The translations under genes and the position numbers were made by a program. This document shows positions 1 through 64,000 of a stretch of DNA of 64,000 nt, one piece after another (the stretch's first letter is position 1; every line of letters starts with the position of its first letter). The notes under the pieces were generated by a model. That model did no database searches. It saw only the letters and a list, made by a program, of their open reading frames with translations, and had not been told where the DNA came from. The DNA lies in IMG/VR virus record IMGVR_UViG_3300009027_000005, positions 1,045 through 65,044 of that record. The stretch is one strand, 5' to 3'. This DNA is from a virus. Taxonomy: Duplodnaviria; Caudoviricetes.

Positions 1-2
1 TA

Positions 3-104
3 TATGCAGGACAACAGAATTATGATAATCCTAGCGCAAGATTGTTTAATGGGGCAAGCGATCAACTGCATAGAGATATGGTAAGACAGCAGTATGAAAA
101 ATAA
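3..104 (+). CDS. 3' end of a hypothetical protein (truncated by window edge)
   Basis: Open frame YAGQQNYDNPSARLFNGASDQLHRDMVRQQYEK ending TAA 102-104, just before the RBS of the next gene. Confidence 0.6.
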   Translation, partial: YAGQQNYDNPSARLFNGASDQLHRDMVRQQYEK

Positions 105-115
105 AGGAGAGGGCA

Positions 116-679
116 ATGGCTGACAAAGACTTAGGTGAAAGCCTAGAAAATTTAGAAGAGGGCATAGAAAATCTAAAGAACAAAGAGTTCCGTGTCCTTG
201 GATTTAAAGTAACATTTATGAGTGTTACTGCACTAGTAACTGTAATAGGTACTGTACTAGGATCTCTTTACGGTGGCTTCTTGATGTATCAAAAGATAGA
301 AGAAGCAATTGCCTTTGTAGATCAACAGCAAGAGTATCAAGAGCTAATGGCAGGTTATGATGACAGAATGACTATCATTGAAACCAAACTTGAAGAAGCA
401 GTAGGTTACACAAACGAAATTAAAAACGACCTAAAAGGTGATATACGCAGAATAGAAGGTGTAGTTGACACAGTTGAACGTACATCAAAAGAAACTACTA
501 GAGATGTGCAAACTGACATTAGAGCATTTAGAACAGAAATGAAAACTCTAGATAGAGAACTACGTGAAGACCTAAAAGTGCAGGACAAAGATGTTCGTGA
601 CAGAATGGATCAAGTTGAGGCTGACTTAACTGAAAAACTACAAGAGGCACTTGACAACCCATTAAACGATATGAAGTAA
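116..679 (+). CDS. Single-pass membrane protein with long coiled-coil C-terminus
   Basis: AGGAG RBS; hydrophobic segment FMSVTALVTVIGTVLGSLYGGFLMY followed by heptad-rich charged helix. Confidence 0.7.
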   Translation: MADKDLGESLENLEEGIENLKNKEFRVLGFKVTFMSVTALVTVIGTVLGSLYGGFLMYQKIEEAIAFVDQQQEYQELMAGYDDRMTIIETKLEEAVGYTNEIKNDLKGDIRRIEGVVDTVERTSKETTRDVQTDIRAFRTEMKTLDRELREDLKVQDKDVRDRMDQVEADLTEKLQEALDNPLNDMK

Positions 680-777
680 TGTGGAGTCATAGAGACACAA
701 CAGCAATGCACTACATATGGCTATTTGTCATATTGCTTGCAATTCTAGGCAGCACTGTAGTTGTATTTTTAGGCTAA
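679..777 (+). CDS. 32-aa membrane peptide (below ORF-track cutoff)
   Basis: TAATG coupling with the upstream stop; MWSHRDTTAMHYIWLFVILLAILGSTVVVFLG* has one clear TM helix. Confidence 0.55.
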   Translation: MWSHRDTTAMHYIWLFVILLAILGSTVVVFLG

Positions 778-802
778 ATATCCAAAGACAAGAAAGGGCT
801 TT

Positions 803-1345
803 ATGTCAAAACTATTAGCATTTTTATGTGCAAGCGTTATCCTATCCGCTTGTGGAGCAGAAATAAAAGATTCTAAACCTTTGCTAACAGCAGCAGAAAA
901 ATTAGGACTAGAAGAACGTAGAGACAGGGCAGAACTACGTGAGTACACTGGTGTAGATCCTGTGCGTACAGAATGGTGTGCAGCGTTTGTTAATGCAGTT
1001 CTTAACGAAAGCAGAATACCAGGAAGCGAAAGCGTAAGTGATGTTCCGCTAATGGCACGTTCATTTTTAAAATGGGGCAACACAGTATCTAAAGAAGACA
1101 TTCGACCAGGAGATCTTGTTGTATTTCCGAGAGGCAATGTAGGATGGCAAGGACACGTTGGATTTTATATTAGAACAATAGATCGTAACGGTGTTCCTTA
1201 CTATGCTATACTTGGCGGCAATCAACGCAACAAGGTGTCAATTGATTTGTATCGTGCTAATCGTGCGTTAGGCATAAGAAGATCTGAACAGCAAGTTAGC
1301 ATTCCTACCGAGCTAGATGATTTAACGGTTGACAAAGTACAATAA
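803..1345 (+). CDS. TIGR02594-type NlpC/P60/CHAP-like cell-wall peptidase with lipoprotein signal
   Basis: WCAAFVN (catalytic Cys), GHVGF (His) and LGGNQ motifs; N-terminal lipobox ILSA-C. Confidence 0.8.
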   Translation: MSKLLAFLCASVILSACGAEIKDSKPLLTAAEKLGLEERRDRAELREYTGVDPVRTEWCAAFVNAVLNESRIPGSESVSDVPLMARSFLKWGNTVSKEDIRPGDLVVFPRGNVGWQGHVGFYIRTIDRNGVPYYAILGGNQRNKVSIDLYRANRALGIRRSEQQVSIPTELDDLTVDKVQ

Positions 1346-1361
1346 TTGTGTATAATAAATA
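1329..1361 (+). promoter_or_regulatory. sigma70-type promoter overlapping a TAAATA late-promoter box
   Basis: TTGACA(1329)-16 nt-TATAAT(1351), with TAAATA at 1356-1361. Confidence 0.7.
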
Positions 1362-1414
1362 ATGTGGGCAATTTGTCCATATTTCTAATCTGCAGACAGA
1401 CACAGGAGAATTTT

Positions 1415-1948
1415 ATGATTGAAGGATTTAAGTTACCACATGTAACATTTAAAACACGGGTGCGTGATGAAAGTATTGGCGGCGATAACCCTTATCGTTG
1501 GGAAGATAAAACTACAGACGATTACTTTAAAGGTAAGCGTGTAGTACTATTTTCACTCCCTGGAGCGTTCACGCCAACTTGTTCTACTTACCAGCTTCCG
1601 GGCTTTGAAGAAAACTACGATAATATTCGTAACCAAGACATCGATGAAATTTATTGTATGAGTGTTAACGATGCATTTGTTATGAATGCTTGGGCAAAGT
1701 CACAAGACATACAAAATGTAAAAGTTATTCCAGATGGCTCAGGCAACTTTACTCGCTTTATGGGTATGTTGATTGGAAAGAACCATTTAGGCTTTGGTAA
1801 CCGTTCTTGGCGTTATATGGCAATCATTAACGATGGTTTTGTTGAAAAGTGGTGGCAAGAACCTGGCATTAACAACGATGGCACCGATGATGATCCATAT
1901 GTAGAATCAACACCAGAAAATTGCATAAAATATCTTGAAAATAGATAA
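1415..1948 (+). CDS. Peroxiredoxin (Prx5/redoxin type)
   Basis: FSLPGAFTPTCS active site, SVNDAFVM, RSWRY; start moved to ATG 1415 behind AGGAG. Confidence 0.92.
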   Translation: MIEGFKLPHVTFKTRVRDESIGGDNPYRWEDKTTDDYFKGKRVVLFSLPGAFTPTCSTYQLPGFEENYDNIRNQDIDEIYCMSVNDAFVMNAWAKSQDIQNVKVIPDGSGNFTRFMGMLIGKNHLGFGNRSWRYMAIINDGFVEKWWQEPGINNDGTDDDPYVESTPENCIKYLENR

Positions 1949-2633
1949 AGCACTTATAATTCGCAGACTCCAAGTTCCATTATCTATGGAATATGCACAA
2001 ATTTGTGCGGAGTCTTGCGAAAAATATAATCTTCCGTACGAATTTATAGATGCAGTTGAGTTTTTAAACTGCAAAAAAGCATTTCAATCTGTAGGAACCT
2101 ACAAAAACGGAAATTATCATATAAGAGATGGCAACTGTTGTTGTCATGCATCACATATAAAGTGTTGGAAACGGATTATTGAATTAAACAAAGCATGTAT
2201 AATTTTAGAACATGATGCAGTAGTAAAGGGTAATGTATGTAATATTGATATACCTGATATGGCTACAGTAACGTTCGGTCATAGAGTTGGTAGTATTGAT
2301 GACTATAGTCCACCAGAAGAAGCATACAAATTAGTAAGAATAAAAAGATCATTAGGTGTACATGCTTGTGGCTTAACACCTATAAGTGCAAAATGGTTAT
2401 GGGAACATGCAAGAGACAACGGAGTAAAAGCAGAAGTTGATCATTTATTAATGATGAGACCTCCTACACTATTACCGTTGTATGTATGTGAACCACCTCA
2501 AGTAGTATGTTGGGAAAGAGTTTCTACTTCTAAATTTACAAAAGATAATCACATAGATGATAGACCTAATGAAACTATAAAAGTTTTTCCAGAATCTATT
2601 ACTGAAGGCTGGAAAAAAGGCAAAAAAATATAA
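1935..2633 (+). CDS. Glycosyltransferase family 25-like
   Basis: CHASHIKCW followed by IILEHDA, matching the GT25 CxxSHxxxW...ILEDD pattern. Confidence 0.65.
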   Translation: MKIDKALIIRRLQVPLSMEYAQICAESCEKYNLPYEFIDAVEFLNCKKAFQSVGTYKNGNYHIRDGNCCCHASHIKCWKRIIELNKACIILEHDAVVKGNVCNIDIPDMATVTFGHRVGSIDDYSPPEEAYKLVRIKRSLGVHACGLTPISAKWLWEHARDNGVKAEVDHLLMMRPPTLLPLYVCEPPQVVCWERVSTSKFTKDNHIDDRPNETIKVFPESITEGWKKGKKI

Positions 2634-2641
2634 AAAAATGG

Positions 2642-2669
2642 TTGACTTTTATTTGTAAGATGTTATATT
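2642..2669 (+). promoter_or_regulatory. sigma70-type promoter with extended -10
   Basis: TTGACT(2642)-16 nt-TATATT(2664) preceded by TGn. Confidence 0.65.
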
Positions 2670-2674
2670 AATAA

Positions 2675-2882
2675 TATAACAAGACGTTGTTATACGGGTT
2701 GGCGCTAATAATTTCCAATCTAGAGGAAATAGGCGCACTTGGTTAGGGGTAGTGCCCGGCATGTACTACAGAGATGTAGAGTATGCTAACTGCGATACTA
2801 AGCAGAACCGAGGTTCTAGGCGTAACAGATGAAAGGTATCTAGACGCATAGTTGGAGGTAAACCCAAGTCCTTCACCCACCC
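2675..2882 (+). ncRNA. Unclassified ~200-nt multi-hairpin ncRNA
   Basis: GC-richer intergenic block between a promoter and a terminator; at least seven hairpins, including CTACA-GAGA-TGTAG; no credible ORF. Confidence 0.65.
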
Positions 2883-2889
2883 TTATTTT

Positions 2890-2915
2890 AAAGCCCGCCA
2901 CTGTGCGGGCTTTTT
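2890..2915 (+). terminator. Rho-independent terminator
   Basis: AAAGCCCGC-cactgt-GCGGGCTTT followed by a T run. Confidence 0.85.
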
Positions 2916-2925
2916 CCTTTTGTGA

Positions 2926-3013
2926 TAAATACTTGTGTCTAATAGTGTGCCGCAAGGCGGACTTATGCTGTACCCGCAGCGTAGACCTAGAACGTCAAAT
3001 AAGGAGAAAAACA
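2926..3013 (+). promoter_or_regulatory. Late promoter plus structured 5' leader
   Basis: TAAATA at 2926; hairpins GCC-GCAA-GGC, TATGCTG/CAGCGTA and GAC/GTC before the AAGGAG RBS. Confidence 0.6.
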
Positions 3014-3397
3014 ATGGGAAGACCAATAAACAAAAGAAAAATAGGCCAAGGCTTAGGAAAAATTGAAGTATCAACTGTAAAATTTGCAGCAGGTGGTGAA
3101 GTAACTAATGCATGGATTGTTTCGCAACGATCATCAAATAAATTTATTGTATCAGACGGTACTAAAACTGAAACATGTACACTAGTTAACAAAGCATCAG
3201 GTGCATTAGGTGCTAGCGAATTTAATATTAATGCTGTATTGGACGACTCTACTGTTGTACAAGTTACTAAACTTTATAATAGAAAGATTCAATACGAAGC
3301 AGGCACAACTGATGTAGATACTATAAAGTATAATGTTGGACCAGGCGACGAAAACGATGATGCATCAGGAACAGCAACAGTTCCGGTTCAAGACTAA
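3014..3397 (+). CDS. Probable virion structural protein
   Basis: ATG 3014 (MGRPINKRK) behind TAAGGAG; beta-rich; first gene of the late structural block. Confidence 0.7.
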   Translation: MGRPINKRKIGQGLGKIEVSTVKFAAGGEVTNAWIVSQRSSNKFIVSDGTKTETCTLVNKASGALGASEFNINAVLDDSTVVQVTKLYNRKIQYEAGTTDVDTIKYNVGPGDENDDASGTATVPVQD

Positions 3398-3409
3398 TAG
3401 GAATAGTAA

Positions 3410-4363
3410 ATGTCAAAATACGTAAAAACCAGTGGTGATTTTACGATAAAGACATCTTCTGGTGGTACCATAAAATTGGACACAGGCGGTGAAGTGGGTT
3501 TAGTTTGGGTAACCGGCGACCTACGAGTCCAAGGTACCACCACTACTGTTCAATCAACTGATGTAACAATAACCGACAACATAATAGAATTAAATTCTGG
3601 CGAAACATCAGGCGAAGTTACATTAGGTTCATCGGGTATAAGAATTGTTAGAGATGTAAATCCTGGCGCCGACGCTTATTGGGCGTATCACGACGATACT
3701 CCTGATTCTATAAATGGAAGAGGTTTATGGAGAGCACGACACGATAGCGGCGATTTTGTAGGTATTGCAACTAATTATATTAATACTAGCGGAAGTAATT
3801 TATATCTAATTAATTCTAATAGCGGTGTTGTTACAGTCGGAACAAGTCTTAATTATGAAAATAGAGTAACTGATCCTAATCACGTACCTAATAAAAAGTA
3901 TGTAGATGATTCTATTTCAACTGCATTTGCAACAGTTCTCTTACCACAAATTGGTGATGGTGTATTAACGCCGTCTGGTATTGTTGTAAGAGATGAAGAA
4001 ACTAGCGGTGTAGATAGTCGTATTGATTTTTCAATCGATAGTGCAGTAGTTGCTCAATTATATTCTGATGGTTTTGAATTTACAGATATTAGAATCAGTG
4101 GAACAACAATCGAAACAATAACCACTGATGCCGACGATTTACTTTTAAGAGCGTGGGGCGACGGTTCTGTTAGAATTGAAGACACATTGTTAATTAATAA
4201 AGTGCCTTCGGGATATACTCCTAGTGTTCCAGACGACGGTGTTAAAGTGTATACATCAAATGAATACTCAGGAAAAACAGGAATATATTTCGTAAATGAG
4301 AACGAAACTAGAGATGAATTAGTAAGTAAAAATAGATCTTTACTTTTTAGTATGATATTTTAA
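3410..4363 (+). CDS. Tail fibre-like structural protein
   Basis: GDLRVQGTTTTV, DNIIELNSGE and NKKYVD fibre-shaft motifs; hydrophobic C-terminus LLFSMIF. Confidence 0.65.
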   Translation: MSKYVKTSGDFTIKTSSGGTIKLDTGGEVGLVWVTGDLRVQGTTTTVQSTDVTITDNIIELNSGETSGEVTLGSSGIRIVRDVNPGADAYWAYHDDTPDSINGRGLWRARHDSGDFVGIATNYINTSGSNLYLINSNSGVVTVGTSLNYENRVTDPNHVPNKKYVDDSISTAFATVLLPQIGDGVLTPSGIVVRDEETSGVDSRIDFSIDSAVVAQLYSDGFEFTDIRISGTTIETITTDADDLLLRAWGDGSVRIEDTLLINKVPSGYTPSVPDDGVKVYTSNEYSGKTGIYFVNENETRDELVSKNRSLLFSMIF

Positions 4364-4372
4364 GGAACAACA

Positions 4373-4738
4373 ATGGCAATAATAAATGCGCAATTAAAAA
4401 CAACTCCTACAGAAATACTCGACCCAACAGGTGTAGGAGTACCTGTAGGCGCAGTTCCTACAGGTAAATCATATGCAATAACAAATATATTAGTTTGTAA
4501 TACAAATTTAACAGATGATGCAACTTTTGATATGCATCTTATACCTTCAGGCGATCCTTTAGACAACGCAGTTACAGCAGTTGTTAGAAGTTTAACTCTC
4601 CCCCCAGGAGAAACTTTTACGTTTGATTCAGAAAGAATAATTTTAGAAGAAGGTGATAAAATTAGTTTTGTTGCAACACCAGATATAGGCAGCGGCTTAA
4701 CTAATCTTGCAGCAACAGTAAGTTATTTGGAAGTATAA
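4373..4738 (+). CDS. Small fibre adaptor/connector protein (paralog 1)
   Basis: Aligns by eye with 11327-11656 and 21933-22253 (i.v.N...lPp.....iiL....i....SY.E). Confidence 0.6.
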   Translation: MAIINAQLKTTPTEILDPTGVGVPVGAVPTGKSYAITNILVCNTNLTDDATFDMHLIPSGDPLDNAVTAVVRSLTLPPGETFTFDSERIILEEGDKISFVATPDIGSGLTNLAATVSYLEV

Positions 4739-5316
4739 TGAGATTATTAAAAGCACAGAACACAAATCTTAGAAGTATTACTGGCAAAGGCGTTAAATAT
4801 GACGTTGACGATCAAGTAATAGTCGATAGTGAACGTGCTATGGTTGTTCCAAAAGGGCCTTACAACGAACAACCTGGATTTGCAGGCGATTTTACTTATC
4901 CTGCTGTTATTACCGCAGCAAACGAAGGACAAATTAGATATAATACAACAGACAATCAATTAGAGGCATATCAAAACGGGGCTTGGAGAGAAATAAGATT
5001 CAAAGAGCCTAATCAAGATCCTGGAATAGTTTGGCAAAACCTAGGTGTTGGTGATGCAACTGAAACTGTATTCGGGGAATTAAACAGCGGAGATGCAGAT
5101 TATCCATATCCAGAATCAGCAGAGCATATTATTGTTCTTATAGAGAACGTTATCCAAATACCTGTTACAAACTATGAAATAAAACAAACAGCACAAGTTG
5201 ATCTAACAGGTCCAAATGCTCCTTATACAGCAACTGGAACAGGTTGGTGGATTGAATTTACAAGTGCAGTTCCATTAGGCAAACCTGTAACCGTAATCCA
5301 CAACTTAGACAAATAA
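4738..5316 (+). CDS. Tail/baseplate-associated structural protein
   Basis: vPkG...GQIRYNTTDNQLEAYQNGAW motif shared with neighbouring fibre proteins. Confidence 0.6.
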   Translation: MRLLKAQNTNLRSITGKGVKYDVDDQVIVDSERAMVVPKGPYNEQPGFAGDFTYPAVITAANEGQIRYNTTDNQLEAYQNGAWREIRFKEPNQDPGIVWQNLGVGDATETVFGELNSGDADYPYPESAEHIIVLIENVIQIPVTNYEIKQTAQVDLTGPNAPYTATGTGWWIEFTSAVPLGKPVTVIHNLDK

Positions 5317-5343
5317 AATAAATACAGTATCGGGAGATACTGA

Positions 5344-7824
5344 ATGGCAGAACCACAAAATGGCAGAATTGGCGGCGGCGTATTAGCAGATAACCTGTTA
5401 CGTAACGGCATTGACCTTAAATTTTATCAATCGTCAGGATTAGTTGCTGAGCCTATACCTTTATTACACTTAGATGTAAACAATAGTAGAATTGGCGTAA
5501 ACATAGACGGTCCTGGCTTTGACCTAGAAACTCCTGTCGATTTAAGAAGTACAAACTTAATTGCAACAACAACGACTATAGATAATTTTGATATAGCAAA
5601 CAGTAGAATAGATTATTTTACTGGTGCTGATCTATTATTATCTTCAAACTCTACAATTGAAGCAACTAGTATTGCTACAGACGATCTATTATTTGATTAT
5701 AACACAGTAAGTTCAAGAACTGCTAATACAAATATTGAACTACGTCCGGATGGTACTGGTGAAATAAACATAAGATCTAATTGGAATAGCACTGGCGATA
5801 TACATGCAACTGGAGATATTACATTCGGAGGAAATCTTACACTTGGTGATAACGATACTGACAATGTAACCTTTAATGCAGATTTAGATAGTAGTCTTAT
5901 TCCAGACGCTAATAACACATATCAACTAGGTAATACAGCAAAAAGATGGTTAAACTTATATAGTAATTTATTAAACGGTCAAAGAGTAACTGTAGGAAGT
6001 TTTTCAGTTAGCGATACTAGTTTAGCAGTAAGACAAGGTAATATTTTTTATGTTAGTACATTAGGTGACGACACAAATGTAGGAGATCATCAACACGGTG
6101 CTTTTAGAACACTAAAACATGCGTTAGATGTAGTAGATGCAAGTTCAGCAGGCCCAGTTACAATACATATTTTTCCAGGAGAGTATGAGGAAGAATTTCC
6201 GTTAACTATTCCGCCAAACACAAGTATTCGTGGTGAAGATATAAGAAATACTATTATCAAACCTACAGTTGCAACACAAGACAAAGATGCATTCCTTATG
6301 GAAGGCAATACAACTATTGCTGATATTACTATAAAAGATTTTTATTACGATAGCGTAGGAGACACAGGTTACGCCTTTCGATTTACTCCAAATGGATTAG
6401 TAAATGAAAGAAGCCCATATATTAGAAATGTAACTGTTATTACACAAGGTAGTGTAACAAGTGCAAGTGATCCTAGAGGGTTTTTGGAGGGAGATGCAGG
6501 CAAAGGCGCATTAATAGACGGAAATGAATTAAACAGTTTAACTATTGAAGGTAGTATGTTGTTTCATAGTGTAACTTTTATTACTCCAGGTGTTGATTGT
6601 ATTACAATGACAAATGGTACAAGAGTTGAATGGCTTAATTGTTTTACATATTTTGCAAATAGAAGTTTATATGCTACGCAAGGAGCAGACGGGCTAGGCG
6701 GCAACGGAGTTCGTTACGGAGCAGAAGTCCGTTCAATTGGAAGTGCCAGTATCTATGGTAATTACGGTGCAGTAGCAGATGGCGCAGATACATTAATGTA
6801 TTTAATAGGTCATAACTTTGCATATGTAGGTACAGCAAATGATGTATCTAATGATGCAACATTAGTTATAGAAGAAAATGAAGCTGTTGAACTAAATGAC
6901 GGCGCAATACATTTTACTAGTACAAATGCAGCTGGAAAATTTAAAGTAGGAAATTCATTTTTTGCAGATTTTGAAACAGGCACTACAAGTATAGATGCCA
7001 CTGGTGTAGATTTTTCAGGATTAAGTGAAATAGTTGTTAGAAATGGATTAGAAAGAACGTTTATTGATGGCACACGCATAGATACTGGAAATATTAGAAT
7101 AAGTGGAAACACAATAGATACTATTGACGGACAACTTATACTAAGCCCAGTTACAGAAATTATTAATACTTCGTCTAACGACGGATTTGTATTGAGCAAT
7201 GGCAACGATAACGAAAGAACCGATGTAGAAGGATCTATTAGATTTAATACAGATACAAATTTATTTGAAGGGTTTTCAACAGGTAATTTAAGTTTTGGCG
7301 GTGTTTATTCTGATGATAGAAATACTAGTGTAACAGCTCATAACACAAATAATAGTTTAATTTTTACAGGCGGAAGTGCAACAACTGGTGTACTAGACAA
7401 TTCAACATTTACTCTGTTAGGATTATCAGATGGAGATGTTTTATTTGATACAAATGTAATAGAAACTACATTGAGTAATAGCGATTTAGAAATACTCCCT
7501 AATGGTACAGGAATAGTTGCTCCTTTTGATTTAGAAATTTTTAGCGAAACTATATCTAACACAACAGATAATTTAATGGTTATTACTGCTGAAGGTAGAG
7601 GTTATATTAAATTTGATTCAACTACAGGATTAGTTGTTCCAAACGGTACAACTTTACAACAAAACCCTTCACCCGAAACTGGTGAAACAAGATATAATTC
7701 TCAAGAAGGTTATATGGAAACATGGAACGGATCTGCATGGCAACGGTCTGCAGGTGAAGGCGAAGAAGTTACTGAAGATCTCCTCAAAGAACTAGTTGAT
7801 ATTTATACATTAGTTCTTGGTTAA
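5344..7824 (+). CDS. Tail fibre/spike protein with beta-helix-like core (paralog of 7984-11322)
   Basis: YVSTLGDD, TIHIFPGEYEE, SPYIRNVTVIT and RYN...E.W motifs. Confidence 0.75.
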   Translation: MAEPQNGRIGGGVLADNLLRNGIDLKFYQSSGLVAEPIPLLHLDVNNSRIGVNIDGPGFDLETPVDLRSTNLIATTTTIDNFDIANSRIDYFTGADLLLSSNSTIEATSIATDDLLFDYNTVSSRTANTNIELRPDGTGEINIRSNWNSTGDIHATGDITFGGNLTLGDNDTDNVTFNADLDSSLIPDANNTYQLGNTAKRWLNLYSNLLNGQRVTVGSFSVSDTSLAVRQGNIFYVSTLGDDTNVGDHQHGAFRTLKHALDVVDASSAGPVTIHIFPGEYEEEFPLTIPPNTSIRGEDIRNTIIKPTVATQDKDAFLMEGNTTIADITIKDFYYDSVGDTGYAFRFTPNGLVNERSPYIRNVTVITQGSVTSASDPRGFLEGDAGKGALIDGNELNSLTIEGSMLFHSVTFITPGVDCITMTNGTRVEWLNCFTYFANRSLYATQGADGLGGNGVRYGAEVRSIGSASIYGNYGAVADGADTLMYLIGHNFAYVGTANDVSNDATLVIEENEAVELNDGAIHFTSTNAAGKFKVGNSFFADFETGTTSIDATGVDFSGLSEIVVRNGLERTFIDGTRIDTGNIRISGNTIDTIDGQLILSPVTEIINTSSNDGFVLSNGNDNERTDVEGSIRFNTDTNLFEGFSTGNLSFGGVYSDDRNTSVTAHNTNNSLIFTGGSATTGVLDNSTFTLLGLSDGDVLFDTNVIETTLSNSDLEILPNGTGIVAPFDLEIFSETISNTTDNLMVITAEGRGYIKFDSTTGLVVPNGTTLQQNPSPETGETRYNSQEGYMETWNGSAWQRSAGEGEEVTEDLLKELVDIYTLVLG

Positions 7825-7860
7825 AAACGCTCCTTATCAACCATAATTCATAAGATTAGA

Positions 7861-7983
7861 TAAATATTATTAATGCAGTACAGCGACCATTGTATTGCAG
7901 GGTCAGACTGTGGTTAACCAGCAAAGAGCCGTGAGGCTGAGAATTTGGCTAGAGGGACAGGATCCCCGTATTGAGGAGAAGAG
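7861..7983 (+). promoter_or_regulatory. Late promoter plus structured leader with possible pseudoknot
   Basis: TAAATA at 7861; TGCAGTACA/TGTATTGCA stem whose GACC loop can pair with downstream GGTC; AGCC-GTGA-GGCT; GGGA/TCCC; then GAGGAG RBS. Confidence 0.6.
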
Positions 7984-10900
7984 ATGGCTATCGGTCGCAT
8001 TAGTGGTCCGCTCTTGAAAGCTAACCTTTTGCGTGAAAACGTAAATCTGGCTTTTGAGACTGACCTGTTATATTTAGATGTTCAAAACAGCCGAATCGGT
8101 ATTAATACTGACACACCTCAATACGATCTAGACGTAAGCGGTACAACAAGAACTCCAACACTTAACGTAGATACACTAGCACAACTAGGCGATATTAGTA
8201 TCTCTGGCTCAAACATTGCAACTAGTGCAAATACATTAACACTAGGCACTACATCAGGTAATAGTGTTGTATATCAAAATAAACTTGTTATTGATGATTT
8301 AGAATTACAAAACAACGAAATTAGAACTACGGCATCAAACGCTAATCTAGAATTAAATCCAAATGGAACAGGCAGTGTTGAAATATTTGGTAATACAAAT
8401 GTTTATGGTAACATTGTTGCAACAGGTTCAATTACAGCAGATGGCAATATTACAATAGGTGATGCTGACACTGATAACGTTGTGTTCAATGCAGAAATAC
8501 AATCAGATATAATTCCAGACACAACAAGCACTTACTCATTAGGTTCTGATCCTGTCGCAGGCGGCAAACAATGGTCTGATGTTTGGGTAGATAATTTTTA
8601 TGCCGGAACAGTAACAACAACTTCACTTGAAGTTGATGGTGTTGATCTTGCACTACGACAAGGTAATATATATTACGTATCAGAAAACGGAGATGATACA
8701 TATTCGGGTGATCACCCTAATGATACTTTTGCAACTTTAGAACATGCGTTAAGTGTTGCTGGCAATGGCGACACTATTCACATTTATCCTGGAGAATACC
8801 AAGAAATATTTCCATTAACAATTCCTGCAGGTGTTACTGTAAAAGGGCACAGCTTACGAGGAGTTAATATTTCTCCTACAACAGGAACAAACACTAACAC
8901 AGCATTCTTACTCAATGGTCAAGTAACCGTTGAAGATATAACAATTAAAGATTTTTATGCTCCTGGATATGCATTTGAATTTGCAAGTAATTTTAATATA
9001 TCATCTCGTTCACCATATATTAGAAATGTAACTGTTATTACACAAGGATCAGTTACAAGCGGTGCAGATCCAAGAGGATTTGATGAAGGTGACGCAGGCG
9101 GCGGAGCATACTTAGACGGAAGTTTAGCAAACTCTGCATCTAGAGAAGCAGGTTGTTTATTTCATTCAGTAACTTTTATTACTCCCGGTGTTGACGCACT
9201 TACTATAACAAATGGTACAAGAGTTGAATGGCTTAATTGTTTTACATATTTTGCAAATAAAGGTTTATATGCGTTAGACGGAGCAACCGGTCTAAAAGGT
9301 ACAGGTAAAACAGCAGTTAGAGTTGACGGAGCAAGCGGACCATATCTAGCAGGCGAAACATTTACATATTATGACACAGATGGTACTACAGTTTTAGCAA
9401 CTGGAACTATTAGTAGTGTAGATGCTGATGGAAAATTTTATGTTTCTGGAAATTTATCAGGACTTGAAGTTGCAGCAGAGCGCGGCGGCAAAACTATATT
9501 AAGAAATCAAAATCCTGTTACAGATACTGCTATTAAAAAGTTTGGAACAAGCAGTCTTATATTAGATGGCACTGAAGATTCTATTAGTGTTGCATCAAAC
9601 AATGATTTTGGTTTTGGAACAGATGATTTTACTATTGAAGGATTTTTCTACTTTGATAGTGTAACTGGTACAAGAAGTTTAATAGACCTTAGAGCAGGCG
9701 CAGATACAGATGTAGGTCCGTACTTAAATTTAAATGCAGGTAATCCAGAAGTTTATATTAACGGTTCAACTGTATTATCAAGTGGAACAACCTTAACTAC
9801 AGCAACTTGGTATCATATTGCAGTATCGCGCACCGGCACAACTATGAAACTTTTTGTAGACGGTACAGAAGAAGATAGTGCAACAGTTAGTACAGACTTA
9901 GGTTCAGCAAAACCATTAGTAGTTGGTGCAAAATGGAGCACAACTGCTGAGTACTTAGATGGTAATGTTGACGAAGTAAGAGTTTCAAAAGGTGTTGGTA
10001 GATATACAGGTGCATTTGGTGCAATTACATCAGAGTTTACAAGTGATACTTCAACAACACTTTTATTACATTTTAACACAGCAGATGATAGTTCTGAAAC
10101 TATTGTAGATGATACTCTTAATTCACAAGATTTAAGATTTAGTAGCGGCGAAACTGCAACATATGTTACACTTGCTGACACATTAGACTTTGGTGGAGAA
10201 ATACGTTCTATTGCAAGTGCAAACGTATACGGTAACTACGGTGCATATGGCGACGGCAATGGTGTACTGATGTATTTGATCAGTCAAAACTTTGCATACA
10301 TTGGTAATGGTAAAGATGTTGATAACGATCCAACAACTGTTGTGCAAACACAAGAAGTTACTGAATTAAACAATGCAAAAATAAGATATAACTCTGTTGA
10401 TCATAAAGGTGACTTTAGAGTTGGTGATTTGTTTTATGTAAATCAAGCAGACGGCACTGTTGATTTTACTAGTTCACAATTTAATATTGACACAACTAGT
10501 GGTTTAACAATTACTACAGGCGGCAACACTACTACAATTACTGGTACAGAAATTGATACTGGTAATTTAAGATTAAGTGGCAACACAATTAGTAGTTTGT
10601 CAGGCGATATTAATTTAAGTAGTGACAGCGGCAATGTTAAGATTACTTCAACAGGAAGTTTACAATTACCATCGGGGAGTGTAGCAGCAAGACCAACGCC
10701 TGCAACAGGTATGATTCGTTACAACACAGACGATAATACTTTTGAAGGATATGACGGCAATTGGAGAGTATTAAGTGGTGTTTATGATTTAGATAGAGAC
10801 ACTTATATTACACCAGAATTAACTCCCGGTGCAAATGATAGTACAATTAGATTTTATATTAGTGGTGCAGAAAGAGCTAGTATAACAAGTACAACATTTG

Positions 10901-11322
10901 AAACACCTAGAATAGATGTAGATGATATATACATAGACGGAAACGTTATTGGAACAACAACAGCAGACACAGATTTACAACTTACTGCTAATGGCACTGG
11001 TTCTGTTGTAATGGATAATATTGCTATTAAAGATAGCACAATTACAAACACACTAGTAGATACACCATTATTATTCCAGCAACAAGGAAATGGATATTTT
11101 AAAATAGAAGGTACTGGAGGGTTTGTTGTTCCTGTAGGTACAAGTTTACAAAGACCTGCTGCGGCTTATAGAGAAACCGGAATGATAAGGTTCAATGTCG
11201 AGCAAGGTTACTTAGAAATTTGGGATGGCACTTCTTGGGTATCTGTTGCAGGTGCTTCTGGTGCAATTACTTTTGCAGCAGCAGAAGACTTAGCTATCGA
11301 ATACGTATTAACATTAGGATAA
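7984..11322 (+). CDS. Tail fibre/spike protein with LamG/ConA-like domain
   Basis: Beta-helix-like core plus KFGTSSL...DFTIEGFFY...WYHIAVSR...GNVDEVRVSKGVGRY...TLLLHF. Confidence 0.8.
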   Translation: MAIGRISGPLLKANLLRENVNLAFETDLLYLDVQNSRIGINTDTPQYDLDVSGTTRTPTLNVDTLAQLGDISISGSNIATSANTLTLGTTSGNSVVYQNKLVIDDLELQNNEIRTTASNANLELNPNGTGSVEIFGNTNVYGNIVATGSITADGNITIGDADTDNVVFNAEIQSDIIPDTTSTYSLGSDPVAGGKQWSDVWVDNFYAGTVTTTSLEVDGVDLALRQGNIYYVSENGDDTYSGDHPNDTFATLEHALSVAGNGDTIHIYPGEYQEIFPLTIPAGVTVKGHSLRGVNISPTTGTNTNTAFLLNGQVTVEDITIKDFYAPGYAFEFASNFNISSRSPYIRNVTVITQGSVTSGADPRGFDEGDAGGGAYLDGSLANSASREAGCLFHSVTFITPGVDALTITNGTRVEWLNCFTYFANKGLYALDGATGLKGTGKTAVRVDGASGPYLAGETFTYYDTDGTTVLATGTISSVDADGKFYVSGNLSGLEVAAERGGKTILRNQNPVTDTAIKKFGTSSLILDGTEDSISVASNNDFGFGTDDFTIEGFFYFDSVTGTRSLIDLRAGADTDVGPYLNLNAGNPEVYINGSTVLSSGTTLTTATWYHIAVSRTGTTMKLFVDGTEEDSATVSTDLGSAKPLVVGAKWSTTAEYLDGNVDEVRVSKGVGRYTGAFGAITSEFTSDTSTTLLLHFNTADDSSETIVDDTLNSQDLRFSSGETATYVTLADTLDFGGEIRSIASANVYGNYGAYGDGNGVLMYLISQNFAYIGNGKDVDNDPTTVVQTQEVTELNNAKIRYNSVDHKGDFRVGDLFYVNQADGTVDFTSSQFNIDTTSGLTITTGGNTTTITGTEIDTGNLRLSGNTISSLSGDINLSSDSGNVKITSTGSLQLPSGSVAARPTPATGMIRYNTDDNTFEGYDGNWRVLSGVYDLDRDTYITPELTPGANDSTIRFYISGAERASITSTTFETPRIDVDDIYIDGNVIGTTTADTDLQLTANGTGSVVMDNIAIKDSTITNTLVDTPLLFQQQGNGYFKIEGTGGFVVPVGTSLQRPAAAYRETGMIRFNVEQGYLEIWDGTSWVSVAGASGAITFAAAEDLAIEYVLTLG

Positions 11323-11326
11323 GAAA

Positions 11327-11656
11327 ATGGCAACAACGTTTAAAAATAAAGTCATAAAAGATGTAGGAGAATTACCGATACTTGCAATAGAAACAGACGC
11401 AGCAACACGATCAACTATTGTTGGTATAAGTTTAGCCAATTTAACCGGAGGCGTTGTTTATGCAAGTGTACTAGTACACGACGATACAAGTATAGAAGGG
11501 TATTTTATAAAAGATGTATTAATTCCTCCTAATTCTAGTTTAAGGGCATTAAACGCAGGAGAAAAGTTGATATTAGCACCAGAAAATCAACTTTATATAC
11601 AAGCAGATCAAGACGAATCACTCGATGCAGTGATTAGTTATGTGGATATTAACTAA
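11327..11656 (+). CDS. Small fibre adaptor protein (paralog 2)
   Basis: MATTFKNK...IVGISLAN...IPPNSSL...KLIL...SYVDI. Confidence 0.65.
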   Translation: MATTFKNKVIKDVGELPILAIETDAATRSTIVGISLANLTGGVVYASVLVHDDTSIEGYFIKDVLIPPNSSLRALNAGEKLILAPENQLYIQADQDESLDAVISYVDIN

Positions 11657-11666
11657 GGAATAAAAA

Positions 11667-12038
11667 ATGAGCAGTTACGTTGGATACAGTGCAAGCGATT
11701 ACTTACTACAAAACTCTAGTAATAGATATGTGTACGGGTTGCGCAGAACAGACGAAGGAGAGCTATTTTTTGGTAGGTCAGATCAACTAGATATAAACGA
11801 CGATCTGCAAATTAATAATCCTGGCGATCCTCAAAACAACTTTACAGATTTTGAACAAGGACAAGACTTTTTTGAGGGTAGAGATGTATATCATAATTTA
11901 GTTTTTGATAACTTAAGATATGAACAGTTTAGATGGGATGATAGAAATATCTATTATTATGTAAACAGCGAAGGCGAACTAGTTGTTAGAATTAATAAGC
12001 AGTACACGTATCCAACAGGAACAAGTTCAAACGGTTAA
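11667..12038 (+). CDS. Hypothetical virion protein
   Basis: AAGGA RBS, operonic position, YGLRRTDEGELF motif. Confidence 0.6.
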   Translation: MSSYVGYSASDYLLQNSSNRYVYGLRRTDEGELFFGRSDQLDINDDLQINNPGDPQNNFTDFEQGQDFFEGRDVYHNLVFDNLRYEQFRWDDRNIYYYVNSEGELVVRINKQYTYPTGTSSNG

Positions 12039-12053
12039 GAATAGGAAAAACAA

Positions 12054-15000
12054 ATGGCAGAATTTAAAATAGGTCGCTTAAGGTTTAATTGGAAGGGAGA
12101 ATGGACTCCTTCTACAGACTATATAAAAGATGATGTAGTACGATACGGTGGAAATAGCTTTGTTATAAAAGAAACACATACTAGTTCCACGAACTTCTAC
12201 GATGACTACGGATCAGACCCTACAGATTTAAAAGTTACTGTGGCAAGAAATACAGGCGACACTGCTGATGTGTTTTATATAAACGGAAGAGAAAAAACAT
12301 CAATAAATTTACATCAAGGAAGGACGTATATCTTTAACCAAGATGATGCTTCTAATGTATCAGGTGGCGCCAGTGCTATGCCTTTGTTTATTAGTGATAC
12401 TGATGACGGTACAAACAACGACGGTATTAGATATTCTGGTAGGGTTACTTACTATATAGATAGGGTGGCAGTAACTGAAGATGCATACATTAGTAGTTTT
12501 TCTGGAGCAAGTAGAAGAGAAGTAAGAATTACAATTGACGAATTTACTCCTGCTAGTTTATTTTATTTTGCCAACGGTACGGCATCAGCAGGCGCAGGCA
12601 TTTCAACTGCCTCTATAGCAAAATTAGAATTAATGCTAGAAGGAAAAACTTTTTATTCAGACTGGACAGTGAATACAGGATATAAAGAAGGTGATATTGT
12701 TGTTTACAATGCTAATGTTTATGTCTGTATTCAAAGCCATTCATCTGCTGCAACAGAAGCTTTGGGTCTAGAAGCAGATCAACAAAATTGGAAAAAAATA
12801 GTTCAATCTAATAATTGGATCGGTAGTTGGACAGGCGGAACAAGATATATTGTAAACGATATAATTACATACGGTCCAACTGTGTATAGATGTACTACGG
12901 CGCACACTGCTAGTACAAATTTTACTGACGATAGTGCAAATTGGGAAATTGTCCTTCAAGAGTCTTCGTATAGAGGGGACTGGGCAACAGCTACACTTTA
13001 CAGAATTAATGAAGTAGTAAAATTTGGAAGTAGCTTATGGAAGTCAAATGTACAACACTTCTCAACAACATTCCAAAATGACCTATCTAATTGGGATGTA
13101 TATATTGATGGCTTAGAATTTGATAATGCATGGTCTGCATCAGCTTACTATCAGATTGGTGATATAGTTAGATACGGCGGCTATTCTTATCGAGCAGTGC
13201 GCAATAATGTTAATATAATACCATTAAATAATACAGATGACTGGCAATCTGTTTATGAATCTTATCTATTTTCTCAAGATTGGTCGTCAGAAGCTTCTTA
13301 TGCAATAGGTACACTTGTTAGACACAAAGGATATTTGTATGAAGCAGTTAACGATAATAGCGCCGGTTTTGAACCTCCTGATTTATCTTACTGGAAAGTA
13401 ATAATACCAGGAAGAGAGTGGACTGGATTATGGATTGCCGAAACTGATTATAAGCTTGGGGATCTTGCTACATACGGTTCTAATACTTACGAGTGTATAT
13501 TAGGCCATACGTCAACCGCTGGAAATGATAGACCAGACAACGACTATGGTATAAATGATACATACTGGAAAATGTATGTAGAAGGCGATGTTAACAATGT
13601 AATGACTGAACAAGGTGATATTGTTACATATCAGTCAGGTAATGCTAGATTAGGGCGCGGCGGAGAAGATAGTGCATTAAGAGTTGCAAACGGTGGCACA
13701 GAATTAGAATGGGACTTATTTGGAAATACACAAGATATTTACTATGTATCTCCTAATGGAATCGACGAAATTGACCAAGGAACTACTCCTAATTCTGCTT
13801 TTAAAACTATCAGGTATGCGCTAGAATATATTAGTAATAATAGAAATGTCGAAACAAAATTAGACTTATCAAAAGATGTTATTGCTTATGCTATTTTGAA
13901 AAAAGGTGCGTTAGAATCATTTACTACTGCACCTAATTTAGGTGCTATTTTAGACGAAACTAATCCTAACACAGGCTTTGCTTACGGAGACGTTACAGGT
14001 AACGGAAGTATAAATTCGTCAGATGCCCAAGGGTATCTGCAATGGTATAATTATCATATAAGTGGAATTTCTTCAGACGCACCGAGCGAAGGTGTAAGAG
14101 CAGCTTGCGAAGATTTATATAATAGATTATCGGCTAGTCGTGCAGATATTATTGACGAAACATTTGAATGGAGCGGTGATAATTATGATTTGGTCACTAC
14201 AAGTATCAAAGAAGCTACTCTTTTTGTAAAAACAGGTCTTTATAAAGAGATATTACCTTTACGTGTGCCAGAACTTACTGCTGTAGTAGGCGATGAATTA
14301 AGAAGTACTGTAATTACCCCAGCTAGCAGCTACGAATCAACAGACATGTTTTATTTGCGTAACGGTGCAGGTTTAAGGAATTGTACCTTACAAGGATTAA
14401 ATGATGTCTTAAGTGATGCAAGTGAATATTTAACTAGACGACCTTCAAACGATGTAAAGTTTGTAAGTTTAGATCCAGGCGCTGGCCCTACTGACGAAAC
14501 AGTATGGATTACAAGTAGATCGCCTTATGTGCAAAATGTATCAGTCTTTGGTACAGGCGTTACAGGACTTAAGGTTGACGGCAATTTACACAATGGCGGA
14601 AACGACTCCATCGTTGCAAACGACTTTACACAAGTTATTAGTGATGGCATAGGAATGTGGATAACTAATCAAGGAAGAGCAGAACTTGTGTCAGTGTTTA
14701 CTTATTATTGTCATATAGGCTATCTTGCAGAAGCCGGCGGAAAAATTAGAGGCACTAACGGAAATAATTCTTACGGCGATTATGGATCCGTTTCTGAAGG
14801 TGTAGCAGTAAGTGAAACTCCTATTACTGGAGTAGTAGACAATTATTATCAAGATGCACAAATTCCGACAGTATTTACTAACGGTAACGAAATTTTGCAT
14901 GTAGAATATTCTAATGCAGGTGTAAATTACAATACTTCTGCTAGTTATACACTTACAGGAAGCGGCACAAACGCAGCAGTTTCTTCTTCTAATGTTGTAG

Positions 15001-16397
15001 ATGGCGGAATTTTCGAAGTTCGTTTAACAGTTCCGGACACAGATACAGTACCAGGGGGCACCAGTTATCTAACTGTTAACGGAAATGCTCAAAGTGGTAC
15101 TACTGGAGGGACAGTTCAAATATCTAATACTGACGAGAACGAATTTTCTAATTATGAAGGTATGAGACTAATTATTACTTCAGGTGCAGGTGCAGGACAA
15201 TACGGGTATATAACTGCTTATAACACTGAAACAAAATTTATTACTATTGCAAAGGAATCTGATGATTCACAAGGTTGGGACACTTATGGAACAGCTTCAA
15301 TTGTTGCACCAGACACTACTAGCAAATATGTAATTGAACCTAGAGTAGTTGTAAGTTCAGGCACAGCACATCTACGAGTAGGCGTAGCATCGGGTAGATT
15401 ATCTGGATTTAGGATAGTCAATCCTGGATCGGGGTATAGTGTAATTAGCCCACCAACCGTAACAATTACTGATCCAAATGTAACTTCTACAGGAACATGG
15501 GAAGTACGAGTAGGCGACGGAGTACTAGCACAGCCTACTTTTTCAGATAGGGGCTCAGGTTATATTATTGCACGAGCTACGGTAAGCGGTGTAGGATATG
15601 CTGACAGCTATCAATCAGGAAAATATCTATATGTTTCTAATCTTACATTAGAGCCTGGACCAGGCGCAAACGTACAAATTGACGGTAATGACGAGATCTT
15701 TCGACTAGTAAAGGTCGAACAAATTACAGGTACAGCACCAAACATAAGTGCAAGATTATGGGTATCTCCAGCTGTTGAACTATTTGAGTCCCCAGAAGAT
15801 AATGTAGGAATTACTATAAGAGAAAATTACAGTCAAGTTAGATTGACAGGTCATGATTTCTTAGATATTGGACTAGGAAGTTTTGAAGATACAAATTATC
15901 CGTTTACTGTAGGAAGAGAAATATCACAAGAAAATGAAGTTTTAGAAAACGGTGGTGGAAGAGTCTTTTACACATCAACTGACCAAGATGGCAATTTTAG
16001 AGTTGGAGAATTGTTTAAAGTCGAACAGGCTACAGGTATTGTTACACTAAATGCAGAATCATTTGATCTAGGTGGACTAACTGAATTAAGATTAGGCGGA
16101 GTTATATTAGGTGGTACAGGTGCAGTAGTAAGAGAATTTAGTACGGATTCTACGTTTAGTGCAAACTCAAATAACATTGTTCCAACACAACGAGCAATTG
16201 CTACATTTATTCAGAGTAGGATTGGCGGTGGCGGCGCAGATGTAAACGTAAACCAAATATCCATGGGACAAATTACCATAAGTGGTGCAGATATTAGTGC
16301 AAGTGTTCCTGAAATAGAATTTACTTCGAAACCAATATTCAAAGACGGAACATTAGATCAAGCAACAATAGCGTATGCAATGGCAACAAAGCGTTAA
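12054..16397 (+). CDS. Large tail fibre/appendage protein with Trp-rich CBM5/12-like repeats
   Basis: Repeats of W...T.Y..GDIV.YG...Y.C...H; beta-helix-like core; paralog of 16436-21919. Confidence 0.75.
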   Translation: MAEFKIGRLRFNWKGEWTPSTDYIKDDVVRYGGNSFVIKETHTSSTNFYDDYGSDPTDLKVTVARNTGDTADVFYINGREKTSINLHQGRTYIFNQDDASNVSGGASAMPLFISDTDDGTNNDGIRYSGRVTYYIDRVAVTEDAYISSFSGASRREVRITIDEFTPASLFYFANGTASAGAGISTASIAKLELMLEGKTFYSDWTVNTGYKEGDIVVYNANVYVCIQSHSSAATEALGLEADQQNWKKIVQSNNWIGSWTGGTRYIVNDIITYGPTVYRCTTAHTASTNFTDDSANWEIVLQESSYRGDWATATLYRINEVVKFGSSLWKSNVQHFSTTFQNDLSNWDVYIDGLEFDNAWSASAYYQIGDIVRYGGYSYRAVRNNVNIIPLNNTDDWQSVYESYLFSQDWSSEASYAIGTLVRHKGYLYEAVNDNSAGFEPPDLSYWKVIIPGREWTGLWIAETDYKLGDLATYGSNTYECILGHTSTAGNDRPDNDYGINDTYWKMYVEGDVNNVMTEQGDIVTYQSGNARLGRGGEDSALRVANGGTELEWDLFGNTQDIYYVSPNGIDEIDQGTTPNSAFKTIRYALEYISNNRNVETKLDLSKDVIAYAILKKGALESFTTAPNLGAILDETNPNTGFAYGDVTGNGSINSSDAQGYLQWYNYHISGISSDAPSEGVRAACEDLYNRLSASRADIIDETFEWSGDNYDLVTTSIKEATLFVKTGLYKEILPLRVPELTAVVGDELRSTVITPASSYESTDMFYLRNGAGLRNCTLQGLNDVLSDASEYLTRRPSNDVKFVSLDPGAGPTDETVWITSRSPYVQNVSVFGTGVTGLKVDGNLHNGGNDSIVANDFTQVISDGIGMWITNQGRAELVSVFTYYCHIGYLAEAGGKIRGTNGNNSYGDYGSVSEGVAVSETPITGVVDNYYQDAQIPTVFTNGNEILHVEYSNAGVNYNTSASYTLTGSGTNAAVSSSNVVDGGIFEVRLTVPDTDTVPGGTSYLTVNGNAQSGTTGGTVQISNTDENEFSNYEGMRLIITSGAGAGQYGYITAYNTETKFITIAKESDDSQGWDTYGTASIVAPDTTSKYVIEPRVVVSSGTAHLRVGVASGRLSGFRIVNPGSGYSVISPPTVTITDPNVTSTGTWEVRVGDGVLAQPTFSDRGSGYIIARATVSGVGYADSYQSGKYLYVSNLTLEPGPGANVQIDGNDEIFRLVKVEQITGTAPNISARLWVSPAVELFESPEDNVGITIRENYSQVRLTGHDFLDIGLGSFEDTNYPFTVGREISQENEVLENGGGRVFYTSTDQDGNFRVGELFKVEQATGIVTLNAESFDLGGLTELRLGGVILGGTGAVVREFSTDSTFSANSNNIVPTQRAIATFIQSRIGGGGADVNVNQISMGQITISGADISASVPEIEFTSKPIFKDGTLDQATIAYAMATKR

Positions 16398-16435
16398 TTA
16401 GATAAATATTATTAAGATATATACTGGAGTATAAA

Positions 16436-19400
16436 ATGGCAGAGTTTAAGTTAGGTAGAATTAAGTTTGTTTGGAAAAACGAATGGGATTCCAGTACCAC
16501 ATACTACGTTGATGATGTAGTACGCCACGGCGGCAAAACTTATATATGTGTTGAAGGACACACATCAAATACAAATTTCTACACAGATCTAACAGCAGTT
16601 AAATGGAATTTAATTGCAGACGGTCAAGAATGGAAAGGTGACTGGACTGGGTCTACGTATTACAAGGTTGGAGACATAGTAAAGTGGGGCAGTTTAGTAT
16701 ACATATGTATTACAGGTCACACTTCTCAAACTTATTTAGAAGACGATCAAGCAAAATGGAATACATTTGCTACAACATCGTTTGATTGGAAAAGTGCTTG
16801 GACAGGTTCTACCTATTACAAACTTGGTGACGTTGTAAAATACGGCGGTACCATATATAGAGCAAACTCTAGCCATACTTCACAAACACTTTTAGAAGAC
16901 GACCAAGCAAGTTGGGACGTTGTAATACAAAGTTTTGAATATAAATCTACTTGGACTGCTTCTACTTATTACAAAATAAATGATATTGTAAAATATGGCG
17001 GCGGACTTTGGATTTGTACAACTGCACATACTTCAACAACAACATTGGCCGTAGACGAAGCAAATTGGGCTCAATTCGTTGAAGGGTTGGAATTTGAAGA
17101 TAGCTGGGATCAAGATACAAGATATCAACCTGGAGATATTGTAACTTTTGGCGGTTACCAGTATGTTTCTAAAACTAATAACTTAAATGCAAAACCAACC
17201 GCAAGTGCTTCAGATTGGGACTTATTTTCAACAGGATTTAATTTTGTAGGTGAGTGGGGAGACGACTCTACAAATCAAGATTACCGTGTAGGCGATGTTG
17301 TAACTGTAGGAGGATACACGTATTTGTGCATTCAAGAACACGAAGGTGCAGCACAAAAACCAGGAGATACTGCAAATTATGCAAACTGGTCAAACTATTG
17401 GGAAAGATTAAATCCAGGGGTTATTTGGAAAGGCACCTGGACAGATGCAACTGTTTATGTTCTAGGAGATGCAGTAAAATACGGTGATAATAGTTATGTT
17501 GCTGTAACAACACACACCTCAGACGAAACTATTACTCAAAATAGACCAGATCAAGATACAGACGGGTCAGAATGGAATTTATTAGCAGCCGGTGCTTCGT
17601 CATCTACACTTACTACAGACGGCGATTTAGTATATTATGGCGGCGCAGGTCCAACAAGATTACCTATCGGAAACGAAGGAGATGTGCTTGTTATTAAAAA
17701 CAACAACTTGACATGGGATCGTTGGGGAGACTTAAACAACGTTTATTATGTTGCGCCAGACGGAGAAGATGAAATAAGCTACGGATATACTCCAGATAGA
17801 CCATTTAAAACTGTACGTTATGCTACTGAACAAATACAAAAAGGTATAGTACGTCCTAATGCTTCTCGACTAATTGAAGTTAACAAAGCATTCATAATGG
17901 AAGAAACTGCTGAATGGGTAGCAGCACAGATTGTTGCAGGCACTGGCATTTGGAGCGGATTTACAAATGACGACGAATACTTAACTAATATCGAATTTGG
18001 TAAAGTTATAGATGCAATTCTATACGATATTAATCACGGCGGCAATGAAAAGACTAGAACAAAAACTTTATCGTATTTTGAAAGCAGTGCATTAGTTGCA
18101 GACATGGCAGACGAAAATGATCAGTTTGTTGCAGCACTAGAATACATGGAAACAGTGATAGATGCTGTTATTAGTAATCTAGCACCAGCAGCAACATATA
18201 GTTCATTTACACAAACAACAGATACTAATTATGTTGAAGAAACAGATGCACAATCAACTATAGAAAATTTAATTGATATTATTACAGATGCACTTACAGT
18301 AGAAACTGATAGTAATGTACCGACAAAAATTGAACCACAAAATTCACTTATGGTCAAGACAGGTATATACAAAGAAGTTCTTCCAATAATTGTACCAAAA
18401 AATACAGCAGTAATAGGAGATGAACTACGTTCTACTAGAATCGAACCAGCAGGAGCACTAGTTAGTATTACAGATACACCATATTCGTTAGCAGGTATAC
18501 TTAATTTAGAAAGTAATTTAAATGCTCTACTGTCTGGAGATAATGATGGTGATCCATTATCAGACGGTCTTAGTTCGTTCTCTGCAGAAAGTGTTGACTC
18601 TACATTAACTGTTGCGGATTCTACAGTTGCATTAGAAGCAGCAGAACTTGCTAGACAAATACACGATTACATTGACTTCGGCGTAAATGGTGCAACTGGC
18701 GACTCAACTACACCGATAATAACAGGCAGCAATACAGAAAATACTACAATTGAATACACATATGCAGTAGAAATTATAGAAAAAAATAGAACTTACCTTG
18801 TAGAAGAAGTTATAGGTTATATTGCTGCTACATACCCTTCATATACATATAATGCAGCTAAGTGTCGTAGAGATGTAAACAGATATATAGATGCAATTAA
18901 ACATGACCTAATTTATACAGGTAACTATAAATCATTATTAGCAGCACGATACTATGTAAATGCTGTAAACAATTCTTTACAAGAAGACATGTTCTATATG
19001 AGAAATGGAACAGGTCTACGTAATTGTACACTACAAGGTTTGACCGGCACATTAGGTAGTGCAAATTCATACGGCACAAAGCGTCCAAGTGCAGGAGCAT
19101 TTACTAGTTTAGATCCAGGTTGGGGTCCAGCGCACCAAGATGCATGGATTTCAAACAAATCTCCTTATGTACAAAATGTTACAAACTTTGGTACTGCTTG
19201 TGTCGGTTTAAAAGTAGACGGAGATTTACATAATGGCGGCAACGACTCTATCGTTGCAAACGATTATACACAAATTATATCAGATGGTATAGGCTGCTGG
19301 GTAACAAACCTAGGACGTTCAGAACTTGTTTCTGTGTTCTCATACTACGGACACATTGGATACCTAGCAGAAAATGGTGGTAAGATTCGTGCTACAAACG

Positions 19401-21919
19401 GTAACTCATCTTACGGTGAATACGGTACTGTTGCAGAAGGTGTTGATGCTACAGAAACTCCAATAATTGGTACAGTGAACAACAGAGCATACGAAGCAAC
19501 TATAGGACTTGTGTTTACAGATGGTGAAGAAATATTAGGCGTTGAATACGATAACGCAGGTAATGCATATACCACTGAAAATAATACTTACACGTTTACT
19601 TCAGGTACAGGTGTAGATGTAGTAGGCGACGAAATAAGAGACGGCGGCGTGTTTGAAGTTAGAATGTTAACTTCTGGAGCAGATTATAACTTTACTGAAT
19701 CAAACGCACAAACAGGTAATACAACAAGTATTACATTGTCTGCTACAGACACAGATGGGTCACTAGATTATGTAGGTATGGCTGTTTATATTAAAAATGG
19801 TAAAGGTGCAGGACAATATGGTTACATTACATCATATGATTCTGGAACAAAAATTGCAAACGTAAGTGCGCCGTCTACAGGAAATCCAGGTTGGGACCAT
19901 GTTGTACCAGGAACAGCAATTGAGTCTAGTTTAGATCTAACTTCATTGTACACTATTGAACCAAGAGCAACATTTAGTTCACCTACATTTACTGAGACAG
20001 TAACTACACTACCGAGTAATACAACTTGGAAAAAACCAGCATTTTACGATGATACGTTTATGACAGTCGGAAGTACTAGTACAGCTACAGCAATAAGTAC
20101 AGACGGCGGCCAAACTTGGACATCAGCAACAGCAGCAACATCAAACAGAGGCGCTGTTGCAGTAGGCGACATTGGCGGAACTACTTATTGGGTAACTGTA
20201 CCATACGGACCAGGCGGATCAAGTGATGCCGGCGAATACAGTAATGACGCCGGAACAACATGGAATACTATGACATTGCCAGCATCAACCAATTGGATTG
20301 ATGTAAAATTTGGCAATGGTATATTTATGGCAATTTCAAACGGTGGCTCTGTAGCTATATCTACTAATGGAACTAGCTGGACAGCAGCTACTTCTATTAC
20401 AGGAATGTCAGGTGCTAACAATATTGCAGTAGGATATGGCGCAGGGAAGTGGGTTATAGCAAGCGCAGACACAGCAGGCGATCCTATGTATTATTCAGAT
20501 GATAATGGCACTACATGGACAGTGTGTACAACACCTGCAGGCTCATACAACGATATTGCGTTTGGTAATAATATTTGGGTTATTGTAGGAAGTTCAGGAG
20601 CACTAGCATATAGTATAGACGGTATTACATTTACAGACAATGCAAATGCTGCTGGCACAGAATCAAACTTTAGTGTAAGCTATGGACAAGGATTGTTTGT
20701 ACTTTCAAGTGTAGAAACTAGTGCTTATGAAGCATACACAAGTGAAGACGGTCTAACTTGGACACAGAGAGCACTTACTGACGACGGTGTAGACTACAAC
20801 TTTGCGTTTGGATCGCACTCTACACAAGGTCCAACTTGGGTAGGTGTAGCAGAAGGCGGAACTGGCGGATTATACTTCCCGAATATTAGAACAGCACAGG
20901 GTAGAGCACAATCAACCAGTGATGGACAACTTGCTAGGGTAAGAATTACTGAACCAGGCTCGGGTTATACAAGTGCTCCGACACTAACTATTACAGATCC
21001 TGTTAATACAGAAGACGCAACTTACACAGTAAGAATTGGAGACGGTGTACTGGCCCAACCAACATTTGTTGCAAGAGGTTCAGGATATACTACTTCTTTA
21101 GGAAGTGTCGACGGCGCCGGTTATCAAGATAAGTATCAACCAGGAAACTTTGTAAATGTTGCAGAGTTAACAGATGTTCCAGCAGCTGGTTCAAACGTTA
21201 TATTTAATGATGACGGAGTTGTTTATAAACTAGTAACTGTAACAGAATTACTAGGAGCAGGCCCGTACACAGCAAGACTTCAAATAAGTCCAGGAATACC
21301 GATAGCAGATGCACCGGAGCATAACGAATCTTTATCTATTAGAATTAGATACTCGCAGGTACGTCTAACGGGACACGATTATCTAGATATCGGAACTGGT
21401 AACTTTACAAGTACAAACTATCCAGGAAATCCTGCTGTAGCACCTGACCAAGCAGACGAAGCTATTGAAGCAGGTGGCGGCAGAGTGTTCTTTACATCAA
21501 CAGACCAAGACGGTAACTTTAGAGTTGGTGACTTGTTTAGCGTAGAACAGGCAACAGGTAGTTCAACACTAAACGCTGATGCATTTAACTTGGCAGGCCT
21601 ACAAGAGTTGCAATTAGGTTCAGTTACATTAGGAAGTTCAAACACAGCTATTAGTGAATTTAGTACAGATGGTACATTTGCAGCAGATAGCGATAATATT
21701 GTGCCAACGCAACGAGCAATCAAAACATATTTAGAAAGTCAAATTGGCGGCGGAGGCAGCTCACTAAATGTGAACAAACTCACAGCAGGTACTGTAGAAA
21801 TTTTCAGTAATGAAATCACTTCTACAGACAATGTACCAATTAACATAAATACAAAAGTAAACTTTACAAGCGGAATAGATGGAGCACCATTGGCACTCAA
21901 CTATTTCTTAACTAGATAA
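16436..21919 (+). CDS. Large tail fibre/appendage protein with CBM5/12-like repeats and BNR/Asp-box propeller
   Basis: Same repeats and core as 12054; S.DGG.TW Asp-box repeats at about 20090-20770. Confidence 0.75.
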   Translation: MAEFKLGRIKFVWKNEWDSSTTYYVDDVVRHGGKTYICVEGHTSNTNFYTDLTAVKWNLIADGQEWKGDWTGSTYYKVGDIVKWGSLVYICITGHTSQTYLEDDQAKWNTFATTSFDWKSAWTGSTYYKLGDVVKYGGTIYRANSSHTSQTLLEDDQASWDVVIQSFEYKSTWTASTYYKINDIVKYGGGLWICTTAHTSTTTLAVDEANWAQFVEGLEFEDSWDQDTRYQPGDIVTFGGYQYVSKTNNLNAKPTASASDWDLFSTGFNFVGEWGDDSTNQDYRVGDVVTVGGYTYLCIQEHEGAAQKPGDTANYANWSNYWERLNPGVIWKGTWTDATVYVLGDAVKYGDNSYVAVTTHTSDETITQNRPDQDTDGSEWNLLAAGASSSTLTTDGDLVYYGGAGPTRLPIGNEGDVLVIKNNNLTWDRWGDLNNVYYVAPDGEDEISYGYTPDRPFKTVRYATEQIQKGIVRPNASRLIEVNKAFIMEETAEWVAAQIVAGTGIWSGFTNDDEYLTNIEFGKVIDAILYDINHGGNEKTRTKTLSYFESSALVADMADENDQFVAALEYMETVIDAVISNLAPAATYSSFTQTTDTNYVEETDAQSTIENLIDIITDALTVETDSNVPTKIEPQNSLMVKTGIYKEVLPIIVPKNTAVIGDELRSTRIEPAGALVSITDTPYSLAGILNLESNLNALLSGDNDGDPLSDGLSSFSAESVDSTLTVADSTVALEAAELARQIHDYIDFGVNGATGDSTTPIITGSNTENTTIEYTYAVEIIEKNRTYLVEEVIGYIAATYPSYTYNAAKCRRDVNRYIDAIKHDLIYTGNYKSLLAARYYVNAVNNSLQEDMFYMRNGTGLRNCTLQGLTGTLGSANSYGTKRPSAGAFTSLDPGWGPAHQDAWISNKSPYVQNVTNFGTACVGLKVDGDLHNGGNDSIVANDYTQIISDGIGCWVTNLGRSELVSVFSYYGHIGYLAENGGKIRATNGNSSYGEYGTVAEGVDATETPIIGTVNNRAYEATIGLVFTDGEEILGVEYDNAGNAYTTENNTYTFTSGTGVDVVGDEIRDGGVFEVRMLTSGADYNFTESNAQTGNTTSITLSATDTDGSLDYVGMAVYIKNGKGAGQYGYITSYDSGTKIANVSAPSTGNPGWDHVVPGTAIESSLDLTSLYTIEPRATFSSPTFTETVTTLPSNTTWKKPAFYDDTFMTVGSTSTATAISTDGGQTWTSATAATSNRGAVAVGDIGGTTYWVTVPYGPGGSSDAGEYSNDAGTTWNTMTLPASTNWIDVKFGNGIFMAISNGGSVAISTNGTSWTAATSITGMSGANNIAVGYGAGKWVIASADTAGDPMYYSDDNGTTWTVCTTPAGSYNDIAFGNNIWVIVGSSGALAYSIDGITFTDNANAAGTESNFSVSYGQGLFVLSSVETSAYEAYTSEDGLTWTQRALTDDGVDYNFAFGSHSTQGPTWVGVAEGGTGGLYFPNIRTAQGRAQSTSDGQLARVRITEPGSGYTSAPTLTITDPVNTEDATYTVRIGDGVLAQPTFVARGSGYTTSLGSVDGAGYQDKYQPGNFVNVAELTDVPAAGSNVIFNDDGVVYKLVTVTELLGAGPYTARLQISPGIPIADAPEHNESLSIRIRYSQVRLTGHDYLDIGTGNFTSTNYPGNPAVAPDQADEAIEAGGGRVFFTSTDQDGNFRVGDLFSVEQATGSSTLNADAFNLAGLQELQLGSVTLGSSNTAISEFSTDGTFAADSDNIVPTQRAIKTYLESQIGGGGSSLNVNKLTAGTVEIFSNEITSTDNVPININTKVNFTSGIDGAPLALNYFLTR

Positions 21920-21932
21920 CGGAGAAAATAAA

Positions 21933-22253
21933 ATGGCAACAGGCAGATTAGGAACACCAGCAGACTTATCAGCTACTACGCTTACTACTATTTACACGGT
22001 TCCTACTAGTACTTTTGCAGTAGTTAGTATTAACCTTGTAAACAGAAATGCAACATCAATTGATGCAAGAATCGCATTAGCAGCAACTGACACACCAGAC
22101 AATAGCGAATGGATAGAATACGATGTTACTATTCCTGCTAACGCAGTTCTAGAAAGAACAGGATTAGTATTAGCAGCATCGCAAAAACTAGTAGTATATT
22201 CAAGTGCGGCTAGTGTAAGCGCAGTAGCATACGGAATAGAAACACCAGCTTAA
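21933..22253 (+). CDS. Small fibre adaptor protein (paralog 3)
   Basis: YTVP...SINLVNR...IEYDVTIPANAVLERTGLVL...YGIE. Confidence 0.65.
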   Translation: MATGRLGTPADLSATTLTTIYTVPTSTFAVVSINLVNRNATSIDARIALAATDTPDNSEWIEYDVTIPANAVLERTGLVLAASQKLVVYSSAASVSAVAYGIETPA

Positions 22254-22270
22254 TGTTTAGGAGTTAAAAT

Positions 22271-23839
22271 ATGGGACGTTTTGTACCAGTAAATTTAGAT
22301 ATCACAATTGCCGAAAAAACTCCTCCTAAACATCCAGGAGGTAGAGTTTACTATGACGGTAAACAGTGTTGGCAATATAAAGTAGTATACGATAAACCAG
22401 GAGCCTACACATGGACTGCCCCGGCAAACGCAATTTGTGCTAGAAGTGTGCTGGTCGGCGGCGGAGGCAAGCCTAAATGTACAACGTCAGGATGTTGTTC
22501 ATGGGGCGGCTCAGGAGGCGCCTATTCAGAAAAATGTATGGCTTTGGGTGCAGGAACAGAAATGTGCATTGTTGTAGGCGCACAGGAGCAAGACACTACA
22601 TTATCGTGTGAAGGAACTCCTGTACACACAGCAGGCGGCGCAGCAGGATGTACTCCGGGAGTTGCCTCAGGCGGCGACTGGGATTCAAATGGAGGGCAAG
22701 CAGGTTGGACATGTAATCATTGCGGTGGTTCTCTCAGTCACCATTGCGGTAGCTGTATATGTTTTGAACAAGGTACATGCTGTGGATATTGTGTAGTTTA
22801 TGCTTACAAACCCAGCCAGACAGGTAGTACCACCTGTTGTAACTTAAATTTAGTAGGCGGTGCCAGTGCTGGATCACCTAAAAACTTGTGCGGTGGTAGA
22901 AGCCAAACTACATGCGGCAAGTGTCATAGTGGCGTTATCGGTGGTGGCGGTGGCATAGGTACACAATGTTGCCAGCAAGTATGGCATTATCCTTGCTGTA
23001 GTTGTATATGCACCTGTAATTGTACTGGCTGGCACTATGCTACGCAGTATCCTATGTCAGTAGCAGGAGGCGGAGGCTCTGCAGGATCTTTATCAAAGAG
23101 AGGCTGTCGTAGCTGGGAAGGCGAATGTATGGGAGGTCTTTACCAAACTGGCGCAGGAGGAAAAGGTGGCCCAGAAGAAGGCGAACCTTATGGTTTTGAA
23201 GTAGAATTTGGAATGCACAATATCTGTGCTTTCCCATACGGTGGCGGCTATGGTATGCCTGAAGTATGTATTAGAACTCCTGGTAGTCCAGCATGCAAAG
23301 TTGATTGGTGGGATATATCAGATATTTGTGGTACTGGTTCACCGGGTGCACCAGGAGAACTTATAGAACAAGGTAATTGCCAATGCAGATATGGCCTTGC
23401 AGTAGGTCAAAGACCAGATAACGCAGGCGAAGGTGCAGGCACGGGCGGCACAGGATCATACTGTTGCGACCCAGGACAGTCTGGACAAATGTGGGGAGCA
23501 AATTATCCTGTTAACTGGTGTTTAGTATGCTGCCTAGGAACCTTAGGATGGGAAGATCAAGCTTGGAAAATGATAGATCATATAGTACCAATGCACTTGA
23601 CTTGTGCAGGAACACTAGGTGGATCCGGTGCCATGGGATATTGTAGATATTCATCAAAAGCAGGCAAAGGCGGCGGCGGCGGACAAGGAAAATGCCATAT
23701 TCTTTGTGTGTGTCACGGCGGAAGTTATGATAACTGTAATGGAACTGGGCCTGCTTTAGCATTTCCTCCTTGTTTATTAGATCAGTTAACTAGCAATGCA
23801 GGAACAGGCATGGCAATAATATATTATAAGGAGGCTTAA
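22271..23839 (+). CDS. Cys/Gly-rich putative receptor-binding tip protein A
   Basis: YTWTAP...VGGGG start and G.GMAIIY end of a phage glycine-rich domain; about 50 Cys in 522 aa by hand count. Confidence 0.6.
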   Translation: MGRFVPVNLDITIAEKTPPKHPGGRVYYDGKQCWQYKVVYDKPGAYTWTAPANAICARSVLVGGGGKPKCTTSGCCSWGGSGGAYSEKCMALGAGTEMCIVVGAQEQDTTLSCEGTPVHTAGGAAGCTPGVASGGDWDSNGGQAGWTCNHCGGSLSHHCGSCICFEQGTCCGYCVVYAYKPSQTGSTTCCNLNLVGGASAGSPKNLCGGRSQTTCGKCHSGVIGGGGGIGTQCCQQVWHYPCCSCICTCNCTGWHYATQYPMSVAGGGGSAGSLSKRGCRSWEGECMGGLYQTGAGGKGGPEEGEPYGFEVEFGMHNICAFPYGGGYGMPEVCIRTPGSPACKVDWWDISDICGTGSPGAPGELIEQGNCQCRYGLAVGQRPDNAGEGAGTGGTGSYCCDPGQSGQMWGANYPVNWCLVCCLGTLGWEDQAWKMIDHIVPMHLTCAGTLGGSGAMGYCRYSSKAGKGGGGGQGKCHILCVCHGGSYDNCNGTGPALAFPPCLLDQLTSNAGTGMAIIYYKEA

Positions 23840-23843
23840 TTAA

Positions 23844-25484
23844 ATGGGTCGTTATGTAAGCTCAGGTGAAGCACAAGCAAATTTAGTAAGTACTATCGAA
23901 GCTTCAGAATGTTATCAAGTGCCTACTCACAAATATGCATATGATGCTAATGAAACTTGGCAAAATAAAGTAACTATAGATACACCAGGAAACTATACAT
24001 TTACGGTACCTAGTGGTGTAACTTGTATGAGAACTATTGCTGTCGGCGGAGGAGGCAAAAGTTATTGCACTCAAACGTGTTGCGGTTATGCAGGCGCCGG
24101 CGGCGCATATGCAGAAAAATGGGATACTGTACAAGGCGGATGCACAGTAACAGTTGTTGTAGGTAAACAACAACAAGATACTACAATATCATATACTAAC
24201 TCCGGAGGTTCTGCTATTAACATGACTGCAGGCGGCGCTATTGGATGTACTTATGGTACTGCTAGTGGCGGTGACATAAACAGTTGCGGTGGCTGTGCAG
24301 GAAAAAACTGTTCGTGCTGCGGAGGTTCTTATAGTCACTACTGTGGATCATGCATTTATACATATTCAACCACTTGCTGCGGTTACTGTGTTGTTTGGTC
24401 GGGCATAAGTGCTAGACAACTTGATCCAAATCATAATACTAATGGATGTTGTGTATCAAGATATTCAGGCGGCGGTTCGGCAGGTTCTTGGCTATGGTGT
24501 CACGGAGGCGCCGGTCAAAGTGCTGCTAATTGTTTTTGTAGCTCCGGCTGCGGCCCAACAGGCGGTGGCGGTGGCGGCATCGGCTACATCTGTAGACAAG
24601 AAGTACATCCGTGGAGATGCGACTGTATATGCATGAAAAGAGGATACAACGGTCAGTGCTACGGCAAAACACTAAAAAATGCATATCACCCTCCTAGTGT
24701 AGGCGGCGGAGGCGGATCCAAATTCCAGTGCTGGACCTGTTGTGAAGGATCTAGTATAATTGGTTTTTGTATGGCCGGACGTAGAAGAAACGGGCACGGC
24801 GGCCTAGGCGGAGAAAGCAACAATGAAGGACGCGGTCACGAATTTATTTGGGGATTTGGCTCATCACCAAACGAACATGGAACTAGCTTTTATACTGAAA
24901 TAGAAAAAGGTCCATCACCTAAAAAGTATCATTGGCATGACATACACGATATGCGAGGAAGCGGCTCATCAGGCAGAAGTTTCCAAAGATATTGCCACGC
25001 AAACGGCGGTAGTTGGGTAGGGGCTATCAATGATGGCACTCCAGATAACGCAGGCGAAGGTGCAGGCACAGGTGCAGTAGTCTATCACTGCTGCTCAATT
25101 GATACTACATATGGCGAATGCTGTTTGAACGGTGCTAATGCATGCGGTACATTAAATTGGGAATTAATTTGTTGTTTAGGAACAATGAACAAAATTTGCT
25201 GTGCAGATCAAATGATGGATATGATACAACCTTATGTTCTTGCATGCGCAGGCACACTAGGAGGCGCAGGCGGAACAGGTATTTGCCATTATACTCAAAA
25301 AGCAGGCAAAGGCGGCGGAGCCGGGGTAAGTAGAAGTGCTATACTATGTATTTGTTATGGCGGAAGTTATGACAATTGTAATGGCGGCGCGACACCGTTG
25401 GCATTTCCGCCAGAAGAACTAGACTGGCGTGTAAGTAATGCTGGCACAGGTATGGCAATTATATATTGGAAAGACGCTGATTAA
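23844..25484 (+). CDS. Cys/Gly-rich putative receptor-binding tip protein B (paralog of A)
   Basis: YTFTVPSGVT...VGGGG; shares PDNAGEGAGTG, CAGTLGG and SNAGTGMAIIY with A; about 47 Cys in 546 aa. Confidence 0.6.
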   Translation: MGRYVSSGEAQANLVSTIEASECYQVPTHKYAYDANETWQNKVTIDTPGNYTFTVPSGVTCMRTIAVGGGGKSYCTQTCCGYAGAGGAYAEKWDTVQGGCTVTVVVGKQQQDTTISYTNSGGSAINMTAGGAIGCTYGTASGGDINSCGGCAGKNCSCCGGSYSHYCGSCIYTYSTTCCGYCVVWSGISARQLDPNHNTNGCCVSRYSGGGSAGSWLWCHGGAGQSAANCFCSSGCGPTGGGGGGIGYICRQEVHPWRCDCICMKRGYNGQCYGKTLKNAYHPPSVGGGGGSKFQCWTCCEGSSIIGFCMAGRRRNGHGGLGGESNNEGRGHEFIWGFGSSPNEHGTSFYTEIEKGPSPKKYHWHDIHDMRGSGSSGRSFQRYCHANGGSWVGAINDGTPDNAGEGAGTGAVVYHCCSIDTTYGECCLNGANACGTLNWELICCLGTMNKICCADQMMDMIQPYVLACAGTLGGAGGTGICHYTQKAGKGGGAGVSRSAILCICYGGSYDNCNGGATPLAFPPEELDWRVSNAGTGMAIIYWKDAD

Positions 25485-25504
25485 TTTCAAGGAGAAAATA
25501 AAAA

Positions 25505-26011
25505 ATGACATGGGCTAAAATAGTAGACGACGAAGTTGTACAAATATTTGAAGGTGATCCTAGAAATCATTGGCACCCAGATGCTCTAGTGTATTGGGAA
25601 GATGTACCAGATGATATAGGAATAGCCATCGGTTGGCATAGAAGAGAAGACGGAACATGGGCTGACGCTGAAACTTGGCAAGCAGAAGATCCTTTGCTAA
25701 ATATGGCAGTAGATCCAGGACCTCCGTCTTGTAATCTTAGGTATGCTATAGATGATGATCCAGTAAACAACACTGTTATAATTACTGCAACAGCAGAAAT
25801 TGCCGGCGATTATGACGAAGATAATCCAGAACATGTACCTTCGTGGTCGTGGAATGATGGAGATGATACATCAAATGAATGGGAAGTAACTATAACAGTT
25901 ACTAAAGATCCAGATGCTATTACACAGCATACGTTTTCATGTAGTGTAGTAGGCACAGGTGGTACAAGCGAAACTGAAGAAGTTACAGTAAACATACCTA
26001 GATCTGCTTAA
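25505..26011 (+). CDS. Acidic protein, fibre-assembly-like N-terminus plus PKD/Ig-like C-terminus
   Basis: MTWAKIVDDEV...IGW...DGTW start typical of genes following fibre tips; SWSWNDG...V.G.GG Ig-like end. Confidence 0.45.
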   Translation: MTWAKIVDDEVVQIFEGDPRNHWHPDALVYWEDVPDDIGIAIGWHRREDGTWADAETWQAEDPLLNMAVDPGPPSCNLRYAIDDDPVNNTVIITATAEIAGDYDEDNPEHVPSWSWNDGDDTSNEWEVTITVTKDPDAITQHTFSCSVVGTGGTSETEEVTVNIPRSA

Positions 26012-26039
26012 TTAAAATAAAAATGTAGAGTAAAGTTTT

Positions 26040-26648
26040 TTACTCTACATTTATTTTACAATTCTTATAAATTTTATTTAAAGTATAAAAGTCATCAATC
26101 TTTTGATTGCAAGCAATTTCCATATTTATTGCTATTCTATTAAATTGACTGTTGTGTGGTAAAGGTTCATGGGGCATCCATGAGGGCATAATAACCAAAT
26201 CTAATTCTTCTGGTATAAAAACTTGATCTAAGTGATCTTTTGTAATAACTCGCAATCCACAACTATTTTCCATTTTGTCAATCGGTACTTGTAAATAAAA
26301 AACACTGTTTATACTACTTGTTCTAAGATGATGATGTAGATTACTTCTATAAGTATTTTTATTATAAACATTTGCCCAACAAATTGTTCTGTTGTATATA
26401 GAAATGTCTAAATTTTCGAATACAGTATTACATATATGTTTAAAAGTATTATATAGTATAGAAAATTCTTGATCAGATTCTTCTACTACAAAAGTATATC
26501 CTCCATTATAATCGCCTGTTTCTATTTGAGATTCAACAGTTGCAATCATTTGCTGTTGTAAAGAGTGATCGATAGATAATGTTGTATATAAAAAATAAGG
26601 ATTATTAATATTATAATTAATACCGTTATTTTTGTAAAAATTTTCCAT
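26040..26648 (-). CDS. TIGR02466-like putative 2OG-Fe(II) oxygenase
   Basis: WANV...HHH...SVFYL...PSWMPHEP...RIAINM. Confidence 0.7.
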   Translation of the reverse strand: MENFYKNNGINYNINNPYFLYTTLSIDHSLQQQMIATVESQIETGDYNGGYTFVVEESDQEFSILYNTFKHICNTVFENLDISIYNRTICWANVYNKNTYRSNLHHHLRTSSINSVFYLQVPIDKMENSCGLRVITKDHLDQVFIPEELDLVIMPSWMPHEPLPHNSQFNRIAINMEIACNQKIDDFYTLNKIYKNCKINVE

Positions 26649-27288
26649 CTGGATCAGGTATTCCTGTTGTAATAATGTTAAAACTTATTATAATTCTGTC
26701 TTCGTCAATTTGGTTAGGCAATGTTTCGTGCTTCATATAACTAGGCCACAACAACAACATACCGTCTGTTGGTTCTACAGTATGCATAGCATTGCCTCTA
26801 TATAGAGTTTGTTCTGGCTCGTTTGATAGTGCATATTCTTTTGGATCAGTAAAAATTATATTTCCGCAATTTTTGTGTGTTTTCACGTAGTAAACTCCAC
26901 TCCAATGACACGGACGATGATCGTGCAAAGGTACCCATGCACCTTTAGGATAAACAGCAGCCCATGCATTTAAAAAATACCATTGTTGGCGATAGTGTAA
27001 CTGACTAAAAAACTCATTCACTAATGGAGACAAATGATCAAAGAAAAAATTAAATCTATCGTCACCCACAAGTCCGTTATTATCCAACGGGTCAAAATTT
27101 GAATAACCCAATTCTTCTCTTTGAGTTGAAAACTTATATTCATTCCATTTATGGCTAAGAACTCTCCGATTTACGCCCGAGTCAAACAGCTCTGTTATTT
27201 CTTTAATTAATTTTTTATTTAAACTATCATAGTTGTCTACTGTTGCTTCTAAAGTAGGAACAGGAAAAAGTTGTCTTATAACTTTCAT
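26626..27288 (-). CDS. TIGR02466-like putative 2OG-Fe(II) oxygenase
   Basis: HDH..CHWSGVYYV...WPSYMKHET...RIIISFN. Confidence 0.8.
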   Translation of the reverse strand: MKVIRQLFPVPTLEATVDNYDSLNKKLIKEITELFDSGVNRRVLSHKWNEYKFSTQREELGYSNFDPLDNNGLVGDDRFNFFFDHLSPLVNEFFSQLHYRQQWYFLNAWAAVYPKGAWVPLHDHRPCHWSGVYYVKTHKNCGNIIFTDPKEYALSNEPEQTLYRGNAMHTVEPTDGMLLLWPSYMKHETLPNQIDEDRIIISFNIITTGIPDPDGKFLQK

Positions 27289-27290
27289 TT

Positions 27291-27806
27291 TTATCTCCAG
27301 CTAGGGCCTAAACAAAACCCGAAAATTACGTATCTTGTGCCTGATGTTACTGTACTAACACTATGTGGAATAAAAGAAGGAAATACAACAATATCGCCGG
27401 TGCCAATATTTAAATTAACGCCCGACATGGATATTTCTCCGCCTTCATAGTCGTTATTTAATAATAAAGAAAATGACAGTTTTCTCTGCATATCGTTTTC
27501 GTCTACTAGAGGTCTAGAATCTATATGTTCTTTATTATAATGATGAAATGTTTCATACTTACCAAAGTATGCTTCTATCTTTGTAGATAAATCAAAATTA
27601 AAAAAATAATTATTTGCTTCAAAAACTGCATTAATTATTTCCTTATGATTGTTTAAATTTACACTTGTAATTTTTACTTTTCGGTAAGTCGAATCAGTTC
27701 CTTGATTAATTTCTTCTAAACGCTTGTCATCATATAATTTAATAATTTCATTGCATTCTGATGTTGTACATAAGTTAACACTTTTATAAGTAAATTGATT
27801 AAACAA
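27291..27806 (-). CDS. PKHD/prolyl-hydroxylase-like 2OG-Fe(II) oxygenase
   Basis: HID...RKLSFSLLLNNDYEGGE...FPSFIPHSV..V..GTRY; TTG start behind AAGGA. Confidence 0.8.
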   Translation of the reverse strand: MFNQFTYKSVNLCTTSECNEIIKLYDDKRLEEINQGTDSTYRKVKITSVNLNNHKEIINAVFEANNYFFNFDLSTKIEAYFGKYETFHHYNKEHIDSRPLVDENDMQRKLSFSLLLNNDYEGGEISMSGVNLNIGTGDIVVFPSFIPHSVSTVTSGTRYVIFGFCLGPSWR

Positions 27807-27900
27807 CGATTTATCCTTTTGTTACACTTAATTATACTTTAAAAGTAAGCAGCCATTAATTTATGAGTTGCCACTTTTAAATTTGTATAAACAGTTGCTC

Positions 27901-27908
27901 TATAAATA
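27901..27908 (+). promoter_or_regulatory. T4-type late promoter
   Basis: Exact TATAAATA 28 nt upstream of the GT9-like gene. Confidence 0.7.
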
Positions 27909-27936
27909 TCTTGTACAAACAATATAGGATCTTTTC

Positions 27937-28860
27937 ATGAAAAAAGTAGTTTTTATCAACGGTGGCGCTGGTCGAGTTATTTCTAGTATTCCTGCACTAG
28001 AAGAATTAAATGAAAGAAATGAACTAGCAGGAATAGTGTGCGAAGGCGGAATGGAATTTTACTTAGGTCACCCTACACTGCAAGACAAAGCATTTGATGT
28101 AAATCAAAAAGGATTGTTTGATAGTATTATTAAAGATAATTTATGCGTCAGTCCAGAACCATATAGGGATCACGAATATTATAACGTGAATTCTAGTTTA
28201 CAACAAAGTTTTTGGTATCAAATTTTAGATGAACGTACTAATGATAATAAAGTTCCTACTATTAAATTAAATAAGCACGAAGAAATGGCAGCTGTTGATA
28301 TACTTACACAAGTAAAACAACAACAAAATAAAGATAAAACTATTGTTATACAGCCGTTTGGCAGAAGCAGTCAAATGGGCGCAGGTATAGTATATGACGG
28401 TAGTACAAGAAGTATAGAACAAAATACCTTTATAGAACTTGTGGCAGATTTGTCTAAAGATTATAATATCATCTATATGGGAGAACACGCATTGAATGTT
28501 GTAAATCTTCCAATTTTCCAACCTAATGAACCTATTCCGTTACGAATTTGGGCTGCAATTATTGAGTCTAGCGACTATTTTATTGGGTGCGATAGTGTAG
28601 GACAGCATATTGCATATGCATTCCAAAAACCAGGAACAGTTGTGCTAGGAAGTACTTTTGCAAAAAATGTAACCTATCCTGAATATTTTAATATAATAGA
28701 AAAAGAAGACGCAGCTAAAACTTACAGTCCAATTAGAATAGCAGGTTTTGGTTGTGAGGAGGCTGACAGACTAAATGATGCACTCATGGATTTCAGTGCA
28801 GACGAAATTAAAGCAATGATCAAAAATATTAGAGATCATATCAAGAAAACTACGGAGTAA
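27937..28860 (+). CDS. GT9-like (ADP-heptose-type) glycosyltransferase
   Basis: N-terminal GGAGRVI; C-terminal FIGCDSVGQHIAYAFQKPGTVVLGST matches the GT9 xxDSGxxHxAxAxxxP pattern. Confidence 0.65.
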   Translation: MKKVVFINGGAGRVISSIPALEELNERNELAGIVCEGGMEFYLGHPTLQDKAFDVNQKGLFDSIIKDNLCVSPEPYRDHEYYNVNSSLQQSFWYQILDERTNDNKVPTIKLNKHEEMAAVDILTQVKQQQNKDKTIVIQPFGRSSQMGAGIVYDGSTRSIEQNTFIELVADLSKDYNIIYMGEHALNVVNLPIFQPNEPIPLRIWAAIIESSDYFIGCDSVGQHIAYAFQKPGTVVLGSTFAKNVTYPEYFNIIEKEDAAKTYSPIRIAGFGCEEADRLNDALMDFSADEIKAMIKNIRDHIKKTTE

Positions 28861-28866
28861 AAATAT

Positions 28867-30564
28867 ATGTGGTTACTAGCCATTAATACAGGTCACAACG
28901 GATCTTCCGCTTTATTTAAAGATAACGAACTTGTCTATTATGTAGAAGAAGATAGACTAAGTCGCTTAAAGTATGACGGAAATCCTTATCTTGGAATGGA
29001 AAAAGCATACGAATACACAGATCATATAGATTACTTATTACTGTGCGGAACAAGAAATGCCTTTGGAAAAATGCCTTGGACAGGTGAAGATCCTTATACT
29101 TGTTATATAAGGAAAAAACAACCAGGTATAAAGTTTGAAACAAAGATGTTTGGCGATGATCATCATTTAACACACGCGGCTACCGGATTTTACAATTCTG
29201 GATTTGACGAAGCAGCAATTGTAGTAGTAGACGGCGCAGGCAGTGGTTTTGACTTTCCAGAAATTCCCTCGCTAATGCAAGAAACTTGGGAAGTTGAATC
29301 GATTTATTCAATGAGATATCCAGCAGAACTTGAATGTCATGTAAAATATTATGGAGCAAACTTTAACGATAGTTTCCATTTAACAGATAACAATACGTAT
29401 GTAGAAATTTCTGACAGACACGGCTTAACAAAAGTATATGAAGCTGTAACGCAATTTTTAGGATTTCATGCAATTGAAGCTGGAAAAACTATGGGACTTG
29501 CTCCGTATGGAAAATTCAACGAAAGCATAAAATTAAACAACGGACAGTATACTAATAGAAATTTTGTTAAACCTAAGTTTCCTGCATCTAATTTTATAAT
29601 TGCAGACTTAGATGACGAATTATTAGAAATGCAAGGCGACGATGCATGGCATAAAGATGAAACTAAAGTAGGAGATTATCGTAAAGATCTTGCTTATATG
29701 GTGCAGCAAACTTCTGAAGAACGTTTAAAGCTATTAATACAAAAAGCAATAGATATTACAGGATTAACAAAAATAGTAATTTCGGGAGGCTTTGGACTAA
29801 ACTGTGTTGCTAATTATGCAATGCTTGAGGAATTTCCTGATATTGATTTTTACCATGAACCAATTGCACACGATGGCGGAAATGCTATAGGTGCATGTCA
29901 GTATGTGTACAGATCATTATCTGAAAATAAAGAAAAGACTCCCTTAAAAAGTTTATATTTAGGTCCTAAAAATGATAACAGATACAATGATATAGATTTT
30001 GCAGGTTTTGAAGTAATTGATTCTACAACAGAAGAAGTTGCTAAATTAATTGCAGATAAAAATATTGTTTGCATGTATCAAGGACGTTCTGAAGCAGGTC
30101 CTAGAGCTCTTGGTAACAGAAGCATACTTTTTGATCCTACTGTTAAAAATGGTAAAGATATTGTTAATGAAGTTAAGCGTAGAGAATGGTTCCGTCCATT
30201 TGCTGGGACAGTACTAGCTGAAAAAGCAAGTGAATGGTTTGATTTAAGAACTAAAAAAGAAACACCATTTATGATGTATGCTGTAAATGTAGTTGACAAT
30301 AAACAAGATATTATTCCTGCAATTACCCATGTCGATGGTACATGTCGTATTCAAACTGTAACAGAAAAACAGAATAAAAATTATTACAATTTGATCAAAG
30401 AGTTTGAAAAAATTAAAGATGTTCCTATACTCTTTAACACAAGTTTCAATTTGGGCGGAGATCCTCTTGTAGAAACAGTAGAAGAAGCATTGAGTACTTT
30501 AAAAAAGTCGGACTTGAAATATTTGTGGTTACCAGAAATTAACAAACTTGTTATAAAGGATTAA
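28867..30564 (+). CDS. Carbamoyltransferase, NodU/CmcH family
   Basis: HHLTHAA, VVDGAG, GKTMGLAPYG, GGFGLNCVAN, EAGPRALGNRS, KRREWFRPFA, HVDGTCRIQTV, NTSFN. Confidence 0.93.
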   Translation: MWLLAINTGHNGSSALFKDNELVYYVEEDRLSRLKYDGNPYLGMEKAYEYTDHIDYLLLCGTRNAFGKMPWTGEDPYTCYIRKKQPGIKFETKMFGDDHHLTHAATGFYNSGFDEAAIVVVDGAGSGFDFPEIPSLMQETWEVESIYSMRYPAELECHVKYYGANFNDSFHLTDNNTYVEISDRHGLTKVYEAVTQFLGFHAIEAGKTMGLAPYGKFNESIKLNNGQYTNRNFVKPKFPASNFIIADLDDELLEMQGDDAWHKDETKVGDYRKDLAYMVQQTSEERLKLLIQKAIDITGLTKIVISGGFGLNCVANYAMLEEFPDIDFYHEPIAHDGGNAIGACQYVYRSLSENKEKTPLKSLYLGPKNDNRYNDIDFAGFEVIDSTTEEVAKLIADKNIVCMYQGRSEAGPRALGNRSILFDPTVKNGKDIVNEVKRREWFRPFAGTVLAEKASEWFDLRTKKETPFMMYAVNVVDNKQDIIPAITHVDGTCRIQTVTEKQNKNYYNLIKEFEKIKDVPILFNTSFNLGGDPLVETVEEALSTLKKSDLKYLWLPEINKLVIKD

Positions 30565-30570
30565 TATCAA

Positions 30571-31137
30571 ATGGGAAGATTTTCAAATTATATAGATTCT
30601 ATAACTGAATATAGACAATCGAGAAAGTCTATCGGTATGTCTATATTTGGAGTTTTGTTAGATGATTCCACAATATTTACGCCAGGAGATATGCTAAACG
30701 TATACGAACATGTGCCCGAAGCACTAAGTGTTTTAAATCAAAAAGGATATGACTTTGTTTTGATTACTGGACAACCTAATCGTAGATCAAAAAACATCGA
30801 TCAAAAAGATTTTGAAAATATTATAGCCGCCATGCAAGAAATGTTCACAGATTTAGGTTGTACAATAAGAGGCTCTTATTATACCAATTTAACAGAAAAA
30901 AGTGATCCATATGTAAAGCCTAATACAGGTATGTTTAAAAAAGCAGAAAGTGATAAAAAAATTACATGGAATGAAAGTTTTTATATAGGCGTCGACACTA
31001 ATGATATAAAAGCAGCAAATGCTGTTAATGCGACTCCTATATTGTTAGGCACTTTATCAGATATCGATAGTGTTTCTCTAAATAAAATTAATTTACAAAC
31101 TTTTAAAAACTTACTAGAATTTGCAAAAGCTATTTAA
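30571..31137 (+). CDS. GmhB-like HAD protein with degenerate catalytic motif
   Basis: Colinear with 40607-41224 (KPNTGMFK, D.KAA, A.PIL) but IGMSIFGVL replaces IGIDRDGVI. Confidence 0.7.
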   Translation: MGRFSNYIDSITEYRQSRKSIGMSIFGVLLDDSTIFTPGDMLNVYEHVPEALSVLNQKGYDFVLITGQPNRRSKNIDQKDFENIIAAMQEMFTDLGCTIRGSYYTNLTEKSDPYVKPNTGMFKKAESDKKITWNESFYIGVDTNDIKAANAVNATPILLGTLSDIDSVSLNKINLQTFKNLLEFAKAI

Positions 31138-31172
31138 TTTAAATCTAGCTAAATACTACTGAGAGGACTAGT

Positions 31173-33920
31173 ATGCCAAATTTAAGTAAATATTTTGTAC
31201 AAGGGCTTAATAAAACGCTCCGTTTACAAAGCGGAGTAAATTTTTCTTATAAAGGCCCATGGGTTCAATTGTATCCAAATACTGTTTTAGACCAATGGTA
31301 CTATGGCGACTTCTGTGCTGCTGAATATACTGTTGTAGTAGATTTTGGCGGGCAAGATAAAGAAATAATAAAATTCCTTGTAATTGCAGATGTTAATAAT
31401 GCTAATATAACCGAATACGGCAGAACCAATCTCGGAAGAAATTTGGTTGATATTACAGCCCAAGTTAATGCATCTAACATAAGCATTTTAATTAATCCTG
31501 CTATTTCTGAAGATAGTACAGCCAGTACTGGAGCAAAAGTAATTTATAGTGCTTCATACTTCCATAGTATTAACGATATAGGTGCTTCTTCAGTGCCTAG
31601 TTATTTGCCTCCGCAAGAAGTTGTTCCTACATATACTGTAACTCCGGCAACTAATAGTGTAGATGAAGGATCTCCGCTAACAATAAATGTCTCTACAACA
31701 AATGTCGAAGATGCAACTGTTTTATATTGGACTGCAAGTAATGCATCTGATTTTGGAACATCTAGTGGTAGTTTCACAATTACAAGTAACACGGGCAGTT
31801 TTACAGTCACTCCAACAGCTGATAGTACAACAGAAGGTGCAGAAACATTTACTGTAAGTATTAGGTCAGATAGTATTAATGGAACAGTTTTAGATACTAC
31901 TAACAATATAACTATTAATGACACAAGTACTACTCCAATTATTTTACCTACATATACTGCAACTCCAGCAACCGATAATGTAGATGAAGGCAGTGCATTA
32001 ACTATAAATGTTGCTACAACTAATGTAGATGATGCTACAACATTATACTGGACTGTTTCGTCTTCGGGAGATTTTAATATAGCAAGCGGTAGTTTTGTAA
32101 TTACAAGCAATGCTGGAAACTTTAATGTTACACCTGGAAATGATTTTGTTACTGAAGACTCTGAAACATTTACTGTAAGTATTAGAACCGGAAGCATTTC
32201 AGGAACTATTGTAGACACAACTGATACTATTACTATAAATGACACAAGTACAACTCCTACAGGCATAGTTTATAATGTCACAGTTGCTTCTGGCACTAAC
32301 ATATACGGGACAGGAAATAAGTACTACATCGATGGATTTGTAGGCCCAAGTCCTACATTAAATTTAATAGAAGGACAAACTTATATATTTAGACAAAGTG
32401 ATCCTTCCAATGATACACACCAGCTTAAATTTTCTACAACACCCAACGGGATTTGGGGAGGCGGCATCGAGTATACCACAGGCGTTACTACAGTAGGCAC
32501 AGCAGGAACACTAGGATCTTACACTCAAATAACAGTTGCTTCGGATGCTCCAACATTATATTATTATTGTGTAAATCATAGCGGAATGGGAGGTACTGCA
32601 AATACACCTGGAGAAGATACGCCAATTTATGATAGTTTAAGTTCGCCATCAAATGCAAATGAAGGCGATACTATTACATTCTCACTCTTAACACAAAATA
32701 TTCCTGATAGTACAACTGTTGGATATACAATCACAGGTATAACTGAAGACGATATTTCTTCAGGAACATTGACAGGCACAATAACTATATCTAATAACAC
32801 AGGATCAACAAGTATTGTAATAGATAATGACGAATTAATAGAAGGAAGTGAAGTTGTAACTTGTACTATCGATGCAACAGATAGTGAAGGAAATAACACT
32901 GGATCATTAGAATCTGAAACAACAATTGCAGACACTAGTGTACCAACACCGACGTATACTGCAACACCAGTATCTAATAGTATAGATGAAGGTAGTGCAT
33001 TAACAATAAATGTGGCTACAACAAATGTAGATGATGCTACAACATTATATTGGACTGTTACAAATGCAGGAGACTTTGGCACTGCTAGTGGAAACTTTAC
33101 TATTACCAGTGATGCAGGTAGTTTCACAGTTACACCAACAGCTGACAGTACAACAGAAGGTGCAGAAACATTTACAGTAAGCATCAGAACAGAAAGTACT
33201 TCAGGAACTATTGTAGACACAACTGATACTATTACTATAAATGATACAAGCACAACACCTGCTGATCCGCCAACATATAGCTTATCTCCTGCTGAAAATA
33301 ATATAGATGAAGGTAGTGCATTAACAATAAATGTCACTACAACAAATGTAGATGACGGTACAACATTATATTGGACAGTCACTAATGCAGGAGACTTCGA
33401 CACTACAGCTGGACAAGTTACAATTAATAGTAACGCAGGCAGTTTTACAGTGACTCCGAGAGCAGACGAATTTACAGAAGGTGCAGAAACATTCACAGTT
33501 CAACTTAGAACTGATAGTTTAGTTGGTACTGTTGTAGACACAACTGATCCTATTAATATAAACGATACAAGTACAACTCCGGTATTTGCAGCAGATTATA
33601 CAATTACTGTTACTAACAGTGGCAATAATTACTTATTATCAGGCTCAGATAGAAATGGATCATTTACAAATGCATCGCAACCTACTCTAGCATTTAATGA
33701 CGGAGATTTAGTTCAATTTAATATTAACAGCAGTACGGCTGTAGCACACCCGTTTTATATTAAAACCACACAAAGCACAGGAACAGGTAACCAGGTAGCA
33801 GGAGTTACAGGTGCAGGTTCTGAAACAGTAGAATGGGATACAAGTGTAGCAGGATCGGGCACTTATGGGTATCAGTGTTCTATTCACTTTGGAATGTGGA
33901 ACACAATTACAGTGACATAA
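31173..33920 (+). CDS. Virion appendage protein with Calx-beta/Ig-like repeats and two cupredoxin-like domains
   Basis: Four DEGS.LTINV.TTNV.D.T.LYW...EG.ETFTV...ITINDTS repeats; YYYCVNHSGM and YQCSIHFGM; TAAATA at 31150. Confidence 0.75.
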   Translation: MPNLSKYFVQGLNKTLRLQSGVNFSYKGPWVQLYPNTVLDQWYYGDFCAAEYTVVVDFGGQDKEIIKFLVIADVNNANITEYGRTNLGRNLVDITAQVNASNISILINPAISEDSTASTGAKVIYSASYFHSINDIGASSVPSYLPPQEVVPTYTVTPATNSVDEGSPLTINVSTTNVEDATVLYWTASNASDFGTSSGSFTITSNTGSFTVTPTADSTTEGAETFTVSIRSDSINGTVLDTTNNITINDTSTTPIILPTYTATPATDNVDEGSALTINVATTNVDDATTLYWTVSSSGDFNIASGSFVITSNAGNFNVTPGNDFVTEDSETFTVSIRTGSISGTIVDTTDTITINDTSTTPTGIVYNVTVASGTNIYGTGNKYYIDGFVGPSPTLNLIEGQTYIFRQSDPSNDTHQLKFSTTPNGIWGGGIEYTTGVTTVGTAGTLGSYTQITVASDAPTLYYYCVNHSGMGGTANTPGEDTPIYDSLSSPSNANEGDTITFSLLTQNIPDSTTVGYTITGITEDDISSGTLTGTITISNNTGSTSIVIDNDELIEGSEVVTCTIDATDSEGNNTGSLESETTIADTSVPTPTYTATPVSNSIDEGSALTINVATTNVDDATTLYWTVTNAGDFGTASGNFTITSDAGSFTVTPTADSTTEGAETFTVSIRTESTSGTIVDTTDTITINDTSTTPADPPTYSLSPAENNIDEGSALTINVTTTNVDDGTTLYWTVTNAGDFDTTAGQVTINSNAGSFTVTPRADEFTEGAETFTVQLRTDSLVGTVVDTTDPININDTSTTPVFAADYTITVTNSGNNYLLSGSDRNGSFTNASQPTLAFNDGDLVQFNINSSTAVAHPFYIKTTQSTGTGNQVAGVTGAGSETVEWDTSVAGSGTYGYQCSIHFGMWNTITVT
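31627..33580 (+). repeat. Four ~310-bp intragenic repeats in two tandem pairs
   Basis: Copies at about 31627, 31948, 32950 and 33272 share long identical DNA blocks such as tcaggaactattgtagacacaactgatactattactataaatga. Confidence 0.85.
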
Positions 33921-33929
33921 GGAATTTAG

Positions 33930-34472
33930 ATGGCAGTTACATATTCAAAATTTGAAACAGGAAAAGGTTATAAATCACCAAATCTAGATATAGATCTAGA
34001 CGGAAATATTATAGCAAGTTCAATAGATGTAAACCTTATAAAACTAGACGGAGAAGTATTATTTCAAGCTGGAAGCTCAGATGACGGCGACCCTGTACAA
34101 ACTGCATTATCAGATAACATAACATCTAGTAATTTACAACGTCTGGGTGTACTTACAAGTTTGACTGTAGAAGGCGATGCTACAATATCAAACGGACTAG
34201 TACAAATTACTAGCGCCACTACTGGATCGATAAATAATATCAATATAGGAGGAGTAACCCCTAGAGATGGAGATTTTGTTGCACTAACAGCAACCAGCGG
34301 AACAATAACTACTCTAAATTCTACAAGTTTTACTACTTCTACCGTAACAACAGATAACATAACTACAGATACAGCAACAGTTAATAATGCTCCAACATTA
34401 GAAAGTCATGCTACTAATAAAGGTTATGTAGATACACAAATAACAGCACTGTCTATAGCACTTGGAAGTTAA
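33930..34472 (+). CDS. Short fibre-like structural protein
   Basis: SSNLQRLGVLTSLTV, GSINNINIGG, HATNKGYVD, C-terminal LSIALGS. Confidence 0.65.
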   Translation: MAVTYSKFETGKGYKSPNLDIDLDGNIIASSIDVNLIKLDGEVLFQAGSSDDGDPVQTALSDNITSSNLQRLGVLTSLTVEGDATISNGLVQITSATTGSINNINIGGVTPRDGDFVALTATSGTITTLNSTSFTTSTVTTDNITTDTATVNNAPTLESHATNKGYVDTQITALSIALGS

Positions 34473-34475
34473 AAA

Positions 34476-37400
34476 ATGGCAAAAACACAAATACAAGACT
34501 ACATATTTCACCCAGGGTTAGGCGCAAATGATAATCTTTATCCTAATGCATATAGCTTGGTTGAATCTAATAAATTATTCATTCAAAAAGAAGCTACAGC
34601 TTGGATTCAAAGTCAAATCGATGCAGCAGAGCCTGACTTTATAGGATACACCTATAATTCTGCTAAATGTGAAAGAGATATTGGCTATAATATTGATGCA
34701 TATCTTGCAGACTTAAGATACGGTGGAAATGAAAATACATATAATGTTGTAAAATACTATTGGGATCAAGATGTTGCGCAAATTGATGGTAATAGGGCAG
34801 TAGAAGTTGCTACATACGGATTTATTAAAGATCTAATTCAAATATATATTTTACCTAATGCAAGTTATACTCCGATAAATTTAGAAGTAACTCAAACAAT
34901 CGACGTATCAAAAACAGCAGAATCAGGAACTTCAAGTATCTTAGGAACACTCATAGATGCAACTGCTGATGTAATTGAAACTGGCTTGTCAGAATTTCCT
35001 ACATTTGAAGAAAGTGGCCAAGGCTTTATAAAGATGCAAGGCAAACATGATATTGCTAATATTTTGTTGATTACAAATGCTACTGATAGTAAAATAATTT
35101 TTAATTTTAGTAGTATAGACACAGGAGGCAATGTCGAATTAATATCTACAACAGATTCAGATTTTGTAACATTTAAACAAACTGTTGATTATGTTTCTAA
35201 ACTTTATTTGAACTATGATACAAGTTCAATGAGTTCTACAGACGAATTAATAATATTTACAGAATATACAGAAAACGGACAAAGTGTTACAACTACAAGA
35301 CCTTATAATTTTGGTACTGATGCTATTGAACGTAATAGAGTTGCACCGCCACTTTCAATGCTTGACGCTGACTTTGAGTACGGTCTACAGCCTACTAAGT
35401 GGGCAGCAATTGGAACATTAAGAGGTTATCCAAGCATATATGAAGTACCAGGAACAGATACTCCAGTATTAAGCGTAACTACAAATGCTAGTTCTGTAAA
35501 CACATATATTTTTACAGCTACTAATAACGGAACTAGTGATTGGGTACTAACAGGCGAAGATAGAAATGGTACTATCACGGCTGTTAATGATCCTGCAATT
35601 TATATTGTTGAAGGTGACACCTTGCAATTTGTTAATAACGCATCAAATTCTCATCCGTTTTATATAAAAACAGCAGCCGGTACAGGAACTGGCAATCAAG
35701 TAGAAGGTGTAATAGATCAAGGTGGATCAGGCGGGACTGTGATAGAATGGACTCCGCCAACAGGTTCTGCTGGCACATATTATTATCAGTGTTCAAGCCA
35801 TGCAGGTATGGTTGGTGAAATTATTGTACAAACAAACACAGAAGGTGCTGGTTCCGGGCAATCTCTAATTACTGTAACAACAGTTGGTGCGCACGGGTTT
35901 GAAACAGGAACTCCTATTACAATAAAAGCACTAGAAGATAGTGTCACTGGAGCATCAAGAGCTGAAGGTAGTTTTGTAATATATAGTGTTCCAGACACAA
36001 ATCAGCTAACATACTTTGCAAAAGCTCAAGTAGGTGATACAAATGGAGAAGTTCTAAGCACAACATATACACAGCTTAGACAAGCAGGGTTTTATACCGG
36101 AGCAGATATAGGAAATCCTATATTTACTGTAGTAACAAACGGCTCTGGCGGAAATATATTTACAGAACTAACAACACCATCTGGGTCGACAAATATTCCA
36201 TATGACGGTCCAGCACCAGCTGTTGCCGCTCCTGTAAGCGGCACTGGTATTGATCCTGGAACACAAGTTACAGGTACTATTGATCAATCAGAAGGTGGTG
36301 GCGTATATCTTACTCCTGTAGTTGTAGGAGATTATACTACTGGCGCAAGTACAATAACAGTATTTGATGCCACAGGCATTATCGATGATCTTGCTACTGA
36401 TAACGGATCAGGAACTGCAACTTACGTTGAAAGTGTAGCTGGCAATGATATAAGTTTTACAACCGCATTTACAAGTGCGATTATTGGTAATAGAACTACT
36501 TATAATAATGTTTCAGGAGATAATATAGTAGGTACAGGCACCAATGCTGAGTTTACAATATCTAAAGCAGACGGAATATATACAATTGATAGTATAGATG
36601 CTGCAGGTTCAGATTATATTATCGGAGATAGGTTTTTAATCTCAGGCACTGATTTATCAGGGATAACGCCCGATAATGATTTATTAATAACTGTACAAAC
36701 AGTTGACGCAGATGGCGGAATTGCAACTGTAACAAGTTCTGGAGAAGCATTTGATGGTGCATATGTAACCGAAAGTATAAGTCCTGATGTAGAAGGAGGG
36801 GACGGAGTAGATGCATTATTTGATGTTGCATATTCTTCTAATACGTTTAGCACAGTAACACTTAATACATCTGTGAGTACTTCTAGCGGATACATAGAAG
36901 GTGATAGATTAAAAATAAGTGGAGCAATTTTATCTCCAGTCGGCGTAGACGGAACTAATGATTTAATAATTGATGTACTTACTGTTGATGCAGGTACAGG
37001 CGAAATTTTAACTTTTAATTTTAGCGGCACAGCACCTAATGCAGAAAATACATACGTTGCAGCAACATATACATCTACTACTGTAGCTGGCACGGGAGCT
37101 GTTTTTGATGTTACAAAAACAGGCACAGTTTATTCTGCTGTAGAAACAAGCGGAGCAACAGCAGATTATGTTATAGGAGAAACATTCACTGTTAGTGGCA
37201 GCGATGTAGGAGGTTCTCCTTCAACAAACGATGTTACAATTACAATCGATAATGTAGATGGCTCTGGAGCAATCACAGCATTTAGTGTATCGGGCGTAGC
37301 TAGTAACAGTGATAGCTTAACGTTACAAGGCGGTACAAATTTAGTAGGCACAGGCGCAGAATTTGAAATAGAACAGTTTGCAGATTCTACAAGTTATGAC

Positions 37401-40400
37401 GTATTATTACTAAACGGAGGAAGTGATTATGCTGCCAATCAAGAATTTATTATTCTAGGATCGACATTTTTTGGCGATGATGTAACTAATGATTTAACTA
37501 TTACAATAGATAGTGTAGACGCAGCCGGAGCCATAACTGCTATATCTGTTTCTGGAACAAGTACAGACGGTTCGAGTGTACATAGTGGTTTAACACCGCC
37601 TCTAGATTCAGTTGAAGGTGCTGGAGCTACATTTAATGTTCTTAGAGCAGATAGCGGATACACTACAACTGTAGCGTCAGGCGGTTCTGGCTATAAAGCA
37701 GGGAATAGTCTTACAATATCAGCAGCAGATTTGGGAGGTGTCGATCCAGATCATAATTTAACTATAAGAATTGATTCAGTATCAGGCGGCGCAATATCTA
37801 CATTTACTCAAGTATATACTAGTGCATACGAAGGTGATATTTTTGATTTAATTAGTACAGTTCAAATATCAGAACCAACTACAGCTGAAATACCAGCAGC
37901 AACAAATCTTCCGTATACAGCACTTGCAACACTAGAAGCTGAATTTGATAATGCTCATGGACTTGTACCAGGAGATACATTTATTGTAACTATCAGTTCA
38001 GATAGCGGAACAAATCAACACGAAATTGCAAGCGGATCGTTCTTTGCATCTGATGTTCCTACAAGTAATACACTACGCTGGCAAGCTAGAAGTGCAGGGT
38101 TTATAGACGATGACGGAGACATTACCGGAGCCATATACCCAGGACCAGATTCATTCTTTATTCACAGACCATACGATGGCGGTGTGCAGTTAGGTACAGG
38201 TGGTCCACAGCACGGTGCGCAAGCAATACGTCAAAGTAAAAAATACATTCGTTACCAATCAGGTAAAGGTATTATGTATACAACTGGTGCACTATTTGCA
38301 CCAAGTTATGACTTGCGTAGTGTTACAGCATCTGATGTTGAAGTCGGCGCATTAATTACAATTGAAACAGACGATAATGATCACGGTGTACAAGAAGGCG
38401 GAATTATTCGTCTGTTAGGTATAGAAACGCCTGGTTACAACAGCGGAGACGAAACTGCTGTTCCGCCGAGATTTGATTACGAAGTTGTTAATGTTATCGA
38501 CGAACGAACTTTCCAAGTTCGTGCTCAACGTAGATTAGGTGCAACTAGTGCAGTACTAGGATTTGCAGCACAAATGACAGTAGTAAGTTGGCACGGCGCA
38601 ACAGTCCGTTCAGGCATCTTCGATGACCAAAATGGTATTTTTTGGGAATACGATGGAACAAATTTAAGTGTTGTACAACGTACAGGTACTAAACAAGTAG
38701 CTGGTACTATAGCAATGGATATTGACGATAATTTAATAACAGGAACAAATACAAGATTTAGAGATCAGTTAACAGCTGGAGATAGAGTAATTATTAAAGG
38801 TATGACGCATGTTGTATCTCATGTGATTAGTCAAACTGAAATGACAGTTACTCCGGACTGGAGAGGTGTTGTAGACATTTCCGGTACTAAGATGCTTTTA
38901 ATTAGTGATAAAAAAGTTAAGCAAGAAGATTTTAATTTAGATAGATTAGACGGCACTGGTCCTAGTGGATATAATTTAGATACTGGTAAAATGCAGATGA
39001 TTGGCATTCAGTATTCATGGTATGGTGCTGGTTTCATTGACTTTATGCTACGTGGTTCAGATGGTAACTTTGTATTCTGTCATAGAATGCGCAACTCAAA
39101 CGTAAACACAGAAGCATTTATGCGTTCGGGTAACTTGCCTGTACGTTACGAAGTTACTAACGAAGGACCTCCAGGAAAACTTGCAGCAGCAATGACTGAT
39201 AGTCAAGATACTATATCTCTTGTAGATTCAAGCTTCTTTCCAGATAGCGGTGTAGTATATATAGACAATGAGATTATAAGTTTTACAGGCAATAATAAAA
39301 CAACAAATACACTAACAGGTTGTACAAGAGCCGATACTTTTAGAAATTTCCAAGCAGGCGCCCAACGTCAATATACAGCAGGAGCAGCAGCAACACACGA
39401 TGACAGAACTGGTGTAATTCTAATAAGTTGTACAATTACTCCTTTAATTAGTCACTGGGGTTCTGCATTCTTAACAGACGGTGGATTTGATGAAGACCGT
39501 GGTTATATTTTCTCATATGCTGAAACAGGATTAGAAGTTAGTACAACTCCTGCAACCGCATTTATGATTAGATTATCTCCAAGTGTTTCAAACGCACTTG
39601 TAGGTGACTTGGGTGAAAGAGAACTACTAAATCGTGCGCAGTTACTACTGCAAAGTTTAGAAGTTACTTCAGACACAGGCACAGGCGGTATTGTTGTTGA
39701 AGGTGTTCTTAACCCGCAAAACTATCCTACAAACCCTAGTTTTGTAGACTGGAGCACACTAAGCTCACAAGCACAAGGCGGTCAGCCTAGTTTTGCACAA
39801 ATTGCTTCAAGTGGTGCTATTACTTGGTCTACGGACTCAGCATCTACAGTTGTAAATCCACAAAGTGCTGCATTCCCTAGTGCAAGTGTTACACTAGATC
39901 CTTACCCATACGACAATCTTTCTCTAGACAGCGGCTGGGATAGAATTTATATTCTATCAACTACATGGAATGCAAATTATACAGATATTCGAGAAAATGA
40001 TAAAATAAGTGGAACTGGAATTGCATCAGGAACAGAAGTAGACAAAATTAGAACAAATCAATGGATTGACGGTCAAAGGTATACGGTAATTACAATGTCA
40101 AACGATGCTACACAAAATGTTAGCGGTCAGACTACAGTTACCTTTACTAGAGAATATAGAACTAGTAGTACTTCGGTAATGTATTTTGATAAGACGTCCT
40201 GGGATACATCTGGTGTTGTTGCAGGAACCACTACAACAGATCCAAATTTTGCTGCTAATACACAAGTAAGTGGCGTAAGTTTAGATTCGTATCTTGGCAC
40301 TCAATACTATGAAGTTAAATTTAGTAACTCTTATAATGCTACTATTAATCCAGGAGTTACTACAGTTGAATTTACATTTATTGAACCAGTATATGCATTA

Positions 40401-40610
40401 CCAGGAGAAACTATCTTTTCATTCATTGCAAATCCAGGAGAACGTGCAACAGTTGACTTTAGTGAATTAAAAGAATTAACAAATACTCCATTAGGTGGCA
40501 GAGGTACATATCCAAATGGCCCTGATGTACTTGCTATTAATTTGTATAAAGTTAGCGGTGCAGCAATTGATGCAAACGTAATTCTTAAATGGGGTGAAGC
40601 ACAAGCTTAA
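34476..40610 (+). CDS. Very large virion structural/tail protein (2044 aa)
   Basis: Thr/Ser/Gly-rich; DADFEYGLQPTKW and RQSKKYIRYQSGKG blocks; cupredoxin-like domain; internal repeats. Confidence 0.75.
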   Translation: MAKTQIQDYIFHPGLGANDNLYPNAYSLVESNKLFIQKEATAWIQSQIDAAEPDFIGYTYNSAKCERDIGYNIDAYLADLRYGGNENTYNVVKYYWDQDVAQIDGNRAVEVATYGFIKDLIQIYILPNASYTPINLEVTQTIDVSKTAESGTSSILGTLIDATADVIETGLSEFPTFEESGQGFIKMQGKHDIANILLITNATDSKIIFNFSSIDTGGNVELISTTDSDFVTFKQTVDYVSKLYLNYDTSSMSSTDELIIFTEYTENGQSVTTTRPYNFGTDAIERNRVAPPLSMLDADFEYGLQPTKWAAIGTLRGYPSIYEVPGTDTPVLSVTTNASSVNTYIFTATNNGTSDWVLTGEDRNGTITAVNDPAIYIVEGDTLQFVNNASNSHPFYIKTAAGTGTGNQVEGVIDQGGSGGTVIEWTPPTGSAGTYYYQCSSHAGMVGEIIVQTNTEGAGSGQSLITVTTVGAHGFETGTPITIKALEDSVTGASRAEGSFVIYSVPDTNQLTYFAKAQVGDTNGEVLSTTYTQLRQAGFYTGADIGNPIFTVVTNGSGGNIFTELTTPSGSTNIPYDGPAPAVAAPVSGTGIDPGTQVTGTIDQSEGGGVYLTPVVVGDYTTGASTITVFDATGIIDDLATDNGSGTATYVESVAGNDISFTTAFTSAIIGNRTTYNNVSGDNIVGTGTNAEFTISKADGIYTIDSIDAAGSDYIIGDRFLISGTDLSGITPDNDLLITVQTVDADGGIATVTSSGEAFDGAYVTESISPDVEGGDGVDALFDVAYSSNTFSTVTLNTSVSTSSGYIEGDRLKISGAILSPVGVDGTNDLIIDVLTVDAGTGEILTFNFSGTAPNAENTYVAATYTSTTVAGTGAVFDVTKTGTVYSAVETSGATADYVIGETFTVSGSDVGGSPSTNDVTITIDNVDGSGAITAFSVSGVASNSDSLTLQGGTNLVGTGAEFEIEQFADSTSYDVLLLNGGSDYAANQEFIILGSTFFGDDVTNDLTITIDSVDAAGAITAISVSGTSTDGSSVHSGLTPPLDSVEGAGATFNVLRADSGYTTTVASGGSGYKAGNSLTISAADLGGVDPDHNLTIRIDSVSGGAISTFTQVYTSAYEGDIFDLISTVQISEPTTAEIPAATNLPYTALATLEAEFDNAHGLVPGDTFIVTISSDSGTNQHEIASGSFFASDVPTSNTLRWQARSAGFIDDDGDITGAIYPGPDSFFIHRPYDGGVQLGTGGPQHGAQAIRQSKKYIRYQSGKGIMYTTGALFAPSYDLRSVTASDVEVGALITIETDDNDHGVQEGGIIRLLGIETPGYNSGDETAVPPRFDYEVVNVIDERTFQVRAQRRLGATSAVLGFAAQMTVVSWHGATVRSGIFDDQNGIFWEYDGTNLSVVQRTGTKQVAGTIAMDIDDNLITGTNTRFRDQLTAGDRVIIKGMTHVVSHVISQTEMTVTPDWRGVVDISGTKMLLISDKKVKQEDFNLDRLDGTGPSGYNLDTGKMQMIGIQYSWYGAGFIDFMLRGSDGNFVFCHRMRNSNVNTEAFMRSGNLPVRYEVTNEGPPGKLAAAMTDSQDTISLVDSSFFPDSGVVYIDNEIISFTGNNKTTNTLTGCTRADTFRNFQAGAQRQYTAGAAATHDDRTGVILISCTITPLISHWGSAFLTDGGFDEDRGYIFSYAETGLEVSTTPATAFMIRLSPSVSNALVGDLGERELLNRAQLLLQSLEVTSDTGTGGIVVEGVLNPQNYPTNPSFVDWSTLSSQAQGGQPSFAQIASSGAITWSTDSASTVVNPQSAAFPSASVTLDPYPYDNLSLDSGWDRIYILSTTWNANYTDIRENDKISGTGIASGTEVDKIRTNQWIDGQRYTVITMSNDATQNVSGQTTVTFTREYRTSSTSVMYFDKTSWDTSGVVAGTTTTDPNFAANTQVSGVSLDSYLGTQYYEVKFSNSYNATINPGVTTVEFTFIEPVYALPGETIFSFIANPGERATVDFSELKELTNTPLGGRGTYPNGPDVLAINLYKVSGAAIDANVILKWGEAQA
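36530..37810 (+). repeat. Five diverged ~90-aa protein repeats
   Basis: G.gA.F.v......Y...G..Y..G....IsG...g....NDl.iti..Vd..G.I recurs five times. Confidence 0.7.
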
Positions 40611-41224
40611 TGTGCTTCTAACCAATCTACAAAAGCAGCTAAGTTATCAAAAATCTTAGTTGCTTTTTTTATTTTTTGGTAAGTAAATCTTTTAGAGATA
40701 AGTTCTTCAGTTTCAATGCCATAACCTGTACGGACTAGTATAGGCTTTGCTCCTACTTTCATTGCTGCTTTTAGATCACTAATTTTGTCACCTATAAAAA
40801 ATCCTTTAGAAAACTTAATTGTAGGATTTTCTCGTTCACATCTTTTAAACATACCTGTATTAGGTTTTGCAAATTCATCATCTTTACGACTGCTTGCACT
40901 ATAATAAATTGCATCGATACTAGGACATCCTGCTTCCCCTAACATTTCAAACATACGAAAGTGTACACTTTCTACATCTTCCATAGTCATAATACCTTTT
41001 TCAATGCCGCCTTGATTTGTTATAATAGCAATTTTATGACCTAATGCTCGCAATCTTGCCATTGCTTCTAAACTGCCAGGTATAGGTTCAAAATCATTAG
41101 GATCTGTTACATATGTTCCTAAGTCTTTATTAATTACACCATCTCTATCAATTCCTATCACACACTTTGTATAATTTTCTGTAGGTAAAAGTTGTGGAGT
41201 TTGATTGATATATCTATTAGCCAT
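40607..41224 (-). CDS. gmhB: D-glycero-D-manno-heptose 1,7-bisphosphate phosphatase
   Basis: IDRDGVIN, ITNQGGI, KPNTGM and IGDKISD HAD motifs; in operon with hldD and hldE. Confidence 0.85.
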   Translation of the reverse strand: MANRYINQTPQLLPTENYTKCVIGIDRDGVINKDLGTYVTDPNDFEPIPGSLEAMARLRALGHKIAIITNQGGIEKGIMTMEDVESVHFRMFEMLGEAGCPSIDAIYYSASSRKDDEFAKPNTGMFKRCERENPTIKFSKGFFIGDKISDLKAAMKVGAKPILVRTGYGIETEELISKRFTYQKIKKATKIFDNLAAFVDWLEAH

Positions 41225-41603
41225 TTTGACTATCGCCTGGTGAAACTCTGTAATTGTCTTCTACTGAATCTGGCGTACTAACTTCGGTAACACTTGAACC
41301 AGCTTCTAAACATACAAGCTGATGAGGTTGTAGTGGAGGATTATGCCAAACATCTCCCTCTTTAAGTTCTTTTTCATACATTGTAGCATCTTTTGTATCA
41401 ATCCATTTGACCATAAATTTGCCATTATTAACAAACCAAGTTTCATCTTTTTCACTATGAAAATGCATACTAAACTTAGAACCAGGGCGTTCAAATACCA
41501 TAATTTTACCACAGTACTTGTCGTTAGTTGCCCAAATTAATTCATATCCCCATCCTTTTTTTACAAACCCTTCTAGTCTTGTAGATTGTTCATTCTGCTG
41601 CAT
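41217..41603 (-). CDS. Cupin, sugar-phosphate-isomerase-like
   Basis: KGWGYE...SMHFHSEKDETW...PH...EVST cupin metal motif. Confidence 0.75.
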   Translation of the reverse strand: MQQNEQSTRLEGFVKKGWGYELIWATNDKYCGKIMVFERPGSKFSMHFHSEKDETWFVNNGKFMVKWIDTKDATMYEKELKEGDVWHNPPLQPHQLVCLEAGSSVTEVSTPDSVEDNYRVSPGDSQNG

Positions 41604-42420
41604 TAATATAATCCTCTATTTTTGTCCATTGCATGTCTATAGTATTGTTTAGCTTTGTTAGATCTGCACAAGTAAATTCTTGGTATTGTCCTTTTAAATT
41701 TTCTGGCATTGGTATTAGGTTAATTTTAGCATTATATTTGTTAGCAATAGTATTAGCAACGGTAGAAAAACTTATGCTACGACCTGTACCTACATTCCAT
41801 ATTCCTGACTCATTAATATCAAACATTTTTTCGTGTAATTTGCATATATCTTCTACACAAACAAAATCTCGTCTATATTTTTCACTATTTTCAAAAAGCG
41901 AAACAAATCCATCTTCTTTTGCTTGTTTGGTAAACTTTGTAAAAGGACTTGCCATATTACCTTTTTGTTCTTCGTTATATTGTCCATAAACATTAAAATA
42001 ACGGAATCCTTGTATTGTAATATCAAATTCATCTTTGTATTGGTTTACAAATCTGTCAAACAAATATTTTGACCAAGCATATGGTGATTGCGGTAATAAA
42101 GGACCGTCTTCTCTAAAGTGTGTAGGTTTATATCCACCATATACACTTGCACTAGAAGCATATTGAAAGTTAACACCAAAGTGACCACAAGCTTGTAAAA
42201 GTCGTGTACTCATCTCAAGATTTTGTTCTAGTATAAGATCTACATTTATTTCCGTAGTAGAACTGTTTGCACCTAGGTGCACAACCCAGTCATAACCTTC
42301 AGGATCAGGAATAGCATTAGGTACATAATCCCATCCTTCTACTTCGTGTCCTTGCGACTGCAAATATTGTGCAACGTTTGAACCAATAAATCCTTTGTAT
42401 CCTGTTACTAATATTTTCAT
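41590..42420 (-). CDS. hldD: ADP-L-glycero-D-manno-heptose 6-epimerase
   Basis: VTGYKGFIGSN, YASSASVYG, YAWSK, FRYFNVYG, YQEFTCADL. Confidence 0.88.
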   Translation of the reverse strand: MKILVTGYKGFIGSNVAQYLQSQGHEVEGWDYVPNAIPDPEGYDWVVHLGANSSTTEINVDLILEQNLEMSTRLLQACGHFGVNFQYASSASVYGGYKPTHFREDGPLLPQSPYAWSKYLFDRFVNQYKDEFDITIQGFRYFNVYGQYNEEQKGNMASPFTKFTKQAKEDGFVSLFENSEKYRRDFVCVEDICKLHEKMFDINESGIWNVGTGRSISFSTVANTIANKYNAKINLIPMPENLKGQYQEFTCADLTKLNNTIDMQWTKIEDYINAAE

Positions 42421-43556
42421 TTGCTCTTCTCTATAATACTTGTTGTACTAAAACCTTTTACTGTAGGAATAATTTTTACAGGCACAATATCGTGCCCAAC
42501 TACTTGTTCTACAGTGTAATCTCCACCCTTAACAATCATATCAGGATTTAGTTTTTTAATTAATTCGTATGGTGTATCTTCATCAAACACAACAACTTCG
42601 TCTACCCAAGACAATATTTCTAATTGTTCTTTGCGTGTTTGTTCTGTGTTTATAGGACGACTATCTCCTTTGAGACGTTTTGTACTAGCATCACTGTTAA
42701 TACCAACTACTAGTTTTTCACCTAGTTCACGTGCTTGTTTTAACAGTGTAAAATGTCCCCTATGTAGTATGTCAAATACACCATTTGTAAATATTGTGCG
42801 ATACTGCAAATCTTCAGGTTTAACTACATATGTGCCAGTGTGTTTGACTGATTCTGTTGCACCTTTGACTGCTAATTTAAGACAGTCTTCATAGTTTTTA
42901 CCTTGACTCATACCGTAAACAAATGTAGCAAGAAAACAATCACCTGCTCCTGTAACATCGTTTACTTCTACAGGATCTGTTTTTATAGTATAATATTCAC
43001 TATCAATTTGTGCTATAGTAGGATCACCAGCCGCAGTAATAATTATATTACCAGTCCAATTTGTAAAACCTAATTCTTCAAACTCTTTACGATTAGGTTT
43101 AACTAACCAAGCACCTTGATAAAAATTAAAATGGCGTTTAGGATCTACAATAATTTTACAATTGTATTTGTTGATGTGTTCTATAATTTGTTGTGAGTAT
43201 TCTAGCACACCTTTATTGTAATCACTTAGTATTACAACATCATAAGCTGAAAAGTCTTTTTCGTAAATTTTATTAAGTGCTGTAGTGCCGTCTGTTTTGT
43301 AATCTTGATCTATACGTGTAACATAATGTCCGTCACACAATACACGAGTCTTTATACACTTGGGCGATGATAAATCTAACATTTCTACATCCACACTTAA
43401 ATTCAATAGATTAAGATATACAAGGTGTGCCCCGCCCCATTGTTCCCAACTGTCTTGCTGACTAACAACAGGCACAGGAGCCTCAGGACTCAACCGTGTT
43501 GATGTTCCTGTGATATATTTGTCAATAATAATATCGCCAATAACTAAGACTTTCAT
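42417..43556 (-). CDS. hldE: Bifunctional heptose 7-phosphate kinase / heptose 1-phosphate adenylyltransferase
   Basis: RLSPEAPVPVV, SDYNKG and DVTGAGD (PfkB kinase) plus TNGVFDILHRGH, RLKGDSRPIN and KGGDY (nucleotidyltransferase). Confidence 0.93.
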   Translation of the reverse strand: MKVLVIGDIIIDKYITGTSTRLSPEAPVPVVSQQDSWEQWGGAHLVYLNLLNLSVDVEMLDLSSPKCIKTRVLCDGHYVTRIDQDYKTDGTTALNKIYEKDFSAYDVVILSDYNKGVLEYSQQIIEHINKYNCKIIVDPKRHFNFYQGAWLVKPNRKEFEELGFTNWTGNIIITAAGDPTIAQIDSEYYTIKTDPVEVNDVTGAGDCFLATFVYGMSQGKNYEDCLKLAVKGATESVKHTGTYVVKPEDLQYRTIFTNGVFDILHRGHFTLLKQARELGEKLVVGINSDASTKRLKGDSRPINTEQTRKEQLEILSWVDEVVVFDEDTPYELIKKLNPDMIVKGGDYTVEQVVGHDIVPVKIIPTVKGFSTTSIIEKSK

Positions 43557-43561
43557 ACTTT

Positions 43562-43590
43562 ATTATACTTTATTTTATATTATGTGTCAA
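43562..43590 (-). promoter_or_regulatory. Consensus sigma70 promoter of the heptose operon
   Basis: Minus-strand TTGACA-17 nt-TATAAT ending 5 nt before the hldE ATG. Confidence 0.8.
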
Positions 43591-44017
43591 GTAAATTAAT
43601 AGTTTGAAACACAGTTTCTAACTTAGACAAATTTATCTTGCTTTGAAGTGTGTTGCGTAAACCATGATGCAATGGCTTTGGCCATTTAGTAAAACTACAC
43701 CAAGCGTAACCGTCGTGTTCACTATTAAGTTTTGGGATAAATTCTTCTTTCACTACACAAAGATATGTGTGAAAATAAAAAAGATTGTCAGATGAGATAA
43801 AACTTTCTAATGGAAGTGTTTTTTTAATATCAGGAAGAAACCCTATCTCTTCCTCAATTTCTCTACGTAACCCTTCCCATGGAGTTTCGGTACCTTCATT
43901 GGTTCCGCCTACAAGTCCCCATAAATTAGCACGTTTGCCTTGTGTTCTATGTAGAAATAAAAATCTGTTTGTATCTAGTGTATAAAAAAGTGCGCCACTA
44001 CATGTAATCTTTGTCAT
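43580..44017 (-). CDS. Nudix hydrolase
   Basis: Nudix box GGTNEGTETPWEGLRREIEEEIG. Confidence 0.9.
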   Translation of the reverse strand: MTKITCSGALFYTLDTNRFLFLHRTQGKRANLWGLVGGTNEGTETPWEGLRREIEEEIGFLPDIKKTLPLESFISSDNLFYFHTYLCVVKEEFIPKLNSEHDGYAWCSFTKWPKPLHHGLRNTLQSKINLSKLETVFQTINLLDT

Positions 44018-44025
44018 ACAAGTAA

Positions 44026-45435
44026 TTAGCCTGCTAGATCAATTCTCCATGTACCGATTGGATAATCGCCGTCCATACTTAATAACCATTCGCCGTTTTT
44101 ATAACGATATTGAACACTTGTATTTAAATTTGTAGTGTAAGTAGTTGTAGAAGTTTCACTTGCATCAAAAACTATATTCCATTTAGAACCATCCCATTCT
44201 ATAATATCATTTATATCTGCAACTAAATTTGTATTATCTGCATTTTTCCATGCACTAGGACCTTCACCTGTTGTTTTATCACCAACTGCTTCTAGTAGCA
44301 ACAACCGTAGGCCGTTTGTTTTTATATCACCAGGGTTAAATCCTGTAGGATTAATAATATAATCTATTGTAGTTCTACCATCTATAATTGTATCAGACGG
44401 AAAACTATCCGTGTCAAAATTAATTTCAATCTTTGTTTCGTCAAATGGATTTATTGCAAAAGTTCCTGTTATTGTATTACTATTTTCTGAATTAGTTAAG
44501 TATATTCTACTAACATCAGTTTGATACGTACCAGGAAATGCTTCAAATATTTCTTGCCAATTTCTTGCACCAACAATCCCGTTAGCATACAATTGCGCAC
44601 TGCCAGAACCGAGATATACTCCGTATTGCCTATAATTTACATTAGCCATTTCGTCTACAACAGAAGTTTGAGCTTTTCTATTATTATCATCGCCAGTCAT
44701 TCCGGGTAGAAAGTCGCTATATGCATTACTTACCGGACCACTAACTCCATCTTCGATTGTTCCTCTACTTTCGTCAAACATACTTGTAATAATGTTTGTT
44801 ATAACACCCATTTTCTTAACTTTAGTAGGAGGTGATATATAAATTGGAATAGTAAATGTTAACGTAGCAATATCGATTTCACTGTCAACGCCAATAGGTA
44901 CACTTCTATTTGACCATTGTACATTTTCTAAATTAACAACAGTAATACTTGTCCAATCAATAAAATTATCTGTAGTTTGCATTTCTAAACTAGGGTTAAA
45001 CAGTACAAGTATTTGTTCTAATATTTGTAATTTTTGATCTGTATTACTTGCCCAAATATCAGCATTAATACGCATGATATATGGAGTAGGAATTAAACGT
45101 TCTACAGTATAGTTTTTTCCTTGATAGTTAAGGTATTCTTGATTTTCTTCATCCCATGCACGTTCTCTAATGTTAACAGATCTTGTATAAGTAGCATCTG
45201 TTAATCGATCTCTGTCTAATTCTAAACCAGTTACGTATACTGCTATTCTAGGAGCACTTGGTAATTTATTTTCTGAGTTTTCTCTAATTATGTTTGCAAC
45301 TTGTCTTGTTAGATCACCGTAGGTAACTGGAACGTCTTTAGTATTGCCTTTTCCGTCTTTTACAGGAAAGTTACTCAAAATACGCATCATTTGAGTAGTG
45401 TATCTTCTTATTTGTCCGTCATAAAAATGTAACAT
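44026..45435 (-). CDS. Tail terminator/sheath stabiliser (T4 gp15-like)
   Basis: FYDGQIRRY, VPVTYG and QILEQILVLFNP motifs; position next to neck genes. Confidence 0.75.
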   Translation of the reverse strand: MLHFYDGQIRRYTTQMMRILSNFPVKDGKGNTKDVPVTYGDLTRQVANIIRENSENKLPSAPRIAVYVTGLELDRDRLTDATYTRSVNIRERAWDEENQEYLNYQGKNYTVERLIPTPYIMRINADIWASNTDQKLQILEQILVLFNPSLEMQTTDNFIDWTSITVVNLENVQWSNRSVPIGVDSEIDIATLTFTIPIYISPPTKVKKMGVITNIITSMFDESRGTIEDGVSGPVSNAYSDFLPGMTGDDNNRKAQTSVVDEMANVNYRQYGVYLGSGSAQLYANGIVGARNWQEIFEAFPGTYQTDVSRIYLTNSENSNTITGTFAINPFDETKIEINFDTDSFPSDTIIDGRTTIDYIINPTGFNPGDIKTNGLRLLLLEAVGDKTTGEGPSAWKNADNTNLVADINDIIEWDGSKWNIVFDASETSTTTYTTNLNTSVQYRYKNGEWLLSMDGDYPIGTWRIDLAG

Positions 45436-46598
45436 TATGAATTATCCGCTCTAGGTTTAAGAGCTTTAGAAAGGCTCTGTCTTTCTTCAACAACTTCGCC
45501 ATCAATTTCATTTGTATTTGTGTTGTTGATAAATTCTGTTTTATATGTTTGACGTTCTAATGTATTGCTTAGTGTCATTCTAATATCATCACTTACTTTG
45601 ACCCAACGATTACCGTCGTATCTAAACATTCTGTTTGGAAGAAAATCAGAACGTAAAAAATAATCTCCTTCTTGATTATCTATCGGGAAAGAAATTCCAA
45701 AACCAAACGGTGCACCATTTGGTGCAACATCTCCTGTACCTACAAGGTATCCTGTATATCCTTCTCTGTCTGGACGATCTGTGATTTCGTCTGCTCGGGT
45801 GTTAATATTTGATGCATCTAATTCTGTTTGATCAGCAGTTCTTAATGCAATACTGCCGTCATCATTTGTTGCAACTGTATAGTAATGACTTATATCGTAA
45901 CCTGATTTAGGTGCATCTGCTTCAGCTTGTGCAACAACAGCATTGTTAATTTGCATTTCTTTTTCATATGTACTTAAAATATCACGAAGTGTTTCGTTTG
46001 ATCCTTCTTCTGCAGGTAGATCTAATATTTCTGCATATTCTTGACCATCGTAAATTTGTTTTAGTTTTAAACGGTATAAATGCGGATACCAAGTTTGTGA
46101 AAAACCTTCTGCTGCACGATTAACATCCTCTACAACATAAAATCTTTTGAGTGCCATACTATAATCATTAAGAGCGTATTCGTCTTTTAAGTGAGGCAAT
46201 TCAATAACATCACCGCTCATAGGTTTACGTCCTAAAGTTTTAACAATGCTATTAATATGCACAGTCATAAACAATGTATCATTACTTAAAAATAAACCAA
46301 ATTGACTTAGATCAAAATCTATATCTTGAACGTTGTAAATACCTCTAGTTGTATAAACATCTGGATCGTATTTTCTATCTCTGTTTTCTAAAAATAATAA
46401 ATCTTGAATATTAGTTTCTTTTACTACATCGTATTCTGGTTGTGTAGCACTACGATCATCTTCTGATGGATTGTTAGGTCCTAGATATTTGTGTATGTTT
46501 ACATCAGTACCGCCAACCGTAAACATCTCTTGGATCTGTTTGTCCAAAAAGTGATAGTCATTGCCGCGTTCTGGTTTATATAATGATAGTCTTGGCAT
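45435..46598 (-). CDS. Neck/head-closure protein (T4 gp14-like)
   Basis: MPRLSLYKPE, DLLFLENRDRKYD, LSQFGLF and GDVIELPHL motifs; start placed 5 nt after TAAATA. Confidence 0.7.
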   Translation of the reverse strand: MPRLSLYKPERGNDYHFLDKQIQEMFTVGGTDVNIHKYLGPNNPSEDDRSATQPEYDVVKETNIQDLLFLENRDRKYDPDVYTTRGIYNVQDIDFDLSQFGLFLSNDTLFMTVHINSIVKTLGRKPMSGDVIELPHLKDEYALNDYSMALKRFYVVEDVNRAAEGFSQTWYPHLYRLKLKQIYDGQEYAEILDLPAEEGSNETLRDILSTYEKEMQINNAVVAQAEADAPKSGYDISHYYTVATNDDGSIALRTADQTELDASNINTRADEITDRPDREGYTGYLVGTGDVAPNGAPFGFGISFPIDNQEGDYFLRSDFLPNRMFRYDGNRWVKVSDDIRMTLSNTLERQTYKTEFINNTNTNEIDGEVVEERQSLSKALKPRADNS

Positions 46599-46643
46599 AT
46601 ACATATTTATCGTAAGCGATAAATACTGTACGGAGAAACTTAT

Positions 46644-47402
46644 ATGGCAGATTTAGCAACACAGAAACAAGAAATATTTGACTATGTAAATGCCTTCTTA
46701 GGAGGCGGCATGGTCGACGTTGAACTCGATCCTATACATTATCAAACTGCATTAACAAAAGCATTAACTCGTTTTAGACAACGTAGCGATAATAGTGTTG
46801 AAGAATCGTATATGTTTTTAACAACAGAAATTGATCAAAATGATTATGTACTGCCAAACGAAGTTATTGAAGTTCGTAAAATTTTTCGTAGATCAATTGG
46901 TTCACGCACAGGCGGCGGTAATGGCGGCTCATTGTTTGAACCATTCAATTTAGCATATACAAACACTTATCTACTTTCAAGTTCAAAAATGGGCGGACTA
47001 GCAACTTATGATTTGTTCTCGCAGCATCAAGAACTTGTCGGACGTATGTTTGGATCATTTATTGAATTTAAATGGAATACAACTAGTAAGAAACTTACTA
47101 TGCTACAACGACCAAGAGCAGAAGAAGAACTATTACTTTATTGCTATAATTATCGTCCTGATTCAGAATTGTTAAATGATTATCTAGCAGTACAGTGGAT
47201 TAAAGATTATACACTTGCAAGTTGTAAGTATATGTTAGGCGAAGCACGTTCAAAGTTTGCTACTATTGCAGGCCCTCAAGGTGGATCAACTCTTAACGGC
47301 GACACATTAAAAGCAGAAGCACAAGCCGAAATGGATAAACTTGAAGCTGAAGTTTCGTTGGCTGTTGCAGGCGGGACAGGATACGGATTTTTAATTGGTT
47401 GA
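46644..47402 (+). CDS. Neck/head-tail adaptor protein (T4 gp13-like)
   Basis: LGGGMVDVEL, WIKDYTLA..K..LG..RSKF, GPQGG..LNG. Confidence 0.8.
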   Translation: MADLATQKQEIFDYVNAFLGGGMVDVELDPIHYQTALTKALTRFRQRSDNSVEESYMFLTTEIDQNDYVLPNEVIEVRKIFRRSIGSRTGGGNGGSLFEPFNLAYTNTYLLSSSKMGGLATYDLFSQHQELVGRMFGSFIEFKWNTTSKKLTMLQRPRAEEELLLYCYNYRPDSELLNDYLAVQWIKDYTLASCKYMLGEARSKFATIAGPQGGSTLNGDTLKAEAQAEMDKLEAEVSLAVAGGTGYGFLIG

Positions 47403-47426
47403 CAAACTTTTTTAATCTGCTATAAT
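47399..47426 (+). promoter_or_regulatory. sigma70-type promoter
   Basis: TTGACA-16 nt-TATAAT with TGn extension. Confidence 0.75.
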
Positions 47427-47450
47427 ATATAGAAATAATAGGAGTTCTAT

Positions 47451-48011
47451 ATGTTACCTAAATTATTAGTTGTAGGACATGGCCGTCATGGCAAAGACAC
47501 TGTATGTGAAATGCTAGAGGCATATGGTTATACATTTGAATCTAGCTCTAAGTTCTGTTCTGAACTTTTTATCTATAACGATCTAAAAGACAAATATAAC
47601 TATTCAAGTGAAGAAGAATGCTATGCAGATAGACATAATCACCGTACTGAATGGTATAATATGATCCACGACTATTGTAAAGATGACTTAGCACGCCTTG
47701 GCCGTAACTTGTTTGCAAAGCATGATATTTACTGCGGATTGAGAAACAAGCGTGAGTTTTTTGCAATGCAAAATGAAAAGATATTTGATTATGCTATTTG
47801 GGTAGATCGTTGCGATCACTTACCTACTGAAGATCCTAGCTCAATGAGCATTGAACAGTGGATGTGTGATTATACGATTGATAACAATGGTGATCTAAAA
47901 CGACTACAAAAGAATGTTGATATTCTAATGCGTACTATGTTTAGAAATCTGGGCGTAAGTCTCCCTGTTTCCACCGCACTCCGGTTTTCTGCAGAATACG
48001 CTGACAGTTAG
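47451..48011 (+). CDS. P-loop kinase, dNMP kinase-like
   Basis: GHGRHGKDT Walker A; G.R...E and IDNNGDL motifs. Confidence 0.7.
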   Translation: MLPKLLVVGHGRHGKDTVCEMLEAYGYTFESSSKFCSELFIYNDLKDKYNYSSEEECYADRHNHRTEWYNMIHDYCKDDLARLGRNLFAKHDIYCGLRNKREFFAMQNEKIFDYAIWVDRCDHLPTEDPSSMSIEQWMCDYTIDNNGDLKRLQKNVDILMRTMFRNLGVSLPVSTALRFSAEYADS

Positions 48012-48276
48012 CACAAACTGTTTTTAGATTAGTAGGACGACAGTTGTTTAAATCACCGTCAATATGAAACACATTAAATTGTTCTTCATGGCTAGATCTA
48101 AATCCACATTTTTCACAAACGTTTTTCTTTTCATATCCTCTTTGCTTCCATTTAGGAATGCCATGATTTAAACCATACTTTAAACAAACCTCACATAGTT
48201 TGCGGTAGTATGTTTTACCATTTTTTTTATAGTTTATAGCGGCAGGACGCTGTCCGCACTTGCATAATGGTCTCAT
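47941..48276 (-). CDS. Zn-finger/HNH-like protein
   Basis: CKC, CEVC, CEKC, HIDGDLNN...NL..VCANC. Confidence 0.75.
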   Translation of the reverse strand: MRPLCKCGQRPAAINYKKNGKTYYRKLCEVCLKYGLNHGIPKWKQRGYEKKNVCEKCGFRSSHEEQFNVFHIDGDLNNCRPTNLKTVCANCQRILQKTGVRWKQGDLRPDF

Positions 48277-48387
48277 ATTGTATTTACCTCACCTTTTTCG
48301 TCCCTTTTTTGAAGCTATATGCGGCATGATTTTCAATATTATTGGTAAATACTTGTAGAGAACACTATCCAATAGGAGAATAAGAAA

Positions 48388-51300
48388 ATGGCATTAGTAT
48401 CACCAGGCGTAGAAGTCAATGTAATTGACGAATCATTCTACACACCAGGAGCGGCTGCTACAGTCCCTATTATATTTGTTGCAACGACTGCAAACAAAAC
48501 AAAGGCATCTGGTAGCGGAGTTGCTCAAGGCACTTTACCTGAGAATGCAGGTAAAGCATATTTAGTAACAAGTCAAAGAGAATTAGGAGACTTATTCGGA
48601 GACGCAGCATTTGAATCTGATAACAACGGAAACATGATTCACGCAGGCGAACTAAATGAATATGGTCTAAACACAGCATACTCACTTTTAGGTGTAACAA
48701 ATCGTGCTTATGTAGTCAGAGCAGATGTTGACTTATCTGAACTAACTGCAAGTTCAACTGCACCTGGGGGCGAACCAGCAGACGGTGCGTATTGGTTTGA
48801 TACAACTAATACTGCATTTGGTATTTTAGAATGGAACGGTGAATCTGCAACTACTACTAATGGACAGTCATTTAGTGCTACAACTATTAGAGTAATCACA
48901 GAAGCAACTGATCTTAGCAACGATGTACCAAAAGCAGCAGTAGGATCTGTAGGCGAATATGCAATCGATGTAACATCAGACATGAATCGTTTGTTTTATA
49001 AAGCTTCAGGAAATGCTACAGGCGTAAGTGCAGGCGAATGGGTAGAAGTTGGTAGCGATAAGTGGGCAGCTAGTCATGCAACTGTAAAAGGTACCGTAAG
49101 AAATCCAACTCTTACAAATGGCGACGAAATGGTTATTAACACTACAACTGTAACACTAGCAGGCACAACTATTTCAGCTCTAGCAGGAAATATTAACAGT
49201 GCAGGTATAACAGGTGTAAGTGCAGCAGCAGTAGACGGTGTTCTTGAAATTTATGGTGATTCTACAGCAGCTTCAGACGGTGTAACTGCCGACGGTTTAA
49301 TTGTTATTAATGGCGGACAAGGTTCTTTAACAGGGCTAGCTGGTTCAGATAACGGTGGTACAGGTATACAAAATGGCACATATAGTATTCCAAGATTAAC
49401 TATTGCACCTCACACAAGTGTTCCTGAATACAAAGCTGGAGATACAGTTCCTGCACCAACTGGTAGTTTGTGGGTTAAAACAACTACACCAAATGGCGGC
49501 GCAAACTGGAGAATTAAGCAGTATAGTGATGCAACTCAACTTTGGAACAACGTTAGTGCTCCAATGTATACAAGCAACGAAGCAGCACTGTTTAATCTAG
49601 ACAAAGCAGGCGGTGGCGCAAATTTACTTGCAGGTGATTTGTATATCAAAGCAAATGTAGAAGAAGAAACTCCTACAGTTGCAGATTTCAAAATTCATTA
49701 TAGAGTTTCGAATGACGCTACTTCAATTGCATCAGCAAAAATTGAAACACAATTAGTCGCTGGTACTTATGATTTTGACATTGCTGAAACAACTGTAAAT
49801 AGTGCAACTAGAACAAACAAAACTATTAGTGTAACTATTGCAGGCGGTACTACTGCTGATGCAGACACAATTGCAGGCGCGATTAACGCAGCAGGATTTG
49901 CAAATGTAGTATCGTATGTAAATGCTTCAAACAAAGTAGTAATTGAACACAAAATTGGTGGCGATTTCCGTATTGCAGATACAGACGGATTGCTTACAAC
50001 AATGGGCTTTTCACCATTACTAGCAGATGGTAGTAATTCATCAACTGCAACTGCAAACTTATACGATAATGCTACAGGCGATTCAACACATGATTTTGTT
50101 GCATCAAACTGGAAGCCATTAACTTATAGTGCTTCTAATACAGAGCCACTAGCATTAACAACATCAGGACAACGTTGGTATAATTCTACAGTAGACGAAG
50201 TTGATATTATGATTAACAACGGAACTACATGGGTTGGATACCAAAATTACAATGACGATTATGCTGATACAGACCCAGCAGGTCCAATTGTAAGTGCATC
50301 ACAGCCAACAGAACAATCAGATACTACTCCTTTAGTTGATGGAGATATTTGGATTTCAACAGCAGATCTTGAAAACTTCCCACTAGTATATCGTTATAAT
50401 GGTACTACTGAAGAGTTTGTATTAGTTGACAAAACAGATCAAACTACTGAAAACGGCATCTTATTTGCAGACGCACGTTGGAGTACAACTGGCGGTGCTA
50501 CAGACGGACCATACGAAGCAGGTGACATTGACGAGTTACTAGTAAATGATTACCTAGATCCTGATGCTCCAGATCCAGCACTATATCCAAAAGGTATGAT
50601 GCTTTGGAACACACGTAGAAGCGGATTTAACGTTAAGCGTTTTGAGCGTAACTACATTGATGTAGACGGTTCAAACGGCCGTTATGAAGTTGACGATCCT
50701 AACAGTGCTGATCCAGATGATGTAATTGACCAACCAATGGCAGATTACTATCCACATCGTTGGGTTACTGATTCAGGTAATAACGAAGATGGTTCAGGCA
50801 CATTTGGACGTTTTGCACAGCGTAAATCAGTTATCCAAGCTCTACAATCATTAGTAAATAGTAACCAAGATATACGTGATGAAGAATCACGTCAGTTTAA
50901 CTTGATTGCTTGCCCTGGTTATCCGGAACTAATTGGCGAAATGATCACTCTAAACTATGACAGACGCCTAACAGCATTTGTTGTAGGTGACACACCAGCA
51001 AGGCTAACACCAGATGCAACTTCACTAAATGAATGGGCATCAAATGTTAGAGGCGCACTTGAAGATAATGACATAGGTGCTGTATCAAAAGATGAATATC
51101 TTGGAATGTACTATCCATGGGGATTCTCAAGTGATAACTTTGGTAACAATGTTGTAGTTCCACCAAGTCATATGGCACTACGTACACTTGTACTAAATGA
51201 CCAAGTTGCATTCCCCTGGTTTGCACCAGCAGGAACAAGACGCGGTGGTGTTACAAATGCTACAAGTTCAGGCTATGTAAATAGCGAAGGAGAATTTGTA

Positions 51301-51750
51301 GGTATAGCTCTAAACACAGGACAGCGTGATACACTCTATACAAATCAAATTAACCCAATCACATTTATAAGTGGTGCAGGATTAGTTGTATTTGGACAAA
51401 AAACTCGTGCAAGAAATGCTTCTGCACTAGATAGAGTAAACGTAGCACGTTTAGTTGTTTACTTACGTGGACAATTAGAACTACTAGCAAGACCATACTT
51501 GTTTGAACCAAATGATAAGATCACACGTGATCAGATTAAATCAGCTGCTGATCAGCTGTTAATTGAATTAGTAGGCCTTAGAGCATTGTATGACTTCTTA
51601 GTTGTATGTGACGAGTCAAACAATACTCCTGCTAGAATTGACAGGAATGAGTTATACTTAGACATTGCAATTGAGCCAGTCAAAGCAATTGAATTTATTT
51701 ACATTCCATTAAGACTTAAGAATACAGGAGAAATTGCAGCTCTAGGATAA
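48388..51750 (+). CDS. Contractile tail sheath protein (gp18-like) with large insertions
   Basis: MALVSPGVEV start; PWFAPAGTRRG, INPI, RVNVARL, LFEPND and PVKAIEFIYI motifs. Confidence 0.95.
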   Translation: MALVSPGVEVNVIDESFYTPGAAATVPIIFVATTANKTKASGSGVAQGTLPENAGKAYLVTSQRELGDLFGDAAFESDNNGNMIHAGELNEYGLNTAYSLLGVTNRAYVVRADVDLSELTASSTAPGGEPADGAYWFDTTNTAFGILEWNGESATTTNGQSFSATTIRVITEATDLSNDVPKAAVGSVGEYAIDVTSDMNRLFYKASGNATGVSAGEWVEVGSDKWAASHATVKGTVRNPTLTNGDEMVINTTTVTLAGTTISALAGNINSAGITGVSAAAVDGVLEIYGDSTAASDGVTADGLIVINGGQGSLTGLAGSDNGGTGIQNGTYSIPRLTIAPHTSVPEYKAGDTVPAPTGSLWVKTTTPNGGANWRIKQYSDATQLWNNVSAPMYTSNEAALFNLDKAGGGANLLAGDLYIKANVEEETPTVADFKIHYRVSNDATSIASAKIETQLVAGTYDFDIAETTVNSATRTNKTISVTIAGGTTADADTIAGAINAAGFANVVSYVNASNKVVIEHKIGGDFRIADTDGLLTTMGFSPLLADGSNSSTATANLYDNATGDSTHDFVASNWKPLTYSASNTEPLALTTSGQRWYNSTVDEVDIMINNGTTWVGYQNYNDDYADTDPAGPIVSASQPTEQSDTTPLVDGDIWISTADLENFPLVYRYNGTTEEFVLVDKTDQTTENGILFADARWSTTGGATDGPYEAGDIDELLVNDYLDPDAPDPALYPKGMMLWNTRRSGFNVKRFERNYIDVDGSNGRYEVDDPNSADPDDVIDQPMADYYPHRWVTDSGNNEDGSGTFGRFAQRKSVIQALQSLVNSNQDIRDEESRQFNLIACPGYPELIGEMITLNYDRRLTAFVVGDTPARLTPDATSLNEWASNVRGALEDNDIGAVSKDEYLGMYYPWGFSSDNFGNNVVVPPSHMALRTLVLNDQVAFPWFAPAGTRRGGVTNATSSGYVNSEGEFVGIALNTGQRDTLYTNQINPITFISGAGLVVFGQKTRARNASALDRVNVARLVVYLRGQLELLARPYLFEPNDKITRDQIKSAADQLLIELVGLRALYDFLVVCDESNNTPARIDRNELYLDIAIEPVKAIEFIYIPLRLKNTGEIAALG

Positions 51751-51797
51751 TATGCGTACTTTATGGGTGGGGAATTAACCCCACCCTAATATGCATA
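51751..51797 (+). other. Long GC-rich hairpin between sheath and tube genes
   Basis: GGGTGGGG-aattaa-CCCCACCC inside an outer TATGCGTA/TATGCATA pairing; no U-tract. Confidence 0.65.
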
Positions 51798-51822
51798 AAT
51801 ACTACTGTAACAGGAGACAAGA

Positions 51823-52470
51823 ATGCCAATTACAACATTAACAAATATTTCAATACCAACAGAAGATGGCGGCGGCAGCAACAGTTCTTTGCTAATGCCA
51901 AAACTACAATATCGTTTTAGAGTTTTATTTGAAAACTTTGGAACAACAGGCGGTCCGGATGGTATTCGTGAAATTACAAGACAGGTGGTAGATGTAACTC
52001 GTCCAAACCTTTCTTTTGAACAAATGACAATCGATGCTTACAACTCAAGAACTTATCTAGCTGGTAAGCACAACTGGGAACCAGTTACACTTACATTGCG
52101 TGAAGATGCAAATAACAATGTGCAGAAAATCATTGGTCAACAGCTTCAAAGACAGTTTGATTTCTTTGAACAATCTAGTGCAGTATCAGGCGGTACATAT
52201 AAATTTATTACTAAGATTGAAATTTTAGACGGTGGCAATGGTGCTAATGGTTCGTCAATTATTGATAGATTCCAACTAGTAGGTTGCTACATTGAATCAG
52301 CCAACTACAACACACTAGCATATGCTACAAGTGATGCAGTAACTACATCATTAACTATACGCTATGACAACGCTATACAGTTTGGTAGTGAAGAACAGTT
52401 TAGTGGTGTTGGCGAAGCAGTTACAAGAGCTGCTCAAGATGCTATTGGTGGTACACAAGTTACTGGCTAA
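51823..52470 (+). CDS. Tail tube protein (gp19-like)
   Basis: LMPKLQYRFRV, AGKHNWEP, L.Y..SD....LTIRYDNA; directly follows sheath. Confidence 0.9.
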   Translation: MPITTLTNISIPTEDGGGSNSSLLMPKLQYRFRVLFENFGTTGGPDGIREITRQVVDVTRPNLSFEQMTIDAYNSRTYLAGKHNWEPVTLTLREDANNNVQKIIGQQLQRQFDFFEQSSAVSGGTYKFITKIEILDGGNGANGSSIIDRFQLVGCYIESANYNTLAYATSDAVTTSLTIRYDNAIQFGSEEQFSGVGEAVTRAAQDAIGGTQVTG

Positions 52471-52498
52471 TTAAACTAGTAATTGGGTATCTTGTATT

Positions 52499-52529
52499 AA
52501 AGCAGGGATCATACGATTCCTGCTTTTTT
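52499..52529 (+). terminator. Rho-independent terminator
   Basis: AAAGCAGGGATC-atac-GATTCCTGCTTT plus T run. Confidence 0.85.
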
Positions 52530-52567
52530 ATTATCTACGTGGTTTATAACTTAGGATAAATATTAAT

Positions 52568-53797
52568 ATGGCATGGTGGAATAGTTTAATAAAATCTCGT
52601 CAAGTAAACACGCATTTGCGTGATGCAAGGCATGCGCACAATTTGTTCACGCAATATGGACATTTGTTTTCTCCAAAAACTAAATTTTTATATCATGTAG
52701 TGTTTGAAACTACAGATGATGTTGCATTTTACTCAAATACAGAAACTTTTAAAAAACAAATAGGTGTGTTAGTTAAACGTGCAGACTTACCAGGGTTTAA
52801 AGCAAGTATAGAAAACAAACAACAATATAATCGTAAAAAAAATATGCAAACAAGAGTAGATTACGATGATGTACGTATTTCTTTTCATGATGACAATTTA
52901 GGTGCAACAAGAGCTATGCTTGAAGAATACTATAGATATTACTATCAAGACGGAAATCACTCTAGATCTACTAGTACAACTACAACTGATGGAAGTTTTA
53001 ATCCTAGAGACAAATATTCTAATAGAACTCCTAACTATGGTTTGAATAATTTTTATAAGCAGCCGTTTTTTAAATCAATAACAATATATCAATTAAGTTT
53101 ACAAAATTGGTTTAGCTATACATTAATAAATCCTTTACTAAGTAGTTGGGATCACGGAGATGTTGATTCTTCTGATGGTTCGGGTATGAATGAAAACACT
53201 ATTATGTTAGCTTACGAAGGTGTTTTGTATGACAACGGAATAATAGGCGAAAACGGCGAACCTACAAACTTTACTAATCCAGAAACTGGTTATGATAATA
53301 CATTTAGTCCTTTAGATTCTGAAATTAAACCTAACGAAAACTTTATTATACCTATTTTAAATACTATTACTGATAGCCTATTCGGATTTGAATTACCTAT
53401 TGTTAGTAATAATCAAACAACAAGGACCACGTCACTAACGTCTTCACAACTACAAGGAACAAATCAGTTTCCGAGATCTAGCTCAGTTATACCTGGATAT
53501 TTTTTACCAGTTAGAGATCAACTTAATACAGAAAGACCGGATGTATTTTTAAAAGCATCTAGTGCTAAAGGAGATCCAGAGACTACGTTACAAAGATTAA
53601 AATCTGATCCCCAGGCATTTAATAGCTTTCTTGCAAAAGTGTTAAACACTGGTTACTTTGAAGGTTTAGATTTTCAAACCTATAATTTATTATCTGCAGA
53701 TCAAAAAAGTATTGTTTTATCAAACTTAGATAATGCAATATTAGGAGGAGATTTTAAATTGTTTAGTTTTATGAAAGCAGCACTAGAGGAATTATAA
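52568..53797 (+). CDS. Tube-fold baseplate/tail-tube initiator-like protein
   Basis: PKTKFLYHVVF, LVKRADLP, QYNRK, FHDDN and YEGV motifs; follows tube. Confidence 0.6.
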   Translation: MAWWNSLIKSRQVNTHLRDARHAHNLFTQYGHLFSPKTKFLYHVVFETTDDVAFYSNTETFKKQIGVLVKRADLPGFKASIENKQQYNRKKNMQTRVDYDDVRISFHDDNLGATRAMLEEYYRYYYQDGNHSRSTSTTTTDGSFNPRDKYSNRTPNYGLNNFYKQPFFKSITIYQLSLQNWFSYTLINPLLSSWDHGDVDSSDGSGMNENTIMLAYEGVLYDNGIIGENGEPTNFTNPETGYDNTFSPLDSEIKPNENFIIPILNTITDSLFGFELPIVSNNQTTRTTSLTSSQLQGTNQFPRSSSVIPGYFLPVRDQLNTERPDVFLKASSAKGDPETTLQRLKSDPQAFNSFLAKVLNTGYFEGLDFQTYNLLSADQKSIVLSNLDNAILGGDFKLFSFMKAALEEL

Positions 53798-54159
53798 TGA
53801 TAAGATCAAATAATCCAGAACAATTTACATTTGACGAAACACAAATTATTTTTAATAATTATTTCAAAGAAGAAATTACATATAATGCAAATGAAGTTAA
53901 TGCAGTAATTGGTTATTTTTTGAAAAGAGGATTTGAAAAAATTGCTGCTATTAATACTGCTGCAATTTTTTTACAACAAGCTCAGATAGATAAAGTACCT
54001 GCCTTTGTGCTTATTGATACTTTAAAAGGTTTAAATGCTGTCGAGTTAAACAGTGTTATTTCTCAAATATTAAATTTGTATCGAGCAAAAACATCGTCAC
54101 TAGGATTTACAACATCTAGTGAAACAAGACTCTTTGATGAAAGAAATATCATATACTAA
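53797..54159 (+). CDS. Hypothetical protein
   Basis: Coupled ORF with TAATG overlaps at both ends. Confidence 0.6.
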   Translation: MIRSNNPEQFTFDETQIIFNNYFKEEITYNANEVNAVIGYFLKRGFEKIAAINTAAIFLQQAQIDKVPAFVLIDTLKGLNAVELNSVISQILNLYRAKTSSLGFTTSSETRLFDERNIIY

Positions 54160-54596
54160 TGGCTCATTTTGCTCAAGGAAAATACAATCTCAAAAACCCA
54201 GACAAGTATGTAGGAACTAAAACACCTACATATCGTTCAGGCTGGGAATTTACCTTTATGAAATTTTGTGACGAGCACCCTAGTGTAAGCCAGTGGGCAA
54301 GTGAAGCAATACGCATACCATATCGTAATCCTTTGACAGGCAAACAAACTGTTTATGTGCCTGACTTTTTTATAGTTTATGCAGATAAGGGCGGTAAACA
54401 GCGGGTAGAATTAATTGAAGTCAAACCCAGCAGTCAAGCACTTAAAGAAAAAGTGGGACGTAGTCGATCAAACCAAGCACACTATGTTGTAAATCAAGCC
54501 AAATGGGAAAGTGCAAGAAAATGGTGTAAACAAAAAGGAATATATTTCCGTATAGTTACTGAACAAGATATTTTTCATAACGGACGCAGGAAATGA
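54159..54596 (+). CDS. Head completion nuclease (T4 gp4-like, TnsA-type fold)
   Basis: KNPDKYVG, YRSGWE, WASE, YVPDF, EVKP, NQAKW. Confidence 0.88.
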   Translation: MAHFAQGKYNLKNPDKYVGTKTPTYRSGWEFTFMKFCDEHPSVSQWASEAIRIPYRNPLTGKQTVYVPDFFIVYADKGGKQRVELIEVKPSSQALKEKVGRSRSNQAHYVVNQAKWESARKWCKQKGIYFRIVTEQDIFHNGRRK

Positions 54597-55156
54597 AGGT
54601 TGCGCATGTACACATACCTAAAACAGCAGGCGGAAGTGTAAATCAATGGTTCAAAAAATATACACCAGACTCTCTTGTATTTGGCACACATAAAACAATA
54701 GATGAATGTACAAAAGAATTTGATTTTAGTTTTTGTATAGTAAGAAATACATACCATAGACTAATTAGTTCTTATGAATTTGCAAAATCAGTTTCCTTAG
54801 AAAAATATAAAAAAAGACTAAACAAAGGAAATGCACAAGATGCAATATCATCTTTAGAAATGATGGAACATATCGACAAAGGCATTCTTCCTTGGTTAAA
54901 ATATAATATTGACAGAGATGCTAATACATTTTGGCCGTTAGATAGGTGGACTAAAGATGTGGACATCGTTTTACACCAAGAAAATTTAACAGAAGACTTT
55001 CAACAAATACAAGAAAAATTAAATTGTTTTGAGCCTCTCGAAAAAACACATCACGTTTTACAATACAACAAAAACCAATATCTTACAAAAGAATATATAG
55101 ATTTTGTCTATAAATATTTTTATAAAGAAATAGACAAATACAATTATAAGGTATAG
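54593..55156 (+). CDS. Sulfotransferase (Sulfotransfer_2-like)
   Basis: HIPKTAGGS 5'-PSB loop; VRNTYHRLISSY 3'-PB motif. Confidence 0.8.
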   Translation: MKVAHVHIPKTAGGSVNQWFKKYTPDSLVFGTHKTIDECTKEFDFSFCIVRNTYHRLISSYEFAKSVSLEKYKKRLNKGNAQDAISSLEMMEHIDKGILPWLKYNIDRDANTFWPLDRWTKDVDIVLHQENLTEDFQQIQEKLNCFEPLEKTHHVLQYNKNQYLTKEYIDFVYKYFYKEIDKYNYKV

Positions 55157-55158
55157 AT

Positions 55159-55791
55159 ATGGCCACAATAGTTACAGAACCATTTTGTAGTACTTTTATT
55201 CATATTCCTAAAACAGGCGGAAATAGTATTACAAATTGGCTCAAACAAAATACTAAATCTCAAATAACTAAGAGGCATCAACACGCAACTGTACAAGAAG
55301 TGTGTCAAGGAAATCATTCTTTAGGTCCTATGAATCGAGAAGAATTAGGATTAACTTGGTGTGTTGTTAGAAATCCTTGGGATTATTGTGCAAGTTGGTA
55401 TAGTTTTAAAATTATGTTATGTAAGTTTTATATTGTCCAAATACACAAGCATCCTAACATGAAAAATCATAGAAAAGAAAAATGGAATTTAGAATTCCAA
55501 CAAAATAAATTAAAAAGATTAGAAAATGGATTTGTGCCGTGGTTAAAACAGACTGGAGTTAGTCCTATGTACAGTTGGGCAAAGGATTGTGATAAAATAC
55601 TAAAACTAGAAAACATAGTAGAAGATTTTAAATTTATACAAAATAAAATGAACTGTTGGGAACCGTTAGGGCATGATAATAAAACTCTAGACAGAAAAAA
55701 ATATCAAGATTATTACACAACTCAAGAAGCTATAGATATTGTTGCAACAAAGTTTAAAGTTGACATTGAAACTTACAACTATGATTTTTGA
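55159..55791 (+). CDS. Sulfotransferase (Sulfotransfer_2-like)
   Basis: FIHIPKTGGNSI; VRNPWDYCASWY; C-terminal D...YNY. Confidence 0.8.
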   Translation: MATIVTEPFCSTFIHIPKTGGNSITNWLKQNTKSQITKRHQHATVQEVCQGNHSLGPMNREELGLTWCVVRNPWDYCASWYSFKIMLCKFYIVQIHKHPNMKNHRKEKWNLEFQQNKLKRLENGFVPWLKQTGVSPMYSWAKDCDKILKLENIVEDFKFIQNKMNCWEPLGHDNKTLDRKKYQDYYTTQEAIDIVATKFKVDIETYNYDF

Positions 55792-55822
55792 TAAATAATA
55801 GTAGCATATAATGGAAGCTATA

Positions 55823-56320
55823 ATGACTAAAAAACTAGAAGATCTATTAAACTTGCCTGATTCAAAAGAAATTATAGAACAAGCAGAAGCACAAGAAGAA
55901 CAACAGTCCAAACACGAAATAGAAAGAGAACAAGCATTTCGTGACATAGCTGACTTTGATAAAATTAGTGCTGCACTTCCTGCTGTAAAAGGCCTAGGAG
56001 ACATGGCAGACAAAGAACTAAATGAAGTTGCTGATAAAGCTATGCAAGCCTATGAAGACCTAATGGACCTAGGTATGAACGTAGAAAGTCGTTATAGCGG
56101 TAGAGTTTTTGAAGTTGCTGGAGGAATGCTTAAAACTAGTTTAGATGCTAAAACTGCTAAACTAGATAAAAAAATTAAAATGATAGAACTTCAATTAAAG
56201 AAAGAAAAGTTAGATAAAGAATCGTCAAACGACGACGGTATTATAAACGGCGAAGGATATGTAGTAACTGATAGAAATAGTCTACTTGAGCGTCTAAAAG
56301 GGCTAGATAAAGATAAATAA
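55823..56320 (+). CDS. Conserved helical protein, possible terminase small subunit
   Basis: MTKKLEDLLNL...DLGMNVE...DRNSLL; size and position upstream of TerL; alternative start at 55811. Confidence 0.45.
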   Translation: MTKKLEDLLNLPDSKEIIEQAEAQEEQQSKHEIEREQAFRDIADFDKISAALPAVKGLGDMADKELNEVADKAMQAYEDLMDLGMNVESRYSGRVFEVAGGMLKTSLDAKTAKLDKKIKMIELQLKKEKLDKESSNDDGIINGEGYVVTDRNSLLERLKGLDKDK

Positions 56321-56346
56321 TACATATAGAATAGGATCAATGCGCA

Positions 56347-56904
56347 ATGAGATCATTTAAAGAAATACTTACAGAATCAAAAAAAACCTATGAATTTAAA
56401 ATAGGAATTGCAGGCGAACTAGAAGAAGGAATGACGGATCATTTAGAAACGTCCCTTAAAAAGTTTGGTTTGTCAAATATGACTTCAGGTAAAAAAACAC
56501 CTATCCAAGAACGTCCATTAGATTTTCCACAACTACAAAATATGGAAGTAACATATTTTGAGGCAACTGTTGAATATCCCACAACTGTACAAGTATTACA
56601 AGAGTATTTAGGTAAGTGTTGTGGTATAGATCAAAGTCATATAATTGTGCGCAACATGAATGATCCTAGAGAAGAATATCAAGAAACTAAAGACGATGCT
56701 CCTTATGAAACTATGTTAACTAAAGAAGACATGGGCGGCGAAAGCGCACAAGAGTCAGTAGGTGGAAATCGTGTAATGGACTTGTTAAAAGAATTAGAAA
56801 CTGCTCGTAAAGAACGCGACCATGATCCAGCTGCTGGTGCACCGCAAGGTAAATCAGCAGATATAAGCGATGCAGAAAACAGCAAAGCAGTCGTAGGAGG
56901 CTAA
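56347..56904 (+). CDS. Probable head/prohead-associated protein
   Basis: MRSFKEILTES N-terminus (T4-like targeting/cleavage pattern); late TAAATA upstream. Confidence 0.5.
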   Translation: MRSFKEILTESKKTYEFKIGIAGELEEGMTDHLETSLKKFGLSNMTSGKKTPIQERPLDFPQLQNMEVTYFEATVEYPTTVQVLQEYLGKCCGIDQSHIIVRNMNDPREEYQETKDDAPYETMLTKEDMGGESAQESVGGNRVMDLLKELETARKERDHDPAAGAPQGKSADISDAENSKAVVGG

Positions 56905-56908
56905 TACA

Positions 56909-57949
56909 ATGGATATGAAAAATTTAATTCAGCAAATGACTGATATTGAAAATTCAAGTAAAGAGAAGTTAAACGAAGCAGCAAATCTTAGTGTTTCTGC
57001 AGAAACAGGTGCAGAAATTGCAGACATGATTCGTGCAATGCAAGGACATGCAGGAATGGATGATAAGCCAGTAGGTGATGTTGTTCATCCAATGCGTCAC
57101 GATATTGAAAGATTCCGTGCTGCTGTAAATGACGATCCAGCAATTCCAGGACGTGATGATGTAGAAGGAGACCAAGATCTACAAGCAGGAGCACTAGGGA
57201 GTGCAATAGGCGGCGGACTTGGTAGTATGGTCGGCGGCCCAGCAGGGGCAGCAGTAGGATCAGCTTTAGGATCAAATAACGAACCTGGTGCAGGAATGGC
57301 AGCATTAGGCGGAGTTGCAGGAAATGCAATCGCCGGACCAGTAGGCGGCGCAGTAGGTGCCGGCCTAGGACAAATGCTAGGTTCAGACGACGGCGATGAC
57401 CCAAATATTCCAGGGCGTGATGATGTAGAAGGCGACCAAGATCTACAAGCAGGCATGCTAGGATCTATTGCAGGTGGTTTAGGCGGAGCAGCACTAGGTA
57501 GCGCACTTGGCGGTCCTATTGGCGGAATAGCAGGTAAAGCACTTGGCGGAGTTGGCGGAAAAGTTGCTGGCGCAATGGGCTCTAAAATAGGATCAGCGAT
57601 TGGTAAGGCTGCTCCAAGTATTGCAGGCAGCATGGTTGGATCTGAAATTGGTGATAAGCTAACAGGCGATGACAATGAGATGGAAGGTTACGACAACGAG
57701 CCAAATCCAGAATACCAAGACCACAAACATATGACAAAAGACCTAAGCGGTGGTCTTAACCGTGAAAAGAAAGCATATGCTAAAGCACAAGACGGCGACA
57801 ATGCAATGGCTGTAGAAGCTATCAAAGCACAGCTAATGGCAGCACTAAGTGAAAAGAAAGCAAAGCCAGACTTTTTAGATATGGACAAAGACGGCGACAA
57901 AAAAGAGCCAATGAAAAAAGCTATCAAAGACAAAAAAGCTAAAAAATAA
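56909..57949 (+). CDS. Acidic probable internal head protein with duplicated glycine-zipper cassettes
   Basis: KLNE, two DDPxIPGRDDVEGDQDLQAG + GxxxG blocks, C-terminal KPDFLDMDKDGDKKEPMKKA. Confidence 0.6.
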   Translation: MDMKNLIQQMTDIENSSKEKLNEAANLSVSAETGAEIADMIRAMQGHAGMDDKPVGDVVHPMRHDIERFRAAVNDDPAIPGRDDVEGDQDLQAGALGSAIGGGLGSMVGGPAGAAVGSALGSNNEPGAGMAALGGVAGNAIAGPVGGAVGAGLGQMLGSDDGDDPNIPGRDDVEGDQDLQAGMLGSIAGGLGGAALGSALGGPIGGIAGKALGGVGGKVAGAMGSKIGSAIGKAAPSIAGSMVGSEIGDKLTGDDNEMEGYDNEPNPEYQDHKHMTKDLSGGLNREKKAYAKAQDGDNAMAVEAIKAQLMAALSEKKAKPDFLDMDKDGDKKEPMKKAIKDKKAKK

Positions 57950-57968
57950 TCTACGGCGGGATTACACC

Positions 57969-57996
57969 AAATAGGACCTTCGGGTCCTATTTTTTT
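57969..57996 (+). terminator. Rho-independent terminator with UUCG loop
   Basis: AAATAGGACC-TTCG-GGTCCTATTT plus T run. Confidence 0.9.
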
Positions 57997-58009
57997 GAGT
58001 AAATAAAAT

Positions 58010-58744
58010 ATGTTTTATTTTAACGGTGATAGTTTTGTTTACGGATTAGAATTAGAAGATATTAATAATAGATTTTCCACACTAGTAAGCAAGCACTATA
58101 ACAAAAAAGAACTTAACGATTCTATTCGTGGTGCTAGTAATCAAAGAATCTTTAGAACAACCATGGAAGCTATTGCAAGTTTTCCAAATATCGAATCAAT
58201 TGTTATAATGTGGACAGATCCAAATAGATTTGAACACTTTCTTGGACCTAATATGTTTTCAGCAGACGACGACGGTTGGAGAAGGATAACAACTTACAGA
58301 CTTAAACCTGATAATTTTTTGCCCAACGAAAGAGATACATTTATAAAGAATTTTCATCATCCAGATATACGGGTTATTAATAAATCATTATTAGAATATA
58401 GTGTGCATGTAAGAACTCAAGACCATGTAATAAATGAACTTTTAAATCAAATATTACAACTACAATTAGTATGTACACTAAAAAATATAAATTGCAAAAT
58501 GTCATATTCGTATATTTCAGATATACTAGATAATCAAAACGTAAAAACCTATATTAAAAATCATAATTTATATAATAAAATAGACTGGACAACAAAATAC
58601 TGGTTAGACAATGATATTTTTTGGTCCATGAATACATTCTGTAAAGAACAAAATGTTGATTTTGGACCTGGATTACATCCTTTAGAATCTGGACATAGAT
58701 TAGTAGCAAATAAAATTATAGACGTTTTTAAAAAAGATAAGTAA
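58010..58744 (+). CDS. SGNH/GDSL-like hydrolase/acyltransferase-fold protein
   Basis: NGDSF, GASN and C-terminal LHP...GH motifs. Confidence 0.6.
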   Translation: MFYFNGDSFVYGLELEDINNRFSTLVSKHYNKKELNDSIRGASNQRIFRTTMEAIASFPNIESIVIMWTDPNRFEHFLGPNMFSADDDGWRRITTYRLKPDNFLPNERDTFIKNFHHPDIRVINKSLLEYSVHVRTQDHVINELLNQILQLQLVCTLKNINCKMSYSYISDILDNQNVKTYIKNHNLYNKIDWTTKYWLDNDIFWSMNTFCKEQNVDFGPGLHPLESGHRLVANKIIDVFKKDK

Positions 58745-58748
58745 TTAT

Positions 58749-60329
58749 ATGTCAAAGAGTTTAGATGGAGTATTAACCAAAAAGGCTAATACAAAAGAAA
58801 CATATACAGAAGAACAAATACAGGATCTTATGCAGTGTATGGATCCTGAAAAAGGCTATCTGTATTTTGCACGTAAGTTTGCATATATCCAACATCCTGT
58901 AAAAGGCAAACTGTTGTTTGAACCTTTTGACTATCAGCTAGGATTAATGGACACTTATCATAACTATCGTTTTAACATTAACATGATGCCTAGACAAACT
59001 GGTAAGACAACGTGTGCTAGTATCTATCTTGCTTGGTATGCAATGTTTAATCCAGATCAAACTATTCTTATTGCTGCACACAAATACACAGGTGCGCAAG
59101 AGATTATGGCTCGTATACGCTATGTGTATGAAACTTGTCCTGATCATATTAGAGCAGGTGTTACATCGTATAACAAAGGTAGCATAGAGTTTGAGAATGG
59201 TAGTAGGATTGTAAGCCAAACAACAACAGGCAACACAGGACGTGGTATGTCTATTTCATTACTATACTGCGACGAGTTTGCGTTTGTACAACCAAACATT
59301 GCTGAAGAATTTTGGACTTCAATTTCACCTACACTAGCAACAGGTGGTCGTGCTATTATTACAAGTACACCAAACTCAGACGAAGATACATTTGCTACTA
59401 TTTGGAAACAAGCAGAACAACGTTTTGATGATCATGGTAACGAAAGTGAACTAGGTATTAACGGATTCCGTTCGTTTGTGGCACGTTGGGACGAACATCC
59501 TGATCGTGACGAAGAATGGAAAGCAGCTGAGATCGGACGTATTGGAGAAGAAAAATTCCGTCGTGAATACGGCTGTGAATTCTTAGTATTTGACGAAACA
59601 CTAATTAATTCAATTAAACTTGCAGTAATGGAAGGCGATTCGCCGATCTTAAATATGGGTCAAACACGTTGGTACAAAAAGCCTACAAGTCAATACACAT
59701 ATGCAATAGCACTAGATCCTAGTATGGGCACGGGTGGAGATAACGCTGCTATACAGGTATTCGAATTGCCTACATATGAACAAGTTGCAGAATGGCAGCA
59801 TAATCAAACTGCTATACCTGGACAAATACGTGTATTATCAGACATATGTAGATATATAGAAGAATGTACAAAAAACCCGCAGGGTATATATTGGAGTGTA
59901 GAAAACAATGGGTTGGGAGAAGCCGCACTTATCGTTATCAATGACTTTGGGGAGGAAAACATCCCTGGTTTGTTTGTTAGTGAACCCATACGTAAAGGAC
60001 ACGTTAGAAAGTTCCGCAAAGGATTTAACACAACACACAGTACCAAAGTTACAGCTTGTTCACGACTCAAAACAATGATAGAGAATGACAAAATGATTGT
60101 ACATTCTAAACCATTTATATCAGAATTAAAAGGCTATGTTGCTACAGGATCAAGTTACCAAGCCAAAAACGGAATGACAGACGATTTAATTAGTGCAACA
60201 CTTTTATCATTAAGAATGATGGATGTATTAAAAGATTGGGATCCAAGAGTCTACAATACATTCACACAAGCAGAAGACCTAGAAGATTACGAGCCGCCAA
60301 TGCCGATCTTTATTAGCAGCAACTATTGA
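58749..60329 (+). CDS. Terminase large subunit (gp17-like)
   Basis: PRQTGKTT Walker A, LLYCDEFAF Walker B, ITSTPN, FRREYGCEF, ALDPSMG, DDL nuclease Asp. Confidence 0.96.
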   Translation: MSKSLDGVLTKKANTKETYTEEQIQDLMQCMDPEKGYLYFARKFAYIQHPVKGKLLFEPFDYQLGLMDTYHNYRFNINMMPRQTGKTTCASIYLAWYAMFNPDQTILIAAHKYTGAQEIMARIRYVYETCPDHIRAGVTSYNKGSIEFENGSRIVSQTTTGNTGRGMSISLLYCDEFAFVQPNIAEEFWTSISPTLATGGRAIITSTPNSDEDTFATIWKQAEQRFDDHGNESELGINGFRSFVARWDEHPDRDEEWKAAEIGRIGEEKFRREYGCEFLVFDETLINSIKLAVMEGDSPILNMGQTRWYKKPTSQYTYAIALDPSMGTGGDNAAIQVFELPTYEQVAEWQHNQTAIPGQIRVLSDICRYIEECTKNPQGIYWSVENNGLGEAALIVINDFGEENIPGLFVSEPIRKGHVRKFRKGFNTTHSTKVTACSRLKTMIENDKMIVHSKPFISELKGYVATGSSYQAKNGMTDDLISATLLSLRMMDVLKDWDPRVYNTFTQAEDLEDYEPPMPIFISSNY

Positions 60330-60339
60330 TAAATACATT

Positions 60340-62745
60340 ATGCGTAGAATGAATAATATAAGTGAAGATCTTTTTAATAAATTGCGTAGTCGATTTAATG
60401 ATATTACAATCGGCGACGAGAACGGAACTGTAACTAACGAGCCAAAAGAAGCTAGATTTTTTGATTTTAGCTACTCAAATAATGGTACTAAAATAGGAAA
60501 AGTTAGTGTTAGTATATCCGAAGAAGAAGGTCTAAAAGTTATATATTCAAAAGATATTATAGAAAATCAAGATGACATATCAAAGAAAAATTGGTTTGAT
60601 TTTCTTAAAGAATTAAGAGTTTTTAGTAAGAAACGAATGTTAGATTTTAGTATAAGAGATATTAACAAAACAAATTTAACAAAAAGAGATTACAATTTTT
60701 TAGCAAATCGATCTGGGGACGATACAATGACAGAATCAAAACTTTATGGCACTAGTCGTGTAAGCTACCAAAAAGTAGGCGAGGCACGTATTGTTATTAA
60801 GCATACAGAAAATATAAATCAAGAGAGTGCTACAAGCAGAACACAAAAGATCGGAAAGATCTATATTGAATCGGCAGAAGGAGAAAGATTCAAATATCCT
60901 TACAAACACCTAAGTGGTGCAAGAGCGATGGCAATGCACGTAAGCGAAGGCGGCAATGCCTATGACGATTTTGGTAAGCACATTGTAGGCCTATCAGAAG
61001 AAATGGCAAAACTACGTAAGTTTAAAAACTACATGGGTCGTAGTGCTGTAATGGCAGAAAGCCTAGCAGGATATACAGATATTGTTAAAGAGCGTATTGC
61101 TACAGTTAAAAAAGAAATAGCGTCATTACAAAAGCCAGCATATTACAAAGAAGCATTTGAAACATTTAATCCCCCAGTACTAGAAGATGTTCCAAATGAT
61201 GTTGCTGAAAACTGGATTGACGAACTAACTATCCGTCAGTTCAACGAAGAACTACAAGATATTTTTCCATACATCTACAACCTAGTAAAAGAAGGCACAA
61301 AGGCCAAAGAACTAGGACCAGATGATTTACTAGGCGAATCAGACGAACAGCTTGACGAGATTCTTCCAGCATTAGCTGTTCCTGTATTATTAACAGCAGC
61401 TAGAGCAGCAATTCCTGCACTAACAAGAATAGGTGCAAGTATTCTTGCTAAAAGAGGCGCAGCAGCAGCGGCAGCCGGACAAGTTGCAAGAGGTGCCGGA
61501 CAAGTTGCAAAAGGTGCCGGAAATTTTGCTGTAAAAAACCCAATCAAGACAACAGTTGCAGGAGTAGCAGCAGCAAATCCAGATGCTACAATGAACGTTA
61601 TTAATACAGGAAAAGATATTGCACAAGGTGTAGGTGATACTGTTGATGCTGTACAAGGCGCAGCTCAAACTGCACAAGATACAATGACAGGATTAGCAAC
61701 TACAGCACAAGAAGTGATGGATAAAGCCAGCCAAGGTATAGACGGTATACAAGGTGAAATTTCAGCATTCTTAGGCGGCGGCGCACTAAAACAGATTGCA
61801 TCAGCTGCTTCAAAATATGCACTACCAGTACTTGCTGTTATTGCATTATTGTACGGCGGCAAAAAAGTAATTGACTGGCTAATGGGTAAAAGTAAAGAAC
61901 CAAGAACCGAAGATATAGATATTGACGAGGGTTTGAAAGGCGCCGGTATTGGAGCCGGTATTGGCGCCGTAGCCGGACCTGCAATTGCAGCTATGGCAGG
62001 AGGAAATCCAGCAGTTGGAAAATTAGGGCAAGCGGCACTCGGAGCCGCCCTTGGCGCTCCTTCTGGTGCATTGATTGGCGCAATTAACAAAGATGAAAAA
62101 AGAAAGAAGGCCAAACTTGCTAAAGCTAAAAAAGACAAAGAAGATAAAAAAGATAAAAAAACAAAAGAAGAGTTTGAATTAGAACAAGCATTTGAAGATA
62201 TAATGGGTCAGTTTGCAGATAGCGTATGCGAAGAATGCGGTAACCCAAGCTGGCGTACACTTGATGAAGAAAAGCAAAAAGGCGTTGATGGCAAAGTATG
62301 CTGGAAAGGCTACAAGCGCATGGGCACTAAAATGAAAGGTGGCAAGCGTGTAGATAACTGTGTTAAAGTAGGCGAAGACGACACTGAAGAAGGCAACGCA
62401 TACGCACATGCAGTACGCAAGGCTAAAATGGACGGTAAGAAAAAAGGCGACAAAGTACAAGGCCCAGACGGTGATGAAATTACGATCGAAAAAGACGAAA
62501 AAACACCACTAGGCGAATTCATACTATCATACTATGACAGAGAATCAGGCGAGTTTCCAAAAGGCGAAACTGCCGTACTAACCATGGTTGAAAAAGATTA
62601 CGGCGAGCAGTTCATAGAACCTGCTAAGGCCTTTATCGAACAAGTTCAAGCTCTGTATGACGATTACCAGATGCGTACCCAACCACAACAGATGGAAGTT
62701 GATACAGAGTTTGACCGCATGAAAGAACTTGCAGGGCTTCGTTAA
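60340..62745 (+). CDS. Large modular protein, probable internal head protein
   Basis: Globular N-terminal ~330 aa (GERFKYPYKHLSGARAM), then low-complexity modules, CWKGY motif and C-terminal RMKELAGL. Confidence 0.6.
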   Translation: MRRMNNISEDLFNKLRSRFNDITIGDENGTVTNEPKEARFFDFSYSNNGTKIGKVSVSISEEEGLKVIYSKDIIENQDDISKKNWFDFLKELRVFSKKRMLDFSIRDINKTNLTKRDYNFLANRSGDDTMTESKLYGTSRVSYQKVGEARIVIKHTENINQESATSRTQKIGKIYIESAEGERFKYPYKHLSGARAMAMHVSEGGNAYDDFGKHIVGLSEEMAKLRKFKNYMGRSAVMAESLAGYTDIVKERIATVKKEIASLQKPAYYKEAFETFNPPVLEDVPNDVAENWIDELTIRQFNEELQDIFPYIYNLVKEGTKAKELGPDDLLGESDEQLDEILPALAVPVLLTAARAAIPALTRIGASILAKRGAAAAAAGQVARGAGQVAKGAGNFAVKNPIKTTVAGVAAANPDATMNVINTGKDIAQGVGDTVDAVQGAAQTAQDTMTGLATTAQEVMDKASQGIDGIQGEISAFLGGGALKQIASAASKYALPVLAVIALLYGGKKVIDWLMGKSKEPRTEDIDIDEGLKGAGIGAGIGAVAGPAIAAMAGGNPAVGKLGQAALGAALGAPSGALIGAINKDEKRKKAKLAKAKKDKEDKKDKKTKEEFELEQAFEDIMGQFADSVCEECGNPSWRTLDEEKQKGVDGKVCWKGYKRMGTKMKGGKRVDNCVKVGEDDTEEGNAYAHAVRKAKMDGKKKGDKVQGPDGDEITIEKDEKTPLGEFILSYYDRESGEFPKGETAVLTMVEKDYGEQFIEPAKAFIEQVQALYDDYQMRTQPQQMEVDTEFDRMKELAGLR

Positions 62746-62763
62746 TTTATTAAGGATACTATA

Positions 62764-63003
62764 ATGGCTATTACATCAATCGATGATTTAAAAACAAGAG
62801 CAACTGAGTTAGTTCCTCCGGGAGAGGCTATTACAGAAACGGCAGTAAGAACAATACATAAAGAATTAATGGACGGTGGATCACAGCTTTCCTTAGATGA
62901 TATTTCTTATGGTTTGCGAGATGCGTATATTAATCCTTTTTTATCTGTAAAATATCTTAACGAGCAGCTAACAAAATATAATTTAACATACGAAAACTCA
63001 TAA
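62764..63003 (+). CDS. Hypothetical protein
   Basis: TAAGGA RBS; 79 aa filling the gap. Confidence 0.55.
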   Translation: MAITSIDDLKTRATELVPPGEAITETAVRTIHKELMDGGSQLSLDDISYGLRDAYINPFLSVKYLNEQLTKYNLTYENS

Positions 63004-63010
63004 AAAACAC

Positions 63011-63099
63011 TTGACAAGATAAATAACTTAGTGTAGTATTATAACTGTGCTACACAAAAAGGCACTAAGCACATAGGCAATTATATAGGAGGCATAACT
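63011..63099 (+). promoter_or_regulatory. Nested early/late promoters and repeat-containing leader of the SSB gene
   Basis: TTGACA(63011)-17-TAGTAT; TAAATA at 63020; hairpin GTGTAGTA/TGCTACAC; repeated GGCA. Confidence 0.6.
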
Positions 63100-64000
63100 A
63101 TGGCATCATTAGCAGAAATCCGAGCAAAGCTCAAAGAACAAGAAGCACGTACATCAGGTGCATCAAACGGCCCAAGCGGTCCTAACCCAATTTACCCATT
63201 TTGGAATATTAAAGAAGGCGAAAGTTGTACTTTTCGTTTCCTTCCTGATGGCGATGCAAATAACACTTTTTTCTGGAAAGAACGTTTGATGATCAAACTA
63301 CCTTTTGCAGGAGTTAAAGGTGAAACTGATTCACGTCCAGTACAAGTACAAATTCCATGTATGGAAATGTATGGCGAGACATGTAATATTCTTAATGAAG
63401 TACGTGGCTGGTTTAAAGATCCAAGTCTAGAAGATATGGGTCGAAAGTATTGGAAAAAGCGTTCTTACATTTTCCAAGGCTTTGTTACAGACAATCCGTT
63501 GGCAGATGATGAAGCACCAGAAAACCCAATTCGTCGCTTTATTATTGGTCCACAAATTTTTCAAATCATTAAAGCAGCTCTTATGGATCCAGATATGGAA
63601 GAGTTGCCAACGGATTATACAGCAGGTGTAGACTTCCGTCTTAATAAAACATCTAAAGGCGGGTATGCAGACTACGGCACAAGTAATTGGGCACGTAGAG
63701 AGCGTCCATTAAGCGATGCTGAAATGCAGGCTGTTAATACACACGGATTGTTTGATCTTAATGACTTCCTACCTAAGAAGCCAGATGAAACTGCGATTAA
63801 AGTAATGCAGGAAATGTTTGAAGCGTCAGTTGATGGCGAAGCATACGATCCTGATCGTTGGTCACAGTATTTCCGTCCAGCAGGCATGGCAGCACGTACA
63901 GGTGATCCTAATGTAGCATCATCTAATGGTACAGCAACAAGCCAAACTGCACCGACTCCAGTAGCAGAAGCAGCACCTGCTCCAGTAGCAGAAGCAGCAC
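63100..64000 (+). CDS. Single-stranded DNA-binding protein (T4 gp32-like), runs off window
   Basis: AGGAGG RBS; MASLAEIRAKLKEQE, RFLPD, KYWKKRSY, G.DF.L.KTSKGGYADY; absent from ORF track because no stop is reached. Confidence 0.88.
   Translation, partial: MASLAEIRAKLKEQEARTSGASNGPSGPNPIYPFWNIKEGESCTFRFLPDGDANNTFFWKERLMIKLPFAGVKGETDSRPVQVQIPCMEMYGETCNILNEVRGWFKDPSLEDMGRKYWKKRSYIFQGFVTDNPLADDEAPENPIRRFIIGPQIFQIIKAALMDPDMEELPTDYTAGVDFRLNKTSKGGYADYGTSNWARRERPLSDAEMQAVNTHGLFDLNDFLPKKPDETAIKVMQEMFEASVDGEAYDPDRWSQYFRPAGMAARTGDPNVASSNGTATSQTAPTPVAEAAPAPVAEAA

Follow-up and report, generated by a model that had tools for sequence, protein, structure and literature searches.

The manA RNA motif was described in 2010 (Weinberg et al., 2010, Genome Biol 11:R31; PMC2864571), in a paper that lists it as a riboswitch candidate. 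A 2026 cryo-EM preprint (10.64898/2026.07.01.735769) has reported RNA-only assemblies of manA RNAs with the pentamer as their common building block, namely octamers, decamers and a T=1 icosahedral shell of 60 subunits. [quoted passage not shown] These oligomers were seen in vitro, with RNA at ~3 mg/mL and 10 mM Mg at refolding, and not in cells, and the main text of the preprint makes no mention of terminators, tRNAs or in vivo behaviour. In Rfam the family (RF01745) is typed as Cis-reg, and since 2010 it has stood filed as cis-regulatory without an established function.

Further points of comparison are provided by ROOL, which has a length of about 600 nt, and GOLLD. Both are phage or prophage RNAs forming RNA-only nanocages (Kretsch et al., 2025; PMC12286853), both are described in that paper as "often near tRNA islands", and GOLLD members exceed 800 nt, as against ~200 nt for manA. 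Like ROOL and GOLLD, manA is phage-encoded, lies in or near tRNA islands and, according to the 2026 preprint, forms closed homo-oligomers. The likeness is one of lifestyle only, sequence and fold being unrelated, and no homology is claimed. Phage T4 species 1 and 2 (rnaC/rnaD) are small structured RNAs that are cotranscribed with tRNAs and released by tRNA processing. Like behaviour is expected of the tRNA-embedded manA copies described below, the likeness being here of context only, but the manA copy that is the subject of this work lies outside any tRNA cluster.

The window analysed, that is, the whole stretch of 64,000 nucleotides, corresponds to bases 1045-65044 of a 65,044-base IMG/VR virus record with a CheckV completeness of ~20%. 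Its carrier is a large freshwater myovirus. Upstream of manA are encoded a CHAP/lysozyme-like protein, a peroxiredoxin and a glycosyltransferase-like protein, and downstream the baseplate wedge proteins, the tail sheath, the tail tube and the large terminase, which is at most 54.6% identical to the terminases of PA5oct-group jumbo phages of Pseudomonas. Near-identical DNA was found in runs labelled freshwater, soil and estuary metagenome. With blastn, positions 2600-3400 match none of 50,697 phage records, which leaves no annotated cultured relative to compare.

Only two matches exceed the Rfam cut-offs in the whole window, namely manA RNA (RF01745) at positions 2677-2884 of the plus strand and the freshwater-2 motif (RF02980) that follows it. 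The manA match scores 81.2 bits against a cut-off of 55.2 (E = 4.3e-19 in the whole-window scan) and runs end to end, covering model positions 1-192 of 192; the RNA is therefore not a new RNA class. An earlier note, made by inspection of the sequence alone, had flagged this stretch as an RNA that it did not recognise and had named a match in Rfam beforehand as what would refute its novelty, and the full-length match to RF01745 settles that point against it. Its exclusion of tRNA and tmRNA was correct, since ARAGORN predicts no tRNA or tmRNA gene in the whole window and no tRNA-like fold was detected in the manA stretch by Rfam or ARAGORN. Above threshold, manA is the sole Rfam family that matches the flagged RNA, and a permissive rescan of positions 2500-3200 added only sub-threshold terminator look-alikes. 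As for the roles that the earlier note had offered (decoy, antitoxin mimic, ribozyme or tRNA-like RNA), nothing in the analysis points there.

Compared with the RF01745 consensus, the window RNA has the same architecture over the full model, the conserved loop and junction sequences and a phage carrier. The pattern blocks GGURGUR (L5), AGGU (after P4) and UG-NN-GGUA-N8-UCC (P9/L9) are all present, so that score, model coverage, helices and conserved blocks agree in placing it within the family. What the window copy does not share is the 5'-leader position directly before an ORF on which the Cis-reg label is based: manA is parted from the next ATG, at 3014, by a terminator (2890-2913) and by a distinct promoter-like element (2924-2932). 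Since such a position concerns genomic context rather than structure, the window RNA stays in the manA family. It differs from known manA RNAs in several other respects. Its 81 bits compare with 150-187 bits for the marine cyanophage-like copies among the matches listed, its P6 is extended and carries a GNRA loop, its L5 and L7 contain a compensated A-U pair, its carrier is a jumbo-type myovirus of freshwater and not a T4-like cyanophage, and a promoter and a terminator enclose it. Judged by its sequence, the window RNA is a divergent manA branch in a freshwater jumbo-type myovirus.

Positions 2677-2920 fold with a minimum energy of -78.9 kcal/mol (z = -2.96), and one of 200 shuffled sequences folds equally well. 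This single-sequence fold equals the manA family architecture and leaves the terminator as a separate hairpin. In our own helix numbering, and with all features on the plus strand, the 5' hairpin P1 (2677-82/2687-92) is followed by P2 (GGGU/ACCC, 2696-99/2875-78), which closes around P3 (2702-05/2733-36 and 2711-16/2725-30), a four-helix junction made of P4 (2739-44/2806-11), P5 (2746-48/2755-57), P6 (2758-63/2782-87 and 2766-70/2775-79) and P7 (2790-93/2802-05), and the helices P8 (2816-18/2849-51, 2820-23/2844-47 and 2827-30/2838-41) and P9 (2854-58/2870-74). The extended P6 is capped by the GNRA tetraloop GAGA (2771-2774), seen both in the sequence and in the folds, and GAGA or GAAA loops are present in the sister and tRNA-embedded groups of copies too. 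All 60 pairs of the window-derived structure are standard. A minus-strand ORF of 70 aa at 2743-2955 overlaps manA, and a similar ORF of 77 aa occurs in the related locus L017.

In order to assess this fold in relatives, a covariance model (R1) was built from the window structure and an alignment of 52 sequences; it scores the window manA at 136.8 bits. Covariation was measured on 61 matches aligned by R1, 58 of them distinct. In these 58 distinct relatives, pairing of the nested structure amounts to 78.9%, compared with 61.7% in shuffles, and the covariation score reaches 0.400 against 0.142 in shuffled alignments, a value attained by none of 500 shuffles. The covariation check in relatives that the earlier note had called for thus came out in favour of a structured RNA. 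P2 is paired in 100% of the family with all four pairs covarying, and P4 in 93.8% with six of six pairs covarying. A search with R1 over PA5oct, Atu_ph07 and Phosso, the nearest cultured phages by terminase, gave no match in any of the three, an empty result that proves little.

Most of the anatomy flagged from the sequence alone is recovered in the minimum-energy fold, including the hairpin that starts at 2675 or 2677 and ends at 2694 (P1), GCGC..AUUUCC/GGAAAU..GCGC at 2702-2736 (P3), GGCAUG..CUACA-GAGA-UGUAG..UAUGCU with its GNRA loop at 2758-2787 (P6), CUGC/GCAG (P7), GCGU..AGAU/AUCU..ACGC (P8) and GGAGG/CCUUC (P9), and the pairing proposed between GGGU at 2696-2699 and ACCC at 2875-2878 proved to be the covarying P2. 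Two elements did not hold. The AGAAC/GTTCT hairpin (2804-2817) is paired in 44.1% of cases against 41.9% when shuffled and shows no covariation, and the pseudoknot between ACTTGG at 2737-2742 and the last loop at 2864-2869 is paired in 55.8% against 52.4% shuffled across the family. The latter makes 6 bp in the window sequence, rises to 64.3% paired after a slide of one alignment column and overlaps the 5' strand of the covarying P4 (2739-2744/2806-2811); within the window's own group its 81.5% stands against 81.6% in shuffles, a group too uniform to decide. The helices P4 and P5 are absent from the anatomy given in the earlier note.

On its 5' side, manA is preceded by a sigma-70-type promoter at 2642-2669 (plus strand; TTGACT, a 16-nt spacer and TG-n-TATATT), found by consensus scan with 10 of 12 consensus matches. 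The predicted transcription start falls at ~2676-2677, the first base of P1, and both GGTTGAC and the -10 element are conserved among the aligned manA-bearing loci (alignments A1 and A4). On its 3' side, an intrinsic terminator at 2890-2918, supported by consensus scan and fold, consists of a 9-pair stem-loop at 2890-2913, in which G-C accounts for 6 of the pairs, and a run of U (T in the DNA). It begins 5 nt past the manA match, after an A/U-rich spacer, and has no bases in common with manA. The promoter and the strong terminator pointed out in the earlier note are therefore both present. The gene upstream ends at 2633 and no terminator was found between that position and the manA promoter, so that manA may also be the tail of an upstream transcript.

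Downstream of the terminator, the manA unit is bounded by GATAAATAC (2924-2932, plus strand), a T4-late-promoter-like element of the next gene that is invariant in alignment A4. It is followed by the freshwater-2 RNA motif (RF02980; 2946-3016, plus strand), which scores 52.8 bits against a cut-off of 49.9 and covers model positions 1-84 of 84, through the Shine-Dalgarno sequence to the ATG at 3014-3016; it is separate from manA and forms the leader of the next gene. Of 28 related loci, 18 score at least the cut-off for freshwater-2, and a literature search for the motif returned only unrelated water-quality papers. The next gene itself, P0001, is a 127-aa ORF (3014-3397, plus strand) with its own promoter and leader and is the first gene of the structural block; it has no family match in Pfam or PHROG, and the Protein Atlas gave only Ig-like leads below 0.9. 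The ATAAATAC element occurs at six sites in the window, not above chance (6.7 expected), and all six are on the plus strand, 4-82 nt ahead of the start of a plus-strand ORF. Because of this placement, together with the resemblance that the ATAAATAC/GATAAATAC element presumably bears to the late promoters of phage T4, it is a late-promoter candidate for the structural genes.

Relatives of P0001 were found in 28 viral contigs, and R1 places manA just upstream of the P0001 homologue in 10 of these loci (L002, L004, L006, L008, L017 and L023-L027), only 3 of which pass the Rfam cut-off. The manA module is therefore not tied to the P0001 gene. The aligned loci keep the same order of parts, that is, GGTTGAC (-35), -10, manA, terminator, GATAAATAC, freshwater-2, Shine-Dalgarno and ATG, and the terminator varies in sequence between lineages but keeps its position. 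To extend the comparison, viral contigs were scanned with a degenerate pattern of the conserved manA blocks, and duplicates were removed before contexts were counted. The GGTGGTRC form of the pattern gave at least 120 loci, the Rfam model confirming 76 of the 120 listed (E <= 0.001) and the rest being chance; the GGTAGTRC form, which is the type of the window, gave 60 loci, 40 of them confirmed as manA by R1.

Promoter and terminator accompany manA in the freshwater branches. Both elements are present in 30/30 assessable distinct copies of the window-type group, and [GT]ATAAATA follows manA in 27 of 28 assessable copies. In the sister group, among the matches listed, a promoter is found in 19/19 copies and a terminator within 90 nt in 16/17. 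The background in random windows of the same loci is 257/3120 (8.2%) for promoters and 150/3120 (4.8%) for terminators. With 46-68 bits among the matches listed, several of them below the cut-off, this sister freshwater branch is partly missed at the curated Rfam threshold. Its listed copies precede ORFs of varied length and distance, and 16/17 have no tRNA within 400 nt; at L051, tRNAs lie 71 nt away on the upstream side and 260 nt away on the downstream side.

The remaining copies are found in other settings. In the marine cyanophage-like group, the largest of the groups, manA has the look of a 5' leader. Among the matches listed, 34/40 of its copies have a sigma-70 promoter whose end lies 1-9 nt ahead of manA, the remaining 6 having TTGAC plus CTATAAATA; after manA, 30 of 38 copies have an ORF start at 6-45 nt, 5 a tRNA at 3-6 nt and 3 a terminator (4/38 in a bare terminator scan). 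In the marine and freshwater groups alike, the placement of the -10 element would put the transcription start on the first bases of manA. An intermediate group of 6 listed copies, with 100-119 bits, has a promoter in 0/6 and lies within tRNA arrays in 6/6. In 5 of them manA begins 0-1 nt after the end of a tRNA-Ile(UAU), the sixth locus ending before the upstream side, and manA is followed by tRNA-Pro(UGG) at 0 nt in 4 and by a tRNA at 125 nt in 2; at L090, for instance, tRNA-Ile occupies 7081-7153, manA 6872-7081 and tRNA-Pro 6799-6872. Such tRNA-embedded copies must be released by tRNA processing. Across the matches listed, the features downstream of manA thus vary among ORFs of different lengths, tRNAs and terminators. 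In the literature searched, no source states the promoter and terminator framing of manA or its embedding among tRNAs, a context that supplementary tables may hold.

Taken together, these observations lead us to read the window manA, with a probability of roughly 75%, as an independent RNA gene equipped with a promoter and a terminator of its own. This reading follows from the separate terminator, the promoter and leader that belong to the next gene, the variable downstream features and the tRNA embedding of the intermediate copies. Host-type RNA polymerase would start at the sigma-70 promoter ~7 nt before P1, transcribe the 208-nt manA domain and stop 5 nt later at the intrinsic terminator. 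This would yield a discrete RNA of ~240 nt with predicted ends, separate from the leader of the next gene, which would in turn be expressed from its own late-type promoter with its own freshwater-2 leader. Expression of manA would be early, judging from the host sigma-70-type promoter, which is compatible with the early timing that the earlier note had inferred. The core of that note, a phage-borne and highly structured non-coding RNA that stands alone as its own transcription unit, is supported, promoter and terminator framing manA both in the window and in its relatives. In line with this notion, when the transcripts of 17 relatives were folded, the terminator was read from the minimum-energy folds as a hairpin of its own beside an intact manA; in L112 and L102 it lies further downstream.

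Sequencing runs from RNA were also considered. Six RNA-labelled runs contain 18-34% of the sampled words. Among 4 RNA-library runs compared, only X16 covers manA, with a 185-nt contig spanning 2694-2878 with 0 differences, and the contigs of X15, X17 and X18 are confined to 2950-3500; transcript ends cannot be read from contigs. The depth in X16 is 6.9 over manA, 4.7 upstream and 5.7 downstream, and since the manA value is near those of the flanks, DNA carry-over or read-through is possible.

A different account would make manA a cis-acting leader, in which ligand-dependent refolding sets termination at 2890-2913 against read-through into the gene at 3014. It agrees with the Cis-reg type given by Rfam and with the listing of manA as a riboswitch candidate, a proposal that follows from an ORF-following arrangement (PMC2864571) such as that of the marine-like copies, where an ORF closely follows manA in most of those listed. 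Moreover, an aptamer-sized, complex fold with a terminator within 5 nt is the classic layout of transcription-terminating riboswitches, which also carry a complex 5' fold with an intrinsic terminator close behind. Unlike in those riboswitches, however, fold and terminator do not overlap in the window manA, the A/U-rich spacer intervenes, and no alternative, anti-terminator pairing is present in the window or in the 17 transcripts folded. The gene downstream has the conserved promoter-like GATAAATAC past the terminator as well as its own leader motif, and it is not constant, manA being found at little more than a third of the P0001 loci. In addition, some manA copies are flanked by tRNA genes at a distance of just 0-1 nt, and no ligand is reported in the literature found. 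We therefore regard a riboswitch or cis leader at this locus as unlikely, and the "cis-regulatory / riboswitch candidate" label conflicts with the stand-alone framing of the window manA.

The tRNA neighbourhood raises the question of whether manA could be a tRNA-linked stable RNA, either a substrate or decoy of a processing enzyme or a holder of tRNA cargo, with the stand-alone form as one variant. Such a link would account for the intermediate copies, all of which lie in tRNA arrays and mostly abut their neighbours, for the tRNA shortly after manA in some of the marine-like copies and for the tRNAs on both sides of L051, and it would also place manA beside the cage-forming ROOL and GOLLD near tRNA islands. 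Nevertheless, the window has no tRNA at all, nearly all of the listed sister copies lack one nearby, and no tRNA-like fold was detected; adjacency may reflect just shared strong promoters for stable RNAs. A role of this kind is, in our judgement, quite improbable. As to the readings as a new RNA class, as hairpins grouped by chance or as a short protein-coding gene, for which the 70-aa minus-strand ORF, its 77-aa counterpart in L017 and the empty blastn search could be put forward, these are rejected given the full-length RF01745 match (E = 4.3e-19), the strong covariation and the lack of any ORF of at least 30 aa across manA in L002, the closest relative by downstream protein.

Our loop labels L5-L9 assume the 5'-to-3' order of helices, and their equality with the preprint numbering is a guess. 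In the window, L5 (GUAGUG, 2749-2754) is complementary over 2750-2754 to L7 (GAUACUAA, 2794-2801), UAGUG pairing with UACUA at 2796-2800 in 5 pairs. L8 (GAAAGGU, 2831-2837) is complementary through GGU at 2835-2837 to ACC at 2862-2864 in L9 (UAAACCCAAGU, 2859-2869), which gives only 3 pairs, compared with 5 in the relative L017; the CCAAGU of L9 is the 3' half of the pseudoknot proposed in the earlier note. L5-L7 is paired in 94.0% of the family. A G-C pair of this contact, present in 53 sequences, is changed to A-U in 2 rows of alignment A3, and the A-U double change occurs in 29/30 distinct window-type copies. In the window-type group, 82.2% of cells retain L8-L9 complementarity; in the register of the window this contact is paired in 22.2% across the family, and because this register is not conserved an alignment-free test was used instead.

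In this test, applied to L8-L9 alone and in an all-against-all scan of six loops, the loops of each type were paired with each other or with loops swapped between types, and cases with at least 4 Watson-Crick pairs were counted. L5-L7 is complementary in 16/19 types with their own loops and in 87/230 swapped combinations, L8-L9 in 15/28 and 112/696, and, more weakly, L3-L7 in 13/23 and 122/460; the remaining 12 loop pairs differ little or not at all from background. On our helix numbering, L5-L7 and L8-L9 correspond to the manA_A0F1 interfaces named in the preprint (10.64898/2026.07.01.735769). Given the homology with the manA RNAs that were imaged by cryo-EM, pairing of L5/L7 and of L8/L9 between RNA copies would be expected, and the window RNA may then assemble into pentamer-based closed homo-oligomers. 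The L5-L7 and L8-L9 complementarity and the GNRA loop on P6, as far as sequence can tell, are compatible with assembly by the window copy, and the stand-alone framing fits the RNA-only self-assembly into cages described in that preprint. We therefore put forward, tentatively and at somewhat less than even odds, that manA RNAs are autonomous phage cage RNAs and not riboswitches, that is, discrete stable molecules that would form closed shells holding or presenting cargo in the infected cell.

The manA RNA family was already known, and what is new here is the window RNA as one of its members, its stand-alone unit being the useful part. The genomic framing bears on the mode of action of manA, in cis or as a free RNA, with two branches boxed by promoter and terminator and one wedged between tRNAs, and it supplies defined, predicted transcript ends for tests of expression, assembly and deletion. 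Beside ROOL and GOLLD, manA is a third cage-forming phage RNA found in the company of tRNA genes. If the cage reading is true, manA RNAs would have three sources, namely transcription from their own promoter to their own terminator, excision from tRNA arrays and the 5' end of mRNAs, and the shells would be assembled via the co-varying L5-L7 and L8-L9 contacts. manA would then be the 200-nt counterpart of ROOL and GOLLD, and the freshwater branch its cleanest natural stand-alone case.

The apical loop L3 of helix P3 (numbering is our own) in the manA RNA (RF01745) of the window carries the palindrome UCUAGA at positions 2719-2724. This hexamer is conserved in 27 of 30 distinct manA copies of the window's type, on a supporting stem that is itself variable. 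Being self-complementary, the loop could pair with the L3 loop of a second manA copy.

The surroundings of manA were also compared among related phages. In three cyanophage-like contigs, arrays of 8-9 tRNA genes are present (L090, 5029-8869; L107, 232-3251; L127, 3833-7295), in which the spacing between neighboring tRNAs is about 110-380 nt, apart from a few much wider gaps, and exactly one gap, that from Ile to Pro, is occupied by manA. Two related phages harbor a glutamine riboswitch aptamer (RF01739; cut-off, 35 bits) some 150-250 nt 5' of the manA unit, at 1976-2023 of L017 (49.2 bits) and at 1855-1903 of L027 (42.3 bits); no such aptamer was found in the window. Additionally, many copies of the marine-like, cyanophage-like group have their -35 box, TTGACA, within the loop of a hairpin that is rich in G+C and followed by a T run. 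This hairpin is located 20-50 nt 5' of manA in L079, L136, L147, L056 and other loci, so that a terminator-like hairpin overlaps the manA promoter in these copies. The -10 element is replaced by CTATAAATA in 6 of 40 marine-like copies.

Downstream of the manA unit, a freshwater-2 RNA motif (RF02980; 2946-3016) is the leader of the 127-aa ORF P0001, placed after GATAAATAC and before the ATG of this ORF. Among 28 related loci, 18 have a match to the same family that reaches or exceeds the cut-off. Contigs from RNA-labelled libraries of four runs pile up at 2956-3051. The 127-aa ORF is the opening gene of the structural block in this jumbo-type phage; its product is without family assignment, and the Ig-like leads retrieved from Protein Atlas are all weak. 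Elsewhere in the window, the tail sheath (48388-51750; PHROG 10581) has an unusual length of 1120 aa, and the large terminase (58749-60329) shares at most 54.6% identity with those of PA5oct-group jumbo phages. The fragment was rated as approximately 20% complete, and the genome is therefore expected to measure about 300 kb.

Finally, ATAAATAC matches the window at 2925, 5318, 21845, 46619, 51795 and 60329, a number of sites (n = 6) that is not above chance. All six are on the + strand, with a + strand ORF starting 4-82 nt downstream, and it is because of this arrangement that we propose ATAAATAC as a candidate late promoter of the window's phage.
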